DNA from: a virus
Length of the DNA stretch: 40,593 nucleotides
Virus record (IMG/VR): IMGVR_UViG_3300045988_115300
Coordinates: 1 to 40,593 of that record
Strand: one strand, 5' to 3'
Numbering within the stretch: position 1 is the first letter of the stretch; each line of letters begins with the position of its first letter. Below are positions 1 through 40,593 of this stretch, piece by piece. Under the pieces are notes generated by a model. It ran no database searches. It saw nothing but the letters and a program-made list of their open reading frames with translations, and was not told the DNA's origin. The position numbers and the translations under genes were made by a program.

Positions 1-119
1 GCGGAAGGCTACTTCGTCCGCCGATACGGCAAGGACACCGACCGCACCTTCGTCGCCGGCGACATCGTCAACGTCTACAGCGTGCGCATCGGCATGAGCG
101 CCAAGGACGCGATCGCCGC
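1..119. repeat. Terminal overlap, identical to 40475-40593 (circular closure of the sequence)
   Basis: Base-by-base reading: gcggaaggctacttcgtccgccgatacggc...gacgcgatcgccgc occurs at both ends of the window. Confidence 0.95.
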
Positions 120-195
120 CAACACGGTGCTGCGCTCCAAGGTCAACTTCACCATCAAGGCCCCCGGCTGGGCCGAGAACGTGAAGGTCTCCTGA
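1..195 (+). CDS. Major tail protein, C-terminal part (gene starts at 40151 and crosses the circular junction)
   Basis: Frame 1 reads AEGYFVRRYGKDTDRTFVAGDIVNVYSVRIGMSAKD...NVKVS and stops at TGA 193-195. 40151-40474 plus 1-195 is 519 nt, in frame (172 aa). It sits between the tail-terminator-like gene and the tail chaperones. Confidence 0.75.
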   Translation, partial: AEGYFVRRYGKDTDRTFVAGDIVNVYSVRIGMSAKDAIAANTVLRSKVNFTIKAPGWAENVKVS

Positions 196-301
196 CAATT
201 CTTCCCGCGTCGGACTTTGTTCCCTTCGCCGACGCGGGAACCTCTCAAATTCTTCGCAAAGGAACACCAACACAGGACTTTTTACGGAGCGAAGGAACAT
301 C

Positions 302-823
302 ATGCTCAAAGTGACACGCAAGACCAAACAGGTCGACATCATCCTCGACCAGGAGCTCGCCGAACGCATCGCCATGCTCGGAGACCAGCTCGCCCGCGAA
401 CTCACCGCGGAACAGGTCACCGAGGCCGGCGCCAACAACGCCGCCAAACGCACCGCCAAACGCATCGAGGAATTGAGGAAGCAGGCCGAGGCAAGCACAC
501 TCGTCATCACCCTGCGCGCCATGGGCGTGAGCAAATGGGCCCAGACCCTCGCCGCCAACACCGTCACCAACGGCGCCACCGCCGGAACCCGCGACATGTT
601 CGGCACCGCCGCCACCGCACTGCCGCAGATGATCGAGACGGCCACCATCGGAGGCAAGCCCGTCGACGACGCCGACCTCACCAAAGACGCCCTGCTCACC
701 CTGTTCGACGAAATGACCGACGGACAATTCACACCGCTCTGGCACGCCATCAACGAGCTCAACGGAACCGTCGCCGACCCAAAAGCCGCATTCGACCTAG
801 CCTCGAAGGTTCTCCACGGCTGA
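302..823 (+). CDS. Tail assembly chaperone (gpG-like)
   Basis: 173-aa acidic ORF directly upstream of the tape measure gene, carrying a slippery site near its 3' end. Confidence 0.8.
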   Translation: MLKVTRKTKQVDIILDQELAERIAMLGDQLARELTAEQVTEAGANNAAKRTAKRIEELRKQAEASTLVITLRAMGVSKWAQTLAANTVTNGATAGTRDMFGTAATALPQMIETATIGGKPVDDADLTKDALLTLFDEMTDGQFTPLWHAINELNGTVADPKAAFDLASKVLHG

Positions 824-1185
824 TCGAGGACCTCAGAATCTGCCGCCAGCTCGGCATCAGCTACAAACGCTGGATGGGCTGGACACCAACCACCACCATC
901 CAACGCGACAGCCACCGCCGCATCACCGGCTACCAGGCCGAACCCGAATGGGACGAGACCGAACGCGACTGGATGCGAGCCCTCAACGACTACGAGCAGA
1001 CCCTCTGCCCACTGTGCGGATTGCCGCGAGACATCTGCCAGTCACCCGACGCGGAATTCAAACTCCACGCCGAAACCAGCATCTGCTGGGCCTCCACACA
1101 CATGCAGGAAGCCATGCGCAGATGGCAGAAAGCCAACAAGGACAGTCCCGCCAGAGACTCGCTCGTCGCACACCTCACCGACTGA
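302..1185 (+). CDS. Tail assembly chaperone, frameshift-extended product (gpGT-like; -1 shift at 778-784)
   Basis: The -1 frame ORF ends at 1185, 12 nt before the tape measure ATG. This is the conserved G/GT arrangement of siphoviruses. Confidence 0.65.
778..784 (+). promoter_or_regulatory. -1 programmed ribosomal frameshift heptamer C_CCA_AAA
   Basis: CCCAAAA fits X_XXY_YYZ in the 302 frame (codons CCA 779-781, AAA 782-784). The -1 frame stays open to 1185 (PKSRIRPSLEGSPRLIEDL...). Confidence 0.7.
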
Positions 1186-1197
1186 AAAGGAGGGGAA

Positions 1198-4100
1198 ATG
1201 GCCGACAACAAGAACATCGTCGTCCGACTCATGGCCGACACCTCGCAATACGAGACCGCGCTCGCCAAAGCCGGCAAAAGCACCGAGGAACTCGCCGGAG
1301 GACTCGAGAAATCCGGCAGCAAGACCGGCATCGTCACCAAAGGCATCACCGCCGCCGGACTCGCCGTCGCCGCCTTCGGCGTCGCCTCCGTCAAAATGGC
1401 CGCCGACTTCGACGAGCAGATGAGCACCGTCCAGGCCAACAGCGGCGCCACCACCGCCCAACTCGGCCAACTCCGCGAAGCCGCCCTGCAGGCCGGCGCC
1501 TCCACGGTATACACGGCATCCGAATCGGCTGGAGCCATCAACGACCTGGCCAAGGCCGGCATGAGCGTCTCCGACATCCTCTCCGGCGGCCTCACCGCAT
1601 CCCTCAACCTCGCCGCCGCAGGCCAGATGGACGTCGGAAACGCCGCCGAATACATGAGCCAAGCCTTGACGATGTTCCACCTGTCCGGCAAGAACGCGGC
1701 CAGCACCGCCGACGCGCTCGCCGCAGGCGCGGACAAGGCCGTCGGCAACGTGTCCGACTTCGGCGACGCCCTCAACAACTGCGGCGTAATGGCCAACAGC
1801 TTCGGCATGAACCTGCAGGAGACCGTCGGCGTGCTCGGACTCTTCGCCCAGAACGGCATCGTCGGCGCCGAGGCCGGCACCCAGCTCAACTCCATGCTCA
1901 TGCGCCTCGCACACCCCGCGAGCGACGCCGAAGGCACCATGAAGGAACTCGGCATCAGCACCCACGACGCCTCCGGCAAATTCGTCGGCATGGCCAACCT
2001 CGCCGGACAGCTGCACGACAAGCTCGGCAAACTCACCGACCAGCAGCGCCAGGAAGCCGAAGCCACCATCTTCGGCTCGTATGCCATCAAAGGCGCCGGC
2101 ATCATCATGGACGCCGGCAAACAAGGCGTAGAGGACTGGACCAAAGCCGTCTCCGACAGCGGATTCGCCGCCCAACAGGCCTCCAACAAGACCAACAACC
2201 TCAAAGGCGACCTCAAAATGCTCGAGAGCGCCACCCAATCCGCCATGACCAAGATCGGCGAGGGCGCGCAAGGGCCGCTCCGCAAATTCACCCAGGGCCT
2301 GACCGACCTCATCACCGACTTCGGCAACCTCCCCGCCGGAGTCCAACAGGCAATCGTCCTCGGAGCAAGCCTCACCGGCATCCTCGCCGGACTCCACAAG
2401 GCCGTCACACCACTCAACACCAGCACCAGCGCCGCAGCCCAAGCCTTCGGCCTGCTCGTCGACCCCATCCAACGCATCGCCATAGCCGGACCACAACTCA
2501 AAAGCGCCTTCACCGACATCACCACCGCCATCAAAGGCACCGACACCGCCGCCATGGCCGACGGACTCACCCGCACCCAAATCGCAGCCCGAGGCCTCCG
2601 CGGAGGACTCTCCGGCATCGTCACACTCCTCGGCGGCCCGTGGGGCATCGCTTTGACTGTCGCCGGTGCCGCGCTTGCCGCATTCGCCAGCGCTCAGCAG
2701 AAGGCCAAGGAGGCGCAGGACGAGCTCAAGACGAGCATCGAGTCCAGCAGCAACATCGCCGAGACCATCGCCGACCATTTCCAGAATTTGAAGATCGGCG
2801 GCGAGGACGCGTCCAAGGCCATGAAGGAGATGGGCGTCAACCTCACCGACGTGACCAGCAGCGCCATGGGCAACGGCACCGCCATGCAGAAGGTCAAGGA
2901 CGCGCTCGAGGAGTACGTCCAGGCCGCTGGGGACGACACCTCCGAGATGTCGAGGCGCCGCGCCGTGGCTGACGACCTCACGTCCGAAATCAACAAGGAG
3001 TCCAAGGCCTACAAGGAAGCGTCCGACAAGGTCAAGGAAAAGACGAAGGCCGCGAATGATGCCGTAGGCGCCGATGGCAAGAGCGCCTCCTCCGCCAAGC
3101 AGGCCGCCAGCGCCAACAAGGATCTCGGAAGCAGCGCCAAGGACGCGGCCGAGGAAATCGACGGACTCGTCAAATCGCTCTTCGGCCTGGAATCCAATAA
3201 CCTCACCGCCGACGAGGCGGTCGACCAGCTCAACCAGAAGATCGGCCAGCTGTCGGACACCTGCAAGGACAATGGTGTGGTCTTCGACCAGAACGGCAAC
3301 CTGCTCGACAAATTCTCCGAGAAAGGCACGAAGACCAAGCAGGCTCTCGAGGACATCGCCAGCAGCGCGCAGAACGCCGCCGAGAAGATCCTCAAGCAGG
3401 GCGAGAACACCAACTTCAGCAACGGCGAGATCGACCGGGCGAACGGCGTACTCGCCGACGCCCGCGATGCCCTCATCAGGCAGGCCGAGGCGTCCGGCAT
3501 GGGGGAGAAGGCCGCCAACGATCTCGCCGACCGGTGGGGACTGAGCTCCGACAGCATCAAGGCCGCTATTGAGAGCATCAAGCTGACCTCGGATAACAGC
3601 AAGGCGAAGCTCGACGTCGACGATTCCAAGGCCAAGAAGAAGACCAAGGACGCCAAGATGAGCCTTGGCAAATTCCACGAGGTCGATGCGAAGGCCACGC
3701 TGGACGCCGACGCGAAGAAGGCCACCGCCAGCGCCAAGAAGGCGCAGAAGATGATGGACGACTTCAACAAGAAGCACGTCAAGGCCACACTGGATGCGAC
3801 CGACAAGGCGTCCAAGAAAGTCAAGACCGCCTCCGCGAACGTCAACAAGTTCAACGGCAAGAAAGCCACGGCCAGACTCGACGCGAAGGACAACGCATCG
3901 CCGAAGGTCGACAAGGCCAACTCCAAGAAACTGACCAACAAGCGCAACACGCTCAACTCCACCGACATCGCGTCGCAGATAGTGAAACGCGCGAACGCGC
4001 AGAAGCTGGCGAACAAGAAGAACACCTTGGGTTCGACCGACAAGGCCGGGCCGAAGGTCGACGCCGTCAACGCGAAGAAGCTGAAGGACAAGAGGTCCAC

Positions 4101-4614
4101 TGCCTCGGTCAACGACCAGGCCACGCCGGTGCTGCGGTCCATCAACAATTTCAGGATCGCGGACAAGTCCTTCACCGTGACGGAACACACGAATAAGGAC
4201 GGCGGCTACACCGGCGGCATGTTCACCGACGGCACGTTCCGGCATTTCGCCGGCGGCGGCATGTTCAGCGGCTATGTGGATCCGGTCTGGGCGGCGGGGA
4301 ACTCGCTGAGCGATTCCGTGCAGCTCCTCAACGCCAGACTCGCCAGCGGCGAATACGTCGAAAACGCCGCCGCCACGACCTACTACGGCGTCGAGAACAT
4401 GCGCCTGCTGAACGAACGGAAGATCCCGCGCGAAGCATTCGCGACAAGCCGTGGCATGCCGGACGTCAACGTGTCGGTGGACACGGGCGCCGTGGTCGCG
4501 GCGATCACCAGCCTGCACAACGACCTCGGCGCGATCATCAGCGCTTCGGCCGACACGGCATCCATCAGCGACCGAGATCTAGGGAGGCTGATCCGAAGAC
4601 ATGCGAGAGCTTAG
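1198..4614 (+). CDS. Tail tape measure protein
   Basis: 1138 aa. AAAGGAGG precedes the ATG. The sequence is Ala/Lys/Asp-rich and coiled-coil-like, with lysine-rich repeats near the C-terminal third. Position after G/GT. Confidence 0.9.
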   Translation: MADNKNIVVRLMADTSQYETALAKAGKSTEELAGGLEKSGSKTGIVTKGITAAGLAVAAFGVASVKMAADFDEQMSTVQANSGATTAQLGQLREAALQAGASTVYTASESAGAINDLAKAGMSVSDILSGGLTASLNLAAAGQMDVGNAAEYMSQALTMFHLSGKNAASTADALAAGADKAVGNVSDFGDALNNCGVMANSFGMNLQETVGVLGLFAQNGIVGAEAGTQLNSMLMRLAHPASDAEGTMKELGISTHDASGKFVGMANLAGQLHDKLGKLTDQQRQEAEATIFGSYAIKGAGIIMDAGKQGVEDWTKAVSDSGFAAQQASNKTNNLKGDLKMLESATQSAMTKIGEGAQGPLRKFTQGLTDLITDFGNLPAGVQQAIVLGASLTGILAGLHKAVTPLNTSTSAAAQAFGLLVDPIQRIAIAGPQLKSAFTDITTAIKGTDTAAMADGLTRTQIAARGLRGGLSGIVTLLGGPWGIALTVAGAALAAFASAQQKAKEAQDELKTSIESSSNIAETIADHFQNLKIGGEDASKAMKEMGVNLTDVTSSAMGNGTAMQKVKDALEEYVQAAGDDTSEMSRRRAVADDLTSEINKESKAYKEASDKVKEKTKAANDAVGADGKSASSAKQAASANKDLGSSAKDAAEEIDGLVKSLFGLESNNLTADEAVDQLNQKIGQLSDTCKDNGVVFDQNGNLLDKFSEKGTKTKQALEDIASSAQNAAEKILKQGENTNFSNGEIDRANGVLADARDALIRQAEASGMGEKAANDLADRWGLSSDSIKAAIESIKLTSDNSKAKLDVDDSKAKKKTKDAKMSLGKFHEVDAKATLDADAKKATASAKKAQKMMDDFNKKHVKATLDATDKASKKVKTASANVNKFNGKKATARLDAKDNASPKVDKANSKKLTNKRNTLNSTDIASQIVKRANAQKLANKKNTLGSTDKAGPKVDAVNAKKLKDKRSTASVNDQATPVLRSINNFRIADKSFTVTEHTNKDGGYTGGMFTDGTFRHFAGGGMFSGYVDPVWAAGNSLSDSVQLLNARLASGEYVENAAATTYYGVENMRLLNERKIPREAFATSRGMPDVNVSVDTGAVVAAITSLHNDLGAIISASADTASISDRDLGRLIRRHARA

Positions 4615-5443
4615 CTACCGCGCCCACGACGGGCGGACCATCGACCTCGCCGGAGACGAGCTGTGGGTGGCTGACCTGCAGGACATGCGCGCGAATGTAT
4701 GGACATACACCCTGACCACACGCGGAATCAGGGGAGTGAGCAGGTCGGCCATCACATCCAAGATGACCATCCGAACCAAACAGCCAAAGCTCCTGGACGA
4801 CGCGTGTGCGCTGTTCGACATGGACATGCAGACGCAACGGCCGGGAACGATCGTCGTCAACAGAGAATGGTCGCAGCGCGCCTATATCGTCGCATCCAGC
4901 CTTGGCATGCTGCCGATGCCCGACTATGCGCAGGTCGACTGCACGGTGGTCCTGTGCGACGGACTGTGGCGCAAGACCCTGCCGACACAGCATTTCTTCC
5001 CGACGGCGGCCGGCACCGGCTCACAGCTCGACCTGCCCACCGACCTGCCCACCGACCTCGGCGCGTCCAGGATCGCGATGCTCGTGTCCAATCCGGGAGT
5101 GCAGCCCGCGGAATTCACCGCGACCATCTTCGGCCCCTGTTCGGATCCAGCATTCACCATCGGCTCCAACGTGTACAAGGTCTCCGACGTGGCCGTGCCA
5201 TCCGGAGGGTACATCGCACTGTCGGCCACCGGACTGGAAAAGAGCATCAAGCTCGTCGCGGCAAACGGCGACGTCACCAACATCTTCTCCCATGGTCAGC
5301 GAGGCAGCGGAACCGGCGGCGGAAAATACATTTTCGAGCCGATACCGGCAGGGGATAGCCTTTTGGAGATCTCATCCAACTTCGGCATCGATCTGACCAT
5401 CTACCAGCAATCCGGAGGCGTGCCATGGTCGACGTTATCTTAG
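4601..5443 (+). CDS. Distal tail protein (Dit-like)
   Basis: 280 aa, overlaps the tape measure stop by 14 nt. Position is typical for Dit. Confidence 0.65.
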   Translation: MRELSYRAHDGRTIDLAGDELWVADLQDMRANVWTYTLTTRGIRGVSRSAITSKMTIRTKQPKLLDDACALFDMDMQTQRPGTIVVNREWSQRAYIVASSLGMLPMPDYAQVDCTVVLCDGLWRKTLPTQHFFPTAAGTGSQLDLPTDLPTDLGASRIAMLVSNPGVQPAEFTATIFGPCSDPAFTIGSNVYKVSDVAVPSGGYIALSATGLEKSIKLVAANGDVTNIFSHGQRGSGTGGGKYIFEPIPAGDSLLEISSNFGIDLTIYQQSGGVPWSTLS

Positions 5444-6426
5444 CCGATGCCAGCCTTAAGCCTTGCGCCAGCGTCTCGGACGTGACCCTCGACTGGGCGT
5501 CTGGCGCTGACGAGAACGATTTCGAGCTGACGATCGCCGGCCATGCTCCGACTCCGGCATGTGGCTGGTGGTGGTGGATCGACGGAACCGAGATAGGCGG
5601 CCGCATCGACGACGTCCGCACCACCGTCACGTCCGGAGTGTCCGAGACGACGTGGCTTGGCCGTACGTGGACCGGCCTCCTCGCGTCCAAGATCATCAGA
5701 CCGGACAGCGGCAAGGACTACCTCACCGTGTCCGGCAGACTGCCTGACGTCGTCAAAACCATCGTGCGACGCATCGGACTGGATTCCGTGTTCGCCGTCA
5801 AGTCCGACGACCAGAGCACTGTCACCGATTTCGTCTTCAAGGATCCGCGCTATGTGGACGCATACACCGGATTGCGGAATCTGCTCTCATCCTGTGGCCG
5901 ACGACTTGACATCAACGTCGCGGACGACCGGATCCTGCTAGGCATCACACCGGTGGAGAGCTTGGAAAACACCGTCGACTCGGACGTCGTGGACTTCAAG
6001 GCCGAGACCAAACATCGCACGGTCAACCACATCATCGGCCTCGGAGAGCAGGACCTCAAGAACCGGTACGTCAGCGAATGGTATGCGGACAGGCGCGGCA
6101 ACGTAACGCGCAAGCAAACGCTTACCGGCGCGGACGAGATCTGCGAGATCTACGATTATTCCGCGGCCGAGCAGAAGACATTGGACGACAACACGCAGAA
6201 GCGACTGCAGGAGCTGCAGACCGGAGGCGCGGTGGACGTGACGCTCTCGGAATCAATCGGAGAAAGGCTGAGAGTCGACGACATCGTCACCGCGTCAGAC
6301 CACAACACCGGATTAAGTGTGACCGCGAAGGTCACCAAACGCATCATCAAGATCTCGGACGGCATCATGACCACCTCATGCGAGGTCGGCCAAAGCGTCG
6401 TCAAAGAGACGATCTCAGGAAGGTGA
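5425..6426 (+). CDS. Tail-associated / baseplate hub-like minor tail protein (Tal-like)
   Basis: 333 aa, overlaps the upstream gene, second gene after the tape measure. Function is called from synteny. Confidence 0.6.
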   Translation: MVDVILADASLKPCASVSDVTLDWASGADENDFELTIAGHAPTPACGWWWWIDGTEIGGRIDDVRTTVTSGVSETTWLGRTWTGLLASKIIRPDSGKDYLTVSGRLPDVVKTIVRRIGLDSVFAVKSDDQSTVTDFVFKDPRYVDAYTGLRNLLSSCGRRLDINVADDRILLGITPVESLENTVDSDVVDFKAETKHRTVNHIIGLGEQDLKNRYVSEWYADRRGNVTRKQTLTGADEICEIYDYSAAEQKTLDDNTQKRLQELQTGGAVDVTLSESIGERLRVDDIVTASDHNTGLSVTAKVTKRIIKISDGIMTTSCEVGQSVVKETISGR

Positions 6427-6432
6427 GGAAAA

Positions 6433-7227
6433 ATGACCATCGAACTAGTCGACGGCAAGGCCGGCGTCGAGCATATCTCAAGCGAGGACAAGGCCATCAT
6501 CCATCAGGCAAAATTCGGCAAATCCGACATGGTGTTCGACTGGGGCGACGCGTTCAAATGCTCGATGAGTTCGTCCAACAGGGCGACGATCGGCACCGGC
6601 TGCGCGTCGATCCAGGGCTTGGACTGGCATATCACGGCGGCGGAATCGGTGACGATCTCCAACGGGTCGCAGGGTATGAAACGCAATGACATCATTTGCG
6701 CGCATTACCATCGAGATTCCGAGACCGGTAATGAGCTGGTGGAATTGGTCGTGCTGAAGGGTTCGCCGAATGCGACTGCCGCCGCTGACCCGAAGGTTCC
6801 GTCAGGGAAGATATTGTCCGGCGCGGTTGACGCGTACATGCCTCTCTGGCGTATTCCGTTGGATGGCATCACGGTCGGTACGCCGGTGCGCCTATTCACG
6901 CCGAGGGGGGCTTTGTGGGATTCCGTAACCCAGACTTTGATTAAATCGCAGTATGGCACCGTGACCGGCGTGAAGTCTGGCAAGATCGCGCAGATTAGCA
7001 TCAACTGGAAAAGCGCGAGCACTGACTCGTGGGGCAGTGGACAGTTCGGTACAATTCCGGAGGGTTGGAGGCCTGCGGTCGTCACGCATGGTACGTGGTC
7101 GGGGCGTGATGGTGGCAGCCAGCGTGATTTCATTCTGGAAACGAATGGCAATTTCCGTTATGCCAATTGTGGCGCGGTGCAGAACGGCGACACGTTCTCC
7201 GGGACGATGACCTACATTCTCGCCTGA
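6433..7227 (+). CDS. Minor tail protein, receptor-binding-protein-like
   Basis: 264 aa; GGTGAGGAAAAATG start context. The C-terminal half is visibly more A+T-rich than the flanks, as expected for an exchangeable head domain. Confidence 0.6.
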   Translation: MTIELVDGKAGVEHISSEDKAIIHQAKFGKSDMVFDWGDAFKCSMSSSNRATIGTGCASIQGLDWHITAAESVTISNGSQGMKRNDIICAHYHRDSETGNELVELVVLKGSPNATAAADPKVPSGKILSGAVDAYMPLWRIPLDGITVGTPVRLFTPRGALWDSVTQTLIKSQYGTVTGVKSGKIAQISINWKSASTDSWGSGQFGTIPEGWRPAVVTHGTWSGRDGGSQRDFILETNGNFRYANCGAVQNGDTFSGTMTYILA

Positions 7228-7329
7228 ATAGCTTTCCGTACGGTCATCCGCACCGGCATGATGCCGGTCAAATACTCCGGTTCCTTCGCTGGAGACAGCT
7301 GGAGCAGCGTGCAATGCGAATATGTACTG

Positions 7330-7721
7330 CCGACCGACTCGCAGCGGCGCAGTCCCGCGCACACGGACACCAATAGCCATGCTTCGAGCGGGTGCCCGTA
7401 GAAGCCTTTCAATAGTCGTCGGACTTCCGGCTCATAGTGCCGTAGGTGTGGCAGGCGTATCTCCCGCCTGGTCACATCGTTGTCCGTCACGCCACGCCGA
7501 AAAGCAAGACGCATCACAGCACGAAACACCGCCCAAGACTTCCGAGCCGCGCCAGCCCTGTCAAAGGACCACAGCCATGACTCCACACCATCCACCGTGA
7601 CCGAATCCAAATCAACACCACTCCACCGAGGCAAAACATGACATCTCAAAGCACTCTCATAACCAACCCTCGTACACTCACGCAACCCCGCGCAAGCCGG
7701 CCGCCAAACCTCATCGACAAA
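7330..7721 (-). pseudogene. Truncated tyrosine recombinase (integrase/invertase) fragment
   Basis: The minus-strand ORF 7212-7874 reads ...YESALRCHVLPRWSGVDLDSVTVDGVESWLWSF...AVFRAVMRLAFRRGVTDNDV...LEAWLLVSVCAGLRRCE. This is the N-terminal SAM-like domain plus the first catalytic Arg box. The similarity then stops; there is no HxxR/Tyr region and no convincing start or RBS. Confidence 0.55.
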
Positions 7722-7843
7722 CACGCCAAACAACAACACAAACACCTTCCAAAAAAGCGAAAAACCCACAAAACCAGCAACGCCCATACGGCGCTCGCCG
7801 ATGCGGGATTTTCTCAAACACAACACTAGTGACAGGAGGAAAA

Positions 7844-8239
7844 ATGACACAGGTGAAATTCGATTTCGGCGCACTCACGACAAGTGGAGTCGCCGACCTC
7901 GCCAACGACCCGATCAGCATCACGCCCACAAGCCGCTTCGCCACCGCCGCCAAAAAGATCGTGGTCGACGAACCGCTCAAGACAGCGCTCGACCAGCACG
8001 GCACCATCACGCTGAATCTTCCGCCGACCGGAAAGGACTGGGCCTACCAGCTGCATGTCGGCGCCGGAACACAGCACGAATTCAAGGTCACCTTCGACGT
8101 GCCAGACAGCGCCAATCCAGTCAACTTCGCCGACCTCGTCACCGTCGACCCGGCCACGCTGATTCCGAACGCGGGGAATCCGCTGTCCGACATCGACCAA
8201 TCCGACATCGACTGGGCCGTCGATGCCATCAACGCCTGA
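7844..8239 (+). CDS. Hypothetical tail-fibre-associated protein
   Basis: 131 aa; GACAGGAGGAAAAATG RBS and start; directly upstream of the DGR target gene. Confidence 0.6.
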   Translation: MTQVKFDFGALTTSGVADLANDPISITPTSRFATAAKKIVVDEPLKTALDQHGTITLNLPPTGKDWAYQLHVGAGTQHEFKVTFDVPDSANPVNFADLVTVDPATLIPNAGNPLSDIDQSDIDWAVDAINA

Positions 8240-8255
8240 GCAGGAAGGAACGCAA

Positions 8256-9827
8256 ATGGCAAATGCAGACAAAGTGATCCGTCTGGGCGATTACGTCCAG
8301 CTGGAACGCGCGCAGAAAAACGCGAATGGATCCAGATTCGCCTACGACGCGGCCAAGAAGGTCGTGTCGAATGTGCGCGAGTATTTCGACGCGCATCGTG
8401 ACGGGCGCACGTATGGCGTGCGTTTCCCGCTCTACTCGTTTTCCAATTCGCCGGACGGCGTGAAGGTCGGCGACAATGCCGGCCTGACCGTCGTGCCAAG
8501 CTCGAATTATCGTGCCGGACGTGATGATTACGCTGGTTTGAGCGCGTTCCGCGTGTTCGACGCTAACGTTGCGGTGGCCGATGATGGCACGCCGGTCGTG
8601 AAGGCCATCAAGGGCTTGGCTGGCAATTACGCGAAGGACGGGTCGAATGGCGACGTGTTCGTCATCACCACTCCCGGCTTCTACCGGTTCGAGTTCGACA
8701 CGAACCATTGCACCATCTGGTATTCGGACACGCAGTACGACGGCTATTCGCCGATGCCGGGCGCGCTGCTGCCGGACGGGTCTCTCCGCCCGTGCATGGC
8801 GTACGCGAAATACCCGCTGTCCAATTACGGCGGCAAGGCCGCGTCCGTCTCGGGTCAGATTCCGGCCTCCATGAGCGAACAAGGCTCCGTGGCCGTAACC
8901 ACCAGCAAAGGCAAGGGCTACAGCGGAAAGACTTCCGCCGACACGTTCTACATGCAGCTCATGCACATGCTCAAATACGCGGCCAAGGACATCGAACGCC
9001 ACTTGGGCGGCGACTTCAACGGTTCCGGCCAGGTCAACGTCAGCAAGGCCGAAACCAACGTCACGCGCGCACTGGTCAAGGCCACTGACGCGGCAGGCAT
9101 CGACCTCGGCTCCTATGTGAGCGTCGGCACCGGCACTGACCGTGGAGACAACAAGACCGGCGAGGCGGCGGCATACCGCAAGGTCATTTCCAAGACCGTC
9201 GTGGACACGGCCACCACCGCGATCAACGTGTCCGGCGCGGCCTTCACCACCACGACGGCCATGCATGTCACCCAAATGCCGTACCTGACCGGTTCGACGG
9301 ACGGCGTGCTCGGCAACGACGGCATCCCCCGCGAGGATGTGTCCAAAACCCATCAGCCGATCAAGCTCCAGGGCATCGAACTGTTCGCCGGAATCTACGA
9401 GACCGAGGGCGACATCATCCTGAAGAACGTGAAGGAGTCGGACACTTCCGGCCATACCGAAGTGTGGAAGGTGTTCGACACCACCAAGGCGAGCGGCACC
9501 GCCATCACCGCCGACTACGTGCATGTGGGCGACTATCCAGCCGTCAACGACAAGACCGACAACCAGTGGCAGTGGCAGACCGACTTCGTTGAGAAGCACG
9601 GATTCCTGCTGCCTACCGGCGTGGGCGCGACAAGCACCAGCGGTCTGACCGACGCGCTGATCATCAACCCGATCTCCGCTCCGGGACTGCATGAGTTGCG
9701 GCGCGGTGGCTATCTCGGGGGCGGCTCGCCCTGTGGGTTGTTCTGCGCGGGCGGCGGGGACGCTCTGTCGAGCGCTTGGTGGTACTACGGCGGTCGCCTA
9801 TCCATTCTTGGCCGCACGCACGCCTAG
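8256..9827 (+). CDS. DGR target protein (putative tail fibre/adhesin with C-terminal variable region)
   Basis: 523 aa from ATG 8256 (GGAAGGAACGCAAATG). The C-terminus ...ELRRGGYLGGGSPCGLFCAGGGDALSSAWWYYGGRLSILGRTHA contains the VR. Confidence 0.85.
   Translation: MANADKVIRLGDYVQLERAQKNANGSRFAYDAAKKVVSNVREYFDAHRDGRTYGVRFPLYSFSNSPDGVKVGDNAGLTVVPSSNYRAGRDDYAGLSAFRVFDANVAVADDGTPVVKAIKGLAGNYAKDGSNGDVFVITTPGFYRFEFDTNHCTIWYSDTQYDGYSPMPGALLPDGSLRPCMAYAKYPLSNYGGKAASVSGQIPASMSEQGSVAVTTSKGKGYSGKTSADTFYMQLMHMLKYAAKDIERHLGGDFNGSGQVNVSKAETNVTRALVKATDAAGIDLGSYVSVGTGTDRGDNKTGEAAAYRKVISKTVVDTATTAINVSGAAFTTTTAMHVTQMPYLTGSTDGVLGNDGIPREDVSKTHQPIKLQGIELFAGIYETEGDIILKNVKESDTSGHTEVWKVFDTTKASGTAITADYVHVGDYPAVNDKTDNQWQWQTDFVEKHGFLLPTGVGATSTSGLTDALIINPISAPGLHELRRGGYLGGGSPCGLFCAGGGDALSSAWWYYGGRLSILGRTHA
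9696..9801 (+). repeat. DGR variable region (VR)
   Basis: Aligns without gaps to 9943-10048 (offset +247): 93/106 identical, with 12 of the 13 mismatches opposite TR adenines. Confidence 0.85.
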
Positions 9828-9855
9828 TGCGGGCGGTTGGGGGTGAGCGCCAGCG

Positions 9856-9873
9856 AGGGGGCGAAAGCCCCCT
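9856..9873 (+). promoter_or_regulatory. GC-rich hairpin with GAAA tetraloop downstream of VR (DGR target-recognition-type structure)
   Basis: AGGGGGC-GAAA-GCCCCCT: a 7-bp stem, 54 nt after the last VR/TR-homologous base and 28 nt after the target stop codon. Confidence 0.6.
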
Positions 9874-9942
9874 AATCACCCTCGTATGACTCTTGGTAAT
9901 ATTTCAGGGATTCGTGACGGTTTCGCCGGGTTCCTCCTGCTT

Positions 9943-10048
9943 TTGCAGCGCGGTGGCAATCTCAGGGACGGCTCGCACTGTGGGTTGTTCTGCGCGTACG
10001 GCAGGAACGATCTGTCGAACGCTTGGTGGAACTACGGCGGTCGCCAAT
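9943..10048 (+). repeat. DGR template repeat (TR)
   Basis: Invariant copy lying between the target gene and the RT. In the VR frame it would read LQRGGNLRDGSHCGLFCAYGRNDLSNAWWNYGGRQ. 17 of its 18 adenines fall at codon positions 1 or 2, including four AAY codons. Confidence 0.85.
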
Positions 10049-10191
10049 AGGGTATCTCTTAATTTTCCGTCACGACTACCCTCCGCGCAGGGGATATGCG
10101 AGAGGGCAAGCCTCGGCCATGCCGAAAATCAGATCAAGAACGCGGCTGGTAGCACATTGCGAACGCCGCCAACATTCCCCCTATAGCTTTT

Positions 10192-11283
10192 ATGAAAACA
10201 TACTGCAAACACTCGCGTATCACCGAACCCGGGTTCGTGCGCGACTGCATCGAGAAATTCCTGAAAGGCAAGAAGTCACGGCGTGACGTGAATGATTTCC
10301 TCCGCCGCCACCCGGACTTGGATTTGCTTTCACGGCAGATCGCCGACGAGATACGACGCGGCGAATACTCGTTCGCTCCTATCCGCTATTTCCGGCGCGT
10401 GGAGCCGATTTCAGGCAAGATACGCACCATCGGACGTGAGAGCATCCGCCATCAGATATACGATTATGTCGCCGGTCAGGCGTTGATGCCGATGCTCCGC
10501 GCGAAGGTAGGCAGATGGCAGACGGCGAGCATACCGAATCGCGGCATAGCCGATGCTCGTCGCGCGATCAAGAAATGGGTGCGCGAACCATCCAGCAGGG
10601 TGTTCGTGAAACTGGACGTGCGTAAATGCTATCCGTCGATAAGCCGTGAGGTGTTGAAACGGCTGCTCGCACGCGACGTGGGGGATAGGCGGCTGCTTGA
10701 TTTGACCTTCCATCTCATCGACCAGTATGCGGGCGATGATGGTTTGAACATCGGCTCGTATTTGAGCCAATGGCTCGCCAATTATTATCTGAGCTGCGCA
10801 TACCACTATTGTGAACGGCATCTCTCAAAGGAGCGCGTGAACCGCAGGACGGGCGAGATAACCACGAGACGGCTCGTGACGCACGTGCTCTTCTACATGG
10901 ATGACATTCTCTTGGTGGGAAGGAGCAAGCGTGACCTGACCATAGCCGTCAGACGCATCCGCGCCTACCTGCGAGACATGCTCAGATTGGAGATTCATCC
11001 GACGTGGAATGTGAAGCACGTCGGAGTGGAGCCTATCGACATGGTGGGCTTCACCTTCTACCCAGACCATACCGGCGTGCGTGCCGGTATATTCCTCCGC
11101 GCCCAACGCGCGTTCCGCCGCTACAAGCGGCATCCATCAAGTCTTCGGCTCGCATACCGTTGCGCCAGCTACTACGGCTGGCTCAAAAACAGCGATTCAA
11201 TCCAATACCGGCGCCGTCACGACGTCGATCAGATCGTCCGCCACGCAAGGAACACCATCGCGGCGCACAACAGGAAGGAATGA
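10192..11283 (+). CDS. DGR reverse transcriptase
   Basis: 363 aa; the YMDD box is in LFYMDDILLVG; NIGSYLSQWLANYYL is the [I/L/V]GxxxSQ motif typical of DGR RTs. Confidence 0.9.
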   Translation: MKTYCKHSRITEPGFVRDCIEKFLKGKKSRRDVNDFLRRHPDLDLLSRQIADEIRRGEYSFAPIRYFRRVEPISGKIRTIGRESIRHQIYDYVAGQALMPMLRAKVGRWQTASIPNRGIADARRAIKKWVREPSSRVFVKLDVRKCYPSISREVLKRLLARDVGDRRLLDLTFHLIDQYAGDDGLNIGSYLSQWLANYYLSCAYHYCERHLSKERVNRRTGEITTRRLVTHVLFYMDDILLVGRSKRDLTIAVRRIRAYLRDMLRLEIHPTWNVKHVGVEPIDMVGFTFYPDHTGVRAGIFLRAQRAFRRYKRHPSSLRLAYRCASYYGWLKNSDSIQYRRRHDVDQIVRHARNTIAAHNRKE

Positions 11284-11747
11284 CAATGATCCAGAACGTC
11301 AGCTCGGCCACGCCATTGGACGCGGTCGAATACCATCTCCGCGACGACGGACTAGCCGACATCCGCATCCGCAAGAACATCAAGCAGGTCGACCACGAGG
11401 CCACCGACCAGATGCCGGCATGGAGCGAATGGACCGCCATCGAATCCTACCAGGTGCTCCCATTGCAGGAGCAGGAGGCCGTCGAGCAGGCCGACATGCT
11501 CTTCGAAGGCGACGTCACCAGCTCCCAGCCGGTGCTCGACCGAATCACGGCGCTGGAACAGTCCTCACTGGACAACGCCCAGCTTTTGGCCGACCTCCTC
11601 GCCGACGATTCCACAGATGACTCCACCGATGATTCCGCAGATAACTCGGCCAACCACACGCCGTCCGACACCGATGTGGCCGATGACAAGACCACCACCG
11701 GCCACATCGATTCCGTCGACACAGACAAATCCGGAAAGGAGGAGTGA
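11280..11747 (+). CDS. Acidic hypothetical protein, translationally coupled to the RT
   Basis: Its ATG overlaps the RT stop (ATGA). 155 aa, with an Asp/Ser/Thr-rich tail (DDSTDDSTDDSADNS) encoded by 12-bp tandem repeats. Confidence 0.6.
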   Translation: MTMIQNVSSATPLDAVEYHLRDDGLADIRIRKNIKQVDHEATDQMPAWSEWTAIESYQVLPLQEQEAVEQADMLFEGDVTSSQPVLDRITALEQSSLDNAQLLADLLADDSTDDSTDDSADNSANHTPSDTDVADDKTTTGHIDSVDTDKSGKEE

Positions 11748-11749
11748 CC

Positions 11750-11884
11750 ATGGCCAAAGTCAACCGCGCGGCAGCCGTCCGCATGTATGTCAGACTCGTC
11801 AAGGCCGGACGCATGGAATTGGACGAAGTGCCCGAGAAATACCGAGACGATGTGCAGTCCAAGCTTGACCCCTGGGATGACTGA
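11750..11884 (+). CDS. Small XkdX-like phage protein (44 aa)
   Basis: MAKVNRAAAVRMYVRLVKAGRMELDEVPEKYRDDVQSKLDPWDD. Tightly packed (3 nt after the upstream stop; its stop overlaps the next ATG). Size and position between fibre and lysis genes resemble the XkdX family. Confidence 0.45.
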   Translation: MAKVNRAAAVRMYVRLVKAGRMELDEVPEKYRDDVQSKLDPWDD

Positions 11885-12270
11885 TGCCACCGCTTTTTTC
11901 AAGCACGGAATTCTGGACGTCTCTCATCGTTGCCCTGATCGGCGGTGGAGGAGTGGGCGCCATCATCGGCGCCATCTCCGGCAGACGCAAGGACACCGCG
12001 GACATCGCCGCGAAGGCTTGCGACATCCTCACCGATTCCGTCATCAAGCCTTTGAGGGAACAGGTCGAGTCGCAGGAGGAGCAGATTCAGCATCTGGAGG
12101 TCCAGCAGCGCAAATACTTCGCGCTCACAGCTTACACACGCTCGCTTTTCCACTGGCTCCAACAGTTTTGCGAGATCGTCGAGCCCGACTTCCTCCAAAG
12201 GCATCCGAAGCCGCACCTGCCGGACGAGCTGCGCGCCGACGTGGCTCCGGAGACCGTGGAGGGCGAATGA
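11884..12270 (+). CDS. Membrane protein with one N-terminal TM helix, possibly lysis-associated
   Basis: 128 aa; the TM segment is FWTSLIVALIGGGGVGAIIGAI, followed by a coiled-coil-like region; directly upstream of the lysis genes. Confidence 0.55.
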   Translation: MPPLFSSTEFWTSLIVALIGGGGVGAIIGAISGRRKDTADIAAKACDILTDSVIKPLREQVESQEEQIQHLEVQQRKYFALTAYTRSLFHWLQQFCEIVEPDFLQRHPKPHLPDELRADVAPETVEGE

Positions 12271-12338
12271 CCTTCGTCATCGCCTGGATCGGTCTCGCCG
12301 CGCTCGTCCTGCTTTTCAACCGTGGCGCCCACATGTGA
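12267..12338 (+). CDS. Possible 23-aa hydrophobic peptide
   Basis: MTFVIAWIGLAALVLLFNRGAHM; its ATG overlaps the upstream stop (ATGA). Too short to judge. Confidence 0.25.
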   Translation: MTFVIAWIGLAALVLLFNRGAHM

Positions 12339-12405
12339 CGCCGCCATAACCCATGAAACCCCACGTGAAAGCGTGGGGTTTCCCGTTTCTAGAGAAAGGA
12401 AATGA

Positions 12406-13674
12406 ATGCGCAAGCACAAGCCTCCGTGGCTCAAACGCTTCCGCCTGGCGGTCACCGGCGTGGTCATGGCCATCACCATGGCCGTGGCGCCAGCCGCGAT
12501 GGCCGACCTCAACGGCGTCGACATCAGCGGCTATCAGTCGGCGGATATACCGTCCGCCATCTCGGCCGACTTCGTCATCGTCAAGGCCACGCAGGGGCTC
12601 TACTGGAGCAACAACAACTACGCCACGCAACTGGCCAACGCCGACCGTACAGGCAAGGAGACCGGTGTCTACCACTTCGCCAACGGTGGTAACGCCACGG
12701 CGGAGGCCGACACCTTCGTCAACGCCGTCGCCGGACGCGTCGGACGCTCCATACTCGCCCTCGACTGGGAGCAGTGCCTCGCCTACGGGCGATACGGCTG
12801 CGCGACCGCCAACCCAAACTGGGGCAATCCGGCATGGATCCAGATATGGGTGACCCGAGTGCATGACCGCACGCAGGTCTGGCCCATCGTCTACGTCCAG
12901 CGCTCCGCGGTCTGGCAGGTCAACACCTGGGTGCGACAGCGGTGCATGCTCTGGGTGGCGCAGTACGCCAACAGTCAGCCGACCGGATACCAGCCCAGCC
13001 CATGGAACGGCGGAGCGTCCGGCGAAGGCATGACGCAGTACGCCAGCACCGGCTACATCAACGGGCGCGGCCCGCTCGACCTCAACCGTTTCTACGGCGA
13101 TCGAACCGCCTGGAAGAAGATTGCCTGCGGCGAACGCGCCGGATGCTCCACCGGGACCGTCACCACGGCCCCACAGGTCAACAAGCCAGCGGAGCAGACG
13201 CCGACCGACCTCAACGTGCTGGCCGACAAGGTCATCCACGGAGACTATGGCAACGGCCAGGAGAGAATCAATCGCCTCGGCGGCAACTACAACGCCGTCA
13301 TGGCGATCGTCAACTCCAAGCTCGGCGGCGGATCCTCCACTCAGACCACCGTGACCCGCACGCCGTCCCGCACCTACGTGGTCCGTTCCGGCGACACCGT
13401 GTCGGCCATCGCCGAGCGTACCGGCCTTAAGCCGGCCTCCGCGTGGCGCGTGCCTTCCGGCAACATCAACCGGATCTACGTTGGCCAGACGATCACCTAC
13501 TACGGCTCCGTCTCCACGACTGCAGCTCCGTCCACGACCTACTACGGCTCCACTCACGTGGTCAGTGCAGGCGAGAGCCTGTGGAAGATCTACGGCGCCG
13601 GCTGGTATGCCGCGGCTCAGCGCAACGGCATCCGCCCGCCGTACACCATCTACCCAGGCCAGCGGCTCCGCTGA
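12406..13674 (+). CDS. Endolysin: signal peptide + GH25 muramidase + Cpl-7-like repeat + 2 LysM domains
   Basis: The N-terminus MRKHKPPWLKRFRLAVTGVVMAITMAVAPAAMA|D looks like a Sec signal. NGVDISGYQ...VIVKATQG is a GH25 signature. VIHGDYGNGQERINRLGGNYNAVMAIVN is Cpl-7-like. Two LysM-like blocks follow (YVVRSGDTVSAIA..., HVVSAGESLWKIY...). Confidence 0.9.
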   Translation: MRKHKPPWLKRFRLAVTGVVMAITMAVAPAAMADLNGVDISGYQSADIPSAISADFVIVKATQGLYWSNNNYATQLANADRTGKETGVYHFANGGNATAEADTFVNAVAGRVGRSILALDWEQCLAYGRYGCATANPNWGNPAWIQIWVTRVHDRTQVWPIVYVQRSAVWQVNTWVRQRCMLWVAQYANSQPTGYQPSPWNGGASGEGMTQYASTGYINGRGPLDLNRFYGDRTAWKKIACGERAGCSTGTVTTAPQVNKPAEQTPTDLNVLADKVIHGDYGNGQERINRLGGNYNAVMAIVNSKLGGGSSTQTTVTRTPSRTYVVRSGDTVSAIAERTGLKPASAWRVPSGNINRIYVGQTITYYGSVSTTAAPSTTYYGSTHVVSAGESLWKIYGAGWYAAAQRNGIRPPYTIYPGQRLR

Positions 13675-13739
13675 CCGGACCCCGGCTCCGCGATTTAACC
13701 GTGGAGCCGGTTCACGCAACATTAAAAAGGAGGTGGAAA

Positions 13740-13979
13740 ATGGACGAAAACAACAAGACCAAGCTCGACTATCTGCTGCCGGACAAGGTGTATCAGGCGC
13801 TCAAGTGGGTCGCGCTGATCGCCCTTCCGGCCGTCGCCGTGTTCGTGCAGGCGGTCGGCCCCGCTTGGGGTCTGCCGCATATCGACCAGATCGTGACCAC
13901 GCTCAACGCGTTGAGCGTGCTGGTCGGCGCATTGATCGGCGTGAGCGAGCTTAAAGCCAAGCTCTCACTTGCGGCCTGA
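13740..13979 (+). CDS. Holin (Dp-1-like family)
   Basis: 79 aa; AAAAGGAGGTGGAAAATG; LPDKVYQALKWVALIALPAVAVFVQAVG...LNALSVLVGALIGV gives two TM helices. Confidence 0.75.
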   Translation: MDENNKTKLDYLLPDKVYQALKWVALIALPAVAVFVQAVGPAWGLPHIDQIVTTLNALSVLVGALIGVSELKAKLSLAA

Positions 13980-14011
13980 TTGACCATTTTCCTAACGTCG
14001 GGAGAATGGAT

Positions 14012-14055
14012 GCCCCTCTCTCAGCTTCTGCGCTGGGGGAGGGGCTTTTCTTGTT
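14012..14055 (+). terminator. Rho-independent terminator ending the late operon
   Basis: GCCCCTC (14012-14018) pairs with GAGGGGC (14039-14045), followed by TTTTCTTGTT. Confidence 0.6.
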
Positions 14056-14406
14056 ATTCGGAGTGTTTGCGTGGTCGTCCGCCGCCGTCGCGGCGGCCCG
14101 GTGGTTTTGTGCGAATACCGTCTGGATCACGCTCACGGCGAGACGAATGTCCGCCGTCATGGGGTATCGTTGCAATCGAACTTGAGACCCGGACCTGCTT
14201 TGCTGGTGGGCAGGGTTTCGGGTTCGAAGCGTGTGGCTGGCTGCCGCAGGCATCCGATGGCGAGTCGATGCGCCATCAGCGAGAGCTGGATGTCTCGCCC
14301 AACGGCTGGGCCAGACGGTTGAGACCAACCGGAGCCGTGACCCTTCCCGCGCAAACGGGACGCTAGTCATGCAGAAGACTGTAAAAAGATCAGCCACACG
14401 GCTTCG

Positions 14407-14440
14407 GAGGGGCGCTTGGTCGGTGCCCCTCTTTTAATTT
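14407..14440 (+). terminator. Rho-independent terminator
   Basis: GAGGGGC (14407-14413) pairs with GCCCCTC (14425-14431), followed by TTTTAATTTT. Confidence 0.55.
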
Positions 14441-14458
14441 TCTGGGAGGATTCCGGGC

Positions 14459-15013
14459 GTGAACGTGACCGAGGCGAAGCGGCGGATGCTTGGCGAGGCC
14501 CGAAAGGCAGCCCGACTATACGCCAATCTCGTCGGAACGATCACGAGAATCGCATGCGACGACGGGATGACGCTGGACATCCAATGGAAGGCCTCGAACT
14601 TCGCCCACCTATGCGGCCTGGAATACTACGCTGACGACAACCGCACCCGCAGACTTCCCGCCCGACGCCTGTACACCGACCTCCTGTCCGGCCATGGGAT
14701 CTCGGTGAAAAGGGTCGCGCCCACCGGAGACGCGCGATGGCTCGCGAGGAAGACCGACGTGATAGCCAGCGCATTCGCACTGAACGACGCATCCATGGTG
14801 GTTGAATCAGGCAACAGCCGGATACGCCTCTACATGGGAAACACAGTCTGGTGCATCGGCCTCGGAAGAAGCGGAGAGGACGGCCCCTACTATCCGCAAT
14901 CCCTACGCAAGGGGAACGCGGCCAAGGAAAAAATGCCAGGAACCCAGATCCACCATGTAGTCTCGATCAAATACCTGAACACGGCACAGTGCCACCCATC
15001 GATCCAAGACTGA
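14459..15013 (+). CDS. Hypothetical moron protein, possibly a BECR-fold (PBECR4-like) nuclease/toxin
   Basis: 184 aa; GTG start with a GGGAGGA RBS. The motif KASNFAHLCGLEYY and the overall size recall phage PBECR-type proteins (from memory, not searched). It lies between the lysis and integration modules. Confidence 0.6.
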   Translation: MNVTEAKRRMLGEARKAARLYANLVGTITRIACDDGMTLDIQWKASNFAHLCGLEYYADDNRTRRLPARRLYTDLLSGHGISVKRVAPTGDARWLARKTDVIASAFALNDASMVVESGNSRIRLYMGNTVWCIGLGRSGEDGPYYPQSLRKGNAAKEKMPGTQIHHVVSIKYLNTAQCHPSIQD

Positions 15014-15038
15014 CAACATCCAACCTCCAACAACAAAA

Positions 15039-15072
15039 CCGCCCCGGCGCTCGCGGATGAGCGCCGGGGCGG
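15039..15072 (-). terminator. Terminator hairpin for the leftward xis operon (convergent with 14459-15013)
   Basis: 14-bp stem CCGCCCCGGCGCTC/GAGCGCCGGGGCGG with a 6-nt loop. The minus strand continues with a T-rich tract (complement of CAACAACAAAA). Confidence 0.6.
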
Positions 15073-15075
15073 ACG

Positions 15076-15276
15076 TCACTCCGCCGGATGCTTGCGCGGC
15101 CTGCCACCGCCGACTCCGCGTCCGGGGCGTTGCGCGTTCCATTGGTCGATGGTCTCTGGCAGCCAGCCGCGCGTGCGGCCGATGGTTACGTCCGGCTCGG
15201 GCAGGTCGTAGGAGGCGGCGTTGGCGACGCCGAGGCGTTCGGAGACCTGTTTGATGCCGAGGTATTCAGTCGTCAT
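15076..15276 (-). CDS. xis: Excisionase / AlpA-MerR-type HTH DNA-binding protein
   Basis: 66 aa; MTTEYLGIKQVSERLGV...GWLPETIDQWNAQRPGRG; near the integrase and the attP-like region. Confidence 0.65.
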   Translation of the reverse strand: MTTEYLGIKQVSERLGVANAASYDLPEPDVTIGRTRGWLPETIDQWNAQRPGRGVGGGRPRKHPAE

Positions 15277-15430
15277 CGTCCCTCCTGTCCCTGATGAGCG
15301 TGGCGATGCTCCAGATTCCCGCCGCGAGTCCGAACAGTCCGGCCTGCCATGCTTTCCCGGCGCAGCCGAGCGAGAGCGATGTCAGGCCGCATACGATGCC
15401 GCATACGGCGAACAGTGTGCTTGTCTTCAT
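15266..15430 (-). CDS. Small membrane protein (54 aa, two TM helices)
   Basis: Hand translation: MKTSTLFAVCGIVCGLTSLSLGCAGKAWQAGLFGLAAGIWSIATLIRDRRDDDD. Its 3' end overlaps the xis ATG. Confidence 0.45.
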   Translation of the reverse strand: MKTSTLFAVCGIVCGLTSLSLGCAGKAWQAGLFGLAAGIWSIATLIRDRRDDDD

Positions 15431-15450
15431 GATGGGTCATGAAATAGGAT

Positions 15451-15492
15451 GGAACCGGAGGGTTCCGGGCAGTAGGAGTGCTCGGAACCCTC
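15451..15492 (-). promoter_or_regulatory. Mutually exclusive hairpins (attenuator-like) between the 35-aa ORF and downstream genes
   Basis: GGAACC(15451-56)/GGTTCC(15461-66) competes with GAGGGTTCC(15458-66)/GGAACCCTC(15484-92) for the same GGTTCC segment. Confidence 0.4.
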
Positions 15493-15495
15493 TTG

Positions 15496-15603
15496 TCATC
15501 TGCCGTGCCTAGGCGGCTTTCTGAGCGAGATGACCAGCGCCGCCAGTGCGATGATGTTGCTTGTCACCGAGCTGATGGCGTTTACGATGTCCGTCCATTT
15601 CAT
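15496..15603 (-). CDS. 35-aa hydrophobic peptide (leader or small membrane protein)
   Basis: MKWTDIVNAISSVTSNIIALAALVISLRKPPRHGR. A perfect AAGGAGG lies 5 nt upstream of the ATG, and a sigma-70-like promoter lies just upstream. Confidence 0.5.
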   Translation of the reverse strand: MKWTDIVNAISSVTSNIIALAALVISLRKPPRHGR

Positions 15604-15622
15604 GTTCACCTCCTTTCCTTTG

Positions 15623-15651
15623 TTGACATAAACTATTGTATCAAATATATA
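15623..15651 (+). promoter_or_regulatory. Rightward sigma-70-like promoter (TTGACA-17-TATATA), overlapping the leftward one
   Basis: TTGACA 15623-15628, a 17-nt spacer, then TATATA 15646-15651. It points toward the attP-like region and int. Confidence 0.35.
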
Positions 15652-15663
15652 TAAGTAATGCAA
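15635..15663 (-). promoter_or_regulatory. Leftward sigma-70-like promoter (TTGCAT-17-TACAAT)
   Basis: On the minus strand: TTGCAT (15663-15658), a 17-nt spacer, then TACAAT (15640-15635). It is positioned just upstream of the 35-aa ORF RBS. Confidence 0.45.
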
Positions 15664-15830
15664 GCCGAAACATGAAAAAACACGAGAAAAAATCAGCGGA
15701 TTGATAGGCTCGACACCATGTAAGGTTGGAAATGGACAGAGATGGAGTCGATTACGGACCTGCCTTCACCGCTCTAGCTGTTTCACGACGTCAAAAAAAT
15801 AGCCGATTTTCATATATTTGAGACAGTGTA

Positions 15831-15855
15831 GAGGTGGTAGCCTGAGTGGTAAATC
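15831..15855 (+). repeat. Candidate integrase arm-type site pair (GTGGTA-N6-GAGTGGTAAA)
   Basis: gaggtggtagcctgagtggtaaatc; 18/25 identical to 16062-16086, same orientation, 231 bp apart, in the A+T-rich region upstream of int. Confidence 0.45.
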
Positions 15856-16061
15856 ATCACGCAGGCATATAAAAAGCCAATAAACAGAACGGTTTTCAGA
15901 GAATCAGCGATATTTCTGCTGGAAAACTGGAACAAATAGCGCTCGCCGACGCGCGCTCCACAAAAACGTTGGAATCAAGCCGTTTCCAGCGTACATATCA
16001 TCGATACGCCATTTTGAAACGCGGGAATTTTTGACCAAAAATAGACTCATACGCCACAATT

Positions 16062-16086
16062 GGAGTGGTAATTCGAGTGGTAAAGC
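16062..16086 (+). repeat. Candidate integrase arm-type site pair (second copy)
   Basis: ggagtggtaattcgagtggtaaagc; see 15831-15855. Confidence 0.45.
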
Positions 16087-16113
16087 TCCACCACCTCAAC
16101 CGGGGGATGTGTC

Positions 16114-17376
16114 ATGGTCAGGAAGTTCGGCAAGATCGTCGTCAAGCCAAGCAAGGCCAATCCGAAATGGATAGAGGCCTCCTATCTTACGCCAGTGTCC
16201 GCCTTTTCGGAATGGCCGGACCTGCCGAACAGGCAGACCGCCACCTTCCCCTGCACCCAGGACGGCAGGGACGAGGCCGCGGCATGGCTGACCAGAGCGA
16301 GACGGCGCATCGAGGCTGACGTGTGGGAGCCGGAGCGCATCGCCAAGCGCAAGGCCAAGGACACCGCCCTGACATTCGGCGAGTATGCCGCGAAATGGCT
16401 GAAGACGCGGGAGGGCGAAGGACTGCACGTCAACACCATCTACGGGATCCGATGCACGGTCAAACGGCTCATCGATGCATTCGGCGGCATGCCGATCGGC
16501 AAGATCACCTCGGCCGACATCGAGCGCTATGCGGCCACACTGCCGAAGGACCACCCATACGTCGGTCGAGAGCTGCTGTCCAAGCTCCGCCAGATCCTCG
16601 ACGCCGCCGCGACCCCAGACCAGGACGGCTTCGCCGTCATCGGCAAATCACCATTCGTCATGCCGGTGCGCAAGCCCGCGCCCAGGGAGGAGACACCCGC
16701 CGCCACACCACAGCAGCTCCGGCGGATCCACGACGCCATGCCACGCAAATTCCGGCTCGCCATCACCCTCGCCATCTCCTGCGGAGGCCTGCGCATCGGC
16801 GAGGTCTGCGCCCTCCAACGCGGCGACATCGACCTCGACAACCGTCTCATCCACATCCGCCGCACCAGACTCACCCGCGCCCGCGTCATCGCCGGGCCGC
16901 CGAAGACCGCCAGAAGCAAACGCACCGAACCAATCCCCGAAGCCGTCATCCCCGAAATCCGCGCGCACCTCGCCGAATATGTGGCCGACCAGCCGGACGC
17001 ATGGATATTCCCCAGCCCGCTGGACCATGACAGGCCGATCAGCACGGACGCCATGCGCGACGCCTACGTCAAGGCGAGACGCGCAGCCGGACGCGAAGAC
17101 CTCCGATTCCACGACCTCCGCTCCACGGCACTCACCATGCTCGCCCAACAGGGCGCCACCGTCCGCGAACTCATGGCCGCAGCCGGACACAGCACCGCCA
17201 TCATGGCCATGCACTATCAACGACTCAGCGAAGACCGACAGCGCGCGCTCGCCGACAAGGTGGCCGCCAACATCACCACGCCGCAGCGGGACGCCACAGT
17301 CTCGGCTGAGAGCGACAAGGATAAGGAGATCGCCCGGCTCCGCGCGCGTCTGGCAGAGCTAGAGGCGGGGGAGTAG
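16114..17376 (+). CDS. int: Tyrosine integrase
   Basis: 420 aa; GGLRIGEVCAL (Arg box), HDLRSTALTMLAQQG (HxxR) and GHSTAIMAMHYQRL (catalytic Tyr region). Confidence 0.92.
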   Translation: MVRKFGKIVVKPSKANPKWIEASYLTPVSAFSEWPDLPNRQTATFPCTQDGRDEAAAWLTRARRRIEADVWEPERIAKRKAKDTALTFGEYAAKWLKTREGEGLHVNTIYGIRCTVKRLIDAFGGMPIGKITSADIERYAATLPKDHPYVGRELLSKLRQILDAAATPDQDGFAVIGKSPFVMPVRKPAPREETPAATPQQLRRIHDAMPRKFRLAITLAISCGGLRIGEVCALQRGDIDLDNRLIHIRRTRLTRARVIAGPPKTARSKRTEPIPEAVIPEIRAHLAEYVADQPDAWIFPSPLDHDRPISTDAMRDAYVKARRAAGREDLRFHDLRSTALTMLAQQGATVRELMAAAGHSTAIMAMHYQRLSEDRQRALADKVAANITTPQRDATVSAESDKDKEIARLRARLAELEAGE

Positions 17377-17386
17377 GCAAAGAAAA

Positions 17387-17409
17387 AGCCCGGCACATAC
17401 TGCCGGGCT
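17387..17409 (-). terminator. Terminator between convergent int and 17428-18087
   Basis: 9-bp stem AGCCCGGCA/TGCCGGGCT with a 5-nt loop. The T-run (TTTTTCT) is on the minus strand; there is no T-run on the plus strand. Confidence 0.65.
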
Positions 17410-17427
17410 GTGACTGTATTGGTTCAT

Positions 17428-18087
17428 TTACTGCTTGGTCATGGTTCCGCAGGAGCTGATTTTGAGCTGCTGGCCATTGCCTACCGTGACTTCCGGATAG
17501 CCGCCGCCAGGGAAATCGTTCTGGACGATGTTGTCGCCGTTGTCGGTCGAGATCTCCCAATAGCAGTCGCTTCCTACCTGGCTTGTGGCGCGATATGTGC
17601 CGGCGTCGATGTCCTTGCCGACCTGCCACACGCCGTCGGAGATGGAATTCTTCTTCGCCTGGTCCACTTGGCCGGTCAGGGACTGCAGCTCGGCCTTCTT
17701 CGCGTCCACCTTCTTCTGCAGGTCGTCGTGCTGTGTATTGAGGTCCTTGATGCCGGACTTCACGTTGTCCGCTTCGGCGATCGCGTCCTTGGCGTCGTTG
17801 TATTCGTCGGCGATTCCGTTGTATTCGTCAACAAGATTGTTGTAATCCTTAATGAGCTTTGCGTAGTCTTTTTTGTCGGCCGCCATGCTCTTGGCCACTT
17901 GTTTCACGGCCGCCGACCTGACGCCGATTGTGTGCGCTATCGGAGCTGTGATCAGCACGGAGAGACACACCAGCGCCACGCATACGCATGCCGCCGATTT
18001 GAAGCTCACATTGCTCTTCGTCAGAGCTTTGATTTTCGTTTCCAGCTTGTGTGGCTGGTGGATTTTCAGACCATTCTTCGATGACAT
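17428..18087 (-). CDS. Membrane-anchored coiled-coil protein (prophage moron)
   Basis: 219 aa. One TM helix (AACVCVALVCLSVLITAPIA), a Lys/Asp-rich coiled-coil region, and a C-terminal Cys-containing domain (GTYRATSQVGSDCYWEIS...SSCGTM). More A+T-rich than the phage backbone. Confidence 0.75.
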   Translation of the reverse strand: MSSKNGLKIHQPHKLETKIKALTKSNVSFKSAACVCVALVCLSVLITAPIAHTIGVRSAAVKQVAKSMAADKKDYAKLIKDYNNLVDEYNGIADEYNDAKDAIAEADNVKSGIKDLNTQHDDLQKKVDAKKAELQSLTGQVDQAKKNSISDGVWQVGKDIDAGTYRATSQVGSDCYWEISTDNGDNIVQNDFPGGGYPEVTVGNGQQLKISSCGTMTKQ

Positions 18088-18281
18088 GGTGCCCCTTTCT
18101 CTTCTCCTGCACCAGCTTTAGCTTAGATAAGGAAACACCCCTGCCGCAAAGTAGCTGCAGGGGTGTGTCGTTCAGTTGGACTTCTTTTTGCTCGTGCCAT
18201 CCATTGGCTCCGAGAGATAATCCGGCACGGCAGCCTGTTGCTGCACGCGCCTTACTCGAGGCGATGGGGAAGAATTAGTGG

Positions 18282-18890
18282 TTATTCGAGATCAGCGTCC
18301 CCATCGGCGGGACAGTGCGCCAGCTCCTCGCCATCAACGGTAAGGGCAAGCATCCAGGTGGGATTATCACCCTTTTGATGGATCATCGTGTCCGGGATAC
18401 TGGTTTCAAAGGTGGCGTCGTCGGCGGAGAGATTCCATCCTGGATACTTGTTGCTGTCATTCGTCGACAGATTCGTTATCTTCCGCTCGGTTTCGCCGGA
18501 CTCCGTGAAATCGGTGAGATTCACTTGGTACCAGGTGCCATCGGGATCCTTGACCATAAGCGTGTAGGCATAGAATTGCTCCGCGTCCAAAGCCTTGACA
18601 TTATCGAATCCATCGATTGAGATGCCGAGATACTGGCCTGTCGTCTCCACTCTCGCCGCCGGCATCAGGTCGGAATCGCCATCGCAGAAACCGGACAACC
18701 CACTCGCGAGCGGAGAGCCGTCATCGCCGTCGTCGGAATCCTGCGAATCGGTTTCCGTATCCTGTGATTCCGTCTGACTGTCAGCGCTCGCCGATTGGCT
18801 GGACGCGTCTTGATTGCCGCATCCTCCCGTCAACGCGACCGGCAGCATGACGGCGAGTGTGGCGACGATTGCTTTTCGAGTGATTCTCAT
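18282..18890 (-). CDS. Secreted acidic protein, probable lipoprotein (prophage moron)
   Basis: Start taken at MRITRKAIVATLAVMLPVALTGGCGNQD, with AAGGAG 6 nt upstream. Signal peptide plus lipobox-like Cys, then an acidic Ser/Asp/Gln-rich linker. The ORF track extends to 18911. Confidence 0.7.
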   Translation of the reverse strand: MRITRKAIVATLAVMLPVALTGGCGNQDASSQSASADSQTESQDTETDSQDSDDGDDGSPLASGLSGFCDGDSDLMPAARVETTGQYLGISIDGFDNVKALDAEQFYAYTLMVKDPDGTWYQVNLTDFTESGETERKITNLSTNDSNKYPGWNLSADDATFETSIPDTMIHQKGDNPTWMLALTVDGEELAHCPADGDADLE

Positions 18891-18965
18891 CTTCTTCTCC
18901 TTCTTTTTCATGAAAGTCTACGCCTCCTCCGGCGCGCACTCACTGAAGCGTCAAGGAAAGAAGAA

Positions 18966-18991
18966 CCCCTGCCGCAATGACGCGGCAGGGG
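18966..18991 (-). terminator. Rho-independent terminator after the repressor gene
   Basis: 10-bp stem CCCCTGCCGC/GCGGCAGGGG. The minus strand continues TTCTTCTTTCC. Confidence 0.6.
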
Positions 18992-18999
18992 CGTGTCAT

Positions 19000-19248
19000 T
19001 TACTGCGCGGCTTTCGATATGAGCTCTTCCGGGCTCATATCCCACGCTTCGCAGATCTTCGAAATGTCGCTGAGCGCCCATTCCTTTTCATCTGCGACTC
19101 GCTGCCTCACATATGTCTCACCTCTTCCTATTGTTTTCGCAAGTTCCCTACCCGACATTCTGTGGATTCCCATTTCGGATCTTATGGCCTTGCTCACCTG
19201 CAGACCGAATGGGCTTACTTCTAGTTTTTTGCTACCCACATCTTTCAT
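19000..19248 (-). CDS. CI-like repressor (XRE-family HTH)
   Basis: MKDVGSKKLEVSPFGLQVSKAIRSEMGIHRMSGRELAKTIGRGETYVRQRV... is an HTH. It is divergent from a Cro-like gene across an operator-rich gap. The exact start is uncertain (TTG 19260, ATG 19248 or GTG 19239). Confidence 0.72.
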   Translation of the reverse strand: MKDVGSKKLEVSPFGLQVSKAIRSEMGIHRMSGRELAKTIGRGETYVRQRVADEKEWALSDISKICEAWDMSPEELISKAAQ

Positions 19249-19251
19249 TAT

Positions 19252-19269
19252 AGCGCGCAATTACGCGGA
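19252..19269. promoter_or_regulatory. Operator-like imperfect palindrome (15/18 match to 19314-19331)
   Basis: AGCGCGCAATTACGCGGA; overlaps a minus-strand TATAAT (19252-19247) at the repressor gene start. Confidence 0.4.
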
Positions 19270-19306
19270 CATGCGCGCGGGTGAAACGAAATGCGCGTGT
19301 TTTGAT

Positions 19307-19335
19307 TTGACAGTGCGCGCAATTGCGCGCATAAT
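19307..19335 (+). promoter_or_regulatory. Rightward early promoter (TTGACA-17-CATAAT)
   Basis: TTGACA 19307-19312, a 17-nt spacer, then CATAAT 19330-19335; 21 nt upstream of the Cro-like ATG. Confidence 0.5.
19314..19331. promoter_or_regulatory. Operator: perfect 18-bp palindrome TGCGCGCAATTGCGCGCA
   Basis: Self-complementary over all 18 nt; lies in the spacer of the rightward promoter. Confidence 0.55.
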
Positions 19336-19356
19336 GTGGTCTGTCAAGGAGGAAAC

Positions 19357-19611
19357 ATGACATACGGAAACATCAACGACATGGCATCGGCGAGGATTCG
19401 TGCGGTCATGGCCGCTCAGAACATCCCGGTCGCCAAAGTGGCTGAAGTCTGGCACCAATCAGTCGACATGGCCAGCCGCCGCATCAACGGCACCGTCGAA
19501 CTCAAACTCGGCGAAATCGACGCCTTCGCCGCCAACACCGGCTACAAACCAGTCGACTTCCTCGCCGACCGATTCGAAATCAAGATGCCGGCGCTCGCCG
19601 ACGTCGCCTGA
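19357..19611 (+). CDS. Cro-like / antirepressor-type HTH protein
   Basis: 84 aa from MTYGNINDMASARIRAVMAAQNIPVAKVAEVWHQSVDMASRRINGTVEL...; AAGGAGGAAACATG. Confidence 0.68.
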   Translation: MTYGNINDMASARIRAVMAAQNIPVAKVAEVWHQSVDMASRRINGTVELKLGEIDAFAANTGYKPVDFLADRFEIKMPALADVA

Positions 19612-19624
19612 GAAGGGACGCGCC

Positions 19625-19906
19625 ATGCAGGAATCAACCACCATCGACCAGCCACTCCTCGACTCCGTCGCGCTCGCCCATGAAATCGCGAAGGAAGCCG
19701 TCCGGCAGACGGCATACGCGCCACGCTGGGTCAGTCTCAAACAGGCCAGCGCGATGCTCGGCGGCGTCGACAAGAAGACCCTCCGCAAATGGGCGAGAGC
19801 GGGACGGATCAAGATGCGCCAGCCAAGCGGATACCACGGCAAGGTCATGGTGTCCGTCGCATCCATTGAAGAATTCGATGCCAACGCCGGGACGCGCCGG
19901 CGCTAA
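19625..19906 (+). CDS. Excisionase-family HTH DNA-binding protein
   Basis: 93 aa; WVSLKQASAMLGGVDKKTLRKWARAGRIKMRQ. Confidence 0.6.
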   Translation: MQESTTIDQPLLDSVALAHEIAKEAVRQTAYAPRWVSLKQASAMLGGVDKKTLRKWARAGRIKMRQPSGYHGKVMVSVASIEEFDANAGTRRR

Positions 19907-19916
19907 GGAGGCAAAC

Positions 19917-20123
19917 ATGCGCAAGGAATCCAAGCCGAAAGACCACTCCGCCGTCATGGTCATCCGCGACCACAAGTGCGGAGCCGACGTCAAGGCCGCG
20001 CGAATCAGCATCATCACCGACGAAAATCACCTCGCCGGCGTGACAGTCAGCCGCGCAGCGCTCGAATCGCTGCAGTCCAGCATCGGCCGTCTGCTGCATG
20101 AGATGGACGAGGAGGAATCATGA
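19917..20123 (+). CDS. Hypothetical protein
   Basis: 68 aa; AAGGAGGCAAACATG. Confidence 0.55.
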   Translation: MRKESKPKDHSAVMVIRDHKCGADVKAARISIITDENHLAGVTVSRAALESLQSSIGRLLHEMDEEES

Positions 20124-20326
20124 CCAAGCTCGCACACGCCATCCTCTGCCAGCTCGTCGCCGCCATCTGGATCGCCGCCATCTGGGTGCTGTATTGCACA
20201 CCGGCCTGCACGCATCCCATCGAACACCTCATCGCCGCGCCGATCGCGGTGCTCATCCCCGCGGCCGTCGTCACGTGCCGCATCTGCTCGGATCCCCGCG
20301 TCATGCGATGGCTGGAGCAGCAGTAA
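20120..20326 (+). CDS. Hypothetical membrane protein
   Basis: 68 aa, ATGA overlap with the upstream gene, two hydrophobic segments. Confidence 0.45.
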   Translation: MTKLAHAILCQLVAAIWIAAIWVLYCTPACTHPIEHLIAAPIAVLIPAAVVTCRICSDPRVMRWLEQQ

Positions 20327-20466
20327 AGGACTTGGACGGCTCCGCTCACATTGCGGCATGGACGTGGTTCGTCATGCGCGTCCATGCGGGAGCCATCCAA
20401 CCGTCAAGGAAAAGACGCTAAAACCGGCCGGACGGGTCATCTTCTTCTTCTCCTCCCGTCCGCCCC

Positions 20467-20556
20467 GCCGGAGCCCGCGACAGGATGCGGGCGCCATAGA
20501 TCGGCGCTCCGATAACGCCGGCGGATGGATGCGCGGTTCGATTCCGCGCTCCGGCA
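20467..20556 (+). ncRNA. tRNA-like element (possible non-canonical class II tRNA or pseudo-tRNA)
   Basis: Perfect 7-bp acceptor (GCCGGAG / CTCCGGC). D-arm CGCG-ACAGGA-TGCG with A14 and GG. A 5-bp stem GCGCC/GGCGC closes a 7-nt loop AUAGAUC. A 24-nt variable region follows. Canonical T-arm CGCGG-TTCGATT-CCGCG. It lies in a 263-bp gap with no credible ORF. Confidence 0.4.
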
Positions 20557-20589
20557 CGACATCCAATCCAATCCCAAAGGAGGCACACG

Positions 20590-20874
20590 ATGCCAAGCAA
20601 GACAGCCAGGCCGGAAGGCGAGCGGTGGTTCGAATGGCCGCTCACGCCGACCAGCATCGGCATGACGGCGGCCGAACTTATCAGTGAATTGTATGAGACC
20701 GTCACCGTGCTCAACCATGACCGCAGCTGGAATCTCACGCTGGTCGCTCCGGCACGTTTCGGAGACATCATCATCGACCGCGAGGCCGGATGCCTCCGCG
20801 CGAAATGCGCGTGGAAGGCCAAGGATCCCAGCCAGCTCGGCCCGACGCCCGCCGGATACGTGAGGGGAGAGTGA
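20590..20874 (+). CDS. Hypothetical protein
   Basis: 94 aa; AAAGGAGGCACACGATG. Confidence 0.6.
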   Translation: MPSKTARPEGERWFEWPLTPTSIGMTAAELISELYETVTVLNHDRSWNLTLVAPARFGDIIIDREAGCLRAKCAWKAKDPSQLGPTPAGYVRGE

Positions 20875-20875
20875 C

Positions 20876-21451
20876 ATGGCCATAGGCGAGACCGTCATCA
20901 CCATCGTCGGCAACCTCACCGCGGATCCCGAACTGCGCACCACCCAGTCCGGCAAGCAGGTGTGCAACGTGACCGTCGCGTCCACGCCACGCATCTTCGA
21001 CAGGCAGACGAACCAGTGGACCGACGGGCAGGCGCTCTTCCTGCGCTGCACCGCGTGGGGGGATTTCGCCACGCACATCGCCTCATCCATGTCAAAAGGC
21101 ATGCGCGTCATAGCACAAGGCAGACTCACGCAACGCTCATGGCAGGACGAGCAGGGAGCCAACCACACCGTCATCGAAATGCAACTGGACGAGATCGGGC
21201 CAAGCCTGCGCTACGCCACCGCGCAGGTCACCCGCATCACCCGCCAGGGCGGCCCCGTCTACGGCAATCCCGCCTCTCCACAGCCGACGACCGTCAACAC
21301 CGGCGTCGGTGGCTGGAGCCAACGGCCGCAACAGTCGGCGCAGACACAGCAACCCGCCGCGCCGCCGGCCGATGATCCGTGGGGCGCGCCGGCGGCCGAC
21401 CAATCATCATTCGGAGACTTCGGCAAGGCAGCGGACGAACCGGAATTTTAA
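20876..21451 (+). CDS. ssb: Single-stranded DNA-binding protein
   Basis: The OB-fold N-terminus is VITIVGNLTADPELRTTQSGKQVCNVTVAS...LFLRCTAWG. A Gln/Pro-rich linker and an acidic tail ...DEPEF follow. Confidence 0.92.
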   Translation: MAIGETVITIVGNLTADPELRTTQSGKQVCNVTVASTPRIFDRQTNQWTDGQALFLRCTAWGDFATHIASSMSKGMRVIAQGRLTQRSWQDEQGANHTVIEMQLDEIGPSLRYATAQVTRITRQGGPVYGNPASPQPTTVNTGVGGWSQRPQQSAQTQQPAAPPADDPWGAPAADQSSFGDFGKAADEPEF

Positions 21452-21467
21452 AGACTAAGGAGCAGCA

Positions 21468-21845
21468 ATGAAAGCCAGCGAACAACAGGCGCTCATCCCG
21501 CAGGAAGCCACGCCCGACACGCTCATCGACCTCATCGGCAAGACGCAGCAGGTCACCAAGGCCGCGGCCGTCGTGCTCAAGGCGTGCCGGAGCGTCATGG
21601 ACACCAACACCAAGAAGGAGCACGTGGAGAAGTGGGGCGGCATCCATGCCATCACCGAAGCCGTGTACGACTGCGCCGACCTCGCGCAGCGCATCCTCGA
21701 CGCCGGCCTGGCCATGGAGAACATGTGCGCGAAACCGGCCACGTCACGGCAGATGATCCTCATCGACGACCTGCGCCGCAGTCTCGACATGGACGACGGC
21801 GACGTGGAGGCGACCGTCGATCCTGACACCGGCGAGATCGCCTGA
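21468..21845 (+). CDS. Hypothetical protein
   Basis: 125 aa; AAGGAGCAGCAATG. Confidence 0.6.
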   Translation: MKASEQQALIPQEATPDTLIDLIGKTQQVTKAAAVVLKACRSVMDTNTKKEHVEKWGGIHAITEAVYDCADLAQRILDAGLAMENMCAKPATSRQMILIDDLRRSLDMDDGDVEATVDPDTGEIA

Positions 21846-21867
21846 ACCACCGGAAGGAGAAGAAGAG

Positions 21868-22860
21868 ATGTGGTTCATTGTCGACGACCAGATGGCCGAC
21901 GACAGGCGCATCCGCCGCCTGCCGCTCGCCACCGTGGGATTGTGGGTCAAGCTGTGCGTCATCCATTCCAAAGGCGTCTCGATGCAGGCCAAGGACCCGG
22001 CCGCATACCCCGGCCACTTCGACAAGCTCGACCTCAAGGACGCCGGAGGCACCATGAAACAGCTCCAGCAGCTCATCGACTCCGGCCTCATGGAGGAGCA
22101 CGACGGAGGCTGGCGTCCCGTCTACGCCGAAGGCATATGCAAGGAGCCCAGGACGCTCACCGAGGAACAGCGCGAGGCCCGCCGCAAAGCCGGAAGCAAG
22201 GGAGGCCGCCGCAAGGCCGCCAACCAAAAAGCCAAGCAACCGTCTAGCAACTTGCTAGCAAACAGCCAAGCGAACGGAGAGCAAAACAGTAGCGAGACAG
22301 GTAGCGAAACGTCTAGCAACTTGCTAGAGGACAGCCAAGCAAAAACATGGCATAAAACCGATACCTATACCGATATACCCTCTCCGACCCCTCCCGCCGG
22401 CAAACCGAAGCAAACCGCCACGCCGGACGCCTACGCGGCCATCGCCGAAGCCTACCCCGGCTCCGCCGGCGCCAAGGGCCGCAAGACCGACCTCGAGGCG
22501 CGAGGCCTGGTCTCGGCCATCGCCGAGAACCCGGCCCAGCTCGCCCGGCTCCAATCGGCCGTCCGCCGATACCGTCGCGCCGTCAACGACGGCCAGGTGC
22601 CGCGCCGGCAGATCCCGCGGCTCAACACATGGCTCCGCGACCAGTGGGAGACATGGGCGCCCGAACCCATCACACCCACGCGCCAGCACAAGCACACCTG
22701 GAACTGCGAACACGTCCACCAGCTCATGGATTCACATGAGGACGAATACGACCACACCGGCAGCCTCCGGGAAGGCAAACCGTCCAAGTGGTATCTCGCA
22801 TGCCAGGCATGTGCCGACGAACTCAACAACCAACAAGAAACCAGCAAGGAGAAGCAATGA
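21868..22860 (+). CDS. Putative replication initiator / replisome organizer
   Basis: 330 aa; lies between ssb and the ParB-like gene; contains internal DNA iterons (22241-22340). Function is inferred from synteny only. Confidence 0.55.
   Translation: MWFIVDDQMADDRRIRRLPLATVGLWVKLCVIHSKGVSMQAKDPAAYPGHFDKLDLKDAGGTMKQLQQLIDSGLMEEHDGGWRPVYAEGICKEPRTLTEEQREARRKAGSKGGRRKAANQKAKQPSSNLLANSQANGEQNSSETGSETSSNLLEDSQAKTWHKTDTYTDIPSPTPPAGKPKQTATPDAYAAIAEAYPGSAGAKGRKTDLEARGLVSAIAENPAQLARLQSAVRRYRRAVNDGQVPRRQIPRLNTWLRDQWETWAPEPITPTRQHKHTWNCEHVHQLMDSHEDEYDHTGSLREGKPSKWYLACQACADELNNQQETSKEKQ
22241..22271. repeat. 31-bp iteron, copy 1 (candidate origin element)
   Basis: cgtctagcaacttgctagcaaacagccaagc; contains the inverted repeat CTAGCAA-C-TTGCTAG; 28/31 identical to copy 2. 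Confidence 0.45.
22310..22340. repeat. 31-bp iteron, copy 2
   Basis: cgtctagcaacttgctagaggacagccaagc; 69 bp from copy 1, with two GTAGCGA(G/A)AC motifs between the copies. Confidence 0.45.
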
Positions 22861-24260
22861 GCAACTACCAAACCAACCAGATCAAGCTCATCAACACGAG
22901 CCTCATCGACCCACACCCGGACAATCCACGCAAGCAGATCGGCGACGTGACCGACCTCGCGGCCAGCATCAGAGCCAACGGGCTCCTCTCGCCCCTCAGC
23001 GTCGTGCCCCACGGCCAGCGTTATCGTGTCATCGCCGGCCATCGCAGGCTCGCCGCATGCAAACAGGCCGGCACCGGAGCCGTCCCATGCTTCGTGCTTG
23101 ACCTCGACCCATTGCAGCAGCTCGAGGCCATGGTCACCGAGAACTGCCAGCGCGAACAGCTCACCGTGTTGGAGGAGGCCGACGCCATCCAGGGCATGCT
23201 CGACCTCGGAGCCACCACCGCCAGCGTCGCCCACCGGCTCGGCCGAAGCGCCGACTACGTGCGTGACCGCGCCAAGGCCGCCAGCATCAAGACCGAGGTC
23301 AGAGCATCCCGCGACGATTTCGGCCAGATCTCCATCGGCCAGCTCGTGGCCATAGCGCGATACGACGGCCGTCCGGATCTGCAGAAGGAGCTCGCGCAGG
23401 CGGCGGGCACCTCGAACTTCGACTACATCCTCCGCAACATCGAACGCGACGACCGCGACCGGCAATGGATCGAATCGGTCGCCGCGCTCCTCGTGGAGCC
23501 CGACAGCGGCATCAACCTCATCCCCGACCCCGAAAAGCCCTACAGCGACCCGGAATGGCGCTACCTCGGCTGCATGTTCCCATCCACCGGCACCCCCGAA
23601 GAAGCCATCGAGAAGATCCGCGAACAGAACCCGGCCGCCGTATCCATCCACACGGTCTCGCAGCAGGTCTACCTCTGGACCCGCCGTGACAAGACCGCCG
23701 ACGCCGAAAAGGAAGCCCGACGGGCCGCCGAACAGGCCGAACGCGACGCCCGCAGGCACGCGCTCGAGGAATACGCCGCCGCATCCGCGGACAAGCGCAT
23801 GGCATGGCTCCACGCCAACCTCCACGGCATCAAACGCGACAAGCTCGTCGAAACCACGGCCCGGCTCGGACTCCTGCAGATCATCGACCCATTCCCAGGC
23901 GGCTTCACCGACGCCCTCACCAACTGGAACAACCACACCGGAAGCCGCGAGGAATACGAGAAGATCACCGGCATCACAGCCGAAGACGCCCCGACAGCCG
24001 CCCGCATCAGCCTGCAGACCGACGACTGGCCATTGGAAGCAGCATCCATCCTCGCCGCACGTTTCGAATGGTTCATCGATCCGACCGACTGGACCACCGT
24101 CAACGACACCAGCAGACGCATCCCCGGCTACTACCAGATCCTCCAAGACCTCGGCTACACCACCGCCGACGACGAAACCAGCCACCTCGACCAGCTCATC
24201 CACGCCATCAGCGAAGCCGACTCCGACGAAAACGAAGAAGACGAGGAGAACAACCAATGA
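22857..24260 (+). CDS. ParB-like nuclease domain protein
   Basis: 467 aa from the ATG overlapping the upstream stop. IDPHPDNPRK...LSPLSVVPHGQRYRVIAGHRRLAACKQAG is a ParB/Srx N-terminal domain signature. Confidence 0.8.
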   Translation: MSNYQTNQIKLINTSLIDPHPDNPRKQIGDVTDLAASIRANGLLSPLSVVPHGQRYRVIAGHRRLAACKQAGTGAVPCFVLDLDPLQQLEAMVTENCQREQLTVLEEADAIQGMLDLGATTASVAHRLGRSADYVRDRAKAASIKTEVRASRDDFGQISIGQLVAIARYDGRPDLQKELAQAAGTSNFDYILRNIERDDRDRQWIESVAALLVEPDSGINLIPDPEKPYSDPEWRYLGCMFPSTGTPEEAIEKIREQNPAAVSIHTVSQQVYLWTRRDKTADAEKEARRAAEQAERDARRHALEEYAAASADKRMAWLHANLHGIKRDKLVETTARLGLLQIIDPFPGGFTDALTNWNNHTGSREEYEKITGITAEDAPTAARISLQTDDWPLEAASILAARFEWFIDPTDWTTVNDTSRRIPGYYQILQDLGYTTADDETSHLDQLIHAISEADSDENEEDEENNQ

Positions 24261-24457
24261 CCATGAAACAACTCGAAAGACTCGCCCAACTCCTCACCGA
24301 CACCGCCCAGACCGCCAGCACAATCGAACTGCGAGCGCTCGCCGGTGGCAAGGCGGATGACGGCATCGTGGCGATGGCGGCCGGGCTGAGGGCCGACTGC
24401 ACTTCTTGTTTGGTGCTGGTCGACGGTCTGATGCAGGAGGGGGTGCGTTGTGAGTGA
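24257..24457 (+). CDS. Hypothetical protein
   Basis: 66 aa, ATGA overlap with the upstream gene. Confidence 0.45.
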   Translation: MTMKQLERLAQLLTDTAQTASTIELRALAGGKADDGIVAMAAGLRADCTSCLVLVDGLMQEGVRCE

Positions 24458-24842
24458 GTTCGACGATGCCAAGCGTGCCGCTTTGGAGCGGCAGGGATGG
24501 CATTGCCTGCGTTGCGGGACGAACATCCATGACCCGTCACGCTGGCCTGGACGCAGTGGCCATCACCGTCAACTGCGGCGGGCGGCGAATCCGGATGTGA
24601 GGCACAGTCCGGCCAACATCGTCGAACTGTGCGGCAGCGGGACCACGGGCTGCCATGGGTGGGTCCACCAGCATGTGGCCGAGGCGGAGCGACTGGGATT
24701 AATCGTGCCGTTCGGCGCGGATCCGCGTGATGTGCCGGTGTTCGACTGGGAGGGCCGGTGGCTGCGGTTGAACAAGGACGGGACCGCGACCCCGCTCACA
24801 CAGACCGAAATCATTCTCCTACAAACGAAAGGAAACCAATGA
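24450..24842 (+). CDS. HNH endonuclease
   Basis: 130 aa; CLRCG...HHRQLRR...NIVELCGSGTTGCHGWVH. Confidence 0.75.
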   Translation: MSEFDDAKRAALERQGWHCLRCGTNIHDPSRWPGRSGHHRQLRRAANPDVRHSPANIVELCGSGTTGCHGWVHQHVAEAERLGLIVPFGADPRDVPVFDWEGRWLRLNKDGTATPLTQTEIILLQTKGNQ

Positions 24843-25435
24843 TGAGCGAGGAAAAAGCCAAAGAGGACATGCCGCTATGGATGGACGTGGAGACCACGGG
24901 TCTCGACCCGGACCATGACAGGATCCTCGAGGTGGAAATGCGTTGCACTGACATGAGAGGCGTGCGGTGCGTCGGAGGTTTCCGCCGCGTCATCGGACTG
25001 CAAGGCCGCAAGGCATCCATTACGGACGGGAACATCAAGGCGTGGCGCATGCACTGCGCCAACGGACTACTCGAAGACGCTCTCGACGGCGGATATACGG
25101 AGGAGGCGACGGCGAACGCGCTCGAGGAATACGTCGACAGCCTCGCGCAATCGTTCACCCTCCATCCGGCAGGCAGCGACCCGCAGTTCGACATCGACTT
25201 CATCACCCGACTCTGCCCGAACCTCCCGCTGCACTACCACCGCATCGACATGGCCACCCTCCGCGACAGTCTCGAAGCCGCCGGCTGGGACGTGAGGCCG
25301 GAAGAGGAGACGCCCGCAGCCAGCGCCCACCGCACCGGCACATGCCTCGACCGCGACATCCGCCAATACGCGCGCATCATCCGCCAACTCGCCGCTCATC
25401 CGGTCCGATACGTCGCCACGAAAGAAGCAAGGTGA
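24839..25435 (+). CDS. DEDDh 3'-5' exonuclease (oligoribonuclease-like)
   Basis: 198 aa; LWMDVETTGLDPDHDRILEV (Exo I), GSDPQFDIDFI (Exo II) and HYHRIDMATL (Exo III). Confidence 0.72.
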   Translation: MMSEEKAKEDMPLWMDVETTGLDPDHDRILEVEMRCTDMRGVRCVGGFRRVIGLQGRKASITDGNIKAWRMHCANGLLEDALDGGYTEEATANALEEYVDSLAQSFTLHPAGSDPQFDIDFITRLCPNLPLHYHRIDMATLRDSLEAAGWDVRPEEETPAASAHRTGTCLDRDIRQYARIIRQLAAHPVRYVATKEAR

Positions 25436-25530
25436 TGGACGTCGCAGCCGTGATCCTCCTCATCGCCGCCATCCTGATCGGCTGGATGGCCAACCGGCCG
25501 TGAAACCGCCACACACTGAAAGGAACCTGA

Positions 25531-25779
25531 ATGAAACAGACCATCAACCGTATCTCCAACCGCGTCGGCGACTGGTTCGCCACGCTGTTCACCTTCGCCG
25601 CGCTGCTGCTCGTGCCGCACGCCATCATCCGGCCGGTCATCGGCTACAGCCTCCACTACTGGATCCCAATCCAATGGCTCGCACTGCACGCCGTGCTCAT
25701 CATCCTCGCGCTCTGCATGGCGCTCGCCGCCTATGTCATCGCGGACCGCACCGCCGTGGAACCACCGGAAACATACTGA
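25531..25779 (+). CDS. Hypothetical membrane protein
   Basis: 82 aa, two to three hydrophobic helices. Confidence 0.5.
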   Translation: MKQTINRISNRVGDWFATLFTFAALLLVPHAIIRPVIGYSLHYWIPIQWLALHAVLIILALCMALAAYVIADRTAVEPPETY

Positions 25780-25790
25780 AAGGAGCCATC

Positions 25791-26060
25791 ATGGCAGACC
25801 AGGAGACCATCACGATCGGTCTGGAGACGCAGAACAAGGTGGCCAAGGCCATCTACCTGCGCTGGTATCGCAACGGCCGCCGCCATCCACGCCAATGGAA
25901 CGAGATGGCCATGGAGGACAAGGAGCCATGGAGGCGCGTGGCCAAGGACGCCATCAGAACGTTCTTCGCCTCTCCCGAGTTCCAGACGTTGCTCGACGAC
26001 GTGTACGACGAAGGTTACGACGACGCCAAGAACGAACACGAAGGCGAGGAGCCGCGGTGA
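25791..26060 (+). CDS. Hypothetical protein
   Basis: 89 aa; AAAGGAGCCATCATG. Confidence 0.6.
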   Translation: MADQETITIGLETQNKVAKAIYLRWYRNGRRHPRQWNEMAMEDKEPWRRVAKDAIRTFFASPEFQTLLDDVYDEGYDDAKNEHEGEEPR

Positions 26061-26308
26061 GCGTCAACGTCCCGCTGCATAAATGGCGGTCGGCCGACCC
26101 GGCCATCCTGATCGGCCGCCGCTGCATCGCCCGCACCGACGACGACGTCGTCATCGACGGCCGACTCGAACTCATCCGCTGGCCGGACGGCACCGCCACC
26201 CTCCGATTCCAAGGCATCGGAAACGACATCATCGACCACGATCCGAACACATGTTCCAACAGCATGAGCGACGGCATACGAAGTCTCGCCGTCTACGGAA
26301 AGGAATAA
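26057..26308 (+). CDS. Hypothetical protein
   Basis: 83 aa; the GTG start overlaps the upstream stop. Confidence 0.45.
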   Translation: MSVNVPLHKWRSADPAILIGRRCIARTDDDVVIDGRLELIRWPDGTATLRFQGIGNDIIDHDPNTCSNSMSDGIRSLAVYGKE

Positions 26309-26350
26309 CCAATGGAACCACTGGACCACACACATGAAAAAGGAAACCCA

Positions 26351-26635
26351 ATGAGAAACACCATCTGCGCCACACTTACCGCCATCACACTCACCCTCTG
26401 CACCGTTCTCGCGGGATGCGGGAGCGCGTCGGAGCCTTCCACGCCAGCGCATGCGGTCAGGTCCATCGACTCGCAATGCACCGATGGAGGCACCGCCCAT
26501 GGTTTCCACGAGTGCGCCATCACGTTGTCCGATACACGAAAGGTGGACTGCATCGTCTACGCATGGGGAAAGCAAGGCGGCCTGTCCTGCGACTGGAGCC
26601 ATGTGAGCGGAGCGGACAAGGAGCCGGACCGATGA
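26351..26635 (+). CDS. Small lipoprotein
   Basis: MRNTICATLTAITLTLCTVLAGCGSAS carries a canonical LAGC lipobox; the mature part has 4 further Cys. Confidence 0.6.
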   Translation: MRNTICATLTAITLTLCTVLAGCGSASEPSTPAHAVRSIDSQCTDGGTAHGFHECAITLSDTRKVDCIVYAWGKQGGLSCDWSHVSGADKEPDR

Positions 26636-27051
26636 GCTACCGGGAAATCCATGAGCTGTTCGTCGTCTGCGACGAGTGCCATACAAGCCTTTCCGTCGAT
26701 GACGCGACCTACGAGGACGCCGACAACGAGGCCGTCGACCACGGCTGGCAATGTGACGAGTTCCAAGGCAGGCACTACTGTCCGCTCCACTGGCACGTCG
26801 AATGCCATGACTGCGACATCACCGACAGTGGAGCGCCGGACGAACTGGAAGCCGCGGGATGGCACATCGACCGAGATTATCCATGCGACAGCCTCTGTCC
26901 GAACCACCGTCATCTCTCATGCCGCGAATGCCGCAAGTGGGATGTCGGACCTCTGCATCGGCTCGAATACGAGGGATGGCAAGTCAATTCCATCGACCCC
27001 AACGCCAGCCTTTGCCCGGAATGTGCCAAAACCAAGAAGGAAACAAAATGA
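26632..27051 (+). CDS. Cys/His-rich (zinc-finger-like) hypothetical protein
   Basis: 139 aa with several CxxC/CxxH pairs (CDEC, CPLH, CHDC, CREC, CPEC). Confidence 0.6.
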   Translation: MSYREIHELFVVCDECHTSLSVDDATYEDADNEAVDHGWQCDEFQGRHYCPLHWHVECHDCDITDSGAPDELEAAGWHIDRDYPCDSLCPNHRHLSCRECRKWDVGPLHRLEYEGWQVNSIDPNASLCPECAKTKKETK

Positions 27052-27497
27052 GAAACAGCGACGCAGACATCGCCATCGACGTGCTCAACAAACTCATCGC
27101 CCAGGAACTCGAAGCCGCGAGCGCCGGAATGCGTTTTGGCAATCGACCCCTCGAGGAAAGTGCGTCGATTCGATACCACGCCTACATCAATGCCAGGGAC
27201 AAGATTCGGGAGGCGCTCGCCGATGCCGTGGAGGAGCGGGATGCTCGGAACCCGTTCCAGTGTCAGCGTGATGAGTTGGTCACGCAGGATATGCACACCT
27301 GCGATTTGTGCGGCCGGTGGTGTTCAAGTCCCGTCTATTCCATAGGCCTCATCTATGGCGGCCAGGCGAAGACATTCACCGAGGTGTGCGCCGACTGCAT
27401 GTGGCGTCTCAAATTCCAGCCGGTCAAAACCATCTCGCTGGACATTTACCGGCTTTTTGAGAAGTGGTTGGACGAGCAGAAGGAGACGGAGCGGTGA
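27048..27497 (+). CDS. Hypothetical protein
   Basis: 149 aa, ATGA overlap with the upstream gene; contains CDLC...CADC. Confidence 0.55.
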   Translation: MRNSDADIAIDVLNKLIAQELEAASAGMRFGNRPLEESASIRYHAYINARDKIREALADAVEERDARNPFQCQRDELVTQDMHTCDLCGRWCSSPVYSIGLIYGGQAKTFTEVCADCMWRLKFQPVKTISLDIYRLFEKWLDEQKETER

Positions 27498-27733
27498 GCA
27501 GGAAATTTAAGGTAGTGCCGGTTATGTACGCGGCAAGCGGAGCCGTGTACACGCTGAAGCTGCAGAATACGGAAGCGCTCGCCGGTCTGCTTTCCGACGG
27601 ATGGAGCGTGATGCGCACCGACGTGTTGCCGGGACTCGGCGGCAAAGGCGAGTACGAGGTGGAGTCGAACATATGCTATGAGCCATCATTCCCGCCGACA
27701 ATCGTCTACATCCTTGAGAAGGAGACGGAATGA
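27494..27733 (+). CDS. Hypothetical protein
   Basis: 79 aa; the GTG start overlaps the upstream stop. Confidence 0.45.
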   Translation: MSRKFKVVPVMYAASGAVYTLKLQNTEALAGLLSDGWSVMRTDVLPGLGGKGEYEVESNICYEPSFPPTIVYILEKETE

Positions 27734-28008
27734 TGAACAGCATCAGTCGTAACAAACGGCGCTCGCCGCATGCGTGCCGGAGCGCGGTCGGGATATTCAT
27801 TTGCGCGAGCAATGGCATCGGTCCGGCGCAATACGAGGTCAGCCTGCGCAGGATAGAGCATTGCGTCATCTGCGGCAGGTGGTGGAAGCTGTACGCCGCG
27901 TCCTCGCATCTGACCATCTGGACCGAACCGCCCGGATGGGTGGTGTGGCTGCTGCGACACAAGACCTGGAAGACCATGCACAATCAACAGAGAAAGGAAT
28001 CGAAATGA
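27730..28008 (+). CDS. Hypothetical protein
   Basis: 92 aa, ATGA overlaps at both ends; the composition is not very protein-like. Confidence 0.35.
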   Translation: MMNSISRNKRRSPHACRSAVGIFICASNGIGPAQYEVSLRRIEHCVICGRWWKLYAASSHLTIWTEPPGWVVWLLRHKTWKTMHNQQRKESK

Positions 28009-28472
28009 GCGAGGAAACACTGGAACCGCCGCTCCCGCCGATCGACGCGCGCACCGAAGCCGTCGCCGAACGCCTGTTCGGACTCAAATTTGCACTCCGC
28101 AAAGACGATCCGAAACACATCCACGACGAATGGGAGCATGCGGCCGACTGGATCCACGACGGATACCTGCGTCAAGCCATCGAAGTGCTATCCGCGGCCG
28201 ACCAAGCGGACGGCGCCACCGCCAGCGACTACAAGGAGCGCATGCGCGTCGAATACCAAGAGCTCACCGGCCGCGCCAACAAGCTCAGGGACATGCTGCA
28301 GCGGTACGCGGATGGCACGCTCGACTTCGAGCCCACCTGCCCGATCACTCTGCTGAGCAGGCAGCTCGACGTCATGGACGAATACGCTCTCATCCTCCGC
28401 AGGCGCGCCAACATCGAGCGCATCAGCCTCGGCGAACAGCGCATCGACACGGCCACCAGGGACACCCGATGA
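28005..28472 (+). CDS. Conserved-looking hypothetical phage protein
   Basis: 155 aa; AAAGGAATCGAAATG; helical C-terminal region YKERMRVEYQELTGRANKLRDMLQ. Confidence 0.6.
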   Translation: MSEETLEPPLPPIDARTEAVAERLFGLKFALRKDDPKHIHDEWEHAADWIHDGYLRQAIEVLSAADQADGATASDYKERMRVEYQELTGRANKLRDMLQRYADGTLDFEPTCPITLLSRQLDVMDEYALILRRRANIERISLGEQRIDTATRDTR

Positions 28473-28551
28473 GCGACACGTCCGACCGTATCCGCGCCGT
28501 CATCCAATGCGTCACAGGCCTGCCGGCCGACCCAACAAAGGAGAACAAGCA

Positions 28552-28854
28552 ATGAGCAACGACATCGATAAAAGCGTAAACCGCCTCAACGCAGCCGAAA
28601 CCATCCGCCGCCAGGCCATCGCACTGCAGAAACACATCAGCGAAGCGCTCGCCGGCCTCCAAACCCTCAGCGGCAGCGAAGACATCCAAATCAGCCACGC
28701 GCTCACCATGGCCACCGTCCAAGCATCCAAGGCACTCAAACAGGCGCACCTGATGCAGGACGCGGCCGACGTGCTCGATCAAGCCGACCAGCGGGACGAG
28801 GAGGACAACATCAGCCGCATGCTCATCAGCAAGATTGCCCAGCAAGGCGAATAA
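28552..28854 (+). CDS. Hypothetical protein
   Basis: 100 aa; AAGGAGAACAAGCAATG. Confidence 0.55.
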   Translation: MSNDIDKSVNRLNAAETIRRQAIALQKHISEALAGLQTLSGSEDIQISHALTMATVQASKALKQAHLMQDAADVLDQADQRDEEDNISRMLISKIAQQGE

Positions 28855-28927
28855 AAAGAGAGGCCCCGCCAAGCCGGTAGAACCTCCAAGAAACCAACCA
28901 CCATTCTAGCCGGAAGCGGGATCACTC

Positions 28928-29689
28928 ATGAACAAATGCCAACAATGCGGCGAACCAGCACAAACCACCCTCTGCAAAACCTGCGCCAAACACATGCGCC
29001 GACAGGCCAGCAGCCTCGCCAAAACCATCCCCGAACTCCGCGCGCTCGCCGAACGCAAGGCGCACATCGGCGAGCGCGGTGGTGGCGTTCGTGGTGGTGA
29101 GCCTGGGTTGCCGGTGAGTGTGCATTGGCTGGAGGTGTATGAGGAGGCGGCCCGCTTGATGCTTCGGCTGGCGGGTTGCGTGGATCTCAAGTGGATGCTG
29201 TTGCCGGTCGAGGGGTGGCGGCCGGCGTATCGGGCGGTGTGCAGGTCGTGGTCGCGTGTGGTGTGTTCGCCGTCGGCCGGCGAGCTGGCCGATCGGCTGG
29301 ACAGGATGCTCAGGCGCGTCGACCGGCTTTCCACGCCTTCGGACGGCAGGGTGACTGTCGTGCAATGCCCGGACTGTTCGACGTCGCTGGCCGTGCCGCA
29401 GGGCATGCGTGATGGCTGGTGTCCTGAGTGTGGCGAGCGTTTGGACTTGGACATGCTGGTGGCCGGCAGACTGGGGGAGGCTGGACAGGCGGTTATGACG
29501 TGTTCGCCCGCCGAGGCGGCCGACTGGCTGACCGACCGTGCCGGACTGCGCACCACGCGCAAGCAGGTGTCCAACTGGCTGACTCGTGGCAGGCTGTCGA
29601 AGGCACGGCGGATCGGCCGTGGCATGTGGGAATTCAATCAAGCCGAGCTGGTCGACACGCGACTTGCGCAAGAGGGTGAGTCCATGTAA
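28928..29689 (+). CDS. Zinc-ribbon plus C-terminal HTH DNA-binding protein (possible late-gene regulator)
   Basis: 253 aa; the N-terminus has CQQCG...CKTC; the middle has CPDC...CPECG; the C-terminus has a DNA-binding-like RKQVSNWLTRGRLSKARRIGRGMWEF. It is the last gene before a terminator and the packaging genes. Confidence 0.6.
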   Translation: MNKCQQCGEPAQTTLCKTCAKHMRRQASSLAKTIPELRALAERKAHIGERGGGVRGGEPGLPVSVHWLEVYEEAARLMLRLAGCVDLKWMLLPVEGWRPAYRAVCRSWSRVVCSPSAGELADRLDRMLRRVDRLSTPSDGRVTVVQCPDCSTSLAVPQGMRDGWCPECGERLDLDMLVAGRLGEAGQAVMTCSPAEAADWLTDRAGLRTTRKQVSNWLTRGRLSKARRIGRGMWEFNQAELVDTRLAQEGESM

Positions 29690-29701
29690 TCTGTAAAAGA
29701 T

Positions 29702-29735
29702 GCACCATGCCCGAAGGGTCTGGTGCTTTTCTTTT
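29702..29735 (+). terminator. Rho-independent terminator ending the early/middle operon
   Basis: GCACCA/TGGTGC outer stem and CCC-GAA-GGG inner stem, followed by TTTTCTTTT. A TATAAT hexamer follows at 29745-29750. Confidence 0.65.
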
Positions 29736-29922
29736 ACCAATGCTTATAATCGTTGCTGTCCGGCGTGGAGCCACTAGCAACCCTTGGAGCCGTCGCACCG
29801 AAGGACGTCGACCATGGCGGCGACACCCGTCGCGTCGGTGGCCCATGAATCGGGGGTGGCCAGCTGGGGGACCTTCGCGGGAGACGTACCCCAGACATGC
29901 CGGGCCTCCGATGGGGGATTTG

Positions 29923-30315
29923 ATGTACAAGGTATGCTCCACCTCCGGCTGCCCGCACCTGGTATCCTCCGGCTCCCTGTGTGACGAGTGCAGGAAAGCC
30001 AAGGACAAGCGCCGCTCGCGCGGCCGCAATCCATACACCTCGAAGGCGCATCGTCTCGCACGAGCCCGTGTGCTGGCGAGGGACCCGCGATGCGTCTGCC
30101 CTGGTGACGGACCCGACGGATGCGGCAGGCACCATGGCCTGTGCGGCGCCCCCAGCACCATCGCCGACCATTGGCCGCTCGAACGCGTCGAACTCGTCGA
30201 AGCCGGACTGGACCCCAACGATCCGGCGCGCATGCGCGGCCTGTGCAAGCGTTGCCACGACAGCAAGACGGCAAGGACGAAACCTTCAGGCTTCAACGGT
30301 CGAAGCCTTCGCTGA
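29923..30315 (+). CDS. HNH endonuclease (packaging-associated)
   Basis: 130 aa; CPHLVSSGSLCDEC...TIADHWPLERV...LCKRCHDSKT; directly upstream of the cos-like region and the terminase genes. Confidence 0.8.
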   Translation: MYKVCSTSGCPHLVSSGSLCDECRKAKDKRRSRGRNPYTSKAHRLARARVLARDPRCVCPGDGPDGCGRHHGLCGAPSTIADHWPLERVELVEAGLDPNDPARMRGLCKRCHDSKTARTKPSGFNGRSLR

Positions 30316-30396
30316 TTCATCTCATCTGCTGCGCGCATGCGGTACGTCGAGCCAAGCCGACGACGTCCGGCGCGCGCCGCAAGCGTGAGGCGAAGC

Positions 30397-30525
30397 GGAA
30401 AACGAAAAGCGATCAAGTCTTTTTCAATTCGGTTCGCGGCCCGCCGCGAAGACGAACGCGCGGTATTGGAAAACGTTGGAAAATCAACGAAAACAAACCG
30501 GCGAAACACCCACGGGGGTACCCCC
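30397..30525. other. cos-like / terminase recognition region
   Basis: Phased GGAAAA/CGAAAA motifs at about 30397, 30404, 30468, 30478, 30489 and 30502, plus the 12-bp palindrome GGGGGTACCCCC at 30514-30525. They lie in a 348-bp gap with no credible ORF between HNH and terS. Confidence 0.45.
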
Positions 30526-30663
30526 TAACGGATTGGCGGCCGGAACCGCCGGAGAGCTGTCTCCGAGGTGCGGAGGGTTCAAAAGTTTCAGAGGGGGGCG
30601 GGCGAAAGGCCCGGCCGCCGACAGCGAAGGAACGGCGCGAGGCCGTCCGACGATGGAGGAAGC

Positions 30664-31215
30664 ATGCCAAGAGGAGGAAAACGCGTCAGATCCGGTCCGA
30701 TGCCCGATCCGTCGAGCGGAGCGAGCGAACGCAGGGGATACACCCTGCGCAGTCTGCCGAACACCGAATACAAAGGCAGGCCGCCGAAATTCCCGCTACC
30801 ACCGTATGTGCTCCGCGATTTCGACAAGGAGTCGCAGGAATGGGTCGAGGACAGGGCCGGTTCGGAATCCTGGAACAATCGGGAGGCCGAACTGTGGAAG
30901 CAATTGTGGCGTCTGCCGCAGGCGCGCGCATGGAAACAGCCGCAGCTGAAGTACCTGCACTACCAGATCGCCTCGTATGTCCGCGAATGCGTGGTGTGCG
31001 AGAGCCCGTCGGCCAAGGCGGCCGACGTGGCCGTGAAGATCAGGCTCGAGGACCGCATCGGCCTGTCCGAGGCTGGATTACAGGCGCTCGGCTGGAAGAT
31101 CTCCGAGGACAACGTCGACATGGCCGCCCACGAGGTGCCCGCCACGGACGCGGAGGCCGCGGAGAGCGGCATGGACACCAAGATCGTCCAGTTCCCACGC
31201 CGGTTGAGGGCGTGA
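30664..31215 (+). CDS. terS: Terminase small subunit (P27-like)
   Basis: 183 aa from MPRGGKRVRSGPMPDP...; GGAGGAAGCATG; directly upstream of terL. Confidence 0.72.
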   Translation: MPRGGKRVRSGPMPDPSSGASERRGYTLRSLPNTEYKGRPPKFPLPPYVLRDFDKESQEWVEDRAGSESWNNREAELWKQLWRLPQARAWKQPQLKYLHYQIASYVRECVVCESPSAKAADVAVKIRLEDRIGLSEAGLQALGWKISEDNVDMAAHEVPATDAEAAESGMDTKIVQFPRRLRA

Positions 31216-31216
31216 C

Positions 31217-32335
31217 ATGGCCGACGATTGGATCATCGACTTCCCGACCCTCGCCGACCTGCAGGATGCGTGGGTTCGGCGGCATGTGCGCCAGCCCGAC
31301 GGCATCCTCCGCGGCAAGCCCTTCTGCTGGTCAGATTGGCAGTTCTGGTACGCCGCGCACCGCTGGAGGGTGCGCGAGGACGCGGAATTCATCCCGCCCG
31401 AAGAGGTCACGGTCGATAATCCGCTGGTCCTCAACCAGGCTTTCCAATATCGTCTGACCGGCTGCATCGGCCCGCAGAAGACAGGCAAGGGGCCAACCGA
31501 GGCGTCATGCGCCATACTCGAGGCATGCGGCCCAGTCGTGTTCGCCGGATGGGCGAAGCCCGGCGACGTGTACCGCTGCTCCGACAACGGCTGCCCCTGC
31601 GGATGGGTCTACCACTACAATCCGGGCGAGCCGAAGGGCATGCGACACCCGTCGCCGCTCATCCAGCTGACCGCGAACTCCGAGGACCAGGTGCGCAACG
31701 CCTACCGTCCACTCGTCGCGATGATCCGGCTCGGGCCGTTGAAGCAGCTGCTCAAGGTGCGCGAGGGTTTCATTCGCATCCTGCGCCCCGGAATCAACTT
31801 GGACGATGACGATCTCGACCTCGACCGCATCGACGTGGTGACCGCGTCGGCCACCAGCCGTCTGGGCAACCCGATCTCGGACGCGGAACAGGACGAGGCC
31901 GGTTTGTACACCAAGTCGAACGGCATGCTCGACGTGGCCGACACCCAACGGCGCGGCGCCGCCGGCATGGGCGGCAGGACGCACTTCTGGACCAACGCAT
32001 ACGACCCCGGCGAGAACAGTTACGCGCAACAGCAGTTCGAGACATCGGCATCGGATGTGTGGATCTTCTACCGCAACCCGGATTTAAACCCGGACCTGCG
32101 GCACAAGGACGGCACGCCATACAGCTTCAACAACCGGCGCGAACGCCGCAGGATCCTCGAATGGGTCTACGCCGGCAGCCCGTGGGTGCCTTTGGACTCC
32201 GTCGAGGCGGAGGCCGAGGCGCTCATGGAGAAGGACCCGGCACAGGCCGAGCGCTTTTTCGGCAACCGAATGGTGCAGGGAGGCGGCGCATGGCTCGAGG
32301 ACGGACTATGGGAGAGCTGCTATGCGGGACAATAG
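31217..32335 (+). CDS. terL: Terminase large subunit, N-terminal ATPase half (separate ORF)
   Basis: 372 aa; P-loop-like CIGPQKTGKGPT; acidic DVVTASATS.../DEAG region. It ends ...GGGAWLEDGLWESCYAGQ* where single-chain TerL proteins continue into the nuclease domain. Confidence 0.82.
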   Translation: MADDWIIDFPTLADLQDAWVRRHVRQPDGILRGKPFCWSDWQFWYAAHRWRVREDAEFIPPEEVTVDNPLVLNQAFQYRLTGCIGPQKTGKGPTEASCAILEACGPVVFAGWAKPGDVYRCSDNGCPCGWVYHYNPGEPKGMRHPSPLIQLTANSEDQVRNAYRPLVAMIRLGPLKQLLKVREGFIRILRPGINLDDDDLDLDRIDVVTASATSRLGNPISDAEQDEAGLYTKSNGMLDVADTQRRGAAGMGGRTHFWTNAYDPGENSYAQQQFETSASDVWIFYRNPDLNPDLRHKDGTPYSFNNRRERRRILEWVYAGSPWVPLDSVEAEAEALMEKDPAQAERFFGNRMVQGGGAWLEDGLWESCYAGQ

Positions 32336-33065
32336 ACCACTCGACAAATCAAGGATGCGGACGATGAGGCAATACAATCTTCCGCTGCTGCAAAAGGTGC
32401 GGACGGTTGGCAGATACGACATGCCAATGCTTGCAAAACAGGACGTCACCACCCCTGACACGTTGATGGGCTTCAATTACGCGACCGGCAAAAAGACAGT
32501 CAAGCATTGCGGAATCCATTTCTTCATCGATGACTACCAGTTCCAGAGAGTCTGGAACCAGCCGGACAGATACATCGCACCGCTCAAACGCTTCCAGTGT
32601 GTGCTGACGCCTGATTTCAGCACATACATGGACATGCCGGAAGCGATGAAGATCTATAACGTCTTCCGAAGCCGTCTGATCGGAGCATACTGGCAGTCCT
32701 GCGGGCTGAAAGTCATCCCAACGCTTCAATGGGCTGGCCCAGAATCGTTCTCTTACTGCTTTTCAGGCATTCCAAACAACTCCACCGTCGCGGTAAGCAC
32801 TGTCGGAGCGAATGACAATCCGACGGCAGAGCTCTATTGGCGGCTCGGCATGCGGTACGCGATCGACAGGCTTGAACCGGAAAAGATTCTCCTCTACGGA
32901 GATGCCATTCCGTTTTTCGACTTCGGTGGCGCCGAAGTCGTCGCATACGAAAACAGCAATGTGGAAAGGATGAAAAAATGGGCGGAAGAGGATCAAGCTC
33001 GGGCGCAGGCCGTGGCGGACATGGCGGCGGAGGGGGAGGCTCTGCCACCGACCTCTCATCCGTAA
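32322..33065 (+). CDS. DUF4417-like protein encoded inside the split terL
   Basis: 247 aa; GIHFFIDDYQFQRVWNQPDRY...VLTPDFSTYMDMPEAMKIYNVFRSRLIGAYWQ...VIPTLQW matches my recollection of the DUF4417 family (not searched). More A+T-rich than the flanks. The start could also be 32355 or 32364. Confidence 0.65.
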   Translation: MRDNRPLDKSRMRTMRQYNLPLLQKVRTVGRYDMPMLAKQDVTTPDTLMGFNYATGKKTVKHCGIHFFIDDYQFQRVWNQPDRYIAPLKRFQCVLTPDFSTYMDMPEAMKIYNVFRSRLIGAYWQSCGLKVIPTLQWAGPESFSYCFSGIPNNSTVAVSTVGANDNPTAELYWRLGMRYAIDRLEPEKILLYGDAIPFFDFGGAEVVAYENSNVERMKKWAEEDQARAQAVADMAAEGEALPPTSHP

Positions 33066-33433
33066 GCGACTCGGATCTCACCAAGATGATGCGCGACGCG
33101 GGAAACCGCATGGACGCCGCATCGGAAATCATGCAGAGAACTGCGCACGGAGCCACGCAATACAACCAGCGCATGCCGGAAAGCGTCTTTCCGGAGGCAA
33201 CCAAGGCGAACTACGACAAATACCAAGCGGCTTCCAAGGCATTCCACACCGCCAGAGCACAGCGCGACAGAATCTCCGACGAACAGATCCGACGCCAACC
33301 AAAATCAAGCGGCACAAGCCGCGCATTCGTCAATTCCTTCGGCGAAGCGACGACAAGGGAGATCACAAACCAGAACTACCAGCGCTCGCAGAAGAGTTTG
33401 TCGAAATCGGTCTTGAGGAACATGGGATACTAG
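32978..33433 (+). CDS. Gly-rich N-terminus hypothetical protein (second gene of the terL insertion)
   Basis: 151 aa; MGGRGSSSGAGRGGHGGGGGGS...FVNSFGEATTREITNQNYQRSQKSLSKSVLRNMGY. Overlaps the upstream ORF by 88 nt in the -1 frame. Its stop lies 1 nt before the terL C-half ATG. Confidence 0.55.
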   Translation: MGGRGSSSGAGRGGHGGGGGGSATDLSSVSDSDLTKMMRDAGNRMDAASEIMQRTAHGATQYNQRMPESVFPEATKANYDKYQAASKAFHTARAQRDRISDEQIRRQPKSSGTSRAFVNSFGEATTREITNQNYQRSQKSLSKSVLRNMGY

Positions 33434-33434
33434 C

Positions 33435-34088
33435 ATGTCCGAGCATGAGCTTTGGCTTGAGAACCCGCCGAAAGGCACAGAGGTGTGCCTCGGCTTCGAC
33501 GGCTCCGAGAACGACGACTGGACATGCATCAAGGCGGAAACCCGTGAGGGCTTCATCTTCACTCCGCGCTATGGCGCGGATCGTCGTCCGACGATCTGGA
33601 ATCCGAAGACGTGGGGCGGACGCATCCCGCGCAGCGAGGTCAATGCCGCCATGGACGAGCTCAACGACCGATACAAGGTTATCCGCGCCTACTGCGACCC
33701 CGGTTTCCGCGACGAGGTGTCGTGGGAATCGCAGATCGAGGCGTGGGACTCCCAATACGGGCCGAAGAAATTCATCCCTTGGTCGATGAGCGGTTCGAGC
33801 CGTATCACCGCCGTCTGGGAGGCATTGAAACGCTTCGAATCCGACCTCGAGCACCATGCCATCACTCAGGACGGGTGTCCGATCACCATCACGCACATGC
33901 GCAACGCAAGACGCTTTGCCAAATCCGGCGAACGCTACGGGTTGGGCAAGCCGAAGCAGACGCGGAAAATCGATGCGGCGGTGACGTGCGTGCTGGCGCA
34001 TGAGGCGGCATGCGACGCGCGTGCCGCCGGTTGGGGCAGGAAACGCAAGGCGTACCTGCTGACTGGTTCTACTACTAGGGGGTTCTAA
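33435..34088 (+). CDS. terL: Terminase large subunit, C-terminal RNase-H-like nuclease half (separate ORF)
   Basis: 217 aa; VCLGFDGSENDDWTCI, RAYCDPG and RKIDAAVTCVLAHEAA are the usual nuclease-domain acidic motifs. Confidence 0.82.
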   Translation: MSEHELWLENPPKGTEVCLGFDGSENDDWTCIKAETREGFIFTPRYGADRRPTIWNPKTWGGRIPRSEVNAAMDELNDRYKVIRAYCDPGFRDEVSWESQIEAWDSQYGPKKFIPWSMSGSSRITAVWEALKRFESDLEHHAITQDGCPITITHMRNARRFAKSGERYGLGKPKQTRKIDAAVTCVLAHEAACDARAAGWGRKRKAYLLTGSTTRGF

Positions 34089-35609
34089 ATGATTCGTACC
34101 GCCGATGACGTGAATCGCATGGCGAATCTTCTCGCCTTGAAGATCGAGAACCGTCGGCCGGACATCAGGAAGCATACGGATTATGTGCGCGGCAAGCGCG
34201 GAACCCTGAAATTCGCGTCCGACGAGTTCAAACGCTACATGGCGGACCGGTTCTCAGGTTTCGCCGACAACTGGTGCCTGCCGGTGGCGCAGGCGCCGGT
34301 CGAGCGCATCCATTTCAGAGGCTTTATCCCATACGACGACAGTGAGCTCGACTCGCATGTCATGCGCGTGTGGGAGCGGAATGACTGCGACCGCAAGCTG
34401 CAGGAGACGGCGCTGATGATGACCACGACCGGACGTGCTTTCGGCCTGGTCACGTCGATGCCGGACGGCAGGGCGCGCATCAGCTTCGAGCATCCGGACA
34501 GCGCGGCAGTGCACTATGATCCGCTCACTGGAGAGGTCGATGCCGGGCTGCTGGTCCGATACGACGAGGAGCACGAGTTCGGCACGCTGCTGCTGCCGGA
34601 CATGGTCTTCGACGTGGTGCGCGTGCGTGCAGGCGGGGACGACGAGCGTAACCGTCTGCCGCCCGGCGTTGAGGGTTGGCGGTTCGTTCCGGATTCGGCG
34701 CGCGCGAACCCGCTCGGACGCGTGCCATTGGTCGAATTCCGCAATCAGATGCTCCTGGATGACCTGCCGATCAGTGATGTGGAGCAGGTCGAGTCGATGC
34801 AGGACGCCGTCAACGTCTGCTGGGCATACACCTTGAATGCTTTGGATTTCGCGTCCATGCCTGCGAGGGTGATACTTGGCGGCGACTCCCTGTCCGAACC
34901 GGTTTTCGACAAGACTACCGGCGAGCAGGTCGGCGAACGTCCCGTGAACCTCGACAAGCAGGTCATGGAGCGCATCATGCAGATCACCGGCGACAACGTG
35001 TCGATCGGGGAATGGACAGCCAGCAACCTGCAGGCGTTCCTGCCGATCATCCAGAAGGCCGTCGAGCACATCGCGGCCGAGACACGCACGCCCGGCCACT
35101 ACCTGCTGACGAACGCCGAGGTGCCGGCCACCGGCTACGAGGTCGCCGAAGCCGGCCTCGTGTCGAAGACATTGGAGCGCATCAGCTTCATGCGTCAGCC
35201 GGTGCGCGAATTGTGCGAGATGGCCATGATGCTCGAGGATGACGAGGAATCAGCCCGCATCCTCGAGGATTCACAAGTCGTGTTCGCCACACCGCAATAC
35301 CGGTCCGAGGCCCTCATGGCCGACGCGATGCTCAAATACAAGCAGCTCGGCTACCCGCTGCAGTGGATAGCCGAGCAGATGGGCCAGAGTCCGGAGGACA
35401 TCAAACGCATCATGCGCATGGTGGACGACGAGAATCACGATCCGGAGATGGCTGAGATAGCACGAAGCCTGCAGGTCGGAGGTGCATCTGATGACGGTGA
35501 CTCTGGAGAGCCTGTCGGACAGCCGCAACACACTGGCCCGACTCTGCCTGCTGGCCGTGAAGGCGGCGGACAAAACATGGAAGGGCGTGGATCCGCGACG
35601 GGTGCGTGA
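34089..35609 (+). CDS. Portal protein
   Basis: 506 aa, immediately after terL, acidic C-terminus. Confidence 0.88.
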   Translation: MIRTADDVNRMANLLALKIENRRPDIRKHTDYVRGKRGTLKFASDEFKRYMADRFSGFADNWCLPVAQAPVERIHFRGFIPYDDSELDSHVMRVWERNDCDRKLQETALMMTTTGRAFGLVTSMPDGRARISFEHPDSAAVHYDPLTGEVDAGLLVRYDEEHEFGTLLLPDMVFDVVRVRAGGDDERNRLPPGVEGWRFVPDSARANPLGRVPLVEFRNQMLLDDLPISDVEQVESMQDAVNVCWAYTLNALDFASMPARVILGGDSLSEPVFDKTTGEQVGERPVNLDKQVMERIMQITGDNVSIGEWTASNLQAFLPIIQKAVEHIAAETRTPGHYLLTNAEVPATGYEVAEAGLVSKTLERISFMRQPVRELCEMAMMLEDDEESARILEDSQVVFATPQYRSEALMADAMLKYKQLGYPLQWIAEQMGQSPEDIKRIMRMVDDENHDPEMAEIARSLQVGGASDDGDSGEPVGQPQHTGPTLPAGREGGGQNMEGRGSATGA

Positions 35610-36705
35610 CAGCTGGAATCGGACAAACGCCGATTTCCTAACGCTCTTCGCCACACTGCAGACCCGCGCCGCGAGCGACGCGATGGACTCGTCCACGTTG
35701 ATGCTCGCCGAACAGGGCGACTACGTGCGCCCTGACGGTATTGCGAATCCCCTCGCCTTCGGGACTGGTTTCGCACCGAGCGGCATCGACCTCGAATCAT
35801 ATTTCGATATCCCGGTGACGCGCACTTTGTCGGCCATCAAGTCAGGCATGGGTGAATCCGATGCCATGATGGCAGGTCGTGCTACGCTTCGCCAGATGGC
35901 CATGCAGGCCATCGAGGACACGTCAATCAGCGCGATGGGCGTCAGCATCACCCAGCGTTCCGGCGTCGGCTACGTGCGCGTCGAATCACCCGACTGTTGC
36001 CCACGATGCGCCATCCTCGCCGGAAAATACTTCCGGCACAACAACGACTTCCTTCGTCATCCGAAATGCCACGGTCGCACCATCCCCTGCAAAGGCAAGG
36101 ACAAGGCCGAGAAACAAGGCTGGATCACATCGCCGATGGACCGCTTCAACGGCATGAGCGAAGAGGAGCAGGACAAGGTCTTCGGACATGCCGACGCGCA
36201 GGCCATCAGGGACGGCGCCGACATCTACCAGGTCGTCAACGCGCATCGAGGCATGCGGCCAATCGGACGCGGCAACATCCGCATGACAACGTCCGAAGGC
36301 ACCAGCCGCTACGGGTGGAGCCGCATGATTCGCAAATACGAATACGGCCAACGCCAGAGGCGCAGGCTCACGCCGGAGGGCATCTACAGCTTCAACCTGC
36401 CGCGCGAGCAGACCATCGAACTTCTGAAGCGCGAGGGATACATCCTGCCCGACAAGTGGCGTGAGCAGGTGCCGGAGCTTCGCCGCAGCCAATGGCTGCA
36501 CGACAACGGATACCGCCAGGGACGGCATGAGGAGCTGACCGCGGCGCAGAAGCGTCTGCTCAATGCGCGGCTCCGCTACGAGGCCGCATTGGACGGCCAC
36601 AATCCCTACCAGCCCGGCAAACCGGTCACGCCTGACGTGCTGGCGAAGGCCGAGAACTCGTATCGCCGCTGGCTTTCCAGCAACGGCGAAAAATACACCG
36701 AATGA
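35491..36705 (+). CDS. MuF-like minor head protein (head morphogenesis)
   Basis: 404 aa from ATG 35491 (GGAGG 8 nt upstream; GTG 35482 is also possible). Overlaps the portal ORF by 119 nt. VESPDCCPRCAILAGKYF is a motif typical of the actinophage MuF-like family. Confidence 0.78.
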   Translation: MTVTLESLSDSRNTLARLCLLAVKAADKTWKGVDPRRVRDSWNRTNADFLTLFATLQTRAASDAMDSSTLMLAEQGDYVRPDGIANPLAFGTGFAPSGIDLESYFDIPVTRTLSAIKSGMGESDAMMAGRATLRQMAMQAIEDTSISAMGVSITQRSGVGYVRVESPDCCPRCAILAGKYFRHNNDFLRHPKCHGRTIPCKGKDKAEKQGWITSPMDRFNGMSEEEQDKVFGHADAQAIRDGADIYQVVNAHRGMRPIGRGNIRMTTSEGTSRYGWSRMIRKYEYGQRQRRRLTPEGIYSFNLPREQTIELLKREGYILPDKWREQVPELRRSQWLHDNGYRQGRHEELTAAQKRLLNARLRYEAALDGHNPYQPGKPVTPDVLAKAENSYRRWLSSNGEKYTE

Positions 36706-36716
36706 AAGGAAACACT

Positions 36717-37307
36717 ATGTCCGATGGACAACAGCAGGATCCGAACACCAACGATCCGGGCGCGCAGGAGCCACCCGTCGACTGGCACGACAAGTTCCTA
36801 GGCCAGAAAAAGGTCAACAACGACCTCGAGGCGAAGCTCAAGACCGCCTACGAGAAGGCCGACCGCGTGGACGACCTGGAGAAGCAGGTCGCTGACTGGG
36901 AGAAGCGCGGCAAGGAATTCGAATCCGCGCAGGCCACGATAGCCGGACTGCAGAAGCAGGTGCTCCAGGCGAATGTCACCGCCGCGGCCACCGGCAAGCT
37001 CATCAATCCGGGAGACGCATTGAAGCTTATCGATTTCTCCGACCTGACCGCGGACGATCAGGGAGGATACGACCAGAAGGCGATTTCCAAGAAAATCGAC
37101 GATCTGGTCACGGCACACCCGTATCTCGCGCAAGGCGGGAACAAGGCTGGCCTGGCGGGAATCATCCCACCGTCAGGCGCCCGTGATGGCGATCATCAGG
37201 CGGGACAGCTTACCAGGGACGATCTGAAGAACATGACCCCGAAGCAGATCGAGGAGGCGCGCCGCAAGGGCCGTCTGGATGACCTGCTCGCAGGCCGCAG
37301 CAAGTAA
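36717..37307 (+). CDS. Scaffolding protein
   Basis: About 196 aa (alternative ATG at 36702). Charged and coiled-coil-like (KLKTAYEKADRVDDLEKQVADWEKRGKEFE). Directly upstream of the capsid gene. Confidence 0.72.
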   Translation: MSDGQQQDPNTNDPGAQEPPVDWHDKFLGQKKVNNDLEAKLKTAYEKADRVDDLEKQVADWEKRGKEFESAQATIAGLQKQVLQANVTAAATGKLINPGDALKLIDFSDLTADDQGGYDQKAISKKIDDLVTAHPYLAQGGNKAGLAGIIPPSGARDGDHQAGQLTRDDLKNMTPKQIEEARRKGRLDDLLAGRSK

Positions 37308-37321
37308 GGAGGCCACCAGCA

Positions 37322-38266
37322 ATGGCAATCACCAATTTCATCCCCGAGGTATGGTCCGCCGCCATCCTCGAAGCCCTGCGCGCGAAGCTCGTCTTCCCGA
37401 GCCTGTGCAACCGCGATTACGAGGGCGACATCCGTGAGGCCGGTGACACCGTGCACATCACCGGATACGACGACGTGACCGTGCGCAAGTACGTCCGCGG
37501 CCAGGCGATCACCGTCGACGATGTCAATGACAAGGAAGCAGCCGTTCTTGAAATCAATCAGTCCGACTATTTCGCCTTCAAGGTCAACGACCTCGACAAG
37601 GCTCAGGCCAAGGCGGACATGACTGGAAAGTTCACCAATTCCGCCGCCTACAACATGATGAAGAACGTGGAGAACTACATCTCTAATCTCATGGACACTG
37701 CCGTCAGCACGCCGGCGAAGACCGTGGCCGTCGGCACCCCCGCCGACGCGTATCTCGCCGTCGTGGAAGCCGGACGGAAGCTGGATGTTCAAAACGTGCC
37801 CGACGAGGGACGCTGGCTCGTCGTCAGCCCCGACTTCTACGCCTTGCTGCTGCAGGACTCCCGCTTCATCGAAGGCACCGAAGCAGGCCATAATACGCTG
37901 CTCAACGGCGTGGTCGGCCAGGTGCGCGGCTTCACTGTCGTGAAGTCCAACAATGTGCCGCACAAGTCCGCCAGCCCGGACACACAGTCCATCCTCGCAG
38001 GCACGAACGCCGCCGTGACCTTCGCGCAGCAGGTCAGCAACGTCGAGGCTATGCGCATGCAGACCGACTTCGCCGACATGGTCCGCGGCCTCGACCTGTA
38101 CGGCGCCAAGGTCATCCGCCCCGAGTGCCTGACCAAGATTACCCTGAACCTCTCCACCACCACCGGTCGTTCCCTGCAGGATGCGCAGACCCCTGTCGTG
38201 AGCGGTACCACCGCAGACAGCGACGGTGAAGAGGATGCTGCTGCAGGCAAGAAGAGCGGCAAGTAG
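37322..38266 (+). CDS. Major capsid protein
   Basis: 314 aa; MAITNFIPEVWSAAILEALRAKLVFPSLCNRDYEGDI...; position after the scaffold gene. Confidence 0.88.
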   Translation: MAITNFIPEVWSAAILEALRAKLVFPSLCNRDYEGDIREAGDTVHITGYDDVTVRKYVRGQAITVDDVNDKEAAVLEINQSDYFAFKVNDLDKAQAKADMTGKFTNSAAYNMMKNVENYISNLMDTAVSTPAKTVAVGTPADAYLAVVEAGRKLDVQNVPDEGRWLVVSPDFYALLLQDSRFIEGTEAGHNTLLNGVVGQVRGFTVVKSNNVPHKSASPDTQSILAGTNAAVTFAQQVSNVEAMRMQTDFADMVRGLDLYGAKVIRPECLTKITLNLSTTTGRSLQDAQTPVVSGTTADSDGEEDAAAGKKSGK

Positions 38267-38291
38267 TCGAGTCCGATGATCGGAGGCTGAA

Positions 38292-38876
38292 ATGACCGCA
38301 CTGGCCACCTTGGACGACCTGAAACATAACGGCATCGAAGTGACCGATGAGCAGACGGCAACCAGTCTGCTCGACTCGGTCTCCGAAGCCGTCCGCTCGG
38401 CCGCCGGCTGTCCGATCACCCTCGGCGAATGGACCGTCGACATCCCCGGAGAACAGTCCAGGAAACTCGACCTGCCATGCAGGGCCGTCAGAAGCGTTTC
38501 CAAAGTGCTCATCGACGGCAAGACCGTCGACGACTGGCGGCTCCTCGGATCCGCACTCTACCGCGAAGAGCCGTGGAGCCCCTTCGGACGCATCCCGTCG
38601 GTCGTGACCGTCACCTTCACAGGCGGCTGGAATCCGATACCCGCCGATATCGTCAGACTCGTCTGCTCGTACGTCGCAGCCGGACTCCACCAGCTCGAGG
38701 ACGGAGGCCCCGGCGCCCACGTCGGCGTCAGCTACGAACGCGTCGACGACGCACAGGTCGGATACGCGCAAGGCGATGCCGCCCAAATCGATGCGACCGA
38801 ACTGCCGGAAGCGACCAGACGCAGCCTGCGCAACCGCTTCGGCGCGAACGTCTCTTCGATAGGGGTGTTCCGATGA
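38292..38876 (+). CDS. Head-tail connector / adaptor protein
   Basis: 194 aa, first gene after the capsid gene. Called from synteny. Confidence 0.65.
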   Translation: MTALATLDDLKHNGIEVTDEQTATSLLDSVSEAVRSAAGCPITLGEWTVDIPGEQSRKLDLPCRAVRSVSKVLIDGKTVDDWRLLGSALYREEPWSPFGRIPSVVTVTFTGGWNPIPADIVRLVCSYVAAGLHQLEDGGPGAHVGVSYERVDDAQVGYAQGDAAQIDATELPEATRRSLRNRFGANVSSIGVFR

Positions 38877-39286
38877 GAATCAGCGCATCATTCCTCTCCA
38901 AGGCCCGCCGTGACGCGGAAGGCCTCATGACCGACCAGTGCACGGTAACCCGCCCAGGCGAGTCCACCACGGATCCGGACACGGGACTGCCGGACACCGG
39001 CACGGAGCAGGTGTACCAGGGCAAGTGCAAGATGCAGACCTCGGGCGGTCTCGCCAGCGAGCAGACGGAGGGTAGTGCGGCGCAGGCCATGGGCGCTGTA
39101 AGTCTCGTCTGGTCGCTGTATGTGCATTTCCCTTACGACACGTCCGGCCTGCGTGCCGGTGACGTGGTGGAGGTCACGGATTCCGCGAATCCGCTGCTTT
39201 CCGGCCGACGGTTCCGGCTCGTCTCCCCGCAATCGGAGAAGAGCCATGTCACCGTCTGCCGCTGGAATGTGAAGGAGGACGCATGA
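38873..39286 (+). CDS. Head closure / head-tail joining protein
   Basis: 137 aa, ATGA overlap with the upstream gene. Called from synteny. Confidence 0.6.
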   Translation: MRISASFLSKARRDAEGLMTDQCTVTRPGESTTDPDTGLPDTGTEQVYQGKCKMQTSGGLASEQTEGSAAQAMGAVSLVWSLYVHFPYDTSGLRAGDVVEVTDSANPLLSGRRFRLVSPQSEKSHVTVCRWNVKEDA

Positions 39287-39666
39287 GTCTTGTGAACGTG
39301 GACGCGAGCCAGCTGAAAGCCTTCGGAACCACTCTCGCAGGCGGTGCCACCGTGCGTCGTGCATTGGTGTCCGCCGCAGTGAAGAAGGGCGCGCAGAACG
39401 TCAAGGAAAGCATCGAGGGCGATCTGAAAACGTCCCGGAACGCCGCCTTCCGGCGCATCGGCATCCATTACACGATGCAGACCGTCGGAGCCACAGGCAT
39501 CGCCGCCGACATCAGCCCCACCAAAGGCGGACCCGGCAGCCTAGCCAACATAGCCTTCTTCGGCACCGCCAAAGGCGGAGGCACCCACAGCTTCTACGAA
39601 CACGCCGAGGACGAGCTCCCGGCGCTCGCGGAACAGGTCGCCAGGGTGGCGGGGGAGGTGGTCTGA
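39283..39666 (+). CDS. Neck / tail completion protein (HK97 gp10-like)
   Basis: 127 aa, ATGA overlap with the upstream gene. Called from synteny. Confidence 0.6.
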   Translation: MSLVNVDASQLKAFGTTLAGGATVRRALVSAAVKKGAQNVKESIEGDLKTSRNAAFRRIGIHYTMQTVGATGIAADISPTKGGPGSLANIAFFGTAKGGGTHSFYEHAEDELPALAEQVARVAGEVV

Positions 39667-39667
39667 A

Positions 39668-40084
39668 ATGGCGTCGATCATGACATTGACCGACACGATC
39701 CTCGAGCACATCCCACAGCCCGCCGACGGGTGGACGGTGTACCGGCAGACCTCGCCGAAGCCGACCGACAAGCCGCCGTGGATCATCGAGACCGTGACCA
39801 CCAACGGCCACGTGGTCGGCGAGACGCAACGCCTGCAGGGCGGCATCGGCACGTTGCAGGTACGCGTCGTGAGCACCACGGCAGACTCCGTCAACGTGAT
39901 GGTCGACGACCTCATGATCCCCGCGCTGACCGGGAAACGGTTCGTCGCCAAGGGCTTCGACACCGGCTGCCTGACCCTGTTCTCCGACTCCGGCGCCTAC
40001 GCGGCCGGACTGACCGCCGAGGAGACGGCGCTCCTCTACCAGTGCCGCCTGCTCACCTACAAATTCAACTGGTCACGCATGTGA
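39668..40084 (+). CDS. Tail terminator-like protein
   Basis: 138 aa, the last gene before the major tail protein. Confidence 0.58.
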   Translation: MASIMTLTDTILEHIPQPADGWTVYRQTSPKPTDKPPWIIETVTTNGHVVGETQRLQGGIGTLQVRVVSTTADSVNVMVDDLMIPALTGKRFVAKGFDTGCLTLFSDSGAYAAGLTAEETALLYQCRLLTYKFNWSRM

Positions 40085-40150
40085 CCGAAACCAATGTTTC
40101 CAACCACTTTCGGCGCAAGCCGCGAGGGGTTTCGTCTTAAGGAGCGAAAT

Positions 40151-40593
40151 ATGGTCCTCAATCTGGGAACCGAGATCCCGTCCACGCCAGCGGACGGCAA
40201 GGTCAACACCATCTGGGTGCCGACCATCAAGGACATCAACCATCCGACCGCCGCCGAGATCAGCAACGGCACCGACCTGAGCAACTACGTGACCCTGGGC
40301 GGCTGGAGCTGCAGTCCGTCGCAGGATACGATCAGCGACCAGCGCGAGAACAGCTCGATGGATTACGAGAACCCCGGCCGCAAGAAGATCAGCGGCCCGT
40401 CCGTCGAGGTCATTGACAACACCAACACCGAGCACGCCAACCAGAACGCCGCCATGGACACCCTCAAGGAGGGCGCGGAAGGCTACTTCGTCCGCCGATA
40501 CGGCAAGGACACCGACCGCACCTTCGTCGCCGGCGACATCGTCAACGTCTACAGCGTGCGCATCGGCATGAGCGCCAAGGACGCGATCGCCGC
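40151..40593 (+). CDS. Major tail protein, N-terminal part (continues at position 120 after collapsing the terminal overlap)
   Basis: TAAGGAGCGAAATATG. MVLNLGTEIPSTPADGKVNTIWVPTIKDINHPTAAEISNGTDLSNYV... stays open to the end of the window and is in frame with 1-195. Confidence 0.75.
   Translation, partial: MVLNLGTEIPSTPADGKVNTIWVPTIKDINHPTAAEISNGTDLSNYVTLGGWSCSPSQDTISDQRENSSMDYENPGRKKISGPSVEVIDNTNTEHANQNAAMDTLKEGAEGYFVRRYGKDTDRTFVAGDIVNVYSVRIGMSAKDAIA
40475..40593. repeat. Terminal overlap, identical to 1-119
   Basis: Same 119-nt string as the window start. Confidence 0.95.

Follow-up and report, generated by a model that had tools for sequence, protein, structure and literature searches.

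A complete Avd-less DGR closing the tail module of a probable temperate Bifidobacterium phage and targeting the tip of a tail-fibre-like protein

The locus considered here, in which a reverse transcriptase (RT) gene and two nearly identical repeats follow a tail-fibre-like gene, raises the question of whether it is a complete DGR and, if so, how such an element could work without Avd. The window is the whole stretch of DNA that was analysed, 40,593 nt of virus record IMGVR_UViG_3300045988_115300. The element is a complete diversity-generating retroelement (DGR) that rewrites the tip of a tail-fibre-like protein in a temperate Bifidobacterium phage. The window very probably represents a temperate siphovirus-type phage of Bifidobacterium whose tail module ends in this Avd-less DGR, acting by the RT/TR/VR mechanism proposed below. 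The genes for the tape measure, minor tail protein, RBP and target precede the cassette, and those for a GH25 lysin and a Dp-1 holin come after it. Its features, with the gene preceding it, are as follows.

7829-8239, + strand: acidic protein of 136 aa (phrog_28754), weakly matching the N-terminal parts of tail fibre proteins and of minor tail proteins
8256-9827, + strand: DGR target, tail-fibre-like protein of 523 aa (phrog_17147, 3e-80; phrog_5302 'tail protein', 9e-14), with VR at the 3' end
9696-9801, + strand: VR, its mutagenised part running from 9696 to ~9784, with the GC-rich IMH core CTACGGCGGTCGCC at 9785-9798
9811-9837, + strand: stem-loop 1, with the target stop codon in its loop, conserved in structure and with compensatory changes between phage groups
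9856-9873, + strand: stem-loop 2, a GGGGGC/GCCCCC stem closed by a GAAA loop; the motif in front of it, GGGGGTGAGCG, is conserved
9912-9920, + strand: 5' strand of the duplex, UCGUGACGG, a long-range RNA pairing around TR
9943-10048, + strand: TR, with 18 A; a stop codon is unreachable from any A-containing codon
10067-10075, + strand: 3' strand of the duplex, CCGUCACGA, 18 nt past the end of TR
10075-10171, + strand: RT-19 RNA (Rfam RF03073) in the TR-RT spacer, with P1 at 10079-10106 and P3 at 10142-10169
10192-11283, + strand: DGR reverse transcriptase of 363 aa (Pfam RVT_1, 2e-12; phrog_1423, 2e-73)
11280-11747, + strand: acidic protein of 153-155 aa (pI 4.05), whose start overlaps the RT stop (ATGA)

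The RT-19 spacer RNA, the TR-bracketing duplex, the stem-loop at 9811-9837 and the acidic gene at 11280-11747 go beyond the features recorded in the first-pass annotation of this DNA.

VR (9696-9801) and TR (9943-10048) align without gaps at an offset of 247, with 93 of 106 positions identical, and 12 of the 13 mismatches lie opposite TR adenines; recomputation returned the same counts as the first-pass annotation. Given 18 A in 106 positions, the chance that at least 12 of 13 mismatches fall on A is 6.3e-9 (binomial p). Also recovered on recomputation was the placement of 17 of the 18 TR adenines at codon position 1 or 2, and all 12 changed codons are nonsynonymous, as had been claimed. The earlier figure of 12 substituted among 18 TR adenines is correct as a count, but as a measure of mutagenesis it comes down to 11 of 16 in the mutagenised part, the mismatch at VR 9799 being excluded. 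In close relatives, VR 9799 is T in every aligned VR and TR 10046 is A in every aligned TR, and the entropy of codon 515 is zero across 74 close target homologs, so that this mismatch marks the IMH/IMH* boundary and not mutagenesis. The homology of TR and VR ends at 9799 in every aligned relative.

The sole mismatch away from a TR adenine is, as noted before, TR T9997 against VR G9750. Position 9997 is A in all 27 other distinct TRs, and the best reading of the mismatch is that the present TR later changed from A to T here, or that it is a case of the 4% non-A background seen in the family. The present TR carries 16 adenines in its first 102 nt, compared with 19-21 in most relatives. Nearly every other TR of the close group has AAC at two codons that are here TGC and TAC, which leaves codon 497 frozen.

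The first-pass annotation had implied that variation among relatives would be confined to positions opposite TR adenines, and comparison bears this out: 664 of 693 TR-VR mismatches (96%) over 54 related loci are at TR adenines. Ten loci have an identical TR and yet 8 distinct VRs, with 21 of their 22 variable positions at TR adenines. Where the TRs of relatives differ at non-A positions, the differences are mirrored in the cognate VRs, and TR is better conserved than VR. Among the 74 close target homologs, variation scored per position has a mean entropy of 0.92 bit in codons 481-516 vs 0.17 elsewhere, and the peaks coincide with TR-A codons. Comparison of these sequences shows directional TR-to-VR transfer with diversification of VR only as a property of the family; it is not evidence for the present copy.

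The RT open reading frame (10192-11283) is intact, with the IGSYLSQ (aa 187-193) and YMDD (aa 235-238) motifs at which the earlier reading had pointed. When DGR, group II and retron-type enzymes were compared, its best PDB match was 8ub7, the BPP-1 bRT (7e-13), ahead of group II (1.7e-4) and retron-type (2e-3) entries; it shares 26% identity with BPP-1 bRT (blastp 2e-19). The motifs [I/L]GxxxSQ and YxDD and the closest solved relative, as judged by sequence, place it in the DGR clade. In the reference phage collection, its relatives have at most 37% identity, and megablast of the cassette against the same collection returned no match. With a DGR-type RT, an adenine-specific TR/VR pair and population-level diversification of VR in place, the claim of a complete phage DGR holds.

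The target is tail-fibre-like, in agreement with the earlier assignment, as it matches a PHROG 'tail protein', is encoded among the tail genes and has homologs that begin with a fused collagen or BppU_N domain. Clustering at 50% identity divides the family into 646 clusters; where homologs are longer, the module of ~490 aa is C-terminal, and some of these carry Collagen or BppU_N N-termini. In those Bifidobacterium relatives that carry it, the gene for the 136-aa acidic protein is immediately 5' of the target, and the product of 7829-8239 is probably the N-terminal anchor part of a split tail fibre. No fold was assigned to the target by Pfam, NCBIfam or phmmer against the PDB, and no match to the proposed C-type-lectin fold came from an 88-sequence profile against the PDB or from a Pfam scan of 70 family members. 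An alignment of the target with Mtd by hhalign had a probability of 0.3%. Mtd's own lectin domain also lacks a Pfam model, and the AF2 model of the target, built from a 23-sequence alignment, has a pLDDT of 39, too low for use. A neighbouring conventional RBP-like gene, separate from the target, had been considered unusual; it is part of a decayed Rin shufflon, a system already known in bifidophages. The locus at 6433-7874 falls short of an intact Rin shufflon, its tyrosine invertase being reduced to the N-terminal 150 of 291 aa, and a search for rix sites there gave a single rix-like site (6921-6931) and no inverted pair.

Downstream of VR, the AGGGGGC-GAAA-GCCCCCT hairpin reported at 9856-9873 is present and folds, and the 105-nt region that holds it has a folding z-score of -4.0 vs shuffles. 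Among relatives, the stem of this second stem-loop is invariant and its loop variable. A GC-rich IMH core followed by inverted repeats is thus present, as in a DGR, with a putative function in homing.

The elements around and behind TR are RNA structures. In the duplex formed by 9912-9920 and 10067-10075, compensatory changes occur in 6 of 9 pairs, and 91% of cells are paired vs 28-48% in slid controls. RT-19 matches model positions 1-99 of 99 with 96.3 bits (gathering score 78.3, E = 6e-20), and its P1 has compensatory changes in 4 of 8 pairs and is 100% paired; between P1 and P3, at 10114-10124, lies a small hairpin with AAAA 3' of it. An anchored alignment scored over 21 base pairs has 94.8% of its cells paired and compensatory changes in 11 of the pairs, a result reached by 0 of 500 shuffles. 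In 12 more distant loci, no RT-19 match reached the gathering score. Inspection of the cassette by eye found no template:primer duplex or priming adenosine, and a scan of its + strand detected neither promoter nor terminator, for which reason transcription with the late operon is assumed.

The statement that no Avd-like gene is present was upheld: the Pfam bAvd profile, which recovers BPP-1 Avd at 7e-36, matches none of the 138 ORFs of 85-190 aa in the window, and phmmer with BPP-1 Avd finds nothing in the window at E <= 10. The distance of 364 nt from the target stop to the RT start was recomputed and is correct. The Rfam family Phage_DGR (RF03022), which scores 104.7 bits on the BPP-1 control, has no match in the window. 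The marks of a BPP-1-type (Avd-dependent) DGR, namely RF03022 with its Avd-binding stem-loop and the avd gene, whose product is basic, has about 110-130 aa and forms a four-helix bundle, are therefore absent, and there is no room for such a stem-loop, as just 18 nt separate TR from the duplex strand. What does not stand is the suggestion that this absence is unusual, because 26% of catalogued DGRs lack avd; Architecture A accounts for 29%, and Lineage 3 is altogether without avd (Wu et al. 2018, PMC5758913).

The proposed mechanism builds on what the sequences show: the anatomy of the cassette, the clade of its RT, the family-level adenine-specific flow of information from TR to VR and the covarying RNA helices. 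By analogy with BPP-1, which supplies the order of the steps, a transcript of about 9905-10180, in which the two duplex strands flank TR and the RT-19 RNA comes last, would form a ribonucleoprotein with the RT. The RT would then copy TR into cDNA with misincorporation opposite adenines, and the cDNA would replace VR at the 3' end of the target (8256-9827). VR may be marked as the recipient by its GC-rich IMH core and the two downstream stem-loops. With 12 codons varied, ~1.9e9 protein variants could be produced; the varied residues presumably form a ligand-binding, receptor-binding surface, and their change would alter host range.

Two other accounts of the locus compete with an operating DGR. 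The TR/VR pair might have arisen when the target's 3' end was simply duplicated, beside an unrelated group II intron or retron RT, and the best NCBIfam match of the RT is indeed a group II intron RT model, albeit at 64 bits against a cut-off of 300. A duplication does not account for the adenine bias (p = 6e-9 here, and 96% of mismatches at TR-A over 54 loci), nor for a TR that lacks a start codon context and, in relatives, is better conserved than VR. Intron RNA domains and retron msr/msd were not found, Rfam yielding RT-19 only, and the closest solved RT is a DGR RT. The adenine bias, Rfam and PDB results refute this account, to which we give practically no credence. The other account accepts a DGR by descent and takes it to be a fossil here, its VR written formerly and its homing since lost. 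Adenines have been lost from TR relative to relatives, one non-A mismatch would have accrued since the last writing, and decay is seen in relatives, one of which (L076) has a TR with only 6 A and another (L032) a single TR-like copy. As a single sequence was available, ongoing diversification of the present copy is not demonstrable. Against loss stand an intact RT ORF with its catalytic motifs, an RT-19 RNA above the gathering threshold, a TR equal to VR at all non-A positions except one, and a bracketing duplex, IMH core and pair of stem-loops that are intact and identical or nearly so to those of diversifying relatives. We regard the fossil account as unlikely, and the present copy as probably active.

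The product of 11280-11747 is a candidate accessory factor or tail-fibre chaperone. It is possible, though we would not expect it, that this protein is the accessory factor of an Avd-less lineage, perhaps CH1, acting with an RT-19-type RNA in place of Avd and its stem-loop. Its gene lies directly 3' of the RT in 80 of 80 viral contigs and in 26 of 29 genome loci, which span four phyla and in which RT identity falls to as little as 29%; in the two remaining loci that reach past the RT, the ORFs there are small, acidic and unmatched. The start of the gene overlaps or abuts the RT stop, a basic Avd-like ORF is absent from these genome loci, and only 18 nt remain where BPP-1 has its Avd-binding stem-loop. 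CH1 has been described as small, acidic (pI 4.7) and exclusive to Avd-less DGRs (PMC5758913). The loci with an RT-linked acidic gene come from Actinobacteria, Firmicutes and Akkermansia, among others.

The acidic protein could just as well be a tail-fibre chaperone, because the target family is conserved along with it. Its identity varies with that of the orf46/orf128/lysin block 3' of it, and not with that of the RT or target: it is 92% in one locus where RT identity is 66% (L039), and 67% in another where RT identity is 87% (L059). In Firmicutes loci, too, an orf46-like gene is 3' of the acidic gene. The protein is acidic where Avd is a basic nucleic-acid binder, and its model has 4 strands, 3 helices and a disordered tail with no significant match in the PDB by Foldseek (best E = 0.18, SecB); against BFVD, Foldseek returned uncharacterised phage proteins only. 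Searches by tblastn of the reference phage collection with the Bifidobacterium and Firmicutes versions of the ORF gave no match. A suspected homology of the acidic ORF and orf46 to XkdW/XkdX has no support from Pfam. The acidic ORF is absent from three phages that have the same lysin and no DGR, but these do not discriminate between the roles, as orf46 and orf128 are missing as well. A broader and still more tentative proposal is that this widespread DGR lineage of gut phages has replaced Avd and its stem-loop by a ribonucleoprotein of RT, RT-19-type RNA with bracketing duplex, and acidic beta/alpha protein. The lineage extends across Bifidobacterium, Collinsella, many Firmicutes and Akkermansia. 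Were the proposal correct, DGRs would have a second class of accessory factor, unrelated in structure to the first, and a function would be found for RT-19.

Tail-targeting DGRs are common among gut phages, DGRs of Bifidobacterium prophages have been reported and about a quarter of known DGRs lack Avd, so the DGR as such adds little. What it offers is a clean and well-populated model for DGRs without Avd, with RNA elements defined by covariation, natural relatives numbering in the hundreds and a TR-VR mismatch pattern tallied in 54 related loci. RT-19, an Rfam motif previously without function, can now be placed in a DGR. To our knowledge, mechanistic work on DGR reverse transcription has to date depended throughout on Avd. 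A compact system evidently able to do without Avd would make the role of Avd and its substitute directly testable, and the strictly linked small acidic gene is a definite candidate for that substitute. The element is also relevant to host-range plasticity in phages of a key infant-gut genus.

Compared with the mtd-avd-TR-brt cassette of Bordetella phage BPP-1, the present element has the same order of target, VR, TR, spacer and RT at the end of the tail module, before the lysis genes. Both have a VR that is 3'-terminal in the target, adenine-specific mismatches and a GC-rich IMH core. The BPP-1 hairpin GCGGGGCC-GAAA-GGCCCCGC lies 3 nt past the mtd stop, and here too a GC-rich GAAA hairpin follows the stop, although two stem-loops lie past VR here and one in BPP-1. 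The TR-RT spacer is 143 nt here and 144 nt in BPP-1, and the TR-bracketing duplex resembles the BPP-1 avd:Sp 'cPRT Stop' duplex (bioRxiv 10.1101/2023.10.23.563531). BPP-1 has avd between VR and TR, where the present element has none and, at 115 nt, is too short for one. The distance from TR to the duplex strand is 18 nt here vs 58 nt in BPP-1, which alone has the Avd-binding stem-loop, and the spacer RNA is RT-19 here and Phage_DGR (RF03022) in BPP-1. The target has no detectable similarity to BPP-1 Mtd, and the RT-coupled acidic ORF is found here, unlike in BPP-1. The BPP-1 system has been reconstituted in E. coli as heterologous host (PMC12875486).

The DGRs without Avd catalogued by Wu et al. 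2018, namely Architecture A (nothing but TR-RT), Architecture E (which adds CH1) and Lineage 3, share with the present element a TR-RT core, a target upstream on the same strand and the absence of avd, HRDC and MSL (PMC5758913). As this kind has already been described, the present element is a well-preserved example and not a new system. The motif-free small acidic ORF beside the RT resembles CH1 (PMC5758913) on comparison by description only, with 153-155 aa and pI 4.05 here vs 160-169 aa and pI 4.7. In the parts of the sources searched, tail-targeting DGRs were reported in 26 of 286 B. longum prophages (bioRxiv 10.64898/2026.02.18.706556), DGR clades including Actinobacteria prophages were described (bioRxiv 10.1101/2020.04.01.020958), and a possible avd equivalent was described for Eggerthella DGRs (PMC8778435). 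Those passages on Bifidobacterium and Collinsella/Eggerthella prophage DGRs say nothing of the RNA elements, of the acidic ORF or of a missing Avd. RT-19 was described with no assigned role (Weinberg et al. 2017), only RT-10 being placed in a DGR, and the authors guessed that further RT motifs may be parts of DGRs (PMC5737381). The full-model match directly 5' of the RT gene agrees with RT-19 as described; the difference is that here it occupies the TR-RT spacer of a DGR.

The first-pass annotation described a complete phage DGR, and its RT ORF (10192-11283) is intact, with both the IGSYLSQ and YMDD motifs. Among solved structures the best match of the RT is 8ub7 (E = 7e-13; group II intron RT, 1.7e-4; retron-type RT, 2e-3), verified as the BPP-1 bRT, with which it shares 26% identity over 296 aa by blastp. 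When 8000-11600 was re-read and the repeats recomputed, VR (9696-9801) and TR (9943-10048) aligned gap-free with 93/106 identical positions, TR adenines faced 12 of the 13 mismatches, and 17 of the 18 TR adenines fell at codon position 1 or 2, all as annotated. Given 18/106 adenines in TR, the binomial probability of at least 12/13 mismatches on A is 6.3e-9. The 12 changed codons are all nonsynonymous, and a stop codon is reachable from none of the A-containing TR codons.

Searches starting from the RT, the ORF that follows it and the lysin led to related sequences, comprising 29 genome loci and >100 viral contigs. Over the 54 loci whose repeats align gap-free to the window TR, TR adenines account for 664/693 TR-VR mismatches. 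Among ten loci whose TRs are identical there are 8 different VRs, and 21/22 of the positions at which these vary are TR adenines; further TR groups show the same pattern, and where relatives' TRs differ at bases other than A, the same base is found in the cognate VR. Entropy across 74 target proteins 87-93% identical to that of the window peaks at codons opposite TR adenines, with a mean of 0.92 bit at codons 481-516 versus 0.17 elsewhere. A-specific pairs also occur in more distant loci, from Firmicutes and others (e.g. 13/13, 18/18 and 13/13). VR variation among relatives is confined to positions opposite TR adenines, so the DGR claim survives: the element is real, was correctly interpreted, and is of a known kind. 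It is chiefly of interest because it offers a tractable model of an Avd-less DGR, one whose RNA elements are defined and which has a candidate for a partner protein.

Two mismatches in the window deserve comment. At 9799/10046, all aligned VRs of close relatives have T and all their aligned TRs have A, and the entropy of codon 515 is zero over the 74 close homologs; this mismatch therefore marks the IMH/IMH* boundary and does not stem from mutagenesis. The sole non-A mismatch, at TR T9997, is present as annotated, and 27/27 other distinct TRs carry A there. TR codons 497 and 499 (9990-10000) are TGC and TAC in the window and AAC in almost all close-group TRs, and the window TR differs from the commonest TR type at 5 positions, 3 of them at adenines, which hints at occasional write-back of mutagenised sequence into TR or at short VR-to-TR conversion. 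Across the population, codon 497 is hypervariable; with TGC in its TR, the window copy has lost the ability to vary this codon, which is frozen as Cys. Among the relatives, the contig L076 (IMGVR_UViG_3300045988_099143) has a TR with 6 adenines only, located 5' of the RT (3406-4491) and resembling a VR (GGCGGTCTCTGGG...GAGGCGAGCGGCTGGAGC); it seems that its template was overwritten and its DGR eroded. In the related locus L032, a single TR-like copy lies at 6597-6702 and the 515-aa target ends just 5' of the RT, indicating that VR and TR have collapsed, either because the repeats recombined or, possibly, through an artefact of assembly.

The 523-aa target (8256-9827) matches PHROG 5302 'tail protein' and one family of unknown function. 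Its family comprises 646 clusters at 50% identity, and the ~490-aa target module is found C-terminally in proteins 500-1370 aa long, a few of them with collagen repeats or a BppU_N domain. The target was linked to solved structures by none of the sequence methods used, and there is a loose similarity between its VR segment (RRGGYLGGGSPCGLF...WWYYGGRLS) and the VR of Mtd (FGGAWNGTSLSGSR...FFGARG).

The annotated DGR parts stand, but RT-19, a TR-bracketing duplex, a second stem-loop and the post-RT gene had been missed (listed here together with the two ORFs that follow this gene):

9811-9837, second stem-loop, with the target stop codon within its loop
9912-9920, 5' strand of the TR-bracketing duplex, UCGUGACGG, 22 nt 5' of TR and complementary to CCGUCACGA
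10067-10075, 3' strand of the duplex, CCGUCACGA, just 5' of RT-19
10075-10171, RT-19 RNA (Rfam) within the TR-RT spacer, full-length match at 96.3 bits versus a gathering score of 78.3
11280-11747 (+), acidic ORF of 153-155 aa, pI 4.05, its ATG overlapping the RT stop
11744-11884, orf46 (46 aa), directly 3' of the acidic ORF, as in Collinsella and several Firmicutes loci
11884-12270, orf128 (128 aa), with a hydrophobic, glycine-rich N-terminal stretch, by eye a possible membrane segment

The duplex covaries between phage groups (UCGGAGUG / CACUCCGA; UUGUGGCG / CGCCACAA; in Collinsella CUCGGCGG / UCGUCGAG). In a 14-sequence alignment, the duplex, RT-19 P1 and a small hairpin together have 94.8% of cells paired, with compensatory changes at 11/21 pairs, including 6/9 pairs of the duplex; 0/500 shuffles reach the observed pairing, and only 28-48% is paired when the 3' partner is slid by 1-3 columns. 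On the target side, the stem-loop at 9811-9837 is kept by compensatory changes (CCGCAC/GUGCGG, CCGCUC/GAGCGG, CCGGUC/GACCGG, UCGCAC/GUGCGA and CACCAUGGC/GCCAUGGUG). The hairpin originally placed at 9856-9873 does fold; its GGGGGC/GCCCCC stem is invariant and its loop varies. The motif GGGGGTGAGCG(NN)AGCGA at 9838-9855, 5' of this hairpin, is noncoding, yet kept from Bifidobacterium to Collinsella; its GGGGGU could rival GGGGGC in pairing with the GCCCCC arm.

The reported lack of an Avd-like gene was borne out: the Pfam bAvd model, which recognised BPP-1 Avd at 7e-36 as a positive control, matched 0/138 ORFs of 85-190 aa on both strands of the whole window and none of the ORFs adjoining the cassette, and phmmer with BPP-1 Avd as query gave no match at E <= 10. 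The VR-TR gap is only 115 nt. Away from the cassette, one ORF in this size range matches PBECR4 (phage Barnase-EndoU-ColicinE5/D-RelE-like nuclease; 5.5e-7), and others match the HTH_17 and HTH_26 regulators.

Directly 3' of the RT, every Bifidobacterium and Collinsella locus has a homolog of the acidic ORF, as do 80/80 viral contigs (retrieved with that ORF); with profile and iterative searches the homolog is found there in 26/29 genome loci, including Firmicutes and one Akkermansia MAG. In the 2 other loci whose sequence continues beyond the RT, a small acidic ORF without a match occupies the same position. The AF2 model is confident at residues 1-110 (block means 72-97; >90 to about residue 80) and predicts four strands plus three helices, with an acidic tail that is disordered and no helical bundle. 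It has no significant neighbour in the PDB and, in BFVD, resembles uncharacterised phage proteins only. Pfam has no match for orf46 or orf128; orf46 may resemble XkdX, for which Pfam gives no confirmation.

It is possible, if rather doubtful, that the acidic protein is an accessory factor of the Avd-less DGR lineage, perhaps CH1, with which it was compared by description only. Caution is suggested by its identity, which follows that of the orf46/orf128/lysin block 3' of it rather than that of the RT, by the orf46-like gene found 3' of it even in Firmicutes loci, and by DGR-less phages with the same lysin, which are without the whole block. A mosaic breakpoint falls between the RT and the acidic ORF (11283/11286 boundary; related loci L039-L086): 92%-identical acidic ORF, orf46, orf128 and lysin can accompany a 66%-identical RT and a 61%-identical target, and the reverse is also seen. 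Target, TR and RT are exchanged together, as one block. For the acidic protein, a role as chaperone or partner of the tail-fibre target, which is conserved along with it, is just as plausible.

As a whole, the window looks like the genome of a temperate phage of siphovirus type:

1198-4614, tape measure (PhageMin_Tail), with minor tail proteins next
6433-7227, RBP-like gene (264 aa)
7212-7874 (-), recombinase remnant, keeping the first 150/291 residues of a tyrosine invertase
12406-13674, lysin (GH25/CW_7/LysM), then a Dp-1 holin
16114-17376, probable integrase with weak tyrosine recombinase similarity, followed by regulators

After the recombinase remnant come a 136-aa gene, the target, TR, RT and three small genes. 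The RBP-like gene, annotated as separate and conventional, is present but belongs to a decayed Rin shufflon (6433-7874; Mavrich et al. 2018, PMC6109161). The tyrosine invertase is intact in the related locus L030 (53-928), and a single rix-like site, TTCCGTAACCC (6921-6931), marks the junction of two PHROG-defined halves of the 264-aa gene. The decayed shufflon beside the DGR places two receptor-diversifying systems side by side in this phage lineage. The phage genome also contains a tRNA-Ser (anticodon AGA; 20467-20557), ~3 kb away from the putative integrase ORF; it may be a phage tRNA or have to do with the attachment site. RT and target homologs occur in B. longum, B. breve, B. adolescentis, B. 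pseudocatenulatum and Bifidobacterium MAGs, and more distant ones in Collinsella and many gut Firmicutes.

The absence of Avd, first considered unusual, is not: avd is found in just 74% of 372 DGRs, Architecture A, without an accessory gene, makes up 29% of the set, avd is missing throughout Lineage 3, and CH1, which is small and acidic, is restricted to Avd-less DGRs (Wu et al. 2018, PMC5758913). Bifidobacterium prophage DGRs are already on record in PMC8705816 and in a study counting 26/286 B. longum prophages with a DGR (bioRxiv 10.64898/2026.02.18.706556), as are DGR clades that include Actinobacteria prophages (bioRxiv 10.1101/2020.04.01.020958). RT-19 belongs to the 'RT' motifs described by Weinberg et al. 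2017, who could assign RT-10 alone to a DGR (PMC5737381); RT-10 is now Rfam Phage_DGR, which matches the BPP-1 spacer and has no match in the window. The window's GC hairpin after the target is comparable to GCGGGGCC-GAAA-GGCCCCGC directly 3' of mtd in BPP-1, and the TR-RT spacer is 143 nt versus 144 nt in BPP-1. In the BPP-1 spacer, the Avd-binding stem-loop lies at Sp 3-33, the primer strand at Sp 47-56 and the duplex strand at Sp 59-70 (bioRxiv 10.1101/2023.10.23.563531); a counterpart of the primer strand was not located in the window. The TR-bracketing duplex is the counterpart of the BPP-1 avd:Sp 'cPRT Stop' duplex. Only 18 AU-rich nt separate TR from the 3' duplex strand, leaving no room for an Avd-binding stem-loop, which fits the missing avd gene.

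Follow-up and report, generated by a model that had tools for sequence, protein, structure and literature searches.

The window, that is, the whole stretch of 40,593 nucleotides analysed here (IMG/VR record IMGVR_UViG_3300045988_115300), comes from a temperate Bifidobacterium siphophage. In it the large terminase (TerL) is encoded by two genes, one for the ATPase half (TerL-N) and one for the nuclease half (TerL-C), and two further genes, for a DUF4417 protein and for a Gly-rich protein beginning with MGGRG, lie between them. The question raised by this locus is whether the two-gene cassette split terL, as the initial annotation proposed by analogy with homing genes, or whether it entered a terminase that was already in two pieces. 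The coordinates and lengths of the four ORFs in that annotation were all confirmed (Table 1), together with the 14-nt overlap between the DUF4417 ATG at 32322 and the TerL-N stop at 32333-32335, and the 1-nt gap between the ORF151 stop at 33431-33433 and the TerL-C ATG at 33435 (TAGCATG). The A+T richness noted by eye is real, though moderate: the GC content of the cassette is 55.1%, against 61.6% for the window, which places it within the lowest 3.5% of 1100-nt windows, and its GC3 is 0.67-0.70, compared with 0.78-0.85 for the neighbouring genes. No promoter or terminator was found on the + strand within the operon.

Table 1. Features of the terminase region and related elements of the window.
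Feature	Position	Strand	Remarks
Separate ParB_N protein	22788-24260		
terS-like gene	30568..31215	+	directly 5' of TerL-N; phrog_226 match, E=9e-13
TerL-N (ATPase domain)	31217..32335	+	372 aa; C-terminal end ...WLEDGLWESCYAGQ, then stop
Coupling signal	32310..32324	+	SD GGGAG 32310-32314, 7-nt spacer, ATG 32322-32324
Insert relative to empty-site alleles	32322..33434	+	1113 nt, 371 codons; from comparison of filled and empty junctions
DUF4417 ORF	32322..33065	+	247 aa, counted from the putatively captured ATG
C-rich tract in DUF4417	32447..32455	+	CACCACCCC in the window; C6-C8 runs in relatives
Gly-rich MGGRG…VLRNMGY ORF (ORF151)	32978..33433	+	151 aa; 88-nt overlap with the DUF4417 3' end
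TerL-C (RNase-H-like nuclease domain)	33435..34088	+	217 aa
Portal gene	34089..35609	+	abuts TerL-C; PF05133 E=1.2e-11, phrog_104 E=8e-87

The two halves are matched almost end to end by the separate ATPase-half and nuclease-half families that PHROGs already contains, residues 2-371 of TerL-N aligning with positions 4-346 of the 347 of phrog_19179 (E=2.3e-172) and residues 2-214 of TerL-C with positions 2-206 of the 208 of phrog_21277 (E=1.9e-101). On the full-length TerL family phrog_9, TerL-N covers positions 76-469 and TerL-C positions 476-678. Because these spans are consecutive, the halves are contiguous parts of one TerL, and the statement that together they approximate one ordinary TerL holds. 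TerL-C also has a weak match to PF20441 (TerL_nuclease), and a sequence search of both halves against the PDB gave nothing informative.

Near-identical Bifidobacterium phage loci show that the cassette is an insertion, present in some and absent in others: among 75 of them, 36 are filled and 39 are empty, counts that are not fully independent, since a single large dataset, 3300045988, supplied many of the loci. Apart from the window itself (counts out of 37 below are the window plus 36 others), the filled arrangement recurs in 36 independent loci, among which there are 24 distinct sequences, and which were recovered from one Bifidobacterium MAG and from over 10 metagenome datasets independent of one another; a megablast of the region against deposited phages returned no nucleotide match. 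Filled and empty loci are intermixed on trees of the flanks, the smallest filled-to-empty distance being 0.000 over 900 nt. The empty sites sought in the initial annotation thus exist, but the terL that they carry is not uninterrupted: in 39 of 39 it is still split, at the same residue, and distant cassette-free relatives from four other genera are broken there as well. Since relatives without the cassette are split at the identical point, the cassette is not the cause of the split.

The TerLs that are split in this way form a single clade on the nuclease-domain tree. TerL-N is 54-55% identical to the Nyceirae and Gorpy genes annotated as 'terminase large subunit, ATPase domain' and has the same end point, and an alignment with these two and with the intact TerLs of Anekin and AGM1 places the shared break point between the ATPase and the nuclease. 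A split TerL with nothing inserted is found in other Bifidobacterium species, in Actinomyces prophages, in the Gordonia phage Nyceirae and in the Arthrobacter phages Gorpy and Isolde, and these cultured phages already bear the annotation "TerL ATPase domain / nuclease domain". The paired genes gp5/gp6 of Nyceirae and gp2/gp3 of Gorpy, Isolde and MidnightRain belong to the same TerL lineage as the window (51-55% identity) and share with it the break point, the +1 frame offset and an SD and ATG inside the last codons of the ATPase gene. They differ in that their halves overlap by 20-32 nt with nothing inserted, whereas those of the window lie 1.1 kb apart, and in that the signal from which the nuclease half originally started serves another gene in the window, where the nuclease half has a new start codon. 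The halves overlap in all 39 close relatives and in every other split member examined, whereas in the window the 1113-nt insert stands between them. On these alignments and the tree, the split is older than the cassette and common to the whole clade of actinophage TerLs. The initial annotation had also considered a lineage that is always two genes with conserved genes between them; the two genes are indeed a property of the lineage, conserved intervening genes are not.

The junction indicates how the insertion may have been accommodated. The SD of the coupling signal is encoded by conserved Trp-Glu codons of TerL-N. In the empty-site relatives the ATG of this signal starts TerL-C (…TGGGAGAGCTGCT ATG CAG GAA CAT GA), and in the window it opens the DUF4417 frame instead. 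A good SD and ATG at the junction are conserved across genera, and the signal is probably used for coupled translation; two members, L091 and L096, have no obvious ATG at this place. In the ancestral empty state, the ATG of the nuclease half would have lain 14 nt inside the ATPase gene, 7 nt downstream of the GGGAG sequence, so that the two halves would be translationally coupled. The insert would then have captured the SD and ATG for DUF4417, with TerL-C restarting 1 nt past the stop of the second gene, at an ATG in 19 and a GTG in 18 of the 37 filled loci. The predicted order of expression is TerL-N, DUF4417, MGGRG protein and TerL-C from one late packaging transcript. The first ~25 nt of the insert (32322-32346) match either source poorly and hold the new TAG stop of TerL-N. 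Transposon-like ends or a target-site duplication were rejected, terminal repeats being absent from the insert and the similarity between its two ends being limited to a weak ATGnnnGA.

The reading that we favour, and consider likely, is that a polymorphic accessory module was inserted into a pre-existing two-gene terminase. The 1.1-kb two-gene module has gone in exactly at the junction, in about half of the closest relatives, the window included. Both cassette genes are under purifying selection, with dN/dS values of 0.24 for the DUF4417 gene and 0.16 for the MGGRG gene. For the TerL halves the values are 0.03-0.04 in filled loci (TerL-N ~0.03, TerL-C ~0.04) and 0.03-0.06 in empty ones, and the phages with the cassette appear to be viable, judging from their abundance and from this selection.

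The cassette is also less diverse than its surroundings. Its dS is 0.078, compared with 0.23-0.33 in four neighbouring genes, and is the lower one in 97% of pairs; at four-fold sites the distance is 0.067, against 0.19-0.22 in the flanks. This roughly 3–4x lower synonymous diversity sets in sharply at both edges, π falling from 0.053 and 0.095 in the 100-nt windows that border the insert to 0.011 and 0.032 just inside it. No co-conversion tract or gradient was found around the insert, flank diversity being normal up to the edges. A single entry of the module is probable, at a time when the local terL alleles were already diverse. The dS of the cassette correlates with that of the flanks (Spearman 0.60), so that slower synonymous change in the cassette might account for some of its apparent youth. 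Purifying selection maintains the module, and the flanks go on recombining with empty-site alleles.

The assignment of the 247-aa protein to DUF4417 in the initial annotation is secure, the match to PF14386 having an E-value of 1.5e-64 and 217.3 bits against a gathering cut-off of 28.9. Besides the ATG at the junction, alternative starts are available at the ATGs at 32355 (M12) and 32364 (M15), together with the module's own SD, AAGGA, at 32351-32355; most gene callers start at M15, which gives 233 aa. The ORF is intact in 31 of the 37 filled loci, and in five of the 37 it is frameshifted by ±1 nt in the C-rich tract, either through sequencing error or through real variation. The AF2 model is confident (pLDDT 92.4), and searches by structure and by sequence gave no significant relative of the protein whose function is known. 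A Foldseek search of the model against the PDB gave a best E-value of 0.13 and no nuclease-fold match, and BFVD Foldseek, a PDB profile search, NCBIfam and PADLOC were likewise negative for a nuclease fold, the PDB profile search matching only the ParB_N part of fused homologues. Weak BFVD matches to phage 'queuine tRNA-ribosyltransferase' (E 0.009-0.05, TM 0.35-0.45) gain no support as TGT/DpdA similarity from hhalign, in which the probability of a match to E. coli Tgt is 0.45%, and TGT is absent among the top 50 PDB matches.

In siphoviruses, DUF4417 (PF14386) is often fused to a ParB-CTPase fold (bioRxiv 10.1101/2025.10.10.680097). The protein of the window has the same domain and the same association with the packaging end of the genome, but it stands alone, without ParB_N. 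It is moreover paired with the MGGRG protein, unlike the siphovirus DUF4417 genes of deposited phages, and it sits inside terL, whereas those genes lie upstream of terS.

The second gene of the cassette belongs to an unnamed family, of which 88 members were detected; MGGRG at the N-terminus is invariant in it, and a FVNSFGEAT…VLRNMGY motif marks the C-terminus. Its ORF is intact in 37 of 37 filled loci. In the AF2 model the N-terminus is disordered and leads into a helical hairpin that is modelled with confidence, and a tblastn search of ORF151 against 50,697 deposited phage records gave no match. The initial annotation had suggested looking for the cassette at other loci, and the DUF4417 and MGGRG genes were indeed found together in other phages, mostly just upstream of terS. 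The MGGRG gene lies just 3' of the DUF4417 gene in all seven sampled contexts (L126-L132); the two are adjacent in the window and in L126-L129, L131 and L132, and two genes apart in L130. Six of the seven contexts are directly upstream of terS, terL and portal. The module has its nearest relative in L132, with 84% nucleotide identity; the homology takes in the module's own SD and extends over ~32346-33433, ending with the stop of ORF151. The flanks in L132 are unrelated to those of the window, and the neighbour of the module there is a single-chain TerL. DUF4417 is also found upstream of terS in prophages of B. parmae and B. pluvialisilvae, and in L133 it lies between terS and an intact TerL of the window's lineage. 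A possible MGGRG partner in Streptococcus phages was rejected, the genes 3' of DUF4417 in A25 and IPP48 being unrelated.

By gene order and conservation, DUF4417 and the MGGRG protein are a conserved two-gene accessory module. It resembles the morons and accessory cassettes of temperate phages in its deviating composition, its presence or absence at a gene boundary and its dispensability for core function. Unlike these, it is without a promoter or terminator of its own and is spliced into a translational-coupling junction, where it both depends on and interrupts the signals of the host operon. As to its role, our best guess, a tentative one, is a late-expressed nucleic-acid-directed enzyme with an adaptor near packaging, acting in DNA modification or anti-defence.

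The alternative that fares best, although we regard it as rather unlikely, is that the two proteins are partners of the terminase, in end processing, pac/cos handling or regulation of the motor, and that the insertion site is functionally linked rather than a matter of chance. It gains weight from the recurrence of the pair, or of DUF4417 alone, within packaging operons, or at their margins, in phages with at least three TerL types: besides the position between the TerL halves in the window and that between terS and terL in L133, DUF4417 occurs beside cos as gp1 of cluster A mycobacteriophages and upstream of terS in Streptococcus phages. The predicted helical hairpin of the MGGRG protein, with its conserved termini, would also suit an adaptor. 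However, half of the near-identical phages are without the module, which is therefore not required for packaging. Placement in the late operon is equally typical of DNA-modification and anti-defence genes, and searches of Pfam, PHROGs, Foldseek and NCBIfam found no similarity to known packaging factors.

It has also to be considered that the split might be only apparent, a programmed +1 frameshift within the 14-nt overlap joining the halves in the empty-site phages and the cassette-bearing genomes being defective relics. The nuclease frame is in fact always +1 relative to the ATPase frame, the two frames overlap in most members, and the few members without an obvious junction ATG would fit a frameshift. 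We nevertheless find this improbable, as a good SD and ATG are retained at the junction in different genera and no slippery motif was seen in the overlap when the sequences were inspected by eye. That the filled genomes are relics is contradicted by the nearly equal purifying selection on the TerL halves of filled and empty loci, and by the presence of filled genomes, their two cassette genes intact, in over 10 datasets.

The analogy with homing genes implies that DUF4417 is a free-standing endonuclease that cut an intact terL, inserted there and so created the terminase in pieces. Free-standing homing endonucleases have produced genes in pieces in the split gp43 DNA polymerase of T4-like phages, and mobE reportedly did so in nrdA of Aeromonas phage Aeh1. 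These cases have in common with the window an essential enzyme made as two polypeptides, foreign genes of lower GC between the parts, and an insert that is polymorphic among close relatives. Presence or absence at one exact site of an essential gene, the foreign base composition and a genealogy shallower than that of the flanks would all agree with homing, and some database records call DUF4417 proteins 'nuclease'. That label, however, stems from other members, in which DUF4417 is fused to ParB_N domains, and no homing nuclease family (LAGLIDADG, GIY-YIG, HNH, PD-(D/E)xK, His-Cys, EDxHD) was detected in the insert by Pfam, PHROGs or NCBIfam. In contrast to mobE and the gp43 type, the insert encodes no recognisable homing endonuclease, did not create the split and did not co-convert its flanks; the confident DUF4417 model without a nuclease-fold match, the absence of terminal repeats and the usual place of the module upstream of terS in unrelated phages also speak against homing. 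Since all 39 empty-site alleles, like the distant cassette-free relatives, are already split, a homing cassette as the cause of the split is largely refuted, and we consider it very improbable.

That the locus holds an intron or an intein, or was misassembled, is refuted for practical purposes, although the 1113 nt of the insert are divisible by three: an Rfam E-value scan of 30500-35000 gave no intron family and only a chance IRES match, stop codons and two selected genes lie within the insert, Pfam shows no intein or Hint family for either cassette protein, and an assembly error would not recur in so many independent loci. Removal of the insert in silico yields the empty allele with the halves in different frames, so that precise excision could not restore a continuous terL. 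Together with the tight coupling of the ORFs, this bears out the view of the initial annotation that the terminase is made as two polypeptides.

Returning to the insertion of an accessory module into a two-gene terminase, the locus suggests that the ATPase and nuclease halves can work as separate proteins, because about half of the close relatives carry a two-gene module exactly between them. Models of viral DNA packaging, such as those from work on T4 gp17, give the link between the ATPase and the nuclease of TerL a role. In the lineage described here each domain always has a gene of its own, with up to 1.1 kb between the two genes and strong purifying selection on both, and this is natural evidence for TerL halves that would act in trans. 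Taken jointly, the results may mean that the motor and the nuclease of TerL need no covalent linker and that DUF4417 and the MGGRG protein are a portable, packaging-linked pair, a reading in which we have less than even confidence. Its first part is that the genes of the halves may lie 1.1 kb apart, each half being translated on its own, and that, once split, the halves appear to be exchangeable modules, because intact Microbacterium TerLs look like an ATPase of the split clade re-fused to a foreign nuclease domain. Its second part is that the two proteins, such as a DNA-modifying or anti-defence enzyme and its adaptor, may as a pair relocate among the gene boundaries of packaging operons and could use a translational-coupling junction as a landing site.

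The two-gene TerL is already known in annotation, and the pair of DUF4417 and MGGRG genes is previously undescribed; no description of this arrangement was found in the literature on split terminases, DUF4417, Nyceirae and bifidoprophages. In many gut phages the pair goes with the packaging operon, and DUF4417, a widespread domain, gains a partner and a testable context. An accessory module can, it would seem, seize a translational-coupling signal in an essential operon without disabling that operon, and the matched filled and empty genomes offer material for experiments.

One gene further upstream, the terS-like gene is matched by a PHROGs family labelled 'minor tail protein', and its positional counterpart in Nyceirae, Gorpy and Anekin is annotated as the terminase small subunit.

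The four co-oriented ORFs at the terminase locus, which are flanked by a terS-like gene upstream and the portal gene downstream, lie exactly where the initial annotation had placed them, and both the 14-nt overlap of the cassette ATG with TerL-N (the ATPase half of the large terminase) and the 1-nt gap before TerL-C (the nuclease half) are real. The two halves match different PHROGs families, both named 'terminase large subunit', and align to adjoining stretches of phrog_9, the full-length family, TerL-N to positions 76-469 and TerL-C to 476-678. The first cassette gene, previously described as DUF4417-like, has a clear match to that family, while ORF151 falls in an unnamed family (88 members detected) whose N-terminal MGGRG is invariant and whose C-terminus carries a FVNSFGEAT…VLRNMGY motif. 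Because MGGRG is invariant in the family, the Gly-rich start noted earlier and the 88-nt overlap with the DUF4417 gene are genuine. The A+T-richness that had been judged by eye holds up on computation: the cassette has 55.1% GC vs 61.6% for the window, among the lowest 3.5% of 1100-nt windows, and its GC3 is 0.67-0.70 vs 0.78-0.85 in the neighbouring genes.

ORFs of the split terminase locus and their family assignments
Feature	Position	Strand	Length	Family match
TerL-N	31217-32335	+	372 aa	PHROGs phrog_19179, E=2e-172
DUF4417 ORF	32322-33065	+	247 aa	PF14386, E=1.5e-64
ORF151 (MGGRG protein)	32978-33433	+	151 aa	unnamed family
TerL-C	33435-34088	+	217 aa	PHROGs phrog_21277, E=2e-101

The relatives show that the split of terL is inherited in this lineage and was not produced by the cassette. 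Scanning IMG/VR and a set with one genome for each species yielded 118 related loci and identified the window as a Bifidobacterium (pro)phage. Among the 75 loci with 98-100% TerL-N identity, the insert is present in 36 and absent from 39; empty sites therefore exist in related phages, as anticipated, but the uninterrupted terL expected there does not, all 39 being still split. For the empty-site phages the sequence covered spanned ±5 kb. The split and empty state also occurs in prophages of other Bifidobacterium species and of Actinomyces. In deposited phage genomes (tblastn), the closest cultured relatives, Gordonia phage Nyceirae and Arthrobacter phages Gorpy, Isolde, and MidnightRain (54-55% identity), are already annotated with two genes, labeled 'terminase large subunit, ATPase domain' and 'nuclease domain', which overlap by 20-32 nt with nothing between them, and the alignment places the break point at the identical position in the window, Nyceirae, and Gorpy. 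The more distant Anekin and Brevibacterium AGM1 have a single TerL of 558-577 aa, and intact TerL is found in Microbacterium, Rathayibacter, Streptomyces, Amycolatopsis, and Allonocardiopsis prophages.

All split TerLs group as a single clade in the neighbour-joining tree built from the nuclease domain; in that of the ATPase domain, the intact Microbacterium and Rathayibacter proteins fall inside the split clade, their nuclease domains being basal. Since these trees were built without bootstrap, a history of one fission followed by re-fusion or domain swap at the same junction is only suggestive. In the Microbacterium and Rathayibacter prophages L093, L094, L099, and L100 the ATPase domain of the intact TerL is 63-65% identical to that of the window, with a distant nuclease domain (39-44%), which likewise suggests re-fusion or domain swap. 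An exhaustive TerL-C search gave 597 cluster representatives at E≤0.001, the best 150 of which include several stand-alone nuclease halves of ~200-250 aa and many chains of ~540 aa. Some TerL representatives of this family (P0214, P0221, P0311, P0336, P0353, and others) measure 690-975 aa and have the nuclease match at their very C-terminal end; they may be intein-containing or N-terminally extended. In an Actinomyces MAG (L095, ~2150-2330), the TerL junction seems to be tandemly duplicated over ~70 nt (…RTQVWLPKWW… and …RQTVWLPNPPDGT…), with a stop within GFDGS, which could reflect a junction rearrangement or MAG assembly errors. Within the window, the end of TerL-N (32295-32320, AWLEDG, TGGCTCGAGGAC) and the start of TerL-C (33447-33470, LWLENP, TGGCTTGAGAAC) have 10 of 12 nt in common, a hint of a short duplication at the ancient break point, although the similarity is weaker in Gorpy and may be due to chance.

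The anatomy of the junction shows how the insert is accommodated. In the empty alleles (…TGG GAG AGC TGC TATG CAG GAA CAT GA, where TGA is the ATPase gene stop), the ATG of the nuclease gene lies 14 nt upstream of that stop and is preceded, 7 nt before it, by a GGGAG Shine-Dalgarno sequence encoded by conserved Trp-Glu codons. In the window, the same Shine-Dalgarno sequence and ATG (32310-32324) open the DUF4417 frame instead (ATG CGG GAC AAT AG), TerL-N is ended by a new TAG at 32333-32335, and TerL-C starts directly after the second cassette gene (TAGCATG), its start codon being ATG in 19 and GTG in 18 filled loci, i.e., those carrying the cassette. Removal of the 1113-nt insert restores the empty allele, which is still split, and even perfect splicing therefore cannot give a continuous terL. 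An intron is rejected on this ground and because no intron family was detected at the locus, in line with the original preference for a two-polypeptide terminase. No plus-strand promoter or terminator was found inside the operon, nor were terminal repeats found flanking the insert. Given the lack of an intron family and of an internal promoter or terminator, and the split state of the excised allele, the most economical reading is that TerL-N, the cassette genes, and TerL-C would be made by serial translational coupling on the late transcript.

Purifying selection acts on each of the two cassette genes: dN/dS is 0.24 in DUF4417 and 0.16 in the MGGRG gene, compared with ~0.03-0.06 in the TerL halves, which are similarly constrained in filled (0.03-0.04) and empty (0.03-0.06) loci. 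All 37 filled loci retain an intact MGGRG ORF; in five of them DUF4417 is frameshifted at a C-run and in one it is truncated. This C-rich tract (window 32447-32455) is C6, C7, or C8 among relatives, the frameshifts being those of L013, L019, L020, L031, and L088; the variation may reflect errors in sequencing the homopolymer or a tract that is phase-variable.

Synonymous divergence is markedly lower in the cassette than around it. In filled loci the mean dS is 0.078 for the cassette, compared with 0.31 for TerL-N, 0.33 for TerL-C, 0.29 for portal, and 0.23 for terS, and the cassette value is below that of the flanks in 97% of 325 pairs. The deepest split (dS of 0.16 vs 0.6-0.7) and the four-fold-site distance (0.067 vs 0.19-0.22) behave in the same way. 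Diversity drops abruptly at each insert edge, where no co-conversion tract was found. In the flank trees, filled and empty alleles are intermixed, one filled/empty pair having identical 900-nt left flanks. The simplest reading of these sequence comparisons is a single insertion that would postdate the diversification of the local terL alleles and whose flanks still recombine with empty alleles. The dS values of cassette and flanks are positively correlated, however (Spearman rho = 0.60), so that part of the difference could stem from slower synonymous change within the cassette.

The cassette also occurs at other loci, as the initial annotation had suggested looking for, chiefly upstream of terS in phages with different TerL types. 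An MGGRG homologue lies just downstream of the DUF4417 gene in all seven sampled contexts (six directly adjacent, one two genes apart), and in six of the seven the pair is just upstream of terS, terL, and portal. The nearest non-identical relative, L132, encodes the two proteins at 79% and 76% amino-acid identity, and its 84% nucleotide homology to the window begins at the module's own SD/ATG (window ~32346) and ends at the second gene's stop (33433), with unrelated flanks. Downstream of the module there (GC 0.579 vs 0.631 for the host) come an HNH endonuclease, terS, and a TerL encoded as a single chain of 485 aa. Within the TerL lineage of the window, DUF4417 is found at three places. In B. 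parmae and B. pluvialisilvae prophages it lies upstream of terS, in L133 and L134 it separates terS from an intact TerL of 536 aa, and in the window it lies between the TerL halves. Among deposited phages, cluster A mycobacteriophages carry it as gp1, adjacent to cos, and in Streptococcus phages it lies just upstream of terS, often as a ParB_N fusion. Such DUF4417–ParB_N fusions are present in many other phages. The window encodes a stand-alone 490-aa ParB_N-domain protein in its early region (22788-24260, +), and L132 a separate 467-aa one ~5.6 kb upstream of its DUF4417; the protein of the window could be a trans-acting partner.

No characterisation of DUF4417 was found in the published literature, where the domain is left uncharacterised, and the NCBIfam, PADLOC, and PDB profile searches added nothing for this domain. 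Its AlphaFold2 model is confident (pLDDT 92.4) and has no significant PDB neighbours, the best (E=0.13) being among TIM-barrel-like α/β proteins. In a viral structure library, the only matches beyond DUF4417 homologues are weak ones to phage 'queuine tRNA-ribosyltransferase' (E 0.009-0.05, TM 0.35-0.45), and a relationship to E. coli Tgt is unsupported by profile comparison (probability 0.45%). In its predicted structure, the MGGRG protein combines a disordered N-terminus with a long helical hairpin modeled with confidence and a C-terminal motif that is poorly defined; it thus looks like an adaptor more than an enzyme.

The likeness to essential genes split by mobile or homing genes stands in outline only. 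The cassette fails the defining tests of such 'genes-in-pieces', because it shows neither a nuclease family nor co-conversion and none of the empty alleles is uninterrupted; neither folds nor profiles support a homing nuclease. The two-gene TerL already appears as an annotation in SEA-PHAGES records and PHROGs, and our literature search found no paper discussing it. What is new is that a conserved DUF4417+MGGRG module has inserted into the coupling junction, that this insertion is polymorphic in a natural population, and that the gene pair itself is now defined. The main value of the locus lies in natural evidence, and matched filled and empty material, for a terminase with motor and nuclease as separate chains; in addition, a widespread domain gains a conserved partner and a genomic context.

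Some other features of the window can be mentioned. Two Cys-rich ORFs (28928-29689 and 29707-30315, both +) lie just upstream of terS, one with zinc-ribbon matches and the other HNH-like by eye (…DHWP…N…CKRCH…) with no Pfam match; the HNH endonuclease of L132, confirmed as phrog_338, has a similar position between the module and terS. A 363-aa ORF (10192-11283, +) with a reverse-transcriptase domain (RVT_1, E=2e-12) may be part of a diversity-generating retroelement, since it precedes the endolysin gene in the late region. The lowest GC of the window, 45.4%, is reached at 15501-16000, which is probably an attP or moron region because it lies a short way upstream of the tyrosine integrase gene (16114-17376).
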